Source: Coriobacteriales bacterium
GTDB taxonomy: Bacteria; Actinomycetota; Coriobacteriia; Coriobacteriales; QAMH01
NCBI GenBank assembly: GCA_051876075.1
Contig: JBJEHM010000059.1
Location: 1-55,048 of the forward strand
Reading direction: 5' to 3'
DNA length: 55,048 nucleotides
Shown: one piece after another, positions 1-55,048 of the stretch
Layout of the letters: every line of letters starts with the position of its first letter
How positions within the stretch are numbered: the stretch's first letter is position 1
Notes under the pieces: generated by a model
Seen by the model: only the letters and a program-made list of their open reading frames with translations
Databases searched by the model: none
What the model was told of the DNA's origin: nothing
Translations under genes and position numbers: made by a program

Positions 1-22
1 CAGGCGGGAGGAATAACGGCGC

Positions 23-56
23 AAAAAAGCGGGCGGCTCGAGTGCCGCCCGCTTTT
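23..56. terminator. Intrinsic terminator, probably bidirectional, downstream of veg
   Basis: Perfect inverted repeat AAAAGCGGGCGGC-tcgagt-GCCGCCCGCTTTT with A/T tails on both sides. Confidence 0.85.
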
Positions 57-76
57 GCTGTGATGCGCTCAAGCGC

Positions 77-379
77 TTACTGGAGGACTTCCTCCCGAAT
101 CTCGGGGAAGAGGAGCTCGTTGGTCTCAAGATCCGTCAGCTCGACCATGCCGGTGAGGACATCCACATACTGGTAGGACTGGCGCGCCTTGCGGCCGCGC
201 TTCTCGAGGGTCTCGACGATGAAGAGCGAGGGATGTACCTGAGTCAGGATGCCTTCGCGCTCGACGATCTTGGAGCGACCCATGTTGGCCCTGATGCGGA
301 GGCGCTTGCCGGTGTAGCCGGTAAGGGTCTCGTGAATGGAGGTGACGGTCTGAACCGGTTCGATGATATCTTCGTCCAT
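77..379 (-). CDS. veg: Veg family protein (DUF1021)
   Basis: 100 aa with G-K-R-L-R-I-R-A-N-M-G-R-S-K...EG.L....PSLF.V and SYQYVDVLTG, characteristic of Veg. Confidence 0.85.
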   Translation of the reverse strand: MDEDIIEPVQTVTSIHETLTGYTGKRLRIRANMGRSKIVEREGILTQVHPSLFIVETLEKRGRKARQSYQYVDVLTGMVELTDLETNELLFPEIREEVLQ

Positions 380-415
380 AATACCTTTTCCACCTAGTTG
401 ACAGATAGACTCAGA

Positions 416-444
416 ATACTACCACGGAAATAAATGAAATCCAA
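416..444 (-). promoter_or_regulatory. Sigma70-type promoter of veg
   Basis: Minus strand reads TTGGAT-17 bp-TAGTAT with an extended -10 TG. Confidence 0.6.
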
Positions 445-656
445 TAGCTGCTATCGTGCTGAAACTTTGATATAGGCCGCTGAGCTGGGAAAAGGCGGGT
501 GCTGCTAGATCGATCAGAAGCGCGGCGGCAGGCGCGCGTTGCCGCACAGATCCTTCACAAGACTTACGAATTCACGCCAGCGCGTGCTGCACGGGTATAC
601 TCTGGTGAGTCAGGCGCGCCTTGGAAAGGCGCTCGAGCAGATAGGACCGACCACCT

Positions 657-2423
657 ATGGCAATACTCGACCGTGACGTGCTGGGCAGCTGCAGCACCGC
701 CCGTAAGCTCATCGAGAGCAAGATCCCCTCCCGTGTTGGTGCCAAGGACGCAAGCGTCTACGGCTTTTCTGGTGAGGCGCGCGCCACCGCAGAGCACCGC
801 ATGGGTTGGGCAGACCTCGCCTCCAACCCTCCCCGCGACCCGGCAGAGATCGCGGTCCTGGCCCAGCAGGCGCGCTGCGAGGGTCTCGATGCGGTGGTGC
901 TCATCGGCCAGGGCGGCTCGACGCAGGCACCTCAGACCATCACTAAGCTCCATTCGCTCGAGGTGACCGACGAGGTCCCGTTCCGCACCATGGACTCCAT
1001 CTCCCCGGTGTACGTGAACCACATCCTGGGCTCCTCCGACCCAGCGCGCACCCTCTACATCGTCAGCTCCAAGAGCGGGTCCACCCTAGAGCCCACCGTG
1101 CTCTCCCAAGTGGCATGGAGCTACGTCTGCGCTCACCTGGGGGCAGACAGGGCCGGCCGTCGCTTTGTCGCCATCACAGACCCTGGCAGCCAGCTCGAGC
1201 AGATCGCCCGCAGGGACGGCTGGCGAGCCGTGCTTCACGGAGAGCCAGACGTGGGCGGCCGCTACAGCGCGCTCAGCGTGTTCGGGCTGATGCCCATGGC
1301 GTGTGTGGGCATCGACATCGAGGGTGTCTTGAACCGCGCCAGCGAAGTGGAGCGCCTCTGCGCCAGCGACTCCCCGGACAACCCTGCACTCCAGCTCGCC
1401 TGCTTCCTCTATGACAACTACGCAGCCGGCAGGGACAAGTTCTCGCTGCTGATGCCGCCCCAGAGCCAGGTCTTCGGCCTGTGGGTTGAGCAGCTGGTGG
1501 CAGAGAGCCTGGGCAAGCGCGGCGTTGGCATACTCCCCAACATCGAAGTCGACGCCGGCATCATCGCCGACCCCCTGCCAGACCGCTGCGTCATCCTCTG
1601 CAACAGCGGCAACGACCGCTCCTACGAGCATGCCCGCACTTGTCTGCACCCGTCGATCCCCGCAATGAGGCTCGATATCATAGACAGCGACGACATCGCC
1701 GAGCACTTCCTCATTTGGGAGTATGCGGTTGCCTTCTGCGGATGGCTCATGGAGATAGACCCCTTCGATCAACCTGACGTCGAGAGCACCAAGCGCGCTG
1801 TGAAGCAGATCCTCTACGGTGACGGCGGCGAGTACGTTGTGCCTCTCGACCCCCAGGGCAATCCCGCCTATGTCGAGTACCCGACCCTTGACGGAGGCTT
1901 TGTGGAGAGCGTGTATGTGAGCAGCGCGCTGCTTGAGCGCATGAACCGCACCGACAAGGTCGACCTCGCGCGCGCCCTGCGCACGCTCTTCTACTCCATC
2001 AAGGAGGGCGACTACTTCTCGCTCAACGCCTTCCTGCCCTTCAAGGGCGTCGGTCGCCGCGAGACTCTCGAGCGCATCCGCCATCGCGTTGCAGACAGGC
2101 TCCATGCCTGCTCCTGCCTGGAGATCGGCCCCCGTTACCTGCATTCCACCGGTCAGCTCCACAAGGGCGGCCCCGACAACGGTGTGTTTCTCGTGGTCAG
2201 CAGCCAGGAGCCCTACGACATGACCGTACCGCACGAGGCGTTCACCTTGGGAGAGGTCGCCAACGCCCAGGCCCTGGGTGATTTTGGCGCTCTGGCAAGC
2301 CGCGGCCGCCGTGCGGTGTACGTGCGCCTCAAGGACAACGACAGCGAGTACCTGCAGACCCTTGCAGATGCGGTTTGCGCCGCTGTCTCTGCAACCTACG
2401 CCTTCCGCCGCAATGGCGAGTGA
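657..2423 (+). CDS. pgi: Glucose-6-phosphate isomerase-like protein (type found as the C-terminal part of Tal-Pgi fusions)
   Basis: GQGGS, SSKSGSTLE, AITDPGS, VGGRYSALS, EQLVAESLGK, DPFDQPDVE, GPRYLHSTGQLHKGGP motifs; TATACT -10 at 596-601. Confidence 0.8.
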   Translation: MAILDRDVLGSCSTARKLIESKIPSRVGAKDASVYGFSGEARATAEHRMGWADLASNPPRDPAEIAVLAQQARCEGLDAVVLIGQGGSTQAPQTITKLHSLEVTDEVPFRTMDSISPVYVNHILGSSDPARTLYIVSSKSGSTLEPTVLSQVAWSYVCAHLGADRAGRRFVAITDPGSQLEQIARRDGWRAVLHGEPDVGGRYSALSVFGLMPMACVGIDIEGVLNRASEVERLCASDSPDNPALQLACFLYDNYAAGRDKFSLLMPPQSQVFGLWVEQLVAESLGKRGVGILPNIEVDAGIIADPLPDRCVILCNSGNDRSYEHARTCLHPSIPAMRLDIIDSDDIAEHFLIWEYAVAFCGWLMEIDPFDQPDVESTKRAVKQILYGDGGEYVVPLDPQGNPAYVEYPTLDGGFVESVYVSSALLERMNRTDKVDLARALRTLFYSIKEGDYFSLNAFLPFKGVGRRETLERIRHRVADRLHACSCLEIGPRYLHSTGQLHKGGPDNGVFLVVSSQEPYDMTVPHEAFTLGEVANAQALGDFGALASRGRRAVYVRLKDNDSEYLQTLADAVCAAVSATYAFRRNGE

Positions 2424-3369
2424 GGAGGCGGTTGTGGCAGCTGGGTTGGGGGCCGAGCCGCTGAGCTTCTCTGCCCCAGCAAAGGTGAACCTCTGTCTGG
2501 CAGTGCGCTTTCCGCCACAGGACGGCTATCACCAGCTCGACAGCGTCTTTTTCGAGCTGCCCTTGGCAGACCGCATGGCTGTTCGGGTGATCCTCCTGGA
2601 GGGAGGCCGCCCAGCGTCCGTGACAAGTGCCGGCACAGCCGTATCGCTCGACTGCGGCGCCCTTGACGTCGCAGTGCGCGACAACCTGGTCTTCAAGGCG
2701 GTCGAGGGCTTCGAGGAGGCGCTGGGAGCGCGGCTTGCGGGGCCGGACGAGGCCCTGCTCGTTCATGTCGAGAAGAACATCCCCGCAGGCGGGGGCCTTG
2801 GCGGGGGCTCGAGCGACGCTGCCAGCATGCTCAGGGCCTGCTGTGCTCTGGCGGGTGTGCTGCCCGACGACCAGCGCGTGCAGCGCCTGGCGCGCAGCCT
2901 GGGTGCCGACGTCGCATTCTTCCTGCAGGGGGGTACGGCGCTCATGACCGGCAGGGGGGACGTGCTCGAAGAAGCGCTGCCCGCCTTCCCGCTGCCGCTG
3001 GTCCTCATGGGGGAAAGCCGGGGGCTGTCCACCCCGGCCATATACCGCTCCTTCGACGAGGACCCCGCGCCAGCTGGAAGCGCCTTAGAGCTGGCGTCTG
3101 CGCTCAGGGGATTCGACCCCCAGCGGGCAAGCCGGGCGGACAAGCTGCGCTTGGCGCAGCTGTGCTCCAACAATCTGGAGCCTGCCGCCTTCAAGGCGCT
3201 GCCGAGCTTGAGGAAGCGCGTGGAGCGGGCACGGGCAGACGAGGATGTGCTGCATGCGCTCGTCACCGGCAGCGGCGCCACGAGCTTTGCGATATGCGAG
3301 GACCTCGACGCCGCCCGCCGCTTTGAGCAGCGCGCGCGCTCATATTGCAGCTGGACGCGCGTCTGTTAA
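2413..3369 (+). CDS. ispE: 4-diphosphocytidyl-2-C-methyl-D-erythritol kinase
   Basis: APAKVNL, GYHQLDS, KNIPAGGGLGGGSSDAA, LGADVAFF, TGSG GHMP kinase motifs; start is ATG 2413 or GTG 2434 (GGAGG precedes the latter). Confidence 0.9.
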   Translation: MASEEAVVAAGLGAEPLSFSAPAKVNLCLAVRFPPQDGYHQLDSVFFELPLADRMAVRVILLEGGRPASVTSAGTAVSLDCGALDVAVRDNLVFKAVEGFEEALGARLAGPDEALLVHVEKNIPAGGGLGGGSSDAASMLRACCALAGVLPDDQRVQRLARSLGADVAFFLQGGTALMTGRGDVLEEALPAFPLPLVLMGESRGLSTPAIYRSFDEDPAPAGSALELASALRGFDPQRASRADKLRLAQLCSNNLEPAAFKALPSLRKRVERARADEDVLHALVTGSGATSFAICEDLDAARRFEQRARSYCSWTRVC

Positions 3370-4622
3370 GAGGGGCCTTCCCCCTGGCGGTTGGGGTTGC
3401 GCGCCGTCTCTGCCTTGAGCTTGAGCTGCCGCCCGAACACGAGCTTATCTTCCCCAAAGCGGTCGCGCACGCTGTCTGCAGCGCTGACGAGCCCTGGGTT
3501 GCCCTGGGGTATGCCCTCCTCCTGGGTTTGGAAGAGCCCCATCTGGAGGTCGCGCTGCTTGAAGCCGCCCACGCCCACGCCCACCAAGCGCACGGAGTCT
3601 CCCGGTCTCCAGATCTGGCCGAGCAGCTCCTTGGCGATGGGGATGAAGACGGTCTCGTCGTCAACCTGGCGGCTGATGCTGTGCTGCGCGGTGCGCGAGG
3701 AGAGGTCCGCATAGCGCAGCTTCAAGGTGACGGTATGGCCCGCCACCCCCTTCTTGCGCAGGCGCCTGCCCACCATGCATCCCAGGTAGTCGATGGCGTC
3801 TTCGATCTGTGTGCGGGTGGTGAGGTCCGAGGTGAAGGTGCGCTCGTTGCTGATGGACTTGAGCTCGCTGTCTGTCTCTACCGGGCGGGGATCGATGCCG
3901 CCGGCCCGCTCGACGAAGGCCCCCGCGTTGATGCCGAACACCGTCTTGAGCGCAGCTGGTTGGGCTGCGGCGAGCTGCCCCAGCGTCTTGATGCCCATCT
4001 CCTGGAGCTTGAGGGCGGAGCTCTTGCCGATGCCGGGCATGGCCTTGACCTCCATGGGGGCGAGGAAGGCTGCCTCGCTGCCGGGATAGACAACGGTGAG
4101 ACCCTGCGGCTTGTCGAGGTCGCTTGCGATCTTGGCGGTTGCCTTGCCGCTTGCCAGCCCGATGCTGCAGGTGATGCCTAGCTCGCGCACCCGGCTCTGT
4201 ATGCGCGCGGCAACCTGCACCGGGTCCTGGCGCATGAAGCGCCCGGGGCTCACGTCGAGGAAGGCCTCGTCTATGCTCACCTGCTCGAGCAGGGGGCTTT
4301 CGTCGTAGAGGATGCGCATCACGGCGTGCGAGAGCTCCTGGTAGCGCTGGAAGTGGGGCTCGGTCCAGATGGCGTTGGGGCACAGGCGCTCCGCGGTGAT
4401 GGATGGCATGGCGCTGCGCACCCCAAAGGCGCGGGCCTCGTAGCTGCAGGTGGAGACGACCCCGCGCTTGCCCGCCTGCCCGCCGACGATCACGGGCTTG
4501 CCGCGCCATTCCGGGTGGTCGAGCTGCTCCACGCTGGCGAAGAAGGCGTCGAGGTCCATGAGGAGCACTGCCCGCCCCTGCCATTCGCGCCGCACTGCCG
4601 GTATGTCCCTGCTGCCGTCCAT
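3366..4622 (-). CDS. dinB: DNA polymerase IV (Y-family)
   Basis: MDLDAFFASVEQ, CSYEARAFGVRSAM, SIDEAFLD, AKIASDLDKPQG; convergent 4-bp overlap with ispE. Confidence 0.92.
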   Translation of the reverse strand: MDGSRDIPAVRREWQGRAVLLMDLDAFFASVEQLDHPEWRGKPVIVGGQAGKRGVVSTCSYEARAFGVRSAMPSITAERLCPNAIWTEPHFQRYQELSHAVMRILYDESPLLEQVSIDEAFLDVSPGRFMRQDPVQVAARIQSRVRELGITCSIGLASGKATAKIASDLDKPQGLTVVYPGSEAAFLAPMEVKAMPGIGKSSALKLQEMGIKTLGQLAAAQPAALKTVFGINAGAFVERAGGIDPRPVETDSELKSISNERTFTSDLTTRTQIEDAIDYLGCMVGRRLRKKGVAGHTVTLKLRYADLSSRTAQHSISRQVDDETVFIPIAKELLGQIWRPGDSVRLVGVGVGGFKQRDLQMGLFQTQEEGIPQGNPGLVSAADSVRDRFGEDKLVFGRQLKLKAETARNPNRQGEGPS

Positions 4623-4740
4623 GTGCCCATTGTAGAGGCAGGCTGTGACAGCGCGCATTGGCCGCGCCTTTGCGTAACGAATCCGTATGCCTGCGCCTTT
4701 GAGCGAGCTGGAGACCTTTTGCGCCCCCGTGCTGGGTTAG

Positions 4741-6072
<1,332 letters not shown>

Positions 6073-6110
6073 GCACCCAAGCCCCGACCAGCGCTTGAAA
6101 GGGAGGCCCC

Positions 6111-7400
6111 ATGAACATCATCGTGCTCGGCAGCGGAGGCCGTGAGGCGGCCCTCGCCCAAAAGCTGTCCCAGTCCCCCCAGTGCCAGGAGCTCTACTGC
6201 ATCCCGGGCAATGGCGGCACAAGCGGCTTTGCCATCAACGTGGGTGGCATCGATCCCTGCGACGCAAGCCAGGTGGTTCCCTTTGCCAAGGAGCATGACG
6301 TCGAGCTGGTGGTCGTCGGCCCGGAGGCCCCGCTGGTGGCGGGTGTGGCAGACGGCATCCGAGAAGCCGGCATCGCATGCTTCGGCCCCGGTGCCCAGGG
6401 GGCTCAGATGGAGGGCTCCAAGGAGTTCGCCAAGAACCTGATGGCAAAGCACGGCATCCCCACGGCCGCCTACGCGGTCTTCGACAAGCTCGAGCCCGCT
6501 GAGGCATACATCCGCGAGCAGGGAGCGCCCATCGTCATAAAGGCAGACGGCCTTGCAGCTGGCAAGGGCGTCACGGTGGCAGAGACGGTGGAGCAGGCTG
6601 TGCAGGCTGTGCGCGACTGCTTTGACGGCGCCTTTGGCGATGCCGGCGCGCTTGTTGTCGTTGAGGAGTGCATGACCGGCCCCGAATGCTCGATCATGGG
6701 CATCACCGACGGAGAAACCGTGCTGTGCTGCGAGCCCGCACAGGACCACAAGCGCGCCTATGAGGGCGACAAGGGCCCCAACACGGGCGGCATGGGCGTC
6801 TACAGCCCCGTGCCCATCGTCACGCCAGAGGAGAAGGCGGTCATGGCCCAGATCATGGAGCAGACCGTCGCCGCCCTCAGGGCAGAGGGCATCGACTACC
6901 GCGGCTGCCTGTATGGCGGCTTCATGCTCACACCCACCGGCCCGCGCGTGGTGGAGTTCAACGCGCGCTTTGGCGACCCGGAGACCCAGGCCCTCATGCC
7001 GCGTCTCAAGAGCGACTTAGTCGACGTCTTCATGGCTGTTGACGCCAAGCGCCTGGCAGACATCGAGCTCGAGTGGGACGAGGGCTTCTGCGTGGGCGTG
7101 GTGCTGGCGAGCGACGGCTACCCCGGCTCGTACGAGAAGGGCAAGGAGGTCACCGGCATCCAGGAAGCCGAGGCAGAGGGTGCGCTGGTCTACCATGCCG
7201 GCACCAAGGTGGAGGACGGCAAGCTGCTCACCAACGGCGGCCGCGTCTTCTGCGTGAGCGCCACGGGCCCGAGCTTCGAGGCTGCCCGCGACAAAGCCTA
7301 CGCTGCATGCGACAAGGTGCAGTTCGAGAACAAATTCCTGCGCCGCGACATCGGCGGCCGCGCGCTGCGCGGGCGCGATCGCTGGGCAGAGGAGATGTAG
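6111..7400 (+). CDS. purD: Phosphoribosylamine--glycine ligase
   Basis: GSGGRE, PGNGG, GPEAPL, EGSK, KADGLAAGKGV, QDHKR, GPNTGGMG, EFNARFGDPE. Confidence 0.97.
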   Translation: MNIIVLGSGGREAALAQKLSQSPQCQELYCIPGNGGTSGFAINVGGIDPCDASQVVPFAKEHDVELVVVGPEAPLVAGVADGIREAGIACFGPGAQGAQMEGSKEFAKNLMAKHGIPTAAYAVFDKLEPAEAYIREQGAPIVIKADGLAAGKGVTVAETVEQAVQAVRDCFDGAFGDAGALVVVEECMTGPECSIMGITDGETVLCCEPAQDHKRAYEGDKGPNTGGMGVYSPVPIVTPEEKAVMAQIMEQTVAALRAEGIDYRGCLYGGFMLTPTGPRVVEFNARFGDPETQALMPRLKSDLVDVFMAVDAKRLADIELEWDEGFCVGVVLASDGYPGSYEKGKEVTGIQEAEAEGALVYHAGTKVEDGKLLTNGGRVFCVSATGPSFEAARDKAYAACDKVQFENKFLRRDIGGRALRGRDRWAEEM

Positions 7401-7474
7401 GACCCGGGCCGCAGGCACGGGAGAGCAGGGGGCGGGCTCAGCGGCTCGCCCCTGTTGGTTTGAGAGGCAGGTAT

Positions 7475-8047
7475 ATGAGTGAGCTGCTGGACACCCGCGA
7501 GGGAGACGAGCTGCTCGAGGAGCGCATCCTCGACAGCCGCCCCGTGTTCCGCGGGGGCTTTCTCAACGTCGATGCGGTCAGCATCGAGCTTGCAAACGGC
7601 AAGCAGACGGTTCACGAGGTTGTGAGGCACCCGGGAGCCGTGGCCATCATCGCCTTGGGATCAGACGGCAAGGTGCTCCTCGTGAGGCAGTACCGCACCG
7701 CGCTCGAGAGGGTTACGCTGGAGATCCCCGCCGGCAAGCTGGAGAGGGGAGAGGACCCCCTGCTCGCCGCTGCGCGAGAGCTCGAGGAGGAGACGGGCTA
7801 CATCGCAGGGCGCTTGGACTACCTCATGCCCATCGCCGTGGCAGCGGGCTACAGCGACGAGCTCATCCACCTCTACATGGCCACCGAGCTCTCTGCCGGC
7901 AGGCCCCATCCGGACGACGACGAGTTCGTCGCAGCGGAGTGGGTCGACCTGAGCGTCTTGGTCGACAGCGTCCTCGACGGGCGCATCGAGGACAGCAAGA
8001 CCGTTATCGCCGCACTCATCTGCGATGCCATGAGGCATCGCCTGTAA
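7475..8047 (+). CDS. NUDIX hydrolase, ADP-ribose pyrophosphatase-like
   Basis: HPGAV, RQYR, EIPAGKLERGE...AARELEEETG Nudix box, DSKT. Confidence 0.85.
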   Translation: MSELLDTREGDELLEERILDSRPVFRGGFLNVDAVSIELANGKQTVHEVVRHPGAVAIIALGSDGKVLLVRQYRTALERVTLEIPAGKLERGEDPLLAAARELEEETGYIAGRLDYLMPIAVAAGYSDELIHLYMATELSAGRPHPDDDEFVAAEWVDLSVLVDSVLDGRIEDSKTVIAALICDAMRHRL

Positions 8048-8093
8048 GCAGCTGTTCAACCGCCTGCGGCGGATGTGAGAAAGGAACCCTGAC

Positions 8094-8558
8094 ATGAGCA
8101 ACGAGAAACCCCTGGTGGGCATCATCTTGGGCAGCAAGAGCGACCTGCCTGCGATGGACGGATGCAAGGAGATGCTGGAGAAGTTCGGCGTGCCCTACGA
8201 GCTGGTCGTCCACAGCGCACACCGCAACCCCGAGCAGGTTGCCGCCTGGGCCAAGAGCGCCGAGGAGCGTGGCCTGAAGGTGATCATCGGAGCTGCAGGC
8301 AAGGCCGCTGCCTTGGCTGGGGTGGTGGCCGCCCACACCCCCTTGCCCGTGGTGGCCGTCCCCATGAAGACCAGCGACCTCGGCGGCATGGACTCCCTGC
8401 TCTCCACCGTGCAGATGCCCACGGGCGTCCCCCTGGCCTGTGTTGCCATCAACGGCACCAAGAACGCCGCCATCCTGGCAACCCAGATCCTCTCCGTGGG
8501 CATGCCCGAATACCGCGAGGTCATCCGCGCGTACAAGCGGGAGCTGGCAGAGGCGTAA
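8094..8558 (+). CDS. purE: N5-CAIR mutase / AIR carboxylase
   Basis: GSKSDL, SAHRNP, GMDSLLSTVQMP, NAA motifs. Confidence 0.95.
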   Translation: MSNEKPLVGIILGSKSDLPAMDGCKEMLEKFGVPYELVVHSAHRNPEQVAAWAKSAEERGLKVIIGAAGKAAALAGVVAAHTPLPVVAVPMKTSDLGGMDSLLSTVQMPTGVPLACVAINGTKNAAILATQILSVGMPEYREVIRAYKRELAEA

Positions 8559-8565
8559 AAGACCC

Positions 8566-8949
8566 GTGCGGCTTTCCATCGAGCACATCGCCGTAGAGCG
8601 GACGGGCATCAGCTTCGAGCTGCGCTGCGTGCCCGCCAACGCACGCGTGACTCCCCGGCAGGCGCAGCAGGCGCTGGAGCTGCTGCCCAACCTGGGGCGT
8701 CACGTGTGCGTCAACGACAAGGGCGACTGCTTTGCAGACGACATCGTCGGCACCGAGCCCGCCCATCTCTTCGAGCACGTTGCGATCGAGCTCATGGCCC
8801 GCGAGCGTGGGAGCGGGGAGGGCCTCATGGGCCACAGCTCCTTCACCGGGGAGCCCGGCCTCATGGCCGTGAGGCTCAGCTATATGGACGACCTCGAGGC
8901 CCTGGCGTGTGCACAGCGGGCGCTGGAGCTCGTCAACGGGCTCGACTAG
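8566..8949 (+). CDS. Stand-alone cyanophycin synthetase N-terminal domain-like protein (putative metallohydrolase)
   Basis: GTG 7 nt after the purE stop; LLPNLGRHVC...F...GT..AHLFEHVAIELM matches the CphA N-domain pattern LP.L..H.C...GT..GH..EHVA.EL. Confidence 0.65.
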   Translation: MRLSIEHIAVERTGISFELRCVPANARVTPRQAQQALELLPNLGRHVCVNDKGDCFADDIVGTEPAHLFEHVAIELMARERGSGEGLMGHSSFTGEPGLMAVRLSYMDDLEALACAQRALELVNGLD

Positions 8950-9047
8950 GACAGCCTCTTTGCCAGCCTGCGTCCAAACGCGCTGCGCCCGTCCCTCCCC
9001 TGCGGCTACAATCGTGCCCAAGTTATAGACCCAAGCCAGGAGACCTA

Positions 9048-10307
9048 ATGGCAGATTCTCGCATCAAGTTCGACCGCTACGTGGGCACCTATGCCCGCCG
9101 CCTGGACACCATGAGGGCCAGCGCCGTGCGCGACCTCTTTGCGGCGGCCAGCCGCAGCGACATCATCAGCCTCTCGGGCGGCATGCCCGACATCTCCGTC
9201 CTGCCGCTCGACCAAGTGGCCCAGGTGGCGGCTGCCGCGATCACCGAGGAGGGGCTCGCAGCCCTGCAGTACGGCAGCACAGACGGCAGGCTCCAGACCC
9301 GCCAGCTGGTGGCGGAGCTGGTCCGCGACCACGGCATCATGGACGTCGACCCCGCCGACGTCATCATCACCACCGGCGCGCAGCAGGCGCTCGACATCAT
9401 CCCCAAGACCTTTGTCGACCCCGGCGACGTCATCTTGGCAGAGGGGCCAACCTACCTGGGCGCCCTGCAGGCCTTTTCCGCCTACCAGCCCCAGGTGCGC
9501 TGCATCCCCATGGACGACGAGGGCCTGCGCATGGACCTGCTTGAAGAGGAACTCAAGCGCCTGGACGCAGAAGGCATCGCGCCCAAGTTCCTCTACACCA
9601 TCCCCAACTTCCAGAACCCCACCGGCGTCACGATGAGCATGCCCCGCAGGGAGCGGCTCGTGGAGCTGGCAGACGAGTACAACCTGCCCATCGTCGAGGA
9701 CAACCCCTACGGTCGCCTGCGCTTTGCCGGAGAGCCCCTGCCTGCCCTGCGCTCGCTGAGCGAGGACGTGATCTACCTGGGCACGGTGTCCAAGATCTTC
9801 GCCCCGGGCCTGCGCTGCGGCTGCATCATCGCGCCGCCGGGCGTCTTGGCAAAGATCAACCTGATCAAGCAGGGAACCGACCTCTGCGGCAGCGCCATGA
9901 ACATGGTCATGGTGGAGCATTACTTCCACGACACGGACTGGCGCGCCACCATGGACAAGATCGTGCCCGTTTACGGACAGCGCCGCCAGGCGATGATCGA
10001 CGCCCTGGAGGAGTTCATGCCGCCCGAGGTCAGCTGGACAGAGCCGGAGGGCGGGCTGTTCCTGTGGATCACGGCGCCCAAGTGCATCGACACAGACCAG
10101 CTCATCAACGTGGCGCTGGAGCGCGGCGTGGTCTTTGCCCCGGGCAGCAGCTTCTACCCAGACGGCAGGGGTCATGACAGCTTCCGCGTTGCCTTCTGCT
10201 TTGAGAGCCCCGAGAACCTGAGGGAGGCCGTGCGGAGGCTCGCCGAGGTCATCGAGGAGCAGCTGGAGCTCTACCGCGCGTTCGTGCGCGCCGGCGTGTT
10301 GGAATAG
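9048..10307 (+). CDS. PLP-dependent aminotransferase, class I/II (LysN/Aro8-like)
   Basis: ISLSGGMP, LQYG, TTGAQQAL, EGPTYLGA, IPNFQNPTG, EDNPY, GTVSKIFAPGLR, PEGGLF; AGGAG RBS; TACAAT at 9007-9012. Confidence 0.9.
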   Translation: MADSRIKFDRYVGTYARRLDTMRASAVRDLFAAASRSDIISLSGGMPDISVLPLDQVAQVAAAAITEEGLAALQYGSTDGRLQTRQLVAELVRDHGIMDVDPADVIITTGAQQALDIIPKTFVDPGDVILAEGPTYLGALQAFSAYQPQVRCIPMDDEGLRMDLLEEELKRLDAEGIAPKFLYTIPNFQNPTGVTMSMPRRERLVELADEYNLPIVEDNPYGRLRFAGEPLPALRSLSEDVIYLGTVSKIFAPGLRCGCIIAPPGVLAKINLIKQGTDLCGSAMNMVMVEHYFHDTDWRATMDKIVPVYGQRRQAMIDALEEFMPPEVSWTEPEGGLFLWITAPKCIDTDQLINVALERGVVFAPGSSFYPDGRGHDSFRVAFCFESPENLREAVRRLAEVIEEQLELYRAFVRAGVLE

Positions 10308-10323
10308 CGAAGAGGAGTTGGAG

Positions 10324-11319
10324 ATGTCTTACAAGGTTGCAGTGCTCATGGGCGGCAAGTCTCACGAGAGGGATTTCTCTCTGAGCAGCGGCAAGAACGT
10401 CTGCGCCGCTTTGGAGCGGGCAGGGCACGAGGTGCTGCCCCTGGACGTGACGGAGGACCTGGTCAACGTGCTGAGGGCCGAGCGCCCGCAAGTTGCCTAC
10501 AACGCCCTGCATGGCAGGATCGGGGACGACGGCACCATCCAGGCGCTCATGGGCGTGCTGGGCATCCCCCTGGTGGGCTGCCCCACTTCCGTGTGCCGGC
10601 AGACCTGGAACAAGTCGACGCTCCATGCCGTGCTCGAGGACTACTACGCGGGTCAGGAAGGCTCTGCCTGCGGGATCAACGGCGTGTGCCTGAGCCAGGA
10701 CGCCTTCAAGGACGCCGGGGCAGCCTGCGCGCTCGACTTGGTGGTCGATGCCATCCCCGGGGGCTTTCCGCTGATAGTCAAGCCCGCCAAGGCGGGCAGC
10801 GCCATGGGCATGAGCAAGGTGCAGAACGTAACCGAGTTGGCAGAGGCCCTGCTCAAGGCGTTCACCTTCAGCGACGAGGTCTTGGTGCAGGAATACGTCG
10901 AGGGCGTTCAGGTGGCGGTTTCTGTCCTGGGAGAAGCAGAGAGCTCCTATGCCCTGCCCCCTGTGGAGATAGCTCCCAAGCCCGGCTGCATGTACGACAC
11001 GGAGGCACGCATCAACGACGAGCTCGTCGACTTCTACGCTCCGGTGAGGCTCGAGAGTCTGAGCCAGGACGAAGCGCAGGCCCAGGCTATCCGCAGCGAG
11101 ATAGAGCGCGCCGCCGTGGAGGTCTACCAGGCATACGGATGCCGCGACCTCGCCCGTGTCGACATCATCTGGGACGGTGCGCGCGCCAAGATCCTGGAGA
11201 TCGACGTCAGCCCCGGCATGGGGCCTCTGAGCGGCTTTCCCATGGCATGCCGGGCTGCCGGCCTGAGCCTTGAGGCCGTCCTCAACGAACTGCTTGACCA
11301 GGCTGTGTACCGAGGCTAG
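10324..11319 (+). CDS. D-alanine--D-alanine ligase-like ATP-grasp protein (atypical)
   Basis: VAVLMGGKSHER..SL.SG, LHGRIGDDGTIQ, PLIVKP..GSAMG, EYVEG, RVD, EIDVSPGM. Confidence 0.8.
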   Translation: MSYKVAVLMGGKSHERDFSLSSGKNVCAALERAGHEVLPLDVTEDLVNVLRAERPQVAYNALHGRIGDDGTIQALMGVLGIPLVGCPTSVCRQTWNKSTLHAVLEDYYAGQEGSACGINGVCLSQDAFKDAGAACALDLVVDAIPGGFPLIVKPAKAGSAMGMSKVQNVTELAEALLKAFTFSDEVLVQEYVEGVQVAVSVLGEAESSYALPPVEIAPKPGCMYDTEARINDELVDFYAPVRLESLSQDEAQAQAIRSEIERAAVEVYQAYGCRDLARVDIIWDGARAKILEIDVSPGMGPLSGFPMACRAAGLSLEAVLNELLDQAVYRG

Positions 11320-11327
11320 GAGCAACG

Positions 11328-11753
11328 ATGTACGGATTGAAGACAGAGAGCTGCTTTGATGCAGCGCACTTCCTCAGCGATTACGACGGCAAGTGCGAAA
11401 ACCTCCACGGCCACCGCTGGAGGGTGGTCGCCTACCTGCGCGTTGCGCAGCTGCAGGAGGAGGGCCAGAACAAGGACATGGTCATTGACTTCGCGGACTT
11501 CAAGCACGCGCTGCGCCAGCTGACAGAGGCGTGGGACCACAGCTTCATCGTGGAGGAGGGCAGCCTCGCCCCCCAGACGGTGGCGTGCCTGGAGGCGGAG
11601 AGCTTCCGCCTCTCGTTCGTGCCGTTCCGCACCACTGCAGAGAACTTTGCGCGCCATTTTGCCAGCAAGCTCGCCGAGCAGGGGCTCCCCGTTGCCCAGG
11701 TGGACGTGTACGAGACCCCCAACAACTGCGCCAGCTACCTGGTGGAGGCATAG
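11328..11753 (+). CDS. queD: 6-carboxy-5,6,7,8-tetrahydropterin synthase
   Basis: FDAAHFL, CENLHGHRW, IDF, DH, TTAEN, ETP motifs; queE/C/F follow. Confidence 0.92.
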   Translation: MYGLKTESCFDAAHFLSDYDGKCENLHGHRWRVVAYLRVAQLQEEGQNKDMVIDFADFKHALRQLTEAWDHSFIVEEGSLAPQTVACLEAESFRLSFVPFRTTAENFARHFASKLAEQGLPVAQVDVYETPNNCASYLVEA

Positions 11754-11758
11754 GGGAG

Positions 11759-12457
11759 ATGGTGAGCGCGGCTTGCGCAGGCGCCATGCCGGTGGCGGAG
11801 CGCTTTGTGAGCATCAACGGGGAAGGCCCCCGCGCGGGACGCTTTGCAGCCTTTGTGCGCTTTGCCGGCTGCAACCTCGCTTGCTCGTACTGCGACACCC
11901 GCTGGGCCTGCGAGCCCGGGTGCCAGGTGGAGTGGATGGAGCCGGAGCAGATCGCCCGGTGGGTCACGGCTCAAGGGACCCCGTGCGTCACCCTGACCGG
12001 CGGGGAACCCCTCCTGCAACCGCTCCTCCCGGAGCTTGCGCGCATCCTGCTGCAGCAGAGCGCGTGCACGATCGAGATCGAGACCAACGGCGCTTGCAGC
12101 GCAGAACCCCTTGCTGCCCTGAGATGTGCCTACCCGGGCAGGCTCGCCCTCACGCTCGACTGCAAGCTGCCCTCGAGCAAGATGGCAGGGCGCATGCTCG
12201 AGGAGAACTACGGGCTTCTCGAGGAGTGCGACTGCGTCAAGTTCGTGGCGGGCAGTGGGGAAGACCTCAGGGCGGCGGCGCATGTGATTCGCGCTCACCG
12301 CCTGCTGCAGCGCTGCCCCGTGTATGTGAGCCCGGTGTTCGGGCAGATCGAGCCGGCTGCCATCGTGGAGTTCTTGCAGGGAGAGGGGCTCTTGGAGGCC
12401 CGTGTCCAGCTGCAGCTCCACAAGCTGATATGGCCCGGTGTGGAGAAAGGTGTGTGA
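11759..12457 (+). CDS. queE: 7-carboxy-7-deazaguanine synthase (radical SAM)
   Basis: F.SINGEG, RFAGCNLACSYCDT (CxxxCxxC), TGGEP, ETNG, QLHK. Confidence 0.92.
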   Translation: MVSAACAGAMPVAERFVSINGEGPRAGRFAAFVRFAGCNLACSYCDTRWACEPGCQVEWMEPEQIARWVTAQGTPCVTLTGGEPLLQPLLPELARILLQQSACTIEIETNGACSAEPLAALRCAYPGRLALTLDCKLPSSKMAGRMLEENYGLLEECDCVKFVAGSGEDLRAAAHVIRAHRLLQRCPVYVSPVFGQIEPAAIVEFLQGEGLLEARVQLQLHKLIWPGVEKGV

Positions 12458-12460
12458 CCC

Positions 12461-13159
12461 ATGGAAACAGCCAAGGGTTCCAAGGCATTGGTCCTGTGCA
12501 GCGGAGGCGTCGACTCCTCGACGCTGCTCGCTATGGCGGTGGAAGAGTATGGTGCGAACAACGTCGTGGCCCTCTCTGTTGCGTACGGCCAAAAGCACGT
12601 GAGGGAGCTGGAGAGCGCCAGGGCCGTTGCCGCATACTACGGCGTCGAGCAGCGCTTCTTGGACTTGGCCGCGATATTCGCCGAAAGCGATTGCTCGCTG
12701 CTTGCGCACTCCGCCCAAGACGTTCCGCAGGAGAGCTATGCCGAGCAGCTCGAAGAGGCCGGCGGCGAGCCCGTGAGCACCTACGTCCCCTTCCGCAACG
12801 GGCTCTTCCTTGCGAGTGCGGCGAGCATGGCGCTGAGCCTTGGCTGCAGCGTGATGTACTACGGCGCCCACCACGACGACTGGGCCGGCAACGCCTACCC
12901 GGACTGCTCGCTCGAGTTCGTGAGGGCGATGGCCGATGCCATCGAGCAGGGCACGGGCGGGCAGCTGCGCATGGAGGCCCCCTTCGTCATGTTGAACAAG
13001 GCGCAGATCGTGGCCCGCGGCCTGGAGCTGGGCGTGCCCTACGAGCTCACCTGGAGCTGCTACGAGGGCGGCGAGAGGCCCTGCGGCGTGTGCGGGACCT
13101 GCCGCGACCGCATCGCAGCCTTCGAGGCAAACGGCACGAGCGACCCGCTGATGCGCTAG
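12461..13159 (+). CDS. queC: 7-cyano-7-deazaguanine synthase
   Basis: [36 protein letters not shown]. Confidence 0.95.
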
Positions 13160-13214
13160 AGTGTGTCGCGGCCGCACCGCCTTGCGCAGCGCGGCATGCG
13201 AGAGAGGAGAGACC

Positions 13215-13706
13215 ATGGAGCAGACGCGCGCAGACGAGGGCCTGACCCTCTTGGGAAGCCAGGGTACCCGCTATCCCCAGGACTACGACCCCAGCGTGCT
13301 CGAGACCTTCGAGAACAAGCACCAGGACAACGACTACTTTGTCAAGTTCAACTGCCCGGAGTTCACCAGCCTGTGTCCCATCACCGGCCAGCCTGACTTT
13401 GCCACCATCTACATCTCGTACGTGCCGGATGTCCGCATGGTGGAAAGCAAGAGCCTCAAGCTCTATCTCTTCAGCTATCGCAACCACGGGGACTTCCACG
13501 AGGATTGCATGAACAAGATCATGAAGGACCTCATCGCCCTGATGGACCCCAAGTACATCGAGGTCTGGGGCAAGTTCACTCCCCGCGGGGGCATCTCCAT
13601 CGACCCGTATTGCAACTACGGCAGGCCCGGCACGCGCTGGGAGGAAGTTGCCTGGACGCGCCTGGCAAACCACGATCTCTACCCGGAGAAGGTCGACAAC
13701 CGCTGA
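13215..13706 (+). CDS. queF: NADPH-dependent preQ0 reductase, unimodular type I
   Basis: [35 protein letters not shown]. Confidence 0.96.
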
Positions 13707-13877
13707 GACATGAGGGTCCGAGGAGTGTCTTTAGCCCCCGGTTAATCCGAGCAGCGCAATAATCCCAGCAATCATCCGCGCTTTCCGATATAGTAGGGAG
13801 GCTTATTGTCTTTGGGGCCTATTCCCCAAAAGACGGGCTTTGGATGAAGCCCAGCACGCCATACGTTAGGAGTACCA

Positions 13878-14474
13878 ATGTCTGCACCCTCCCTCGACTA
13901 CGCCGAGGTTCTCGACTACTTCATCGCTTCGGACATGGCCAAGTCCAAGAAGCTCGCCGCCAAGGCATCAAAGCAGTTCGTCTCTGAGCTGGGCCTCGCC
14001 CCTCGCAACATGACCGAGGAGCAAACCCAGGCCTTCTTCCTGGAGTGGTTCCTCTTCGATTACGAGTACGAGCCCGGCATGACGCTTGCTCGCTCCTATG
14101 CGGAGAACCCCCCGGCCGGCGCCGATCCCGCCAAGGTGGCGGAGCTCAAGCAGGTGGTGGACACCCAGTTCTGCGCCATCTTCTGGGTCGAGGGCGTTGC
14201 CCCGCTGCTCAACATCACCACGCTCGAGGAGGCGGAGAGCGGCGAGCGCTTTGCCGTCCACAACCCCGGCTTGGCTCATTCGGTGGTTCCCGGTGCCAAG
14301 GGCGCCCTGGGCTGCCGCATCTGCCAGATCGACGGCGAGTGGTACCTGCCTGGAGAACCCGTCTTCTACTTCCTGGTCGAGCCCACCCAGCAGCTCAAGG
14401 ACAGTCTGCACCTCCCCGAGGCGAGCCGCCCCTCCTTCACCAACCTCATCGTCCAGCACTTTGGCAGGGCCTAG
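13878..14474 (+). CDS. Hypothetical protein
   Basis: 198 aa, AGGAG RBS, host-like codon usage, own TATAGT -10 and downstream terminator; F.EWFLFDY motif. Confidence 0.75.
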   Translation: MSAPSLDYAEVLDYFIASDMAKSKKLAAKASKQFVSELGLAPRNMTEEQTQAFFLEWFLFDYEYEPGMTLARSYAENPPAGADPAKVAELKQVVDTQFCAIFWVEGVAPLLNITTLEEAESGERFAVHNPGLAHSVVPGAKGALGCRICQIDGEWYLPGEPVFYFLVEPTQQLKDSLHLPEASRPSFTNLIVQHFGRA

Positions 14475-14501
14475 CCCCGCTTTGGCAAACGGCATGTCTT
14501 T

Positions 14502-14530
14502 GCGGGTCTGCCCAGGCAGGCCCGCTTTTT
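14502..14530 (+). terminator. Intrinsic terminator
   Basis: GCGGGTCTGCC-ca-GGCAGGCCCGC followed by TTTTT. Confidence 0.7.
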
Positions 14531-14659
14531 CGGTGCGCAAGTGACAGCTTTGCGTCAAGTGTGTCAGGCGGGTGTCGAGAACGTGGTTTTTCGTCATCGC
14601 ACCGCCCTGGGATGGTAGGCTGAACGCAGCAGGTTACACGCTATGGAAAGGTGACCGTC

Positions 14660-15136
14660 ATGGGCAAGTTCAGGTTCGTTCTCGGCGCTGCAGCAGGTGC
14701 TGCGGCAGCCCTCCTCTTCGCACCCCGCTCCGGCAAGGAAACCCGCAGGCTGCTTGCCGAGAAGGTCGAGGATGTTGCGGATGCAGCTCCCGAGCCCATC
14801 CGCTCTGTAGCCGAGCCGGTAATCGACGCAGCGGCCAGCGCCTACGGCAAGGCTTCCGCGCACGTCGAACAGTCCCCTGCGGCAGATGACATCAAGGCAA
14901 AGATCGCCGAGGCACGAGACGCCCTGGCCGAGCAGATCACCCGCAACCACGTGTCTGCCACCACGGTCGAGGCAGACGTGACAGACATCCCCGTCGAGGA
15001 CATGATCGACAAGGCAGCAGAGCCTGAAGACGGCGCGGGTGAAGAGCCTGTCGAGGAGCCCCAGGAGGCAATCGAGGAACCCGAGCCTGCCCAGGCAGAA
15101 GAACAGCCCGCGCAAACCGTCAACTGGTACAAGTAG
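14660..15136 (+). CDS. YtxH domain-containing protein
   Basis: F..GAAAGAAAALLFAPRSGKETR YtxH signature; acidic low-complexity tail. Confidence 0.85.
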   Translation: MGKFRFVLGAAAGAAAALLFAPRSGKETRRLLAEKVEDVADAAPEPIRSVAEPVIDAAASAYGKASAHVEQSPAADDIKAKIAEARDALAEQITRNHVSATTVEADVTDIPVEDMIDKAAEPEDGAGEEPVEEPQEAIEEPEPAQAEEQPAQTVNWYK

Positions 15137-15163
15137 CGCTGGCTGGCGCCGAACATGGCAAGA

Positions 15164-15201
15164 GGGGCGGGGGCGCTTGCAGATAGGCGCCCCCGCTTTT
15201 G
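15164..15201 (+). terminator. Intrinsic terminator after ytxH-like gene
   Basis: GCGGGGGCGC...GCGCCCCCGC followed by TTTT. Confidence 0.65.
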
Positions 15202-15233
15202 CTGAGAGCTTGCATCCCGCGCAAGGAGGACAG

Positions 15234-16226
15234 ATGCTGGAAACCAAGAATCTCCACAAGCTCAAGGTGTATGTGAGCACCAAGAAGGGCAAGGTCAAGA
15301 AATACGGCAAGGTGCACTGCCTTGTCTTCCACCCCTCCAAGCCCAAGGCCGTTGGCCTCATGGTCAAACGGCCGGACGCAGCGATGATGGTGCAGCGCAA
15401 GGACCGCTTTGTGAGCCTTGACAAGGTTGGCTTCACAGACGAGGGCGACATCCTCGTCGAGCTCGAGGACCGCGACGCATGGGACCGCGACGCTGCCAAG
15501 CGCTTGGCTGTCGATCTCGACCTCTGCATCATCTGGGACGGCATGCCTGTTCGCAACCTCCAGGGCCTCGAGCTGGGAATCATCTCCAACATCGTCTTGG
15601 GCAACGACCTCCGCATCCAGTCGATCGACATTTCCTCCGGCGACGTCAACAGGCTCATCCTGGGCTCGGCCGACATCTCCATCGACAAGCTGCGCGGCTA
15701 TGACCCAAACCAGCAGGCGATCATCGCGGACGTTCAGCCAGCAGACATCGAGGTGTCGGGCGGTGTCGCCGCCAAGGCCGGAGAAGCCTGGGCCAAGGGC
15801 ACGCACAAGGTGAGCCAGGGTCAGGAGGCGGTGAGCGCACGCGCTGCAGAGAACATCGAGGACACCGCCTATGCCGCCGGTGAGGCTATCGGCTCCATCA
15901 AGGAGAAGGCAAGCGCCAAGGCAGAGGAGCTGCACCTCAAGGAGAAGGGCTCAGAGCTGAGCTCCAAGGCTGGGGAGGCCATCAACACCGGTGCCTACAA
16001 GCTCGGCCAGGCAATCGGCTCGCTCAGGGACAAGGGTGGGGAGGACGAGCCCTCCGTCCCGTCTGCCGCTGCAGGTGACGCCGCCGCAGGGGGCTCCAAG
16101 CCCGCCTCCGAAAACGAAGAGGACTCCGTCGTCGACTCCGCCGCCCGCGCTCTGGGTAGCCAGCTGCGCAAGACCAAGGGCATGTTCAGCGCCTTCAAAG
16201 AAGAGTTCGACAAGGCTTCCAAGTAA
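15234..16226 (+). CDS. PRC-barrel domain protein with Ala/Lys/Glu-rich C-terminal repeats
   Basis: Two PRC-barrel-like segments (GKVHCLVFHP; GMPVRNLQGLELGIISNIV); AAGGAGG RBS. Confidence 0.65.
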   Translation: MLETKNLHKLKVYVSTKKGKVKKYGKVHCLVFHPSKPKAVGLMVKRPDAAMMVQRKDRFVSLDKVGFTDEGDILVELEDRDAWDRDAAKRLAVDLDLCIIWDGMPVRNLQGLELGIISNIVLGNDLRIQSIDISSGDVNRLILGSADISIDKLRGYDPNQQAIIADVQPADIEVSGGVAAKAGEAWAKGTHKVSQGQEAVSARAAENIEDTAYAAGEAIGSIKEKASAKAEELHLKEKGSELSSKAGEAINTGAYKLGQAIGSLRDKGGEDEPSVPSAAAGDAAAGGSKPASENEEDSVVDSAARALGSQLRKTKGMFSAFKEEFDKASK

Positions 16227-18172
16227 TGCCCAGGCGCAGCAAACCCCGCAACAACAAGGGCCGCGGCCACTCGAGCCGCCTGCAGGGCAACTGTCCCTTG
16301 GGCGTCATCGATATTTCCCGCGAGGGCTACGGCTTTGTCGAAACCGAGGAGGGCGTCTTCTACGTACCCGCCAACCGGTTGGGCGGTGCGATGAACGGGG
16401 ACACCGTGGAGGTGCGCCCCCGCAGCTCGAAGCACGCGGCTGGTCACCGGCGCGAGGCCGTGGTGGTCCGCGTGCACAGGCGCGCGGTTGAGTATGTGGT
16501 GGGAACGGTGGAGGTCTGCGATCCTCTGGCGGCCGTGGTGCCCCAAGACCCCCGCATTCGGCATGACGTCTTCATCGACTTGCGGCAGGCGCCCTCTGTG
16601 AGCAATGGCGACGTGGTGCTTGCGCGCATCACCGGTTATCCCAGCAGGAACGCCGCTGCGACCGGCTACATCGTCGAGGTCCTCGGCAGCGCAGACCAGC
16701 CGGGTATCGACATCGACGCCATCGTCCACGAGCACGGTCTCTCCACGGAGTTCTCTCCCCAGGCACTCGAGCAGGCACGCTCGCTTGATGCCGCCATCCC
16801 CGCCGCCTTGGAGGAAAGCTCGCGCCATGACCTGCGTTCACGCGAGGTCTTCACCATCGACCCAGAGGATGCGCGCGACTTTGACGACGCCATCAGCATC
16901 GACGAAGTCGGCGGCCTGACGCGCCTCGGCGTGCACATCGCCGATGTCTCGAGCTACGTGGAGTGGGACAGCAGCATCGACATCTGCGCCCGCGACCGCT
17001 CCACCAGCGTGTATCTGGTCGACCGCGTGCTCCCCATGCTGCCCGAGGAGCTGAGCTGCGACATCTGCAGCCTGCGCCCCGGTGTCGAGCGCCGAGCCCT
17101 CACATGCGACATGCACTTCGATGCAGGCGGGGTCCTGCGCCGCTACCAGATCTTCCCCAGCGTGATACGCAGCCGAAGGCGCTTCACCTACGCCCAGGCC
17201 CAAGAGGTTCTCGATGCCGTCGAGGAGGGAGCGTGCCCCGCAGAGCTGCCAGAGCCTCTGGCCGGCAAGCTCTGGGAGCTGCACAGGCTTGCGCTCAAGC
17301 TCTTGTCCCTGCGAGAGCAGCGCGGCTCCCTCGACTTTGACAACCCGGAGGCAAAGCCGGTGCTCGACGAGGAGGGCGCGCCCCTGCGCATCGACCTGAG
17401 GGTGAAAAGCGATGCCACCTCGATGATCGAGGAGGCTATGATCGCCGCCAACGAGTGCGTGGCCGGGCACCTGCGCAGAAAGCAGCTCCCTTGCGTCTAC
17501 CGCATCCACGAAAGCCCGCGCCCAAAGGCGCTTGAAAACCTGGTGCCCGTGCTCAAGGAGCTGGGCTATAGCACGGCGGGGCTTGCCGCCGGGGAGCCAG
17601 CCGCCTACCAGCGCCTGCTCGCAGAGGCCCGCCTGCGCCCAGAGGGCGAGCTGGTGGACAGCATGGTCTTGAGGAGCATGGAGCGCGCTCGCTACAGCGT
17701 GCAGCCGCTGCCGCACTTTGGGCTCGCCAGCAGCTGCTACTGCCACTTCACCAGCCCTATCAGGAGGTATCCCGACCTCATGGTCCACCGTCTGCTCAAG
17801 GATCCCAGCGCCATGGAGGGCCAGCTCGAGTGGCTTGCAGAGCATGCCAGCAAGATGGAGCGCACTGCCGAGCAAGCCGAGCGCGACAGCGTCAACCTCA
17901 AGATCTGCCAGTTCATGGCAGGGAAGGTGGGGGAGCGCTTTGAGGCGACCATCGCAGCGGTCCACTCGTACGGCTTCATGGTGAGGCTCGACAACACGGC
18001 CGAGGGCTTTGTGCGCTTTGACCCCGTCCGTCACGAGTACTGCCAGTTCGATCCAAAGCTCCAAACGCTCATGGGCGAGGAGACAGGGCGCACCTACCGC
18101 TTGGGGCAACGCGTCAAGGTGACCTTGGTCAACGTCGACCTCCGCGACCAGAGCATGGACTTTGCGCTGTGA
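16226..18172 (+). CDS. rnr: Ribonuclease R (RNB family)
   Basis: GYGFV cold-shock domain, FTIDPEDARDFDDA, HIADVS, IEEAMIAAN, HFTSPIRRYPDL, C-terminal S1; TAATG overlap with upstream gene. Confidence 0.9.
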   Translation: MPRRSKPRNNKGRGHSSRLQGNCPLGVIDISREGYGFVETEEGVFYVPANRLGGAMNGDTVEVRPRSSKHAAGHRREAVVVRVHRRAVEYVVGTVEVCDPLAAVVPQDPRIRHDVFIDLRQAPSVSNGDVVLARITGYPSRNAAATGYIVEVLGSADQPGIDIDAIVHEHGLSTEFSPQALEQARSLDAAIPAALEESSRHDLRSREVFTIDPEDARDFDDAISIDEVGGLTRLGVHIADVSSYVEWDSSIDICARDRSTSVYLVDRVLPMLPEELSCDICSLRPGVERRALTCDMHFDAGGVLRRYQIFPSVIRSRRRFTYAQAQEVLDAVEEGACPAELPEPLAGKLWELHRLALKLLSLREQRGSLDFDNPEAKPVLDEEGAPLRIDLRVKSDATSMIEEAMIAANECVAGHLRRKQLPCVYRIHESPRPKALENLVPVLKELGYSTAGLAAGEPAAYQRLLAEARLRPEGELVDSMVLRSMERARYSVQPLPHFGLASSCYCHFTSPIRRYPDLMVHRLLKDPSAMEGQLEWLAEHASKMERTAEQAERDSVNLKICQFMAGKVGERFEATIAAVHSYGFMVRLDNTAEGFVRFDPVRHEYCQFDPKLQTLMGEETGRTYRLGQRVKVTLVNVDLRDQSMDFAL

Positions 18173-18283
18173 CCGTGGCTGCCTTCCTTGCGCATGTTGT
18201 GGAGGAATCCCGCATGCAGCAGCCGAGGTGCTACCCTATCAGGGTTGTTTGAACAAAAAGAAAGCGAAGGAAGCGCTCCGAGC

Positions 18284-19543
18284 ATGAACCTGAACCCTGC
18301 GATAGTCATTCCCACCTACTGGTGCAGCCGCCGAGGAGCCGGCAGCTCTGCAGGCAGCCCCGTGTACGACTACGTCACGCCCATCGACCAACCCGGCAAC
18401 CTCGCTCGCTGCCTCGACTCGCTCCAGCGCATCGAGGGCCTGGGGAGGGTCATCGTGCTGGTTGCCGCAGAACCTGGCATAGAGAACCAAGCGGCAGAGA
18501 AGGTGCGCGAGATTCTGGCCCGCTACCCGAACATGGACCTCGCGCTGGTGGCTGCCCCCGAGCAGCGCCACATCCACCGCCGCATGGAGCAGATCGGCAT
18601 GGGGGCCCTGGCAAGCTGCGCGTGCCTTGCGGGGTACGGGGCCGTCAAGAACCTGGGCATCCTGTCTGCGTCCGTCTTCGGGCACGACACCGTCGTCTTC
18701 CTCGACGACGACGTCATCGTCGACAGGCCGGACTTCCTCGAGCGCGCGCTCTACGGCATCGGAGCACAGACCCCCTCTGGGGGCATAGTCACCGCAAAGA
18801 CCGGGTACTACTACGACGCCGCCGGGCAGAGGCTTCCCCAGCAGGACGAGCGCTGGTACCGCAGGGGATGGTCCAAGGCCCGCGACCTCAGCGCCTACCT
18901 CAAACCCGCCTTGGAGGGTCCGCGCCTCTCAAGGGCGAACACGGCTGTGAGCAGCTGCATGGTGCTGCATGCAGAGACCTTTGGCAGCGTGAGCTTCGAC
19001 CCGTGGATCACGAGGGGGGAGGACCTGGACTACGTCCTCAGCTGCCGCATGTACCACCAGGACATCTGGCTCGACAACAAGCTCGGAGTCCAGCGCATGC
19101 CGCGCGAGCGCCGCGACACTGCTGCAAACTTCGAGCAGGATGTGGTGCGCTGGTTCTACCAGAGCCGCAAGGTGGAGTTTGCCAAGGCGCAGATCGACCT
19201 CATGCGCGTTGAGCCGCACACCATGGAGCCCTATCCTGGCAAGTGGCTCACCCACAAGGTCGACCGCCAGGCCCTGCTCACCGCATTGGCAAGCGCTGTG
19301 GGGGCACCCGAGCACGGGGAGTACCTGCGCATCGCGTTTTCCGGGCGCAAGGCTGCTTCTGAATACGCCCGCGACAACTGCAGCCGCTACTTCGAGTTCC
19401 AGCGCCAGTGGCCCACGCTGGTGCGCGGCCTGTGGAACTGCACCCCGCTGGCAACGCAGCTTTCCGGCGCCCGCCAGGTGGGCAGCGTCAACCCGTCCTT
19501 CACGGGGCGCTTCAGCGCGGTGACTGCAGAGACCGCGCAGTAG
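18284..19543 (+). CDS. Putative GT-A fold glycosyltransferase
   Basis: IVIPTY...LARCLDSL, VFLDDDV (DxD), FDPWITRGEDLD. Confidence 0.7.
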   Translation: MNLNPAIVIPTYWCSRRGAGSSAGSPVYDYVTPIDQPGNLARCLDSLQRIEGLGRVIVLVAAEPGIENQAAEKVREILARYPNMDLALVAAPEQRHIHRRMEQIGMGALASCACLAGYGAVKNLGILSASVFGHDTVVFLDDDVIVDRPDFLERALYGIGAQTPSGGIVTAKTGYYYDAAGQRLPQQDERWYRRGWSKARDLSAYLKPALEGPRLSRANTAVSSCMVLHAETFGSVSFDPWITRGEDLDYVLSCRMYHQDIWLDNKLGVQRMPRERRDTAANFEQDVVRWFYQSRKVEFAKAQIDLMRVEPHTMEPYPGKWLTHKVDRQALLTALASAVGAPEHGEYLRIAFSGRKAASEYARDNCSRYFEFQRQWPTLVRGLWNCTPLATQLSGARQVGSVNPSFTGRFSAVTAETAQ

Positions 19544-19639
19544 CGCGCGCTGGCCCAGGGGGAGTACACTGCACGGAGCGAGGCGCACGCCCCGCTCCTT
19601 TCTTTGTTGCCAAAAGCCCTTGCGAGGGGAGGAGCCACC

Positions 19640-21004
19640 GTGGAGAGGGATCCCAAAAAGCTCGTCGGCGTGGGCGTCATGCTCGTTTCCTACGTCGTCT
19701 TCAGCGTGGTCGCCATCTACAGCGTCTTCTTCTCGAATGGGGCGGAGTCACCTGCAGTGGGCGTTGTCGCCATCATCGGCATGGCGATCATGAGCTTGGT
19801 GGCCCTTGTGGTCTCTGGCCAGGACATCCACGTGAGGGCCAACACCAACAACCGCACCCTGAGCCTGGCAAGCCAGACAGTCACCTTCATGAGGCAGGGC
19901 CTGAACCAGGACTCCGCCCAGGCCGTCTGCGACCTGCTCCTCACCGCGGTCACCGCCTGCAGCGTCGCTATCACAGACCGCAACGTGATCCTGGGTTTTT
20001 CCGGCGTTGACCGCAAGAACCACGAGCAGGGGACTCCCATCCAGACGCTCGTCACGGTCGAGACCCTCGAAGACGGCCAGACCCGCGTGGTGGAGACGGC
20101 CAACGCCCTGGGCTTCAAGGGCGACGGCGCCAAGATCAAGGGGGCGATCATCGTTCCGCTGGTGGTGAGGGAGAACATCGTCGGCACCCTCAAGTTCTAC
20201 TACACCTCCGCGGCGCGCATGGACGAAGACCAGCTCGCCATGGCCGAGGGCTTTGCCCAGCTGCTCTCCACCCAGCTCTCGCTCAGCTATCTCGAGCAGC
20301 AGGCAGAGCTTGCCGCGCGCATGGAGCTCAAGGCCCTCCAGGCGCAGATTAACCCCCACTTCCTCTTCAATACCATCAACACCATCGCCAGCTATACGCG
20401 CACCGATCCCACCAAGGCGCGCACCATGCTGAGGGAGTTCGCGGTCTACTACCGCCGCTTGCTCGAGAACAGCGAGGACCTGATCCCCCTCAACAGCGAG
20501 ATCGAGCAAACGGAGCGCTACCTCATGTTCCAGCGCGCCCGCTTTGGGGACGATTCGGTGATCATGGAGATCAACGACGAAGACGAGCTCGGCGAGCTGC
20601 GCGTGCCCGCCTTCATCCTCCAGCCCCTCGTCGAAAACGCCGTGGGGCACGGCCGCCGTCCAGATGGCAGCACGCTGCATATCGTCATCACCGTGCAGCG
20701 CCAGGGTGATGACGCCGTCATCAGCGTTGCGGACGACGGGGTGGGCATTGCCCCAGAGCGCCTGGCGACGGTCATCGACGGCGGCTCCAAGACCGGTATG
20801 GGTATCGCGCTCAAGAACGTCAACGCGCGCCTCAAAGGCTACTTCGGCAGCTTGAGTGGCCTGACGATCCAGAGCGTCGAAGGCGAGGGGACCACTGCGG
20901 TCCTCAGGCTCTGCGATGCGCTCCTCAAAGACGACGGCGATGATGAAGAACTCACGGTCGACAGCCTCGGATCGCTGCTCGGGCAGGGAGGAAGCGCACA
21001 GTAG
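19640..21004 (+). CDS. LytS/YehU-family sensor histidine kinase
   Basis: Two N-terminal TM segments, VAITDR GAF-like region, LKALQAQINPHFLFNTIN, LQPLVENA, DDGVG, GIALKNV. Confidence 0.9.
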   Translation: MERDPKKLVGVGVMLVSYVVFSVVAIYSVFFSNGAESPAVGVVAIIGMAIMSLVALVVSGQDIHVRANTNNRTLSLASQTVTFMRQGLNQDSAQAVCDLLLTAVTACSVAITDRNVILGFSGVDRKNHEQGTPIQTLVTVETLEDGQTRVVETANALGFKGDGAKIKGAIIVPLVVRENIVGTLKFYYTSAARMDEDQLAMAEGFAQLLSTQLSLSYLEQQAELAARMELKALQAQINPHFLFNTINTIASYTRTDPTKARTMLREFAVYYRRLLENSEDLIPLNSEIEQTERYLMFQRARFGDDSVIMEINDEDELGELRVPAFILQPLVENAVGHGRRPDGSTLHIVITVQRQGDDAVISVADDGVGIAPERLATVIDGGSKTGMGIALKNVNARLKGYFGSLSGLTIQSVEGEGTTAVLRLCDALLKDDGDDEELTVDSLGSLLGQGGSAQ

Positions 21005-21183
21005 GAAACGTGCCCAGCGGACTGGCTGAGGGCGGTGCCGGGCCTCTGGGCGCCCCCGCATTGTCTGGGGAGGCGTTGCTATTTCGTTTCTTCTAATCGG
21101 CATTCAAGCGACACCTGCGCCAGAAAGAGCCCGAGCTGGTGTTATCATCGAGTGTACGTGTGGAAGAACGAATGGAGGCGAAC

Positions 21184-21897
21184 ATGCTGCGCGCGATCAT
21201 CGTCGACGACGAGGCTCCGGCCCGCTCCGAGCTCAGGTTCCTGCTGGACGAGACCGGCAAGGTCGAGGTTGTGGCAGAAGCTGCAAATGTTCGCGAGGCC
21301 ATCGAGAAGCTCAAGGACCTCGGTGCGGACATCATGTTCCTTGACGTGAACATGCCCGGCACAGACGGTCTCCAGCTTGCAGAGGCCCTCACCCATCTCA
21401 AGTACCCGCCCTATGTCATCTTTGTCACTGCGTACAGCGAGCATGCCGTCAAGGCCTTTGACGTCAACGCCACAGACTACCTGGTCAAGCCTGTCGAGAC
21501 AGATCGCCTCAACCAGGCCATCGCAAAGGTCATCCAGCACATCGGCGGCCAGGGCCATGGCAGCACGGGGGAGCGCATCCCCGTGGAGAAGGGCGGCAAG
21601 AAGCTCCTCATCCCCACAGACAAGATCCACTTCATCATGGCGAAGGATGACTACTCCTACCTCCACACAGACACAGACCGCTACCTCTCGACGGTGAGCT
21701 TGGCCCAGCTCGAGGCAAAGCTCGAGCCCCTGGGGTTCTTCCGCGTGCATCGCCGCTACCTGGTCAACCTCTCGTGCATCCGCGAGGTCGATCCCGTTTC
21801 TGGCGGCACCCTCCTCCTTACCCTGCAGGGGGAAGAAGAGCAGATTCCCGTGTCTCGCCGTCGCGTCGCCTCGCTCAAGAAGGCACTGGGGCTGTAA
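21184..21897 (+). CDS. LytTR-family response regulator
   Basis: IVDDE, FLDVNMP, FVTAY, DYLVKP receiver; FFRVHRRYLVN, IPVSRR LytTR domain; GGAGG RBS. Confidence 0.92.
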   Translation: MLRAIIVDDEAPARSELRFLLDETGKVEVVAEAANVREAIEKLKDLGADIMFLDVNMPGTDGLQLAEALTHLKYPPYVIFVTAYSEHAVKAFDVNATDYLVKPVETDRLNQAIAKVIQHIGGQGHGSTGERIPVEKGGKKLLIPTDKIHFIMAKDDYSYLHTDTDRYLSTVSLAQLEAKLEPLGFFRVHRRYLVNLSCIREVDPVSGGTLLLTLQGEEEQIPVSRRRVASLKKALGL

Positions 21898-22072
21898 AGG
21901 AGCGCATGAACCGTATCTGCCCGCGGGGGCGGCTGGCTTGGGCTGGCCGCCCCCGCCGCTGTTTGGAGCGGGGGCGGCGCTGCCCGCGTCTGCGCAAGCA
22001 CCGCGAAATATGCTTGAAACCTTTGACTAGTACCGTGATGCCGTACAGCCCCTGCTAGACAAAGGAACCGCC

Positions 22073-23689
22073 TTGGACGCCGCCATCCAGCCCGACCTGC
22101 CCACCTGCGCTTGGAACAACCTGCTCGATGACGAGCACGACCGGCCCGAGGAGGAGTGCGCGGTGTTCGGCATCTACGCCCCGGGCAAGGACGTGGGGCG
22201 CATGACCTACTTTGGCCTGCAGGCCCTGCAGCACCGCGGCCAGGAGAGCGCGGGCATTGCTGTGGGCGACCACCATGCCGTCACCATCAACAAGGACCTG
22301 GGGCTTGTGACCCAGGTGTTCAAGGAAAGCGACTTCGCGGCGCTCACCGGCCATGTGGCGATAGGCCACGCGCGCTATTCGACCAGCGGCGGATCCGGCA
22401 GCTGGGAGGCTGCCCAGCCCCATCTCTCTGCCATCAACGACGAGATCATCGCCCTGGCCCACAACGGCACCCTGGTCAACACCGGGCACCTGCGCGTGGA
22501 ACTCATCGAGCGGGGCATCGAGTTCCGCAGCGCCACAGACAGCGAGGTCGCGGCAAAGCTCATCGGCTACTTCACGCAGGAGAGCCACCACATGCGCGAG
22601 GGCATACGCCGCACCATGGAGCTGATCGAGGGCGCGTACGCGATGGTGCTCATCACCCGCGACTGCCTCTATGCCTTCCGCGACCCCAACGGGATCCGCC
22701 CGCTGGTGCTGGGCAGGCTCGCAGACGAAAGCGGCTATGTGGTTGCCAGCGAGACCTGCGCGCTCGACATCGTGGGCGCCCGCTATGTGCGCGACATCGC
22801 GCCCGGTGAGGTGCTCCGCATCAGCGACGACGGTCTCTCCAGCGAGCAGGCCGTCCCCCCGCGGGTCAAGGCGAACTGCATATTCGAGCACGTGTACTTT
22901 GCCCGGCCAGACAGCGTGATGGACGGCTCGACCGTGTACCAGTCGCGTGTGTGGATGGGGCGCAGGCTCGCCCAGGAGGCCCCGTCAGATGCCGACATCT
23001 GCATCGGCGTCCCCGACAGCGGCATCCCCGGGGCGATCGGCTACTCGCGCGAGAGCGGCATCCCCTACAGCGAGGGCATCGTCAAGAACCGCTACGTGGG
23101 CAGGACTTTCATCCAGCCCACGCAGGAGCTGCGCAACATGGGCATCCGCCTCAAGCTCAACCCCATGCCCGCCTCCATCGCCGGGCGCAAGGTGGTGGTC
23201 ATCGATGACAGCATCGTGCGCGGCAACACCTCCAAGCAGCTGGTGCAGATGCTGCGCGACGCCGGTGCCACAGAAGTGCACATGCGCATCGTGAGCCCCG
23301 AGGTCAAGTGGCCGTGCTTCTACGGCATCGACACAGACCGCCAGCAGCAGCTCATCTCCGCCAACAAGAGCGTCGACGAGATCTGCGCGTTCATCGGGGC
23401 GGACAGTCTCGCCTTCCTGAGCCTCGAGGGCCTCATCGAGTCTGTGGGTATGAAGGGGGCCGAAGGCGGCGCCGTTCTCAACCCCGGCACGCGCGGCATA
23501 CCCGTCAACACCTGGCAGCAGGACGACTACAGCGATGCCGGCTTCTGCACCGCCTGCTTCAACGGCGTCTATCCGGTGAAGATCCCCGAGTCTATGTGGG
23601 AGGGCAACTTCCTGGATGTCAGCCAGGGCCCTGCGCGCAACGGCGTCGGCCGCCGGTGTGGAGGCCACAAATCCCTTGGGGAGTCTTGA
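22073..23689 (+). CDS. purF: Amidophosphoribosyltransferase
   Basis: Propeptide then EECAVFG, LQHRGQE, GHARYST, HNG, FEHVYFARPDS, DDSIVRG, FCTACF; TTG start. Confidence 0.95.
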   Translation: MDAAIQPDLPTCAWNNLLDDEHDRPEEECAVFGIYAPGKDVGRMTYFGLQALQHRGQESAGIAVGDHHAVTINKDLGLVTQVFKESDFAALTGHVAIGHARYSTSGGSGSWEAAQPHLSAINDEIIALAHNGTLVNTGHLRVELIERGIEFRSATDSEVAAKLIGYFTQESHHMREGIRRTMELIEGAYAMVLITRDCLYAFRDPNGIRPLVLGRLADESGYVVASETCALDIVGARYVRDIAPGEVLRISDDGLSSEQAVPPRVKANCIFEHVYFARPDSVMDGSTVYQSRVWMGRRLAQEAPSDADICIGVPDSGIPGAIGYSRESGIPYSEGIVKNRYVGRTFIQPTQELRNMGIRLKLNPMPASIAGRKVVVIDDSIVRGNTSKQLVQMLRDAGATEVHMRIVSPEVKWPCFYGIDTDRQQQLISANKSVDEICAFIGADSLAFLSLEGLIESVGMKGAEGGAVLNPGTRGIPVNTWQQDDYSDAGFCTACFNGVYPVKIPESMWEGNFLDVSQGPARNGVGRRCGGHKSLGES

Positions 23690-23793
23690 GTTCAGCTCTC
23701 GTCACAAGCGGCGTGCTAACGGGCATAATGTCAGACAGCGCTTTTTTGACGAGGAGCGGGCCTGTTGCGCCCGTTTGAACGAGAGGAGCAGAC

Positions 23794-24843
23794 ATGGCCG
23801 ACGAGCAGATTACGTACAAGGACGCCGGCGTCGACATCGATGAGGGCGCGCGAGCCGTTCAGGCCATACGCGGCGCCGTCCAGAGCACCTACCGTCCCGA
23901 GGTCGTCGGCGACATCGGAGGCTTTGGCGGCCTCTTCAGCGCGGCTGCCTTCAAGGACATGGAAGACCCCATCATGGTCTCTGGCACAGACGGCGTAGGC
24001 ACCAAGCTGCAGCTCGCCCAGATGATCGGCAGGCATGACAGCTGCGGTATCGACCTGGTTGCCATGTGCGTCAACGACGTCCTCGCCTGCGGTGCCGAGC
24101 CTCTCTTCTTCCTGGACTACGTGGCCATCGGCAAGCTCAAGGCAGAGCAGATGGCCCAGATCGTGGGCGGCATCGCAGAGGGCTGCAAGCAGGCCAACTG
24201 CTCGCTCATCGGCGGTGAGATCGCCGAGCACCCCGGTGTCATGCCCGCAGACGACTACGACCTCTCGGGCTTCTGCGTTGGCGTCGTCGACCGCCCCAAG
24301 ATGATCGGCCCCGAGCTGGTCGAGGAAGGCGACGTGATTTTGGGCCTCGCCTCCACTGGCATCCACTCCAACGGCTTTTCCCTGGTGCGCCGCGCTGTTA
24401 CAGAGCGCATGAGCCTCGACGAGCTCACCGCCCCTTGCAGCAAGCTCGGCGGTAGCTCCGTCATGGACGCCCTGCTCGCTCCCACCCGCATCTACGTGAA
24501 GAGCATCGTCAACCTCCTCAAGAAGGGGCTGCCCGTTCACGCCGTTGCCCACATCACCGGCGGCGGCATCACGGAAAACCTCGACCGCGCGCTGCCCAAG
24601 ACGCTCGACGCGCAAGTTGAGCTGGGCAGCTGGCCGGTGCTCCCCATCATCCAGTACGTCATCGATGCCGCCGGCCTCGACCAAGAGCAGGCGCTCAAGA
24701 CCTTCAACATGGGCATCGGCATGTGCGTTATCTGCAAGCCGCAGGATGCAGCTGCCATCCAGGCCGAGCTCGAGGCAACGGGCGAGCAGGTCTACACCGT
24801 CGGCACGGTCATCGCTGGCGAGGGAAAGGTCGTGTACAAGTAA
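23794..24843 (+). CDS. purM: Phosphoribosylformylglycinamidine cyclo-ligase
   Basis: YKDAGVDI, GTDGVGTK, GIDLVAMCVND, FFLDY, HSNG, HITGGG, TFNMGIG. Confidence 0.97.
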   Translation: MADEQITYKDAGVDIDEGARAVQAIRGAVQSTYRPEVVGDIGGFGGLFSAAAFKDMEDPIMVSGTDGVGTKLQLAQMIGRHDSCGIDLVAMCVNDVLACGAEPLFFLDYVAIGKLKAEQMAQIVGGIAEGCKQANCSLIGGEIAEHPGVMPADDYDLSGFCVGVVDRPKMIGPELVEEGDVILGLASTGIHSNGFSLVRRAVTERMSLDELTAPCSKLGGSSVMDALLAPTRIYVKSIVNLLKKGLPVHAVAHITGGGITENLDRALPKTLDAQVELGSWPVLPIIQYVIDAAGLDQEQALKTFNMGIGMCVICKPQDAAAIQAELEATGEQVYTVGTVIAGEGKVVYK

Positions 24844-25466
24844 TGCGCGACCTCAACACACCCCTCAACATCGCAGTGCTCATCTCTGGCACCGGGTCCA
24901 ACATGGTCGCTATCGCAGAGGCCATCCAAGCAGGAGGGCTCAACGCCAAGATCTCGTACGTGGTGGCCAGCAACCCGCGCGCCAAGGGCATCGCCAAGGC
25001 GCAGGAGATGGGCCTGGACACCATGGTCTTCACTCCGGAGGACTATGCCAAGAGCACCGCGGAGGTCGAGCGCGCCATGGTGCGCGCCTTCCGCAATGCG
25101 GGCGTTGACTACGTGATCATGGCGGGCTATATGCGCAAGTGCACGGGCACGCTGCTGCTGGCCTACCCCAACCGCGTCGTCAACCTCCATCCGGCCCTGC
25201 TGCCCAAGCACAAGGGCGCCCATGCCATCCAGGATGCCTTCGAGGCGGGCGACGAGGTCACCGGCATCACCATCCACCTGGCCAACATGGAATACGACGA
25301 GGGCCCCATCATCTACCAGCGCGAGGTCCCCGTCCTCGAAGGCGACAGCCTCGAGGACCTCGAGACCCGCATTCACGCCGCGGAGCACGAGGCCTACCCC
25401 TGGGTCATCCAAAAGCTTGCCCAAGACAAGGTCCACCTCTACGGCGACCACTGCGTCATCGACTAG
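24843..25466 (+). CDS. purN: Phosphoribosylglycinamide formyltransferase
   Basis: LISGTGSN, AGYMR, NLHPALLP, D.GPII, EH..YP. Confidence 0.95.
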   Translation: MRDLNTPLNIAVLISGTGSNMVAIAEAIQAGGLNAKISYVVASNPRAKGIAKAQEMGLDTMVFTPEDYAKSTAEVERAMVRAFRNAGVDYVIMAGYMRKCTGTLLLAYPNRVVNLHPALLPKHKGAHAIQDAFEAGDEVTGITIHLANMEYDEGPIIYQREVPVLEGDSLEDLETRIHAAEHEAYPWVIQKLAQDKVHLYGDHCVID

Positions 25467-25542
25467 GCGGGGCCATACGGGTAAAGCCGAACCCAGCCAG
25501 TGTGAAACTGACAGCGCACGACTACGAGGAGATGCACCACCA

Positions 25543-26727
25543 ATGCTCAACGAGAGAATGATCGGTCTTGGAAGCGCGCCCAACGCGATCCGCAGCCTCT
25601 TTGCCTACGGTCTCAAGCGCAAGGCCGAGATAGGTGAGGACAAGGTCTTCGACTACTCCATCGGCAACCCCAGCGTCCCTGCTCCCCCTCAGGTGGCGGA
25701 GTGCATCAAGCGCATGATGGACGAGGACCCCGTCGCCCTGCACAGCTACACGCCCAGCCCCGGCTCCCTCGAGGCGCGCCAAGCCGTCGCAGACCACATC
25801 AGGCGCAACTTTGGCGTAGAGGCCGACCCTGCCCAGGTGTATCTCACCCACGGTGCCGCCGCAGCGCTCGCCATCTGTCTTTCGGCTGTGTGCTGCCCCG
25901 GCGACGAGGTCATTGTGCCCACGCCCTACTTCACGGAGTACAAGACCTGGATCGAGCAAGCTGGTGCGGCGATCATCGAGGTCCCCTGCCAGGTGCCGAG
26001 CTTCCAGCTCGACGTCGATGCCATCGAGGCTGCCATCACCCCCAGGACCTCTGCGATCATCGTCGACAGCCCCAACAACCCCGTCGGCGCCATCTACAGC
26101 CGCGAGAACCTCGAGGCGCTCGCTGCCACGCTCTTGCGTAAGGAAGCCGAGTACGGAACCAAGATCTACCTCATCGCAGACGAGCCCTACCGCGCCATCA
26201 CCTACGGGGACGAGGTTCCCTACATTCCCTGCATCTACCCGCGCACCCTGGTCTGCTACAGCTTCTCCAAGACATTGAGCCTGCCGGGCGAGCGCCTGGG
26301 CTACATCTATGTCTCGAACCTCATGGACAACGTCCAGGAGACCACCTACGCTGTGCAAGGCGCGGGCCGCTCCCTGGGATACATCTGCTGCAGCGCCCTG
26401 TTCCAGCGCGTGCTCATCGAGTGCATCGACCTCCCCAGCGATGTGGAGGCCTACCGCATCAACCGCCAGGTGCTCACAGAGGGCCTCTCCAAGATCGGCT
26501 ACGAGTTCGTCGAGCCGCAAGGCGCCTTCTACCTGTGGGTCAAGGCCCTCGAAGACGACGACGCCGCCTTTGCAGAGCGCGCCAAGCAGCACGAGCTGCT
26601 CGTCTGCCCCAGCAGCGGCTTTGGCGGCAAGGGGTACGTGCGTATGAGCTACTGCATCGCACGTGAGACCATCGAGAACTCCATGCCCGCCCTGCAGGCG
26701 CTGTGGGACAGCTACCACCAGGCTTAA
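25543..26727 (+). CDS. Pyridoxal phosphate-dependent aminotransferase (aspartate aminotransferase-like)
   Basis: DYSIGNP, SPNNPVG, DEPY, SFSKTLSLPGERLG, PQGAFY. Confidence 0.9.
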   Translation: MLNERMIGLGSAPNAIRSLFAYGLKRKAEIGEDKVFDYSIGNPSVPAPPQVAECIKRMMDEDPVALHSYTPSPGSLEARQAVADHIRRNFGVEADPAQVYLTHGAAAALAICLSAVCCPGDEVIVPTPYFTEYKTWIEQAGAAIIEVPCQVPSFQLDVDAIEAAITPRTSAIIVDSPNNPVGAIYSRENLEALAATLLRKEAEYGTKIYLIADEPYRAITYGDEVPYIPCIYPRTLVCYSFSKTLSLPGERLGYIYVSNLMDNVQETTYAVQGAGRSLGYICCSALFQRVLIECIDLPSDVEAYRINRQVLTEGLSKIGYEFVEPQGAFYLWVKALEDDDAAFAERAKQHELLVCPSSGFGGKGYVRMSYCIARETIENSMPALQALWDSYHQA

Positions 26728-26894
26728 GGGGCTTTGCGCTCGTCAACGGGCGCTTGACAACTTGGTGACCTCCTTCGTCTCTGGCCGCGCGGCTCTGCCG
26801 GTGGCTTCATCATGGGGGGAGCCTTCGAGCAAATCGTGAAGTTTTGAGAGGCTGCCGGCATGCTGGCGGCCTCTCTGTGTGATGGGAGCTGCCC

Positions 26895-28676
26895 ATGCGC
26901 GTGATGAGATACCTGCTACAGTACAAGGGCGCCCTGGTGGCGGTCTTCGCACTGCTGCTCCTCATGGCCTTCTGCGAGCTCTCTCTGCCGCGCTACACGG
27001 CTGCGATCGTCGACAACGTCGTTGCCATGGCCGCCGTGGGGCAGTCGGGCGACTCCCTGGCAGAGCTCATGCGCCTTGGCGCCTTCATGCTGCTCTTCGC
27101 CCTGGGGCTCGTTGCCTGCAGCGTTGCGATCGGGCTCATCGCCAGCGTGACCGGAGCGCGCATCGCACGCGACCTGCGCCAGCAGCTCTACGAGAAGGTC
27201 ATGGCCTTCTCTCCGGCGGAGGTCGAGGGCTTCTCCGCTGCGTCCCTCATCACCCGCAGCACCAACGACGTGCAGCAGATGCAGATGGTTGCCGTCATGC
27301 TCTTGAGGGTGGTGCTCTACGCCCCCATCCTGGCGGTGGGCGGCATCTTCATGGTGGTGCAGACCAACGCCTCCATGGGCTGGGTCATCGCCTTGGCCGT
27401 TGTCGCCGTCTTCGTGGTGGTGATCGCGCTGCTTGCCCTCACCATGCCCAAGTTCAAGATCATGCAGTCGCTGGTGGACAGGCTCAACCTCGTCTCGAGG
27501 GAGATTCTCACCGGCATCTCTGTGATCAGGGCCTTTGGCAGGCAGGGGCGCGAGCAGGAGCGCTTTGAGGAGGCCAACCGCGATCTGATGGAGACCCAGC
27601 TCTTCACCATGCGTGCGATGCTTTCGATGATGCCCGCGCTCTCGCTCATCATGAACCTCGTATCCGTGGGGATCGTGTGGGTGGGCGGGCACTACATCGC
27701 TCAGGGCAGCATGCAGACTGGCGACCTCATCGCTTTCATCACCTATGCGATGGTCATCATCATGAGCTTCCTCATGATCGGCATGGTCTCTGTGATGCTC
27801 CCGCGAGCAGAGGTCGCGGCAGGGCGCATAGAAGAGGTCCTCAACACCCCGTTCTCTGTGAGCGACCCCGCTAACCCCAGAGATGCCGAGCTCGAGGAGC
27901 TCGCCGCGTGCAGCGACGGCATCGAGCTCGCCTTTGACGATGTGAGCTTCTCGTACAGCCCGGACAGCGACCCGGTGCTCGACCATGTGAGCTTCACGGC
28001 CCCGGCGGGAATGACCACAGCCGTCATAGGCAGCACAGGCTCTGGGAAGTCGACGGTTATCAAGCTGCTCGAGCGCTTCTACGACGTGCAAGGCGGTGCG
28101 GTGACCGTGGGCGGCATCGATGTGCGGGAGCTGAGCCAGGGCTGCCTGCGGAGCGTTCTAGGGTACAGCCCCCAGCAGGCATTTCTCTTCTCTGGGACCG
28201 TTGAGTCCAACGTGGGGTATGCGGATCCGCAGATGCCTCGCCAGCGTGTGGACGCCGCTGTCGACGTCGCCCAGGCGCGCGAGTTCGTCGAGCAGCGCGA
28301 GGAGGGCATGCAGGCGGCCGTCTCCCAAGGCGGCACCAACGTCTCTGGCGGCCAGAGGCAGCGCCTCTCCATCGCACGTGCCCTTGCGGCAGATGCCAGG
28401 GCCTACCTCTTCGACGACAGCTTCTCTGCGCTCGACTACAGCACAGACGCAAAGCTCAGGGAGGGGCTCTCCCGGCAGATGAGGGGGAAGACCCTCCTCA
28501 TCGTGGCGCAGCGCATCGCAACCATCATGCACGCGGACCGCATCGTCGTGCTCGAGGACGGTCGCGTGGTGGGCACGGGGACCCACGGGGAGCTCATGGA
28601 GCGCTGCCCCGCCTACCGTCAGATCGCGCTGAGCCAGCTGAGCCCAGCCGAGCTGGAGAAGGGAGGTGCGCGATGA
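26895..28676 (+). CDS. ABC exporter permease/ATP-binding subunit (degenerate-site subunit, TM287-like)
   Basis: TM domain with SLITRSTND; GSTGSGKS, VSGGQRQR, non-canonical DDSFSALD and AQR. Confidence 0.92.
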   Translation: MRVMRYLLQYKGALVAVFALLLLMAFCELSLPRYTAAIVDNVVAMAAVGQSGDSLAELMRLGAFMLLFALGLVACSVAIGLIASVTGARIARDLRQQLYEKVMAFSPAEVEGFSAASLITRSTNDVQQMQMVAVMLLRVVLYAPILAVGGIFMVVQTNASMGWVIALAVVAVFVVVIALLALTMPKFKIMQSLVDRLNLVSREILTGISVIRAFGRQGREQERFEEANRDLMETQLFTMRAMLSMMPALSLIMNLVSVGIVWVGGHYIAQGSMQTGDLIAFITYAMVIIMSFLMIGMVSVMLPRAEVAAGRIEEVLNTPFSVSDPANPRDAELEELAACSDGIELAFDDVSFSYSPDSDPVLDHVSFTAPAGMTTAVIGSTGSGKSTVIKLLERFYDVQGGAVTVGGIDVRELSQGCLRSVLGYSPQQAFLFSGTVESNVGYADPQMPRQRVDAAVDVAQAREFVEQREEGMQAAVSQGGTNVSGGQRQRLSIARALAADARAYLFDDSFSALDYSTDAKLREGLSRQMRGKTLLIVAQRIATIMHADRIVVLEDGRVVGTGTHGELMERCPAYRQIALSQLSPAELEKGGAR

Positions 28677-30526
28677 GCAACACGCAATCATCGGGAAAGC
28701 GGCGCCCGCCCCAGGGGCCCCATGGCCCGCGCTTCTCCAAGGAGAGGGCAAAGGACTTCAAGGGGACCATGAGGCGCGTGCTCGGGTTGCTCGGCTCGCA
28801 TAAGCTCACGCTCGCCGTGATCTTCCTCTTTGCCATTGGCGGCACGGTCTTCAACATCGTGGGCCCCAAGGTGCTCTCCACTGCCACGACTGAGGTCTTC
28901 GAGGGTGCTCTTGCCAGCATGCAGGGCACCGGCGGGATCGACTTCGACGCTGTGGCGCGCATCCTGTTGGCAACCCTGGCGCTCTACCTGCTGAGCGCCG
29001 CCTGCAGCTTTGTGCAGAGCTGGCTCATGGTGGGCATGGTCCAGCGCATGTGCTTCAAGCTGCGCGAGGACATCAACCTCAAGATCGACCGCATGCCCTT
29101 TGGGTACTTCGAGCGCAACTCGACGGGAGACACGCTCTCGCGCATCACCAACGACGTCGACACCGTGGGGCAGACGCTTGCCCAGAGCGTGGTCCAGCTG
29201 GTCACCGGCATCACCACCGTGCTCGGCGTGCTGCTCATGATGCTGCTCATCAGCCCGCTCATGACGCTCGTGGCGCTGCTCATCATCCCCGTGTCCCTGG
29301 CGCTGGTGATGTTCATCGTCAAGCGCTCCCAGAAGTACTTCTTCGCCCAGCAGGAGGTGCTCGGCGAGGTCAACGGCATCATCGAGGAGAGCTTCTCCGG
29401 CCAGGGCATCATCAAGGCCTTCAACGCCGAGCAGCGCTCGCTCGACGGCTTTTCGGATGCCAACCAGCGCCTGTACGAGGCTGGTTGGAAGAGCCAGTTT
29501 GCCGGCGGCCTCATGAAGCCCATGATGGACTTCGTGGGCAACCTGGGCTATGTGGCCGTTGCCCTCATGGGCGGCTGGCTGGCTGTGCGGGGCGTCATCA
29601 CCGTGGGGGACATCCAGGCCTTCATCCAGTACGTCAAGAACTTCACCCAGCCTTTGAGCCAGATGAGCCAAGTGGGCACCCAGGTCCAGCAGATGGCGGC
29701 TGCGGCCGAGCGCATCTTCGAGTTCTTGGGAGAAGACGAGGAAGAAGACGGGCTCGCGCAGGGCCAGCTCCCTGTGGAGCTCGGGGCGCTGCGCGGCGCG
29801 GTGAGCTTTGAGGAGGTGTCGTTCGGCTACGAGCCCGGTGCCGAGGTCATACACGGCTTCAGCGCCCAGGTGGAGCCGGGCCAGACGGTCGCCCTGGTGG
29901 GGCCCACGGGTGCGGGCAAGACCACCATGGTCAAGCTGCTCATGCGCTTCTACGATGTGAGCAGCGGGTGCATCCGGATCGATGGGCGCGATCTGCGCTC
30001 CATCGCCCGCCCCCAGGCCCGCGAGATGTTCGGCATGGTGCTGCAGGACACCTGGCTCTTTGGCGGGACCATACGCGAGAACATACGCTACGGCAGGCTC
30101 GACGCCACAGACGAGGAGGTTGAGGCTGCGGCCCGTGCCGGCTGCGCCGACCACTTCATCCGCACGCTGCCGGGCGGCTACGACTACGTCATCAACGAGG
30201 ACTCAAGCAACGTGAGCCAGGGCCAGCGCCAGCTGCTGACCATTGCGCGCGCCATCCTGGCAAACCGCCCCATGCTCATCTTGGACGAGGCGACCTCGAG
30301 CGTGGACACGCGCACAGAGGAGCGCATCCAGGAGGCGATGGACAGGCTGATGGAGGGGCGCACGAGCTTTGTCATCGCCCACAGGCTGAGCACCATCAAG
30401 AACGCCGACCTCATCTTGGTCATGAGAGACGGCGATGTGGCAGAGCAGGGGACCCACGAGGAGCTCCTCGCCAAGGGCGGCTTCTATGCCGAGCTCTACA
30501 ACTCCCAGTTCGAGGGCTGCGAGTAG
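28673..30526 (+). CDS. ABC exporter permease/ATP-binding subunit (consensus-site subunit, TM288-like)
   Basis: GPTGAGKT, SQGQRQ, LDEATSSVD, AHRLST; ATGA overlap with partner. Confidence 0.92.
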   Translation: MSNTQSSGKRRPPQGPHGPRFSKERAKDFKGTMRRVLGLLGSHKLTLAVIFLFAIGGTVFNIVGPKVLSTATTEVFEGALASMQGTGGIDFDAVARILLATLALYLLSAACSFVQSWLMVGMVQRMCFKLREDINLKIDRMPFGYFERNSTGDTLSRITNDVDTVGQTLAQSVVQLVTGITTVLGVLLMMLLISPLMTLVALLIIPVSLALVMFIVKRSQKYFFAQQEVLGEVNGIIEESFSGQGIIKAFNAEQRSLDGFSDANQRLYEAGWKSQFAGGLMKPMMDFVGNLGYVAVALMGGWLAVRGVITVGDIQAFIQYVKNFTQPLSQMSQVGTQVQQMAAAAERIFEFLGEDEEEDGLAQGQLPVELGALRGAVSFEEVSFGYEPGAEVIHGFSAQVEPGQTVALVGPTGAGKTTMVKLLMRFYDVSSGCIRIDGRDLRSIARPQAREMFGMVLQDTWLFGGTIRENIRYGRLDATDEEVEAAARAGCADHFIRTLPGGYDYVINEDSSNVSQGQRQLLTIARAILANRPMLILDEATSSVDTRTEERIQEAMDRLMEGRTSFVIAHRLSTIKNADLILVMRDGDVAEQGTHEELLAKGGFYAELYNSQFEGCE

Positions 30527-30649
30527 GCGCAGGCGGGACCTTTGGGAAAGATCAAGGAAAACGAACAGGGACGAATCGCAAACAGTGTTACCCTCGAAAA
30601 ACATGTTTGTTTGAGACGAATCGCGGCGCCAGGGCCGGGAGGGGGCTTC

Positions 30650-31549
30650 GTGCTGTTCGAGAAGGGCATAGGGGTGTGCTGCAGGCGCACAATGGCGCTG
30701 CTCTGCGCTGCTGTGCTGGCCTGCGGTCTGTGCTTGGGTCCTTGCGCCAGCGCCCAAGCCTCCCAGCTCGACCGCTATGCCAAGCTCGAGGCGCGCTACA
30801 GCAGCTGCCCGGAAGGTGGCATCGCCTTCTTCGGCTCCTCGTACCTCTCTGGATGGAGCAGCGCGGCCAAGGACTTTGAGCGCGCGTTCTCTTACCCGGC
30901 CAACATGGTCTACAACTACGCGATTGGCGGCAGCGGCATCGGCGTCTGGACGAGCCGCGAGTACCTCGACCTCGTTGCCTCGAAGAAGCCCAGCGTCGTG
31001 GTGATACACGGGGTCAACGACCTGCGCTACTATCCCGCGCACCCCGACTCCCTCACAGACGCCCAGGCGGCAGAGAAGAGCTTTGCCGCGCTCAAGACCT
31101 ATGTTGCCGGGCTCCAAGAGCGCCTGCCAGACGTCAGGATCCTGCTTGTCTCTGCTTTCAAGACCCCTGCCGAGTACCTCCACGAGAACGCATACGGAAG
31201 CAGCTGCAGGAGCTGGCAGCGCGTCGACCTCTACAACGGCAAGCTGCGCAGCTTTGCGGCGGGCAGCGAGAGGGTTTCCTTCGTCGACATCGAGCCCTAC
31301 CTGCTGGGCGAGGACAGGGACCTGTGGGGCAACAGGCAGGTGCGCTTCTACGCCAACGCCTCCAAGCTCTGCGACAAGCGCAGCCTGGCGAGCGCCCGCG
31401 TCCTGCAGTACTGCAAGAAGCACGGGGCGAGCTCCTGCCCGTACTTCAAATCGGACCTGCACCATGCCAGCAAGCTCGCTTACGGCTCCATATGGCTGCC
31501 CGTTGTGGGCGCCGTTGCCGTCAGCAAGAGCGCTCCTCTGCCGAATTAA
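30650..31549 (+). CDS. Secreted SGNH/GDSL-family hydrolase
   Basis: Signal peptide-like RRTMALLCAAVLACG...AQA; FFGSS (block I), NYAIGGS (II), HGVND (III), DLHH (V); start uncertain (30650/30674/30692). Confidence 0.7.
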   Translation: MLFEKGIGVCCRRTMALLCAAVLACGLCLGPCASAQASQLDRYAKLEARYSSCPEGGIAFFGSSYLSGWSSAAKDFERAFSYPANMVYNYAIGGSGIGVWTSREYLDLVASKKPSVVVIHGVNDLRYYPAHPDSLTDAQAAEKSFAALKTYVAGLQERLPDVRILLVSAFKTPAEYLHENAYGSSCRSWQRVDLYNGKLRSFAAGSERVSFVDIEPYLLGEDRDLWGNRQVRFYANASKLCDKRSLASARVLQYCKKHGASSCPYFKSDLHHASKLAYGSIWLPVVGAVAVSKSAPLPN

Positions 31550-31675
31550 GAAATCTGATAATCAACGACTCAACATCCTTGGTAACGCATCTGTGACATA
31601 ACATGGCATGCGGTGCGCTAGTCCCTAGAATCCTCTCAAACGAGTTCACCTCACATGCAGAACAGGGAGGATGCA

Positions 31676-33586
31676 ATGCGCAAGTTCAAGACCGAGTCCA
31701 AGCGCCTGCTGGACTTGATGATCAACTCCATCTACACCAACAAGGAGATCTTCCTCCGCGAGCTCATCTCCAACGCCTCTGACGCCTTGGACAAGGTGTA
31801 CCTGGAGTCCCTCAAGAACGGCGACGGCAGCGTTGTCCGCTCCGACCTCTTCATCAGCGTCGACTGCGACAAGGACGCCCGCACCATCACCATCACCGAC
31901 AACGGCATCGGCATGGACCAAGAAGCCCTCGAAGCCAACCTCGGTACCATCGCCCATTCCGGCTCGCTCGAGTTCAAGGAGGGCGAGGACGCCAAGGAGT
32001 CCGATGAGATCGACATCATCGGCCAGTTCGGTGTGGGCTTCTACTCTGCCTTCATGGTTGCAGACCACGTGAAGGTCGTCTCCAAGCCCTACGGCTCCGA
32101 TCAGGCCTTCACCTGGGAGAGCGAGGGCCTCGAGGGCTACACCATCGGCGAGGGCGAGCGCGAGGGCCGCGGCACCACCATCACCCTCACCCTGCGTGAG
32201 GACAGCGACGACTTCAACTACAGCCAGTTCCTCAACACGTATGTGCTCCAGGACCTGGTCAAGCGCTACAGCGACTACGTGCGCTACCCCATCATGATGA
32301 AGTTCACCAAGTCCGTGCCCGTCGAGCGCCCGGAAGACGCCCCCGAGGACTGGAAGCAGGAGTACCGCGAGGAAGACGAGGTCCGCACCGTCAACTCCAT
32401 GGTTCCCATCTGGACCAAGAAGAAGGCAGACGTCACAGACGAGGAATACAACGAGTTCTACAAGAGCACCTTCCATGACGAGCACGACCCGGCAGCGGTG
32501 ATCTCCATCCACGCAGAGGGCACGATCAGCTACGACGCCCTGCTCTTCATCCCGGCCGTGGCCCCGCGCGAGATGCTCAGCCGCGGCTTCAAGAAGGGTC
32601 TGACCCTCTACAGCTCCAGCGTCATGATCATGGACAAGTGCGAGGAGCTGCTCCCCGACTACTTTGGCTTTGTCCGCGGCATCGTCGACTCCCCTGACCT
32701 CAGCCTCAACATCTCTCGCGAGATGCTGCAGCAGAGCAAGGAGCTTGCCACCATCCAGCGCCGCATCGAGAAGAAGATCAAGGCCGAGCTGGTGCGCATG
32801 CTCGAGGACGACCGCGAGAAGTACGAGGAGATCTACAAATACTACGGTCCCAACTTCAAGTTCTCCATCTACAGCACCTACGGCGGCACCTCCTCCGTCC
32901 TCTCCGAGCTGCTGATGTTCCCCTCTGCTATGGAAGGCAAGATGGTGACGCTCGGCGAGTACTGCTCTGCCGCCCAAGAAGAGCAGGACAAGATCTACTT
33001 TGCCACGGGAGACACCGTCGAGCGCCTCAACACCGCGCCCACGGTCAAGAGCGTTGTCGACAAGGGCTTTGACGTGCTGCTGTGCACCCACGATGTAGAC
33101 GAGTTCTGCCTGATGTCCATGGGCTCCTTCGATGGCAAGCAGCTCGTCAACGTGGGCACCGCCGAGCTTGACCTCGAGACCGAAGAGGAGAAGGCCGAGC
33201 ACGAGAAGGTCTCCGAGGAAAACGCCGACCTCTTTGCAGACATGGCCGCCAGCTTGGGCGACAAGGTGACCAAGGTCGTCGCCAGCAGCATGTCCATGGA
33301 CTGCGCTGCCTGCATCACCGCCGGCGGCATGGTCTCCCTGGCCATGGAGAAGTACTTCAAGTCGCTGCCCCAGCAAGACGACGAAGTCCCCAGCGCAGAG
33401 CACGTGCTCGAGCTGAACATGGCGCACCCTGTGATCAAGGCCCTGCAGAAGGCCTACGAAGACGGTGACACAGACACCGTGGCTGCCTACACCTTGATCT
33501 TGCACGACCAGGCGCTCATGGCAGAGGGCTTCCAGATCGAGGACCTCGACGCCTTCAACGAAGCCGTGTACAAGCTGATGGTCTAG
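31676..33586 (+). CDS. htpG: Molecular chaperone HtpG (Hsp90)
   Basis: YTNKEIFLRELISNASDA, DNGIGM, IGQFGVGFYSAF, LNISRE, LELN..HP. Confidence 0.97.
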   Translation: MRKFKTESKRLLDLMINSIYTNKEIFLRELISNASDALDKVYLESLKNGDGSVVRSDLFISVDCDKDARTITITDNGIGMDQEALEANLGTIAHSGSLEFKEGEDAKESDEIDIIGQFGVGFYSAFMVADHVKVVSKPYGSDQAFTWESEGLEGYTIGEGEREGRGTTITLTLREDSDDFNYSQFLNTYVLQDLVKRYSDYVRYPIMMKFTKSVPVERPEDAPEDWKQEYREEDEVRTVNSMVPIWTKKKADVTDEEYNEFYKSTFHDEHDPAAVISIHAEGTISYDALLFIPAVAPREMLSRGFKKGLTLYSSSVMIMDKCEELLPDYFGFVRGIVDSPDLSLNISREMLQQSKELATIQRRIEKKIKAELVRMLEDDREKYEEIYKYYGPNFKFSIYSTYGGTSSVLSELLMFPSAMEGKMVTLGEYCSAAQEEQDKIYFATGDTVERLNTAPTVKSVVDKGFDVLLCTHDVDEFCLMSMGSFDGKQLVNVGTAELDLETEEEKAEHEKVSEENADLFADMAASLGDKVTKVVASSMSMDCAACITAGGMVSLAMEKYFKSLPQQDDEVPSAEHVLELNMAHPVIKALQKAYEDGDTDTVAAYTLILHDQALMAEGFQIEDLDAFNEAVYKLMV

Positions 33587-33610
33587 AGCAGGGCGCAAAG
33601 CGCAATGACG

Positions 33611-33644
33611 GCGCGGCCTGGGGTCATTCCCAAGCCGCGCTTTT
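33611..33644 (+). terminator. Intrinsic terminator after htpG
   Basis: GCGCGGCcTGGG...CCCAaGCCGCGC followed by TTTT. Confidence 0.65.
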
Positions 33645-33686
33645 GTATGATGGCCTTGAGTCAACGCGCAGGCAGGGAGGCAGGAG

Positions 33687-34907
33687 ATGGAGTACCAACA
33701 GGCGCTCGAGGCGCTTGAGGGGGCCCTCAAGTTTGGGATAGACCCCAGCCTGGAGCCCATCAGGCAGATGTGTGCGGCCTTGGGCAACCCCCAGGAGAGC
33801 TACACCTGCGTGCAAGTGGCCGGCACCAACGGCAAGTCGAGTGTGAGCCGCATGACCGCCGCCCTGCTCGGCGCCTGCGGCCTCAAGACCGCCCTCTACA
33901 CCAGCCCGGAGTTGGTGCGCTACCCAGAGCGCATGGAGCTGTGCGGGCGTGTTGTGAGCGACCAGCGCTTTGCGGATGCCGTCGAGGCTGCCCTGGGTGC
34001 GGCGCAACGCCGCGGGATTCAGGCTACGGAGTTCGAGCTCCTCACAGCCGGGGCGCTGTGGCTCTTCGCTCAAGAGGGTGTTGAGGTGGCGGTGCTCGAG
34101 TGCGGCTTGGGAGGCCGCTGGGACGCTACGAGCGTGTGCTCGCCCCGGGTTGCCGTGATCACCGGCATCGCCTTGGACCACACGCATATCCTGGGGAACA
34201 CGCTCGAGGCCATCGCAGCGGAGAAGGCCGCCATCATCAAGCCGGGCTGCACCGCCGTGCTGGCACCGCAGCTGGCCGCCCGCCCTGTGTTCGAGCAGCG
34301 CATCTGCGAGGTCGGGGCGCATCTGCTTGAGGTGGACCCCGCTATGGGGGAGGAGCTCGCCCCCGCGCTCGCGCACATGCCCTCCTACCAGCAGGGCAAC
34401 GCCGCGGTTGCCTATACGGCCGCCCGCTCCCTGGTGGAGAGCCTCGGCCTGGAGGACGCGCGGCGCGCCCTGGTGTCCCTGCAGATACCCGGCCGCTTCG
34501 AGACCTTGAGGGAACGGCCCCTGCTCTTGATCGACGCGGCGCACAACCCCCAGAGCGCTCAGGTCCTGGCTCGCGAGGTGGAGTGCCGCTTTCCCCGTCT
34601 TGAGGAGCGCCCCGTCCTGCTCGTCGGCGTGTTGGCAGACAAGGACGTGGAGGGCGTGGTGGGTACCTTGGCTCCACTGTTCGAGCGCATCGTCTGCACA
34701 GCATCCAAGAGCCCCCGCTCCATCGCCGCAACCGAGCTCGCCGGGCTCGTTGCGCGCGCGAACCCCGCCGCCTCCGTGCAGGCAGTCCCCAGCATCCCAG
34801 AGGCCCTGCAGCTCCTGGCTGCCTGCGATGTGATCGCCTCCGGCTCCATCACCGTTGCGGGTGAGGTCAAGGGCTGCTGGCTGGACGGCTGCCCCAAGCC
34901 CGAGTAA
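33687..34907 (+). CDS. folC: Folylpolyglutamate synthase/dihydrofolate synthase
   Basis: VAGTNGK, YTSP, TEFE, ECGLGGRWDAT, DH..LG, EKAAIIK, PGRFE, DAAHN. Confidence 0.93.
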   Translation: MEYQQALEALEGALKFGIDPSLEPIRQMCAALGNPQESYTCVQVAGTNGKSSVSRMTAALLGACGLKTALYTSPELVRYPERMELCGRVVSDQRFADAVEAALGAAQRRGIQATEFELLTAGALWLFAQEGVEVAVLECGLGGRWDATSVCSPRVAVITGIALDHTHILGNTLEAIAAEKAAIIKPGCTAVLAPQLAARPVFEQRICEVGAHLLEVDPAMGEELAPALAHMPSYQQGNAAVAYTAARSLVESLGLEDARRALVSLQIPGRFETLRERPLLLIDAAHNPQSAQVLAREVECRFPRLEERPVLLVGVLADKDVEGVVGTLAPLFERIVCTASKSPRSIAATELAGLVARANPAASVQAVPSIPEALQLLAACDVIASGSITVAGEVKGCWLDGCPKPE

Positions 34908-35002
34908 TGCTGCCTCTTCCCGTTGCCCCGGCCATCCAGGGTGCTGCCGCGCTTGCGGTGCCGCTTCCCGTTTGCCTGTGCATCGGGTTTATACTTATCA
35001 GC

Positions 35003-35108
35003 TATGCCGAAAGCTCGGCATACGGTTTGTCCTTGCGACTCGGTCTGTTCCCGAGCCGCTTTTCTGGTAAGTCCCTCTCGGTTTGTTCCCGAGCACGGGC
35101 AGAAAGGA
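35003..35108 (+). promoter_or_regulatory. Structured thrS leader with two tRNA-Thr anticodon-like stem-loops (candidate autogenous translational operator)
   Basis: CTCGG-TCTGTTC-CCGAG (35039-35055) and CTCGG-TTTGTTC-CCGAG (35077-35093); TATACT -10 at 34990-34995; SD AAAGGA at 35103-35108. Confidence 0.65.
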
Positions 35109-35115
35109 TCGCACT

Positions 35116-37044
35116 ATGAGCACCATCACCGTCAACCTCCCGGACGGCTCCGTCAAGGAGCTCGAAGAGGGGGCAACCCTGGCAGACGTCGCAGCCTCCA
35201 TCGGCTCCGGCCTGGCCAAGGCATCCCTTGCAGGTAAGATCAACGGCCAGCTCGCAGACCTGAGCGCTCCCGTCAGCCAAGGCGACGCCATCGAGATCAT
35301 CACCAGCCGCTCCCCCGAGGGCCTCGACATCATGCGCCACAGCTGTGCTCACGTTATGGCAGAGGCAGTGCAGCTGCTCTTCCCAGGCGCGCAGATCGGC
35401 TTTGGCCCCCAGACCGAAGACGGCTTCTTCTATGACTTCGCGCTCTCGCGCACGGTGAGCAACGACGACTTCGAGGCCATCGAGGCCAAGATGGCAGAGA
35501 TCATCAAGAAGGACGAGCCCTTCGTCCGCGAGGTTGTCACGCGCGAGCAGGCCAAGGAGATCTTTGCCGATCAGCGCCTCAAGCTCGAGCACATCGACGA
35601 CTTCGACGCAGACACCACCATCACCATCTACCGCCACGGCAGCTTTGTCGACCTGTGCAGCGGCCCCCACGTCCCCAGCGCCGGCAAGATCGACGCCAAG
35701 GGCTTCAAGCTGATGAAGGTCTCCGGCGCCTACTGGAAGGGCGATGCAGAGCGCGAGCAGCTGCAGCGCATCTACGGCACCGCTTGGTTCAACAAGAAGG
35801 ACCTCAAGGCCTACCTGACCCGCCTGGAGGAGGCCGAGAAGCGCGACCATCGCAAGCTGGGCCGCGAGCTGGGCATCTACATGATGGACGAGTCCGCCGG
35901 CGTGGGCCTGCCCCTCTACCTCCCCAAGGGCGCGCGCGTCATCCGCCTCATGCAGGAGTGGCTGCGCAAGGAGCTCTACCGCCGCGGGTACGAGGAGGTC
36001 ATCACCCCGCACGTCTACAAGTCAGACGTCTGGAAGACCTCCGGCCACTACGGCTACTACAAGGAGAACATGTACTTCTTCAACATCAACGAGGGCACCG
36101 ACGAGGAGCCCCGCTTGCAGGAGTACGGCGTGAAGCCCATGAACTGCCCGGGCCACGTGATTCTCTACAAGAACGACATCCACTCCTACCGCGACCTGCC
36201 GGTGCGCTACTTCGAGTTCGGCACGGTGTACCGCCACGAGATGAGCGGCGCGGTGCACGGCCTGATGCGCGCCCGCGGCTTCACGCAGGACGACGCCCAT
36301 GTCTTCTGCACCCCCGAGCAGGTCGTCGACGAGGTCTGCGCGATCCTGGACACAGCGGACTTCATCATGAGCTCCTTCGGCTTCGTGTACGAGGCAGAGA
36401 TCTCCACCCGCCCGGAGAAGTCCATCGGCACCGATGACATGTGGGAGCTGGCAACGGACGCCCTGCGCCAGGCGCTCGACCGCCGCGGCCTGCCGTACGA
36501 GATCAACGAGGGCGACGGCGCCTTCTACGGCCCCAAGATCGACATCAAGGTCAAGGACGCCCTGGGCCGCACCTGGCAGTGCTCCACCATCCAGGTCGAC
36601 TTCAACTTGCCCGAGCGCTTTGACATGACCTACCGCACCGCAGACAACTCCGAGGCCCGCCCCTTCATGCTGCACCGCGCGCTCTTCGGCTCCATCGAGC
36701 GCTTCCTCGGCATCCTGATCGAGCATACCGCCGGTCACCTGCCCCTGTGGCTGTGCCCCGTCCAGTGCGCCATCGTCCCCATCGCAGACCGCCATCACGA
36801 CGCCGCCAAGGAGCTCAAGGCAAAGCTCGAGGCAGTGGGCGGCCGCGTGGAGATCTACGGCCAGAACGAGCCCATGCGCGTGAAGATCGCAAAGGCACAG
36901 CAGCAGAAGATTCCCTACATGCTCGTCTTGGGTGACCAGGAGATCGCCAATGGGCAGGTCTCTGTCCGCGAGCGCCATGAAGGCGACCTGGGCACCATGG
37001 CCGTCGAGGAGATCTGCAAGATCATCGAGGAGGCACAGGTTTAA
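35116..37044 (+). CDS. thrS: Threonine--tRNA ligase
   Basis: TGS domain, [49 protein letters not shown]. Confidence 0.98.
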
Positions 37045-37045
37045 C

Positions 37046-38311
37046 ATGACTCGTCCTATGAACATCGCGGAGAAGATCCTCGCAGCCCACGCGGGCCTCG
37101 ACGAGGTCGTTCCCGGCCAGCTCATCGAGTGTGACCTGGACCTGGTTCTGTCCAACGACGTCACCGCGCCGATCGCCATCGACGAGTGCAAGAAGATCAC
37201 CGACAAGGTCTGGGACGTCGACAAGGTCGTCATGGTCCCAGACCACTACACCCCCAACAAGGACATCAAGTCCGCCGAGCTCTCCAACCGCGTGCGCACG
37301 TTCGTGCGCGAGCAGGGGATCACGCACTACTGGGAGGTGGGCTGCGTGGGCGTCGAGCACGCGCTTCTCCCCGAGCAGGGCGTGTGCGTCCCCGGAGACC
37401 TGATCATTGGCGCAGACAGCCACACCTGTACCTACGGCGCCCTGGGCTGCTTTTCCACCGGCGTGGGCTCTACCGATGCCGGCGTGGGCCTGGCAACGGG
37501 CCGTGCCTGGTTCAAGGTGCCGGAAAGCATCAAGTTCGTCGTCGACGGGCAGCTGCAGCCCGGCGTTACCGGCAAGGACATCATCCTGCACATCATCGGC
37601 AAGATCGGCGTCGACGGAGCGCTCTACAAGGCCATGGAGTTCACCGGCAGCGCCATCCGCAACCTGAGCATGGAGGGCCGCCTCACCATATCGAACATGG
37701 CCATCGAGGCCGGTGGCAAGGCCGGCATCATCGAGGTCGACGACATCACCCGCGCCTACGTGCAGCCACGCGCCGAGCGCCCCTGGGTCGAGTATCATTC
37801 CGACCCCGATGCCGAGTATGCTCAGGTTATCGAGATTGCTGCTGAGGACATTCAGCCCACCGTGGCCCTGCCCAGCCTGCCCTCCAACACCAAGCCCGCC
37901 GCTGAGTGCCGTGACATCCAGATTGACCAGGTCGTTATCGGCTCGTGCACCAACGGCCGCATCGAGGACATGCGCCAAGCTGCAGCCGTGCTCAAGGGCC
38001 GCAAGGTCAACCCCAACGTGCGCTGCATCATCATCCCCGCAACGCAGCAGGTGGTGCGTCAGTGCATCCAGGAGGGCCTGAGCGAGATCTTCCTCGACGC
38101 CAACTGCGTCATCTCCGCACCCACCTGCGGCCCCTGCCTGGGCGGTCACATGGGTTGCCTCGCGGCGGGCGAGCGCGCCATCGCAACCACCAACCGCAAC
38201 TTCGTCGGGCGCATGGGCGACCCCACTTCCGAGGTCGTCTTGTCAAACCCGGCGGTTGCCGCCGCCTCTGCCGTCGCAGGCCACATCGCCCTGCCCGAGG
38301 ATCTGGACTAG
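37046..38311 (+). CDS. leuC: 3-isopropylmalate dehydratase large subunit (short LeuC/HacA-type)
   Basis: [36 protein letters not shown]; adjacent leuD/leuB. Confidence 0.9.
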
Positions 38312-38323
38312 GAGGGGAGCGCC

Positions 38324-38818
38324 ATGAAGTTTGAAGGAAGCGCACACCGCTACGGCCGCGACATCGACACAGACGTCATCATCCCGGCCCGCCACCTGAC
38401 CACCACGGAGCCAGCGGAGCTTGCCAAGCACTGCCTCGAGGACCTCGACCCGCAGTTCGTGAACAAGGTCCAGCCCGGGGACATCCTGGTTGCGGAGGAG
38501 AACTTTGGCTGCGGCTCGTCGCGCGAGCACGCGCCCATCTCCATCAAGGCAGCCGGCGTGAGCGTCGTCATCGCCAAGAGCTTTGCCCGCATCTTCTACC
38601 GCAACAGCATCAACATCGGCCTGCCAATCATGGAGTGCCCCGCAGCCGTCGATGGCATCAAGCAGGGTGACACCGTCTCTGTGGATGCAGACACCGGCGT
38701 CATCACCAACGAGACCACAAGCGAGACTTACCAGGCCCAGCCCTTCCCCGAGTTCATCCAGGAGATCATCGAGTGCGGGGGCCTGATCGAGCGCACCAAG
38801 AGGAAGCTGGGGAAGTAG
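38324..38818 (+). CDS. leuD: 3-isopropylmalate dehydratase small subunit
   Basis: IDTDVIIP, NFGCGSSREHA, SFARIFYRN. Confidence 0.92.
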   Translation: MKFEGSAHRYGRDIDTDVIIPARHLTTTEPAELAKHCLEDLDPQFVNKVQPGDILVAEENFGCGSSREHAPISIKAAGVSVVIAKSFARIFYRNSINIGLPIMECPAAVDGIKQGDTVSVDADTGVITNETTSETYQAQPFPEFIQEIIECGGLIERTKRKLGK

Positions 38819-38820
38819 CC

Positions 38821-39930
38821 ATGACCAAGCAGTACAAGATCTGCGTCCTGGAAGGCGACGGCATCGGCCCGGAGATCATGGCCGAAGGCCTCAAGGTCCT
38901 CGATGCAGTGGGCAAGAAGCACGGCGTGGAGCTCGTCTACGAGAAGGCGCTCATTGGCGGCTGCGCCATCGATGCCACGGGAGACCCTCTGCCAGCCGAA
39001 ACCCTGAGCATCGCCCGCAGCAGCGACGCCGTGCTCCTGGCTGCGGTCGGCGGACCCAAGTGGGACACCACGGACAGCTCGAAGCCCCGCCCCGAGCAGG
39101 GGCTGCTGCGCATCCGCAAGGAGCTCGGCCTCTACACCAACCTGCGCCCGGTCCAGATCTTCAGCGCCCTGGCCGGTGCGTCCACCCTGCGCCCCGAGGT
39201 CATCGAGGGCGTCGACATCGCCATCGTGCGCGAGCTCACCGGCGGCCTCTACTTTGGCGCGAGGCACCGCTACTATGACGAGCCCGGCGCTGGCACGCAG
39301 GGCAAGCCCGGCCAGAGGGCTGTGGACACCCTCGAGTATTGCGAGTACGAGGTGGAGCGCATCGCGCGCCAGGCCTTCGAGGCTGCAAGGACCCGCCGCG
39401 GCCGCGTGCACAGCGTCGACAAGGCAAACGTGCTCGACACATCCCGCATGTGGCGCGAGGTCGTGCACCGCGTTCACGACGAGGACTACCCCGACGTCGA
39501 GCTGATCGACATGTTGGTGGACAACACGGCCATGCAGCTGGTGAACGACCCGCGCCAGTTCGACGTCGTGGTGACAGAGAACATGTTCGGCGACATACTC
39601 TCGGACGAGGCGGCCCAGATCACCGGCTCGCTCGGCATGCTCGCCAGCGCGTCCATGGGCGACGGGGTCTCGCTCTTCGAACCCAGCCACGGCTCTGCAC
39701 CAGACATCGCGGGCAAGGGCATCGCCAACCCCCTCGCGCAGATACTCTCCTGCGGCATGATGCTCCAGTACGCCTTTGGGCTGGCAGATGCCGCAGCAGA
39801 CATCACCCGCGCCATCACCGAGGTGCTCGACGAGGGCTGGCGCACCGGAGACATCAAGGACGACTCAACTCCGGCGGACAAGATCGTGGGCACTGTCCGC
39901 ATGGGCGAGCTCGTGGTCTCGCATCTGTAA
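38821..39930 (+). CDS. leuB: 3-isopropylmalate dehydrogenase
   Basis: GDGIGPE, PEQGLL, RELTGG.YFG, DKANVL, NMFGDILSDEAA, EPSHGSAPDIAG. Confidence 0.96.
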   Translation: MTKQYKICVLEGDGIGPEIMAEGLKVLDAVGKKHGVELVYEKALIGGCAIDATGDPLPAETLSIARSSDAVLLAAVGGPKWDTTDSSKPRPEQGLLRIRKELGLYTNLRPVQIFSALAGASTLRPEVIEGVDIAIVRELTGGLYFGARHRYYDEPGAGTQGKPGQRAVDTLEYCEYEVERIARQAFEAARTRRGRVHSVDKANVLDTSRMWREVVHRVHDEDYPDVELIDMLVDNTAMQLVNDPRQFDVVVTENMFGDILSDEAAQITGSLGMLASASMGDGVSLFEPSHGSAPDIAGKGIANPLAQILSCGMMLQYAFGLADAAADITRAITEVLDEGWRTGDIKDDSTPADKIVGTVRMGELVVSHL

Positions 39931-39952
39931 CCCCCAAAGAGGAGGAAACCCT

Positions 39953-40807
39953 GTGAAAGCCGTTATCCCCGCAGCAGGTCTGGGCTCCCGCTTCCTGCCA
40001 GCAACCAAGGCCCAGCCCAAGGAGATGCTCTCCATCGTCGACAAGCCCGCCATCCAGTACATCGTTGAGGAAGCCCTCGACGCCGGGGCAGACGAGGTGG
40101 TCGTGGTCAACAGCCGCGACAAGAAGACCATCGAGGAGCAGTTCACCCCCAACCCGGGGCTGGTCGCTGCCCTGCGCGAGAAGGGCAAGGACTCATATGC
40201 GGACGCCGTGGAGGCCGCCGGCAACCTGCCTGTGAGCTATGTCTATCAGGAGGAGCCCCTGGGGCTTGGCCACAGCGTCCTCCAGGCTGCTCCCAAGACC
40301 GGGCAGGACATGTTCATGGTCATGCTGGGCGATGTCTTGGTACCCGACAACACCATCTGCCCGGCCATGGCCACGCTCTCAGCAGCGCATTCGAACGCCA
40401 GCGTCATCGCCGTGGTGCCCGTTCCAGACGAGCAGGTGAGCCGCTTTGGCATCGTCGGCTGTGTTGAGGAGCCGGACGGCGCCCTGCGCATCACCAAGAT
40501 GGTCGAGAAGCCCACCCTTGACGAAGCCCCCAGCAACCTGGCGATCTTTGGTCGCTACCTGCTGAGCCCCAAGGTCATGGAGCTCTTGGAGACAACCGAG
40601 CCCGGTGCCGGCGGAGAGATCCAGCTCACCGACGCCCTGGTCGAGCTCCTCAAGACCGAGAACGTCTACGCCTATGTCATCGACCCCGCCGAGGGCTTTG
40701 ACACCGGTACGGTGGCCACCTGGCTTGAAGCCAACGTGGCGCTTGCCATGAGGGATCCAAAGCTGGCCGCGCATTTGAGGGAGACGGTGGGGGCCTTTTT
40801 CGCGTAG
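39953..40807 (+). CDS. galU: UTP--glucose-1-phosphate uridylyltransferase
   Basis: KAVIPAAGLGSRFLPATKAQPKEML, Q..PLGLGH, VEKP, GEIQLTDA; GGAGG RBS, GTG start. Confidence 0.93.
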   Translation: MKAVIPAAGLGSRFLPATKAQPKEMLSIVDKPAIQYIVEEALDAGADEVVVVNSRDKKTIEEQFTPNPGLVAALREKGKDSYADAVEAAGNLPVSYVYQEEPLGLGHSVLQAAPKTGQDMFMVMLGDVLVPDNTICPAMATLSAAHSNASVIAVVPVPDEQVSRFGIVGCVEEPDGALRITKMVEKPTLDEAPSNLAIFGRYLLSPKVMELLETTEPGAGGEIQLTDALVELLKTENVYAYVIDPAEGFDTGTVATWLEANVALAMRDPKLAAHLRETVGAFFA

Positions 40808-40828
40808 AATGCCCTATGCGTCATTCAC

Positions 40829-40918
40829 GGACGGATGGCCGAGTGGTTGAAGGCAGCGGTCTTGAAAACCGCCGAGCGCGCGAGCGTTCCTGGGGTTCGA
40901 ATCCCTATCCGTCCGCCA
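40829..40918 (+). tRNA. tRNA-Ser(UGA)
   Basis: GGACGGA/TCCGTCC acceptor stem, GCGGT-CTTGAAA-ACCGC anticodon arm (TGA), long variable arm, GTTCGAATC T-loop, G discriminator + encoded CCA. Confidence 0.96.
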
Positions 40919-41210
40919 GTCAAAAGTCACAAGAGCCCGGGCAACCGGGCTCTTTCCCGTTAAGGGCACACGCAAGGGGATTCGAACCCGAGGAGGGGTG
41001 AGCACGTCAAGCAAAAGCGCCGGTGGCGCTTTTGTAGTGCGAACACGCGAGCACGGGCGGAAGCCCGCGCGCAGCGGGGTGCGCGCAGCGCACGACAGAA
41101 TCCCTATCCGTCCGCCAGTCAAAAGTCACAAGAGCCCGGGCAACCGGGCTCTTTCCCGTTAAGGGCACACGCAAGGGGATTCGAACCCGAGGAGGGGTGA
41201 GAATCCCTAT
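40899..41210. repeat. tRNA-linked tandem repeat: 104-bp direct repeat (40899-41002 = 41098-41201), period 199 bp
   Basis: Both copies start with the tRNA 3' end GAATCCCTATCCGTCCGCCA; a third GAATCCCTAT is at 41201-41210. Confidence 0.9.
40931..40955 (+). terminator. Terminator-like hairpin after tRNA-Ser (duplicated at 41130-41154)
   Basis: AAGAGCCCGG-GCAA-CCGGGCTCTTT. Confidence 0.7.
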
Positions 41211-41256
41211 ACTTCTCTTCATCTGTAGCATTGCGTCTAGGGAGAAGGGGATCACC

Positions 41257-41862
41257 GTGAAGGAGCTGGAAGAGCGCATCTTGCGCGATGGGGTTGTTAA
41301 GACGGAAGGCGTGCTCAAGGTCCCGACCTTCCTCAACCACCAAATGGATGTCGAGCTCATCGATGCCATGGGGGCGGAGTGGGCGCGCCGCTTTGCCGGC
41401 AAGCCCATCAACAAGATCCTCACCATCGAGGCAAGCGGCATCGGCATCGCCGCCCTCGCCGCCCGCCACTTCGGCAACTGCCCGGTGGTCTTTGCGAAGA
41501 AGGCCAAGTCCATCAACCTCACGGGAGAGCAGTACTGCACCAAGGTGCAGTCGTTCACCCACGGCAAGGTCTTCGACGTCATCGTCGAGAAGGACCTGCT
41601 CGGCCCAGAAGACCACCTGCTCATCATCGACGACTTCATGGCCATGGGTGCGGCCATGCACGGCCTGCTCGAGATCGTCGAGCAGGCGGGGGCGACGGTC
41701 GAGGGAATCGGCATCGCCATCGAGAAGGGCTTCCAACCCGGAGGGGACAGCCTCCGCAGGCTCGGCTATCAGCTGGAGTCCCTCGCCATCGTCGAGGAGC
41801 TCGACCCAGCGCACGGGGCGGTCTTCTTCCGCGAGCAGCCCTGTGGCAAGTTGGAGGGGTAG
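41257..41862 (+). CDS. xpt: Xanthine phosphoribosyltransferase
   Basis: [39 protein letters not shown]; permease downstream. Confidence 0.92.
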
Positions 41863-41865
41863 GAG

Positions 41866-43221
41866 ATGGCAGACGAGAGCAGGGAGCACAAGCTCACTCA
41901 GGATCTTCAGACACTCGATGCCAAGATCCCCCTTGCAGCCGGCATTCCCTACGGCATCCAGCACATCCTGGCCATGTTCGTCGCCAATCTGGCGCCCATC
42001 GCCATCGTGGCAGCGGCCTCCGGCATCGAAGATGCCACGACGCTCATCCAATCCGCCATGCTCATTGCCGGCATCGGCACGCTGATACAGCTCTTCCCGG
42101 TCTGGCGCATCGGCTCGGGCCTGCCCATCGTCATGGGCGTGAGCTTCACCTTCGTGTCCGCAGCCTGCGTCATCGGCTCCACGATGGGCTATGGGTACGT
42201 GCTCGGCGCCGTTATCGTGGGCGGATGCATGGAGGGTGTGCTCGGCCTGCTGGCCAGGTACTGGTGTCGCATCGTCACGCCCATCGTCGCGGCGAGTGTG
42301 GTCACGGCGATCGGCTTCTCCCTGTTGGGCGTAGGTGCCAGCTCTTTCGGCGGAGGCAGCGGCGCGGAGGACTTTGGCGCTTGGTACAACCTGCTGCTCG
42401 GCACTGTCTCGCTGCTTGCCTGCCTGGCTTTCCAAGTCTTTGCGCCCAAGGGCATCCGCCAGCTCTCGGTGCTTTTTGGCCTGATCATCGGCTACGTGGT
42501 CGCGCTGTTCTTGGGGAGGGTCGACTTCAGCGGCTTTGAGAACCTAACGCTCTTCAGCTTGCCCGCGCTGGCGTTCCTCGACGAGGGACTCACCCCTCAG
42601 TTTGCCGTAGGGCCCATCGTCACTGTGTGCATCATCTTCCTGGTCTCTGCAACAGAGACCATCGGCGACTCCAGCGCCCTGGCCATGGCGGGCCTCAAGC
42701 GACAGATCAACCAGAAGGAGCTCTCTGGCTCCATCGCCTGCGATGGCTTTGTCTCTGCGCTGGGCGGCTGCCTGGGCTGCACCCCCATCACCTCGTTCAG
42801 CCAGAACGTGGGCCTGGTGGCCATGACAGGGGTCGTCAACCGCCGCGCAATCGCCACCGGTGCCTGCATCCTGGTCATCGCCGCCTTCGTACCCGCGGTT
42901 GCGGCCGTGTTCAACAGCCTGCCGGAGCCCGTGCTGGGCGGCTGCACCATCATGATGTTCGGCAACATCATCATCAGCGGCTTCCAGATGATCGAGCGCG
43001 CCGGCTTCACGCACCGCAACATGACCATCGCGGCCCTGAGCCTTGCCCTGGGCATCGGCTTCACCCAGGTGAGCGACATCTTCGTCAACACCCCGCAGCT
43101 CTTCCAGGACGTCTTCGCAGCCAACTGCGTGGCGGGCGTGTTCGTGGTGGCGGTGCTTGCCAACCTGCTCATCCCCAAGGACCCCAAGCCTGCAGAAGGC
43201 GAGGCCCCGGCGGGGGAGTAG
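41866..43221 (+). CDS. Xanthine/uracil permease (NCS2/NAT family, PbuX-like)
   Basis: QH.LAMF, G.SFTF, ETIGD, NAT signature SFSQNVGLVAMTGV..R, PVLGG. Confidence 0.9.
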   Translation: MADESREHKLTQDLQTLDAKIPLAAGIPYGIQHILAMFVANLAPIAIVAAASGIEDATTLIQSAMLIAGIGTLIQLFPVWRIGSGLPIVMGVSFTFVSAACVIGSTMGYGYVLGAVIVGGCMEGVLGLLARYWCRIVTPIVAASVVTAIGFSLLGVGASSFGGGSGAEDFGAWYNLLLGTVSLLACLAFQVFAPKGIRQLSVLFGLIIGYVVALFLGRVDFSGFENLTLFSLPALAFLDEGLTPQFAVGPIVTVCIIFLVSATETIGDSSALAMAGLKRQINQKELSGSIACDGFVSALGGCLGCTPITSFSQNVGLVAMTGVVNRRAIATGACILVIAAFVPAVAAVFNSLPEPVLGGCTIMMFGNIIISGFQMIERAGFTHRNMTIAALSLALGIGFTQVSDIFVNTPQLFQDVFAANCVAGVFVVAVLANLLIPKDPKPAEGEAPAGE

Positions 43222-43282
43222 GCGGCGATTGCGGGCAGCTTGCGCAAGCCGCTCGGGAGGTGCTCCGAGCGTGTTTCCAGTA

Positions 43283-43298
43283 TTAACACAGCCGAAAT
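43283..43298 (+). promoter_or_regulatory. Putative GlnR-like box upstream of gdhA
   Basis: TTAAC-acagcc-GAAAT resembles the actinobacterial GlnR a-n6-b site; TACTAT -10 at 43320-43325. Confidence 0.45.
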
Positions 43299-43363
43299 AA
43301 TAGCCTGCTTTCTTGTGCCTACTATATGTTGCGCAGGTTTCTAGCCTGACAGTATCCACGTGA

Positions 43364-44740
<1,377 letters not shown>

Positions 44741-44768
44741 GCAAGCCAGCGCACACGCGCACCGCATC

Positions 44769-44805
44769 GGGAGCCCCGCTGCCAGAGAGCAGCGGGGCTC
44801 CTTTG
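44769..44805. terminator. Terminator between convergent gdhA and the activase gene
   Basis: GGAGCCCCGCTGC-cagaga-GCAGCGGGGCTCC-TTT, 13-bp perfect stem. Confidence 0.8.
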
Positions 44806-47800
44806 CTATTCGTGCTTGGCCTTGGCGTCCATGATGAGCATCTGCAGGCGGTTCTCGATGTTTGCCGGGGCAACGTCTGGGTCGTAGTCCAGCGGCAGGA
44901 TCTGGGCATCTGGGTAGAGCTCCTTGAGTCGCTTGCTGATGCCGCGCCCCACAACGTGGTTGGGCAGGCAGCCAAAGGGCTGGAGGATGATGAAGGAGCG
45001 ACATCCCTGCGAGGCGTGGTGGAGTATCTCTGCCGGGATGAGCACGCCCTCGCCGGCATCGAAGGTGTGGTGGACGATGGGGTCGCTCGCCTTGACGATG
45101 TCCTGCATGCGGGCGGCTGGCTTGTAGAGCGGGTGCGCGCAGGCGATCTTGTCGGCCGTGCTGTGGGCCAGGTTGAAGATGTTGTTCTCGATGCGGAAGA
45201 GCGCCTTGTAGGAGAGGGGTTTGTCGAGCTTGTACTCCTTGACCTGCGCGTCCTTGTAGAAGTAGCTCTTGCGGATGACGTCGGTCATGCGCGCCTCGAT
45301 GACCTCCATGCCGTTGTCCTCGAGGTACCTCTCTATGTCATGGTTGGAGCCGGGGTGGAAGTTGAGCAGGTACTCGCCCACGATGAGCACGCGCGGGCGC
45401 GGCGTGCTGCGGTCGTAGGCAACGCCGCGCATGAGCTCGATCGCCTGTGCAAAGCCCTTCTTCATCCCGGCGATGCCGCCTGCCTCCAGGCCGTCCATGG
45501 TCAGCTGCAGCCCCTTGTCGAAGGCGGTCTGCGTGCTGCCGGGCTCGAGCTCGTAGGGGCGGATCTTGCGCAGGAGCTCCTCGAGGGCGTCGACCATGGG
45601 CAGCCCGTAGGCTATGCGCATGGCCGTGGGCAGGCTCATGGTGTAGCCCGGGTGCACGTTGTGACTGTCTACGTCGTCGTTGGTGATGATGGGCACCTGC
45701 GGGTAGCCGGCGTCGTCGAGCGCCTTGCGCAGGAGGGCGGTGTAGTGGGTGAGGCGGCAGTCCCCCACGTACTTGCCCATGCCGATAGCCACCTCGTCTG
45801 GGTCGTACGCGCCGCTCTCGAGGGCAGAGAGGGCTTCTCCGATAACGATCTGGCAGGGGAAGCAGATGTCGTTGTGCACGTAGCGCTTGCCCAGGCGAAT
45901 GGCGTCTTCGCGGCCCACGGGCAGGCTTTCGGCCCTGAGCCCCTGGGTCCTGAAGGCGGCTGTCATCAGCATGGAGAAGGCATGCGAGGTGTTGGGGACG
46001 AGCACGGTCTTCTCGTGTGCCCCGCCCGCGCGCATGTCCCGCGTGAACTTGGAGTGATAGGGGTCTTCGAGCTCGTGCACGGTGGGGGAGCCGCTGCTGC
46101 GGCGGCGGGTGTTGACGGTCTCGACAAAGCTCCTCACGCGTATGCGCAAAGGCCCGGCGATGTCGCTTTCATCGAGTTTGAGCACCAGGGGCGACTTGCC
46201 GCTCACCTCGTGCATGAGGCGCACGATCTCGTCCGAGAGGTAGGCGTCGTGCCCGCAGTTGAAGTTGACGACCTGCGCGTATTCCAGGAAGGGGCTCTTG
46301 GCCGCCTCCAGAGCCGTCGAGAGCATGCGGGCGTGGTAGTTGTTGGCTATCTCGAGTAGGCTCTTCGAGAGGTCCTCTGTGTGGATCTGGGGCAGGGAGT
46401 CGGCCGTGAGCACGGGGATGCCGAGCTCGTTGAAGAGCTTGGGCAGGTCGTGGTTGACGAGGTCGTCGTTTTGGTAGGGGCGGCTTGCCAGGACGACGGC
46501 GTAGCGCCCCTGTGCCTGGACCTCCTCCACCACCTGCATGCCGCGGGTCTGCAGCTGAGCGCGGAACGAGCCCTGGGCGGCGTCTGCTTGCTCGATGGCC
46601 TGCTCGGTGAGCGCGGGGGCTATGCCGAAGGTCTCCTTCATCCACGCGCAGAGCTGGTTCTTGCGGTCCTTGGAGCTGTACCAGTGCCACAGCGGCGCGT
46701 CGAACGGCACGCCCCAGCGCCGCATGGGGTTGTCCGAGTTGTTGATGACCATGGGGTAGCCCTTGACCACGGCGCACATGCTCTCGGCGCTCTGTGCTGT
46801 GCCCTCGCTTTCAACCACGGTGATGATGGGCATGAAGATGCGGTCGACCCCGCTCTTCACCAGGCTGCGGATGTGCCCGTGCACGAGCTTTGCGGGGAAG
46901 CAGACCGTGTCGCTGGTGACGGCGTGGAGGCCGCTCTCGTAGATGCGCCGCGTGCTGAGGGGGCTCAGCTTGACCTCAAAGCCCAGCGCGCGCCAGAAGG
47001 TCGTCCAGAAGGGGGCGGTGTCCCAGAACGAGAGCACGCGGGGTATGCCGATCGTGGTGTTGCGCGGGGGGCACAGCGGTGCGCAGGGGTACTCGGCAAA
47101 GAGCAGATCTTTTCGCTCCTCGAAGAGGTTGGGGACGCCGATAGCGGCCTCTGCAGCGGCTTTGAGCTGCCTCCTCACCTCCTGGCTCGAGGGATCGCCG
47201 AGCACCTCGCCCTTGGGGCAGCGGTTGCCGGTGACAAAGCTCTCTCCGTTTGAGAAGCGTATGCAGCTGCGGTTGCAGTGGTTGGCGCAGAAGGGGCAGG
47301 TGAGGTTAGACTCTTGGGTGTAGGTCAGGGCCTGAAGGTCGTCCCACCCGATGAAGCTGCTGGCGGGCAGCGCTCCGCCTGCGTCCCTGCGGTGCTCCAT
47401 CTCCTCCTTCACCAGCTGGGCAACGCCGATGGCGCCCATGAGGCCGGGGGCGGGGGCGCGCATGACTTCGCGGCCCACGTACTCCTCGAAGGCGCGCAGC
47501 ACTGCGTCATTGCAGAAGGTGCCGCCCTGCACCATGATCTTGTCTCCCAGGCGGTCGAGGTTGCTCAGGCGTATGACCTTGGTGAAGACGTTTTCGACGA
47601 TCGAGCGGCACAGGCCCGCCATGATGTCTGCTGGCGTCTTGCCCTGGCGCTGCTGGGTGACGATGCTGGAGTTCATGAACACGGTGCAGCGGCTGCCGAG
47701 CTTGGCCGGGTTGCTGCTGCGGAAGGCCTCCTCTGCGATCTGCTCTGTGGGGATCCCCAGGTTGGAGGCAAAGTTCTCCAGAAAGCTGCCGCAGCCAGAC

Positions 47801-49212
47801 GAGCAGGCCTCGTTGACGACGATGTTGGTGACCACGCCCCCGTCGAGCCAGATGGCCTTCATGTCCTGCCCGCCGATGTCGAGGATGAAGCTCGCGTCTG
47901 GCAGCCAGCTGCGGGCTGCGGTCGCATGCGCGACGGTTTCCACCACGTGGTAGTCGGCGTCGAAGGCCTCCTTCATGAGGAGCTCGCCATAGCCGGTGGT
48001 GCCTGCTCCCAGGATCTTCAGCTCGACACCGCGCTCGCGGTAGCGCTGGTGCATGGCCAGCAGGGCGTTTCGCGCCACATCCAGCGGCTCGCCCTCGTTG
48101 TGGGCGTAGAAGCTGTCGAGCAGGCGGTCGTCTTCTCCCCAGAGCACGAACTTGGTGGTGGTGCTCCCGCAGTCGATGCCCAGGTAGGCGCGCAGGGTGG
48201 AGCCCGGCTCCAGCTGCAGCTGGGGCGGGTTGGGCAGGCGGTGGCGCCGCTGGAACTCCTCTTGCTCCTGCAGGCTCGCGAAGAAGGGCGGCTCCTGCGT
48301 GCCGCCTGCCAGGCCGTTGAGCGCGCAGTTCTCGAGCGCAGCCAAGGCGGCGCGGGGCTCCAAGTCTGCTGCCCTGTCCTCAAAGACGCTGCCCAGGGAA
48401 AGGGCCGCTCCCAGGGCGACGATGGTCTCTGGGTGCTGGGGGACGAGCACGTCTTCCCCAGACAGCTCCAAGCGCTCGGCGAACACCTGGACGAGCCGCG
48501 GGTTGAAGGTGAGGGGCCCGCCCTCGAAGACCACGGGGGGCTCGATGTCGAGGCCTTGGGCCAGGCCGCCTATGGTCTGCTTGGCAATCGCGTGGAAGGT
48601 GGACAGCGCCAGGTCCTCCTTGGCCACGCCCTGGTTGAGAAGGGGCTGGATGTCCGTCTTGGCATAGACGCCGCAGCGCCCTGATATGTCGTAGACGTGC
48701 GTGCCCTGTTCGGCGCTGGCGTTGAACTCTTCGACGGGTATGCGGAGCAGGTTGGCGATCTCGTCGACAAAGGCGCCCGTGCCGCCGGCGCAGCTGCCGT
48801 TCATGCGCATGTCGCTCACCGTCATGGTGCCGGTGTGGGGGTCGGGCGAGAAGAAGATCATCTTGGCGTCTTGGCCGCCGAGCTCGATGGCTGTGCGCGC
48901 CTGGGGGTGGAAGCGCCTGATGGCGATGGAGTTTGCCACCACCTCCTGGATGAAGGGCACGCCCAGGGTATCTGCCAGGGGGGCGGCGCCGGAGCCGGTG
49001 ATGGCGCAGCGGAACCGAGCGCCCGGGAAGCGCGCCGCTATAGTCTCTAGGGATTCTGCCAGCGCCTGTGCCTGGCGGGCACCGTGACGCTTGTACTCGC
49101 GGAAGAGCACAGTGCCCTCGAGCTGGTCGAGCACAACGGCCTTAACCGTGGTGGAACCCACGTCAAAGCCGATACTGAGCGTGTTGTTGGCAGGCGTCGT
49201 GCAGGCGCTCAA
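44806..49212 (-). CDS. Acyl-CoA dehydratase activase-related fusion protein (two BadF/BadG-type ATPase domains + DUF2229 / 2-hydroxyacyl-CoA dehydratase-like domains)
   Basis: GFDVGSTTVK, ELGGQDAK, CAGGTG, RCGVYAK; GIDCGSTTTK, DIGGQDMK, CSSGCGSF, RCTVF; CPFCANHC; VCFPAK..HGH, NCGHDA, ICFPC, QPFGCLPNH. Confidence 0.88.
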   Translation of the reverse strand: MSACTTPANNTLSIGFDVGSTTVKAVVLDQLEGTVLFREYKRHGARQAQALAESLETIAARFPGARFRCAITGSGAAPLADTLGVPFIQEVVANSIAIRRFHPQARTAIELGGQDAKMIFFSPDPHTGTMTVSDMRMNGSCAGGTGAFVDEIANLLRIPVEEFNASAEQGTHVYDISGRCGVYAKTDIQPLLNQGVAKEDLALSTFHAIAKQTIGGLAQGLDIEPPVVFEGGPLTFNPRLVQVFAERLELSGEDVLVPQHPETIVALGAALSLGSVFEDRAADLEPRAALAALENCALNGLAGGTQEPPFFASLQEQEEFQRRHRLPNPPQLQLEPGSTLRAYLGIDCGSTTTKFVLWGEDDRLLDSFYAHNEGEPLDVARNALLAMHQRYRERGVELKILGAGTTGYGELLMKEAFDADYHVVETVAHATAARSWLPDASFILDIGGQDMKAIWLDGGVVTNIVVNEACSSGCGSFLENFASNLGIPTEQIAEEAFRSSNPAKLGSRCTVFMNSSIVTQQRQGKTPADIMAGLCRSIVENVFTKVIRLSNLDRLGDKIMVQGGTFCNDAVLRAFEEYVGREVMRAPAPGLMGAIGVAQLVKEEMEHRRDAGGALPASSFIGWDDLQALTYTQESNLTCPFCANHCNRSCIRFSNGESFVTGNRCPKGEVLGDPSSQEVRRQLKAAAEAAIGVPNLFEERKDLLFAEYPCAPLCPPRNTTIGIPRVLSFWDTAPFWTTFWRALGFEVKLSPLSTRRIYESGLHAVTSDTVCFPAKLVHGHIRSLVKSGVDRIFMPIITVVESEGTAQSAESMCAVVKGYPMVINNSDNPMRRWGVPFDAPLWHWYSSKDRKNQLCAWMKETFGIAPALTEQAIEQADAAQGSFRAQLQTRGMQVVEEVQAQGRYAVVLASRPYQNDDLVNHDLPKLFNELGIPVLTADSLPQIHTEDLSKSLLEIANNYHARMLSTALEAAKSPFLEYAQVVNFNCGHDAYLSDEIVRLMHEVSGKSPLVLKLDESDIAGPLRIRVRSFVETVNTRRRSSGSPTVHELEDPYHSKFTRDMRAGGAHEKTVLVPNTSHAFSMLMTAAFRTQGLRAESLPVGREDAIRLGKRYVHNDICFPCQIVIGEALSALESGAYDPDEVAIGMGKYVGDCRLTHYTALLRKALDDAGYPQVPIITNDDVDSHNVHPGYTMSLPTAMRIAYGLPMVDALEELLRKIRPYELEPGSTQTAFDKGLQLTMDGLEAGGIAGMKKGFAQAIELMRGVAYDRSTPRPRVLIVGEYLLNFHPGSNHDIERYLEDNGMEVIEARMTDVIRKSYFYKDAQVKEYKLDKPLSYKALFRIENNIFNLAHSTADKIACAHPLYKPAARMQDIVKASDPIVHHTFDAGEGVLIPAEILHHASQGCRSFIILQPFGCLPNHVVGRGISKRLKELYPDAQILPLDYDPDVAPANIENRLQMLIMDAKAKHE

Positions 49213-49386
49213 GGAATCACCCCGCTTTCTTAAGGAACAGTTTAGCGTGAGAGGGCGCGTTTTGGCCCTGTTTGACCGCCGCGCGGAGATGTTCCACGAA
49301 TGCGGTCGGAGTGTCGAAAGGCTCCTGTAGCGGTTTGCTGAAGGGGACGGGCCGCAGGGGTGGCGGCTGTGGGCTTCGCCTTGCGC

Positions 49387-49435
49387 GAAACACAGGCTTT
49401 ACATTGGCCGCTTGCCCGTTAAACACTTCGGAAAC
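49387..49435 (+). promoter_or_regulatory. Putative tandem GlnR-like boxes upstream of glnA (GSIII)
   Basis: GAAAC-n6-TTTAC (49387-49402) and TAAAC-n6-GAAAC (49420-49435), all on an 11-bp register. Confidence 0.5.
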
Positions 49436-49524
49436 AAAAGCGCCATAAGATAGCACGCGTACTCATACGTCATAATGCGTTTCATGAGTTGACCGGAAAC
49501 GTTCTCGAGCAAGGGAGCCGGCAA

Positions 49525-51615
<2,091 letters not shown>

Positions 51616-51637
51616 GAGCCTCTTCAAAACGGCTGTT

Positions 51638-51677
51638 GGGCGGCCCTGCTCCCCTGATGGAGCGGGGCCGCTCTTTG
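51638..51677 (+). terminator. Intrinsic terminator after glnA
   Basis: GGGCGGCCCTGCTCC...GGAGCGGGGCCGCTC followed by TTT. Confidence 0.7.
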
Positions 51678-51759
51678 TGCGCAAGACGTCAAATCCGGCG
51701 CTGCCTTGGGGACTCTGTCGTATGATTGCGGGGTACAGCCTGGAGAAAGGACGTTATCC

Positions 51760-52845
51760 GTGGCCCTCATCAACCGCAAGAAGCCCGAGACCCCCGCTTG
51801 GGAGGACGAGGTTCAGCCCCTGCCAGAAAAGCTCATCACCTACGCCATCCCCTGCTATAACTCTGCCGAGTACATGGACCACTGCATCGAGTCCATCCTC
51901 GCATGCAACTGCGACGACATAGAGATCATCGTGGTCGACGACGGCTCCGCCAAGGACAACACCTTCGAGAAGGCCCAGCTCTGGGAGACCGCCTACCCCG
52001 GCATCGTCCGCGCCGTCCACCAGGAAAACGGCGGCCACGGTGCGGCTGTGATGAAAGGGCTCGAGGAGGCCCGCGGCCTGTACTACAAGGTCGTAGACAG
52101 CGACGACTGGCTGGACAACGGCTCCAACTGCCACATGCTCGCCACCCTGCGCGAGTACCAGGAGCAGCCCCTCGACCTCATGATCGTGAACTACGTCTAC
52201 GAGCACACCACCACCAACACCCAGGAGCCCATGCGCTACCGCCATGTGCTGCCGGTGGACAAGGTCTTCTCCTGGGACGAAGTGGGCCGCTTCAACCCCA
52301 GCCAGTACATCCTCATGCACAGCGTGGTCTACCGCACAGAGATGCTGCGCGCCGTTGACCTCAAGCTCCCGCGCCACACCTTCTACGTGGACAACATCTT
52401 CGTCTACAAACCGCTGCCCTTCTGCAACCGCATCTACTACCTGGACGTCGACCTCTACCGCTACTTCATCGGGCGCGAGGACCAGTCCGTCAACGAGCAG
52501 GTGATGGTGGGGCGCATCGAGCAGCAGCTCCGCATCACGCGTGAGATGATCGACGCCTACCATCTGGACCGCGACGTGAAGAGCAAGAGGCTGCGCAGCT
52601 ACATGTACAGCTACCTCACCATGATGATGTGCATCTGCACGGTCTTCAGCATGATGAGCGAGCGCGAGGACAAGGAGGAGCTGCGCGCAGGCATCTGGCG
52701 CTACCTCGAAGAGCACGACCAGAAGATGTACCGCCATGTGAAGCACAGCCTGCTGGGCTCTGCCATGCAGCTCCACGGCAACGTGGGCGACAAGCTGCTC
52801 TTGGGCGGCTACCACATCGCTCAGAAGCTCTTCAAGTTCAACTAG
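51760..52845 (+). CDS. Glycosyltransferase family 2 protein
   Basis: IPCYNS, IIVVDDGS, ENGGHG, VDSDDW, FYVDN, YRYFIGREDQSVN; AAAGGA RBS, GTG start. Confidence 0.9.
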   Translation: MALINRKKPETPAWEDEVQPLPEKLITYAIPCYNSAEYMDHCIESILACNCDDIEIIVVDDGSAKDNTFEKAQLWETAYPGIVRAVHQENGGHGAAVMKGLEEARGLYYKVVDSDDWLDNGSNCHMLATLREYQEQPLDLMIVNYVYEHTTTNTQEPMRYRHVLPVDKVFSWDEVGRFNPSQYILMHSVVYRTEMLRAVDLKLPRHTFYVDNIFVYKPLPFCNRIYYLDVDLYRYFIGREDQSVNEQVMVGRIEQQLRITREMIDAYHLDRDVKSKRLRSYMYSYLTMMMCICTVFSMMSEREDKEELRAGIWRYLEEHDQKMYRHVKHSLLGSAMQLHGNVGDKLLLGGYHIAQKLFKFN

Positions 52846-52991
52846 CTGCACCCGGCAGCTGCCAGACAGGTCCCTGTTGCGTGCGGGGGCTGCTTTGGCC
52901 TGCCCTGCGGGAGAGACCCTCGCGCGTACTGCCCAAGCGTGGCATAATCAAAGCTTGCGTCTAACCTGATGAGTAGTAAGGAACACAGAGC

Positions 52992-54074
52992 ATGTACAGC
53001 AAGCTCACCAAGATCATCGAGGCCTACGAGGCCCTGGAGGCCAAGTTGGGAGACCCAGCGGTTATGGCCGATATGAAGGAGTACACCAAGCTCACCAAGG
53101 AGCATGCCAACCAGAGGGAGCTCGTGGAGCATGCCCGCCAGTACGTGAGTCTGAGCGACCAGCTCGCCAACGCCAAGGATGTGCTCAAGAACGAGACCGA
53201 CCCGGACTTCAAGGAGCTTGCGCAGGAAGAGATCGCAGAGATCGAGCCCCAGCTGCCCGCCCTTGAGGAAGAGATCAAGTTCATGCTCCTGCCGGCAGAC
53301 CCCAACGACGAGAAGGACATCATCGTCGAGATCCGCTCTGCTGCCGGTGGCGACGAGGCCGCGATCTTCGCGGGCGACCTCTTCAAGATGTACTGCCGCT
53401 ACGCAGAGAGCAAGAAGTGGAAGATCGAGGTCATCGACTCCAACCCCTCCGACCAAGGCGGTTTCTCCAAGATCGAGTTCAAGATGCTGGGAGACAAGGT
53501 CTACAGCTCGATGAAGTTCGAGTCTGGCGTGCACCGCGTGCAGCGCGTTCCCAAGACAGAGAGCCAGGGCCGCATCCAGACCTCCACGGCCACGGTCGCC
53601 GTTCTGCCAGAGGCAGACGACATAGAGATCGACATCAAGCAAGAGGACCTGCGCATCGACGTCTACCGCGCAGGTGGCCCTGGCGGCCAGTGCGTGAATA
53701 CCACGGACTCCGCCGTGCGCATCACCCACCTTCCCACGGGCCTGGTGGTGCAGTCCCAGGACCAGAAGTCCCAGATCCAAAACCGCGAGGCAGCCATGCA
53801 GGTGCTGCGCGCCCGCCTCTATGACAAGATGCTCCAAGAGCAGCAGGAGGCCCTGGGTGCAGACCGCCGCAGCCAGATCGGCGGCGGCAACCGTTCCGAG
53901 AAGATCCGCACCTACAACGGCCCGCAGGATCGCGTGACAGACCACCGCATCGGCTACAACGGCACCTACAACGGCGTGCTGAACGCAGACGGCCTGGCCG
54001 ACCTCATCGAGAACCTGGCTGCTGCAGACCGCGCTGCCCGCCTGGAGGCGGCAACCGCCGGAGAAGCCCAGTAA
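52992..54074 (+). CDS. prfA: Peptide chain release factor 1
   Basis: [20 protein letters not shown] (PxT, RF1-specific), GGQ, RTYN; prmC downstream. Confidence 0.97.
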
Positions 54075-54168
54075 CCCGCACCCCAAGCAGCATCACGCGC
54101 CCCGCATCCCACACCAGGGTTGCGGGGCGCGGTGCACGCTGCACCGTTTGCGCACCAGAGGAGCAAAC

Positions 54169-55029
54169 ATGCCAGACAACGAGCTGTGGACCGTCCAGCG
54201 CACCCTGAGCTGGTGCACGGAGTACCTCGATCGCCATGGTGACGAGCACCCCTCGCGCAGCGCCGAGTGGCTCATGAGCGCTGCCACGGGCATGAGCCGT
54301 GTGGAACTCTACGCCTACTACGACAAGCCCCTCTCCATGGCTGAGCGCGATGTGCTGAGAGAGAGTCTGCGCCGCCGCGGGGCGGGGGAGCCCCTGCAGT
54401 ATGTCACGGGAGAAGCAGCCTTTCGCCATATCATCGTGCGCACGGCACCCGGGGTGCTGATTCCCCGCCCAGAGACAGAGCTGCTCGTGGAGCTGGCCCT
54501 GGAGCATGCCCGCTCCCAGCAACTCGAGGACCCCCGCGTGCTCGAGGTCGGCTGCGGGACGGGCTGCGTCGCGCTTTCCCTTGCCAAGGAGTGCCCCGCC
54601 CGGGTGGTTGCCACGGACATCTCTGCACAGGCCGTTGCGTGCGCGCTCCGCAACGCAGAGGCGCTCGAGCTCTCGGACCACGTCCAGGTTGTGCAGACAG
54701 ACTGCGTCAAGGGCGTTGAGGGCCCCTTCGACATGCTGGTGAGCAACCCGCCCTACATCCCCAGCGCCGTGGTGGCGGGGCTGGATCGCGAGGTTGTTGG
54801 CTACGAGCCGCACCTGGCCCTTGACGGGGGAGAAGACGGCCTCGACTTCTTCAACCGCTTGCTGGCAGAGGCTTGCGGGCTTCTCTCCCCAGGCGGACTG
54901 TTTGCCTGCGAGCTTCACGAGACCTGCCTCGACGAGGCGCTCGCGCGCGCGCGTGCGGCGGGCCTGAAGGAAGCCGCCGTTCACCGTGACCTCGCAGGCA
55001 AGCCCCGCTTCCTCACAGCCCGCGCGTAG
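54169..55029 (+). CDS. prmC: Release factor glutamine methyltransferase
   Basis: RR..GEPLQY, VLIPRPETE, EVGCGTG, SNPPY, EP..ALDGG.DGL. Confidence 0.95.
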   Translation: MPDNELWTVQRTLSWCTEYLDRHGDEHPSRSAEWLMSAATGMSRVELYAYYDKPLSMAERDVLRESLRRRGAGEPLQYVTGEAAFRHIIVRTAPGVLIPRPETELLVELALEHARSQQLEDPRVLEVGCGTGCVALSLAKECPARVVATDISAQAVACALRNAEALELSDHVQVVQTDCVKGVEGPFDMLVSNPPYIPSAVVAGLDREVVGYEPHLALDGGEDGLDFFNRLLAEACGLLSPGGLFACELHETCLDEALARARAAGLKEAAVHRDLAGKPRFLTARA

Positions 55030-55048
55030 AGGGCTAGTAAAAATTCTC

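Follow-up and report, generated by a model that had tools for sequence, protein, structure and literature searches.

A candidate threonyl-tRNA synthetase operator composed of tRNA-Thr anticodon-arm mimics in the thrS leader of Coriobacteriales

The window analyzed here covers positions 1 to 55,048 of contig JBJEHM010000059.1, from the genome of a gut bacterium of the Coriobacteriales, read along its forward strand. It carries thrS, the gene for threonine--tRNA ligase (ThrRS), on the + strand at 35116..37044, with an ATG start codon at 35116-35118 and a product of 642 amino acids that matches TIGR00418 with 701 bits against a cut-off of 384. Upstream lies folC (33687-34907; TIGR01499), and the hairpin stretch that concerns us, 35035-35100, sits between the two genes. 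The encoded ThrRS contains the Pfam domains TGS (PF02824), SAD (PF07973), class II core (PF00587) and the anticodon-binding HGTP_anticodon (PF03129), the protein domains needed for the mechanism considered below. Aligned along its full length with the E. coli enzyme, it shows 44% identity, and both have 642 residues.

The thrS leader contains two hairpins that resemble tRNA anticodon arms. An initial annotation, made from the letters of the window, had placed near-identical hairpins at 35039-35055 and 35077-35093, and both the sequence and ViennaRNA folds agree with it, including the two stem extensions that it described. The distal hairpin (35035..35059, + strand) reads GCG-A-CUCGG-[UCUGUUC]-CCGAG-C-CGC, where the inner part spans 35039-35055, the loop spans 35044-35050 and its UGU occupies 35046-35048; the stem is extended by GCG at 35035-35037, which pairs with CGC at 35057-35059. 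The proximal hairpin (35071..35100, + strand), which is also supported by an alignment of 67 units (A1), reads GUCC-CU-CUCGG-[UUUGUUC]-CCGAG-CAC-GGGC, with its inner part at 35077-35093, its loop at 35082-35088, its UGU at 35084-35086 and an extension in which GUCC (35071-35074) pairs with GGGC (35097-35100). Each hairpin therefore combines a 5-bp stem with a 7-nt loop that presents UGU, a Thr anticodon, at its three central positions. The Shine-Dalgarno (SD) sequence, AGAAAGGA, occupies 35101..35108 on the + strand, 7 nt 5′ of the ATG; the proximal outer stem ends at 35100, so that the second hairpin does abut the SD, as had been noted. The same arrangement is seen in relatives, where GAAAGGA is found 0-4 nt 3′ of the outer stem in nearly all of the 67 aligned units. 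Between the hairpins lies a linker, UUUUCUGGUAA (35060..35070, + strand), whose length and sequence differ among relatives. Its U-run, which is not conserved, gives the distal hairpin a terminator-like look. The folding energy of the leader is ordinary (z = -1.42 for 34990-35125 and -0.97 for 35001-35121).

The two inner hairpins are identical at 16 of their 17 positions, and within a lineage the two copies usually have a common stem sequence; both observations fit the proposal, already made in the initial annotation, that one hairpin arose by duplication of the other. The 17-mer is not a dispersed repeat, a finding that the initial annotation had named as refuting. Searched with at most two mismatches, the pattern CTCGGTYTGTTCCCGAG has two matches in the window, compared to 0.01 expected from 100 shuffles, and across the 1,707,677-base, 129-contig genome it matches solely at the two leader sites. 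A weaker third copy, CGG-UUUGUCC-UUG at 35023-35035, had also been proposed. Its letters are present in the sequence, but a hairpin there is not supported: only three pairs, including two G-U, would form the stem, no such hairpin appears in the folds, and the near relatives L005 and L009-L011 lack it.

The 5′ end of the leader is predicted from a putative thrS -10 box, TATACT (34990..34995, + strand), and the leader length of about 115 nt given previously rests on it. The box is kept in congeners, six of which (L004-L008 and L018) have TATAAT, TATACT or CATAAT at the equivalent place, and this conservation suggests that the hairpins are part of the transcript; a sigma-70 scan, on the other side, found no two-hexamer promoter at the thrS leader. 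At the predicted leader start, the folds contain a 5′-proximal stem-loop of 8 bp with an AAGC tetraloop (35003..35022, + strand), which is possibly a 5′ stabiliser. Leaders L004-L008 have a hairpin of other sequence at the equivalent position. A long-range pairing between 34993-35001 and 35064-35072, predicted in the fold of 34990-35125, was rejected: it includes bases 5′ of the putative start and, by eye, is absent from L004 and L005. Three pig-gut metatranscriptome runs from one study (X1-X3) contain only 4-8% of the sampled words, and their RNA contigs, which are 90-99% alike to the locus, belong to a relative. One of these contigs spans the end of folC into the leader and another has 168 more letters 5′ of 35035; because they run on 5′ of the predicted start, they are uninformative on the leader's 5′ end. 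Nor do these runs demonstrate transcription of the locus.

We now turn to the conservation of the hairpins. Upstream regions of thrS were taken from 30 related genomes and 80 named loci, and the leader counts, except where duplicates are stated to be kept, refer to 92 non-redundant Coriobacteriales leaders; one locus with thrS cut by a contig end (L086) and one with a 26-nt leader (L067) were dropped before any counting. The nearest records are metagenome-assembled genomes labelled Coriobacteriales, Coriobacteriaceae or Coriobacteriia, followed by Eggerthellaceae, among them Gordonibacter, Adlercreutzia, Eggerthella, Cryptobacterium, Denitrobacterium, Rubneribacter and Paraeggerthella. A perfect 5-bp/7-nt hairpin with any loop is found within the last 100 nt of 84/92 leaders, and at least one hairpin with GU at loop positions 4-5 is found in 74/92. 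The GU-loop hairpins account for 98 of the 243 hairpins in leaders, compared to 566 of the 10,297 (5.5%) in the rest of the loci, both strands counted, and the conservation of the loop G-U on which the initial annotation had staked its reading is thus borne out. Two GU-loop hairpins are present in 22 of the 92 leaders, one in 52 and none in 18; with only 22 two-hairpin leaders, a symmetric two-site mode is not general. Motif-less leaders also precede full-length ThrRS genes (for example L022, L027-L029, L050, L073, L083 and L085), and one of the 18, L031, has an SD-adjoining hairpin with the non-Thr loop GCGCUUG. When duplicates are kept, 12 of 107 leaders have an upstream hairpin of another kind, whose loop is YA(C/G)UCAANN.

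The proximal loops show which of their positions are constrained. Across the 74 of them, numbered as in an anticodon loop, U is found at position 32 in 70, at position 33 in 65 (the other 9 have C) and at position 34 in 71 (two others have C and one has G), whereas positions 37-38 are free, giving the loop consensus U-Y-U-G-U-N-N. One leader, L020, has CGU in both loops. As the tRNA-Thr identity rule predicts, position 34 appears to be variable, like that of the Thr isoacceptors, with G35 and U36 fixed. The source genome's own tRNA-Thr genes have the anticodon loops CUUGUAA, UUGGUAA and CUCGUAA, the leader loops differ from their A37-A38 at positions 37-38, and the hairpin stems are unlike their anticodon stems.

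The stems change in sequence while their pairing is kept. The proximal stem occurs in 16 different sequences among relatives, with the asymmetric loop retained, as expected of the covarying structure that had been proposed. Alignment A1, composed of 67 distinct proximal units, has G and U as its sole invariant columns and both-side changes at all five inner pairs and at three of the four outer pairs, with a covariation score of 0.774; shuffles score 0.229, and sliding the partner strand gives no more than 0.177. A1 was assembled by a regular expression demanding a perfect stem and GT, which makes its 100% pairing and its invariant G-U partly circular; the variety of pair types was not built in. 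It excludes L013 and L023, whose proximal stems are mismatched, as well as L099, and L027 was dropped as a chance match to the expression. Most of the stem covariation arises across families, and genomes that are related do not count as independent cases. Within the source organism's own family, RNAalifold gives both hairpins and the outer stem with little stem variation, and the distal hairpin is kept with changes from C-G to U-A. The proximal unit of this family can be written GUCCC-A-CYCGG-UUUGUNN-CCGRG-N3-4-GGGC-(A/G)GAAAGGA, and that of Eggerthellaceae (G)YGC-A-GGYGC-UUUGUNN-GCRCC-CG-GCRC, followed after 1-4 nt by GAAAGGA. The stem letters differ, but the two families have a common plan: an inner stem of 5 bp closes the 7-nt loop, and an outer stem of 3-4 bp, set off by an asymmetric internal loop, is followed by the SD.

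A covariance model of the proximal unit plus SD, R1, was used to determine where else the element occurs. On the source genome it has a single strong match (49.6 bits, E 5e-10, 35068-35117), and the next best scores 17.6 bits. On the organism's own family it matches 27 of 33 genomes, once each; outside the source genome there are 26 matches, and all 18 that could be checked against thrS loci adjoin thrS. The six non-matching genomes comprise two in which thrS is cut by a contig end (G001 and G011), a low-GC variant seen by eye (G007, whose leader is L021) and three whose ThrRS is 44-49% identical with an alignment beginning at about residue 66 (G014, G017 and G020); the ThrRS start read in G017, the sole one read among these three, belongs to a short form. 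In a class sample of 151 genomes, R1 has matches in 22. One large family, f3, which we take to be Eggerthellaceae, is matched in 18 of its 24 genomes, and two other large families are matched in 0/30 and 0/13. Setting the source genome aside, all 20 strong matches of the class sample lie directly 5′ of thrS, which brings the checked matches of family and class to 38, every one of them next to thrS; the element is specific to this gene. Weak matches were taken as chance: those of L135, L136 and L137 (23-30 bits) are located within or ahead of genes for oxidoreductases and HypB-like proteins, and that of L139 (24.6 bits) is in G+C-rich DNA where, in the stretch read, no ATG-led gene follows directly.

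Beyond the class, the search of a 151-genome phylum sample returned only four Coriobacteriales (all f3), the source genome and one weak match. The thrS gene was located in 110 of 111 phylum genomes. From about 102 thrS matches outside Coriobacteriia, with four unpublished genomes left out, we chose 60, mostly those with alignments starting within the first 19 residues, and took 400 nt upstream of each. With filters off, R1 found nothing above 10.1 bits (E 0.6) in these 60 leaders; GU-loop hairpins make up 17 of their 268 hairpins (6.3%), and none of the 60 has a GU-loop hairpin adjoining the SD. Within the genomes searched, the element is confined to Coriobacteriales.

The form of the enzyme varies together with the leader. 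In six other Coriobacteriia, ThrRS is a short form whose start lies some 25 residues ahead of the editing domain and which lacks a full TGS domain, and in the leaders of these six genes neither the UGU hairpin nor an Rfam T-box was found. The coincidence is consistent with a requirement for the N-terminal domain in the mechanism and, just as well, with a distinct history of the gene.

By all of these observations, we consider it likely that the thrS leader of the source organism carries a translational operator that binds ThrRS and is composed of tRNA-Thr anticodon-arm mimics. By analogy, ThrRS probably represses translation of its own mRNA, in a manner close to that of E. coli. When ThrRS is in excess of its tRNA substrate, the homodimer would bind the hairpins through its anticodon-binding domains; the loops display the identity bases G35 and U36 at the anticodon positions. 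The bound enzyme, located next to the SD, would keep the 30S subunit off the mRNA, notably by means of its N-terminal domains, and uncharged tRNA-Thr would compete for ThrRS, relieving the repression. Such control would have to come from outside the mRNA: the relatives' alignment contains no conserved structure that pairs the SD, and an SD without conserved pairing needs a trans-acting factor.

The E. coli thrS operator is the closest known system. In the available text of three reviews (PMC11088916, PMC7373986 and PMC9976931), its domains II and IV are recognised by ThrRS as mimics of the anticodon arm, the bound enzyme blocks 30S binding, tRNA-Thr competes with the operator, and altering the anticodon-like triplet hands control to MetRS; one of them adds, in the text available, that the N-terminal region of ThrRS is needed for repression (PMC7373986). 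When we folded the E. coli K-12 leader, domain 2 read UUUGUA-U-GUGAUCU-[UUCGUGU]-GGGUCAC-CAC-UGCAAA and the loop of domain 4 was AUUUGUUG. Both elements lie in the thrS 5′ UTR close to the SD and AUG, and both have two hairpins with NGU loops (UUCGUGU and AUUUGUUG there, UCUGUUC and UUUGUUC here). The proximal hairpin has one build in both, in which an asymmetric internal loop joins the outer to the inner stem and a 7-nt loop caps the latter. Each leader has a single-stranded SD and precedes the gene of a four-domain enzyme; the loop of E. coli domain 2 is one base away from some Eggerthellaceae loops (UUUGUGU). The differences are also considerable. The inner stem has 7 bp there and 5 bp here, and the hairpin is about 10 nt from the SD there and 0-4 nt from it here. 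The two organisms belong to different phyla, with the element not found in the 60 thrS leaders from other Actinomycetota, and most relatives have a single hairpin (52 of the 92 leaders), while some have a different second hairpin. In E. coli the regulation by ThrRS is established, whereas here it is a candidate from sequence. With filters off, R1 scores at best 3.1 bits on the E. coli leader, and we therefore read the likeness as analogy and not as detectable homology.

Other synthetase genes offer looser parallels. In Firmicutes, thrS is regulated by T-boxes. The T-box of thrS and thrZ is likewise a cis-regulatory RNA in a Gram-positive thrS leader that couples expression to the status of tRNA-Thr, a coupling for which the present leader is a candidate. 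A T-box, however, binds the tRNA itself through the codon of its specifier loop, controls termination, is 200-300 nt long and matches Rfam, while the present leader carries an anticodon in its loops, has about 115 nt, matches no Rfam family and has no conserved terminator. The mRNAs of yeast AspRS and of other aminoacyl-tRNA synthetases, as described in the available text of PMC9976931 and PMC6542539, resemble it in that the enzyme reduces its own production by binding to a mimic of the anticodon loop within the mRNA that encodes it; they differ in being eukaryotic, in using enzyme-specific N-terminal extensions, in acting at other steps of expression and in lacking SD adjacency.

The hairpins could instead be regulatory sites of a different kind, and we weighed five such explanations against the proposed ThrRS operator. 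The hairpins might be the site of another RNA-binding protein, or an element for RNA stability or processing, that ThrRS does not recognise. The evidence is compatible with another binding partner: positions 37-38 and the stems depart from those of tRNA-Thr, and the 5′ hairpin at 35003-35022 resembles an ordinary stabiliser. A stability element, however, would not require that a 7-nt loop keep G-U unchanged where the anticodon would lie, nor would it explain why the element is restricted to one gene per genome or why that gene is thrS; and we know of no other regulator with a UUUGU-loop site. We consider this explanation unlikely. More improbable still is that the leader forms a cis-acting anti-SD switch or thermometer, in which UCCU at 35030-35033 pairs with AGGA at 35105-35108 and encloses both hairpins. 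The minimum free energy and centroid folds of 35001-35121 do pair 35030-35033 with the SD, and the GUCCUUG stretch is kept in L004, but the switch is seen only in this species and L004, and the anti-SD is absent from L006-L011 and from all Eggerthellaceae leaders. Moreover, the SD is unpaired when 34990-35125 is folded, the z of -0.97 is no better than that of shuffles, and the switch leaves the conserved loops unexplained.

The remaining three explanations place control at transcription or in the sensing of tRNA. A terminator scan flags 35039-35055 plus CCGCTTTTCT, so that the distal hairpin and UUUUCU could form an intrinsic terminator and the leader a transcription attenuator. The U-run is nevertheless missing in L004 (TTCACAGG), L006 (CCTGTATG), L007 and L009-L011, all of which keep the hairpin, and there is no antiterminator pairing, no leader peptide and no Thr leader in the Rfam scan, which makes attenuation highly improbable. 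We give equally little credence to the CTCGG-N7-CCGAG inverted repeats as DNA operators for a dimeric transcription factor, even though they are perfect 5+5 palindromes arranged in tandem 3′ of the putative -10 box. Their half-sites change freely yet stay complementary, in 16 stem versions, and the conserved part is the non-palindromic, strand-specific spacer TTTGT; covarying stems combined with a conserved asymmetric spacer are the signature of an RNA hairpin and not of a protein-DNA site. Least credible of all is a degenerate T-box (RF00230) or another tRNA-sensing riboswitch, which the regulation of Firmicutes thrS brings to mind. The loops contain the anticodon UGU and not the Thr codon ACN, which rules out pairing with the anticodon of tRNA-Thr, and the leader of about 115 nt has neither the T-box sequence nor a terminator/antiterminator pair. 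A scan of the window's leader with Rfam 15 at E up to 10 found no family, and thus no T-box and no Thr_leader, in accord with the initial annotation, and leader families were not found at the ten relatives' loci at E up to 0.1. The matches at those ten loci were only long palindromes elsewhere that fit miRNA models below gathering scores. At the 13 motif-less thrS loci, Rfam had no match at gathering scores.

Returning to the proposed ThrRS operator, the available records contain no earlier description of it. Rfam 15 was found to hold no model of the E. coli thrS operator, and absence from Rfam consequently says little about prior description. A search of openly available full-text literature found no thrS operator or leader motif for Actinobacteria or Coriobacteriia. 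In the main text of two motif-discovery papers (PMC5737381 and PMC8040213), whose supplementary lists may differ, the terms thrS, threon*, Coriobacter* and anticodon are absent.

The absence of R1 matches from the 60 other Actinomycetota leaders and from the E. coli leader fits the independent evolution that had been suggested at the outset, and the element appears, from these comparisons, to be an invention of Coriobacteriales, separate from the E. coli operator. On balance we favor, with some reserve, the broader reading that Coriobacteriales evolved ThrRS anticodon-arm mimicry a second time, in a modular manner and tied to the full-length, TGS-bearing enzyme. In that reading, which we hold no more firmly for its details, the modular forms would be two duplicated mimics, a single mimic, or a mimic together with the unrelated YA(C/G)UCAANN hairpin. 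What appears to be new is the probable use of the E. coli principle in another phylum, by an element with a distinct architecture and apparently a separate origin.

The E. coli thrS operator is a classic case of molecular mimicry in translational control, and in the available text of the reviews PMC11088916, PMC7373986 and PMC9976931 it is the only bacterial ThrRS case. The candidate described here also fills a gap, as the regulation of thrS in Actinomycetota is undescribed in the literature searched. The relatives' records carry the genus names Eggerthella, Gordonibacter and Adlercreutzia; these genera include cultured species, and the idea is consequently open to ordinary biochemistry. Their natural variants are ready-made mutants for studying recognition, differing in hairpin number (one or two), in the loop triplet (UGU or CGU) and in the stem (16 versions), and if the operator is real, they would form a natural series for how many mimic domains a dimeric synthetase needs. 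A second operator, evolved independently in a Gram-positive phylum, would indicate that mimicry of the anticodon arm is an accessible and recurrent means of sensing an excess of synthetase, and the textbook E. coli case would then be one instance of a recurrent solution.

The predicted 5′ end of the window's thrS mRNA carries a stem-loop with an 8-bp stem and an AAGC tetraloop (35003-35022); in congeners the equivalent position is also occupied by a hairpin, but its sequence differs. The window's stem-loop may act as a 5′ stabiliser. Further downstream, both the minimum free energy and the centroid folds predict that a UCCU stretch (35030-35033) pairs with the AGGA of the Shine-Dalgarno (SD) sequence (35105-35108), a pairing that would enclose both of the anticodon-like hairpins with UGU loops. 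The UCCU stretch is retained only in L004, a congener of the window's organism.

Beyond thrS, the next gene is leuC, whose listed open reading frame (36932-38311) overlaps the end of thrS. The leuC profile match begins at residue 43 of this frame, and the true start therefore probably lies near 37058. A tRNA-Ser(UGA) gene is found at 40829-40918. In two of the related thrS loci, we also observed long, near-perfect palindromes downstream of thrS (L016, 4312-4404; L060, 3470-3549). These matched several miRNA models with 45-50 bits, under the gathering scores of those models, and are probably terminators or repeats.

One related locus, L031 from genome G026, has a GGACGC-GCGCUUG-GCGUCC hairpin immediately 5′ of the thrS SD sequence. 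It occupies the place of the UGU hairpin in its relatives, its GCGCUUG loop lacks a Thr anticodon, and the ThrRS encoded in this genome shares only 57% identity with that of the window.

Six thrS loci from other Coriobacteriia (L140-L145) encode a short ThrRS of about 585-590 amino acids without a full TGS domain. In two of them, L140 and L142, the leader is conserved over about 150 nt; it ends in a terminator-like GC hairpin followed by TTTTTC and has no Rfam match at gathering scores. This leader may be an undescribed attenuator of short-form thrS.

We also observed a further conserved hairpin in Eggerthellaceae thrS leaders, with covarying stems of 5-7 bp and a 9-nt loop, YA(C/G)UCAANN; the anticodon-like hairpin follows about 25 nt downstream of it. 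The YA(C/G)UCAANN hairpin is present in 12 of 107 thrS leaders, duplicates included, and these 12 are L054, L077, L078, L080, L084, L102, L104-L107, L110 and L112. All 12 leaders contain a single UGU hairpin, and the YA(C/G)UCAANN hairpin may serve as an alternative second operator domain.
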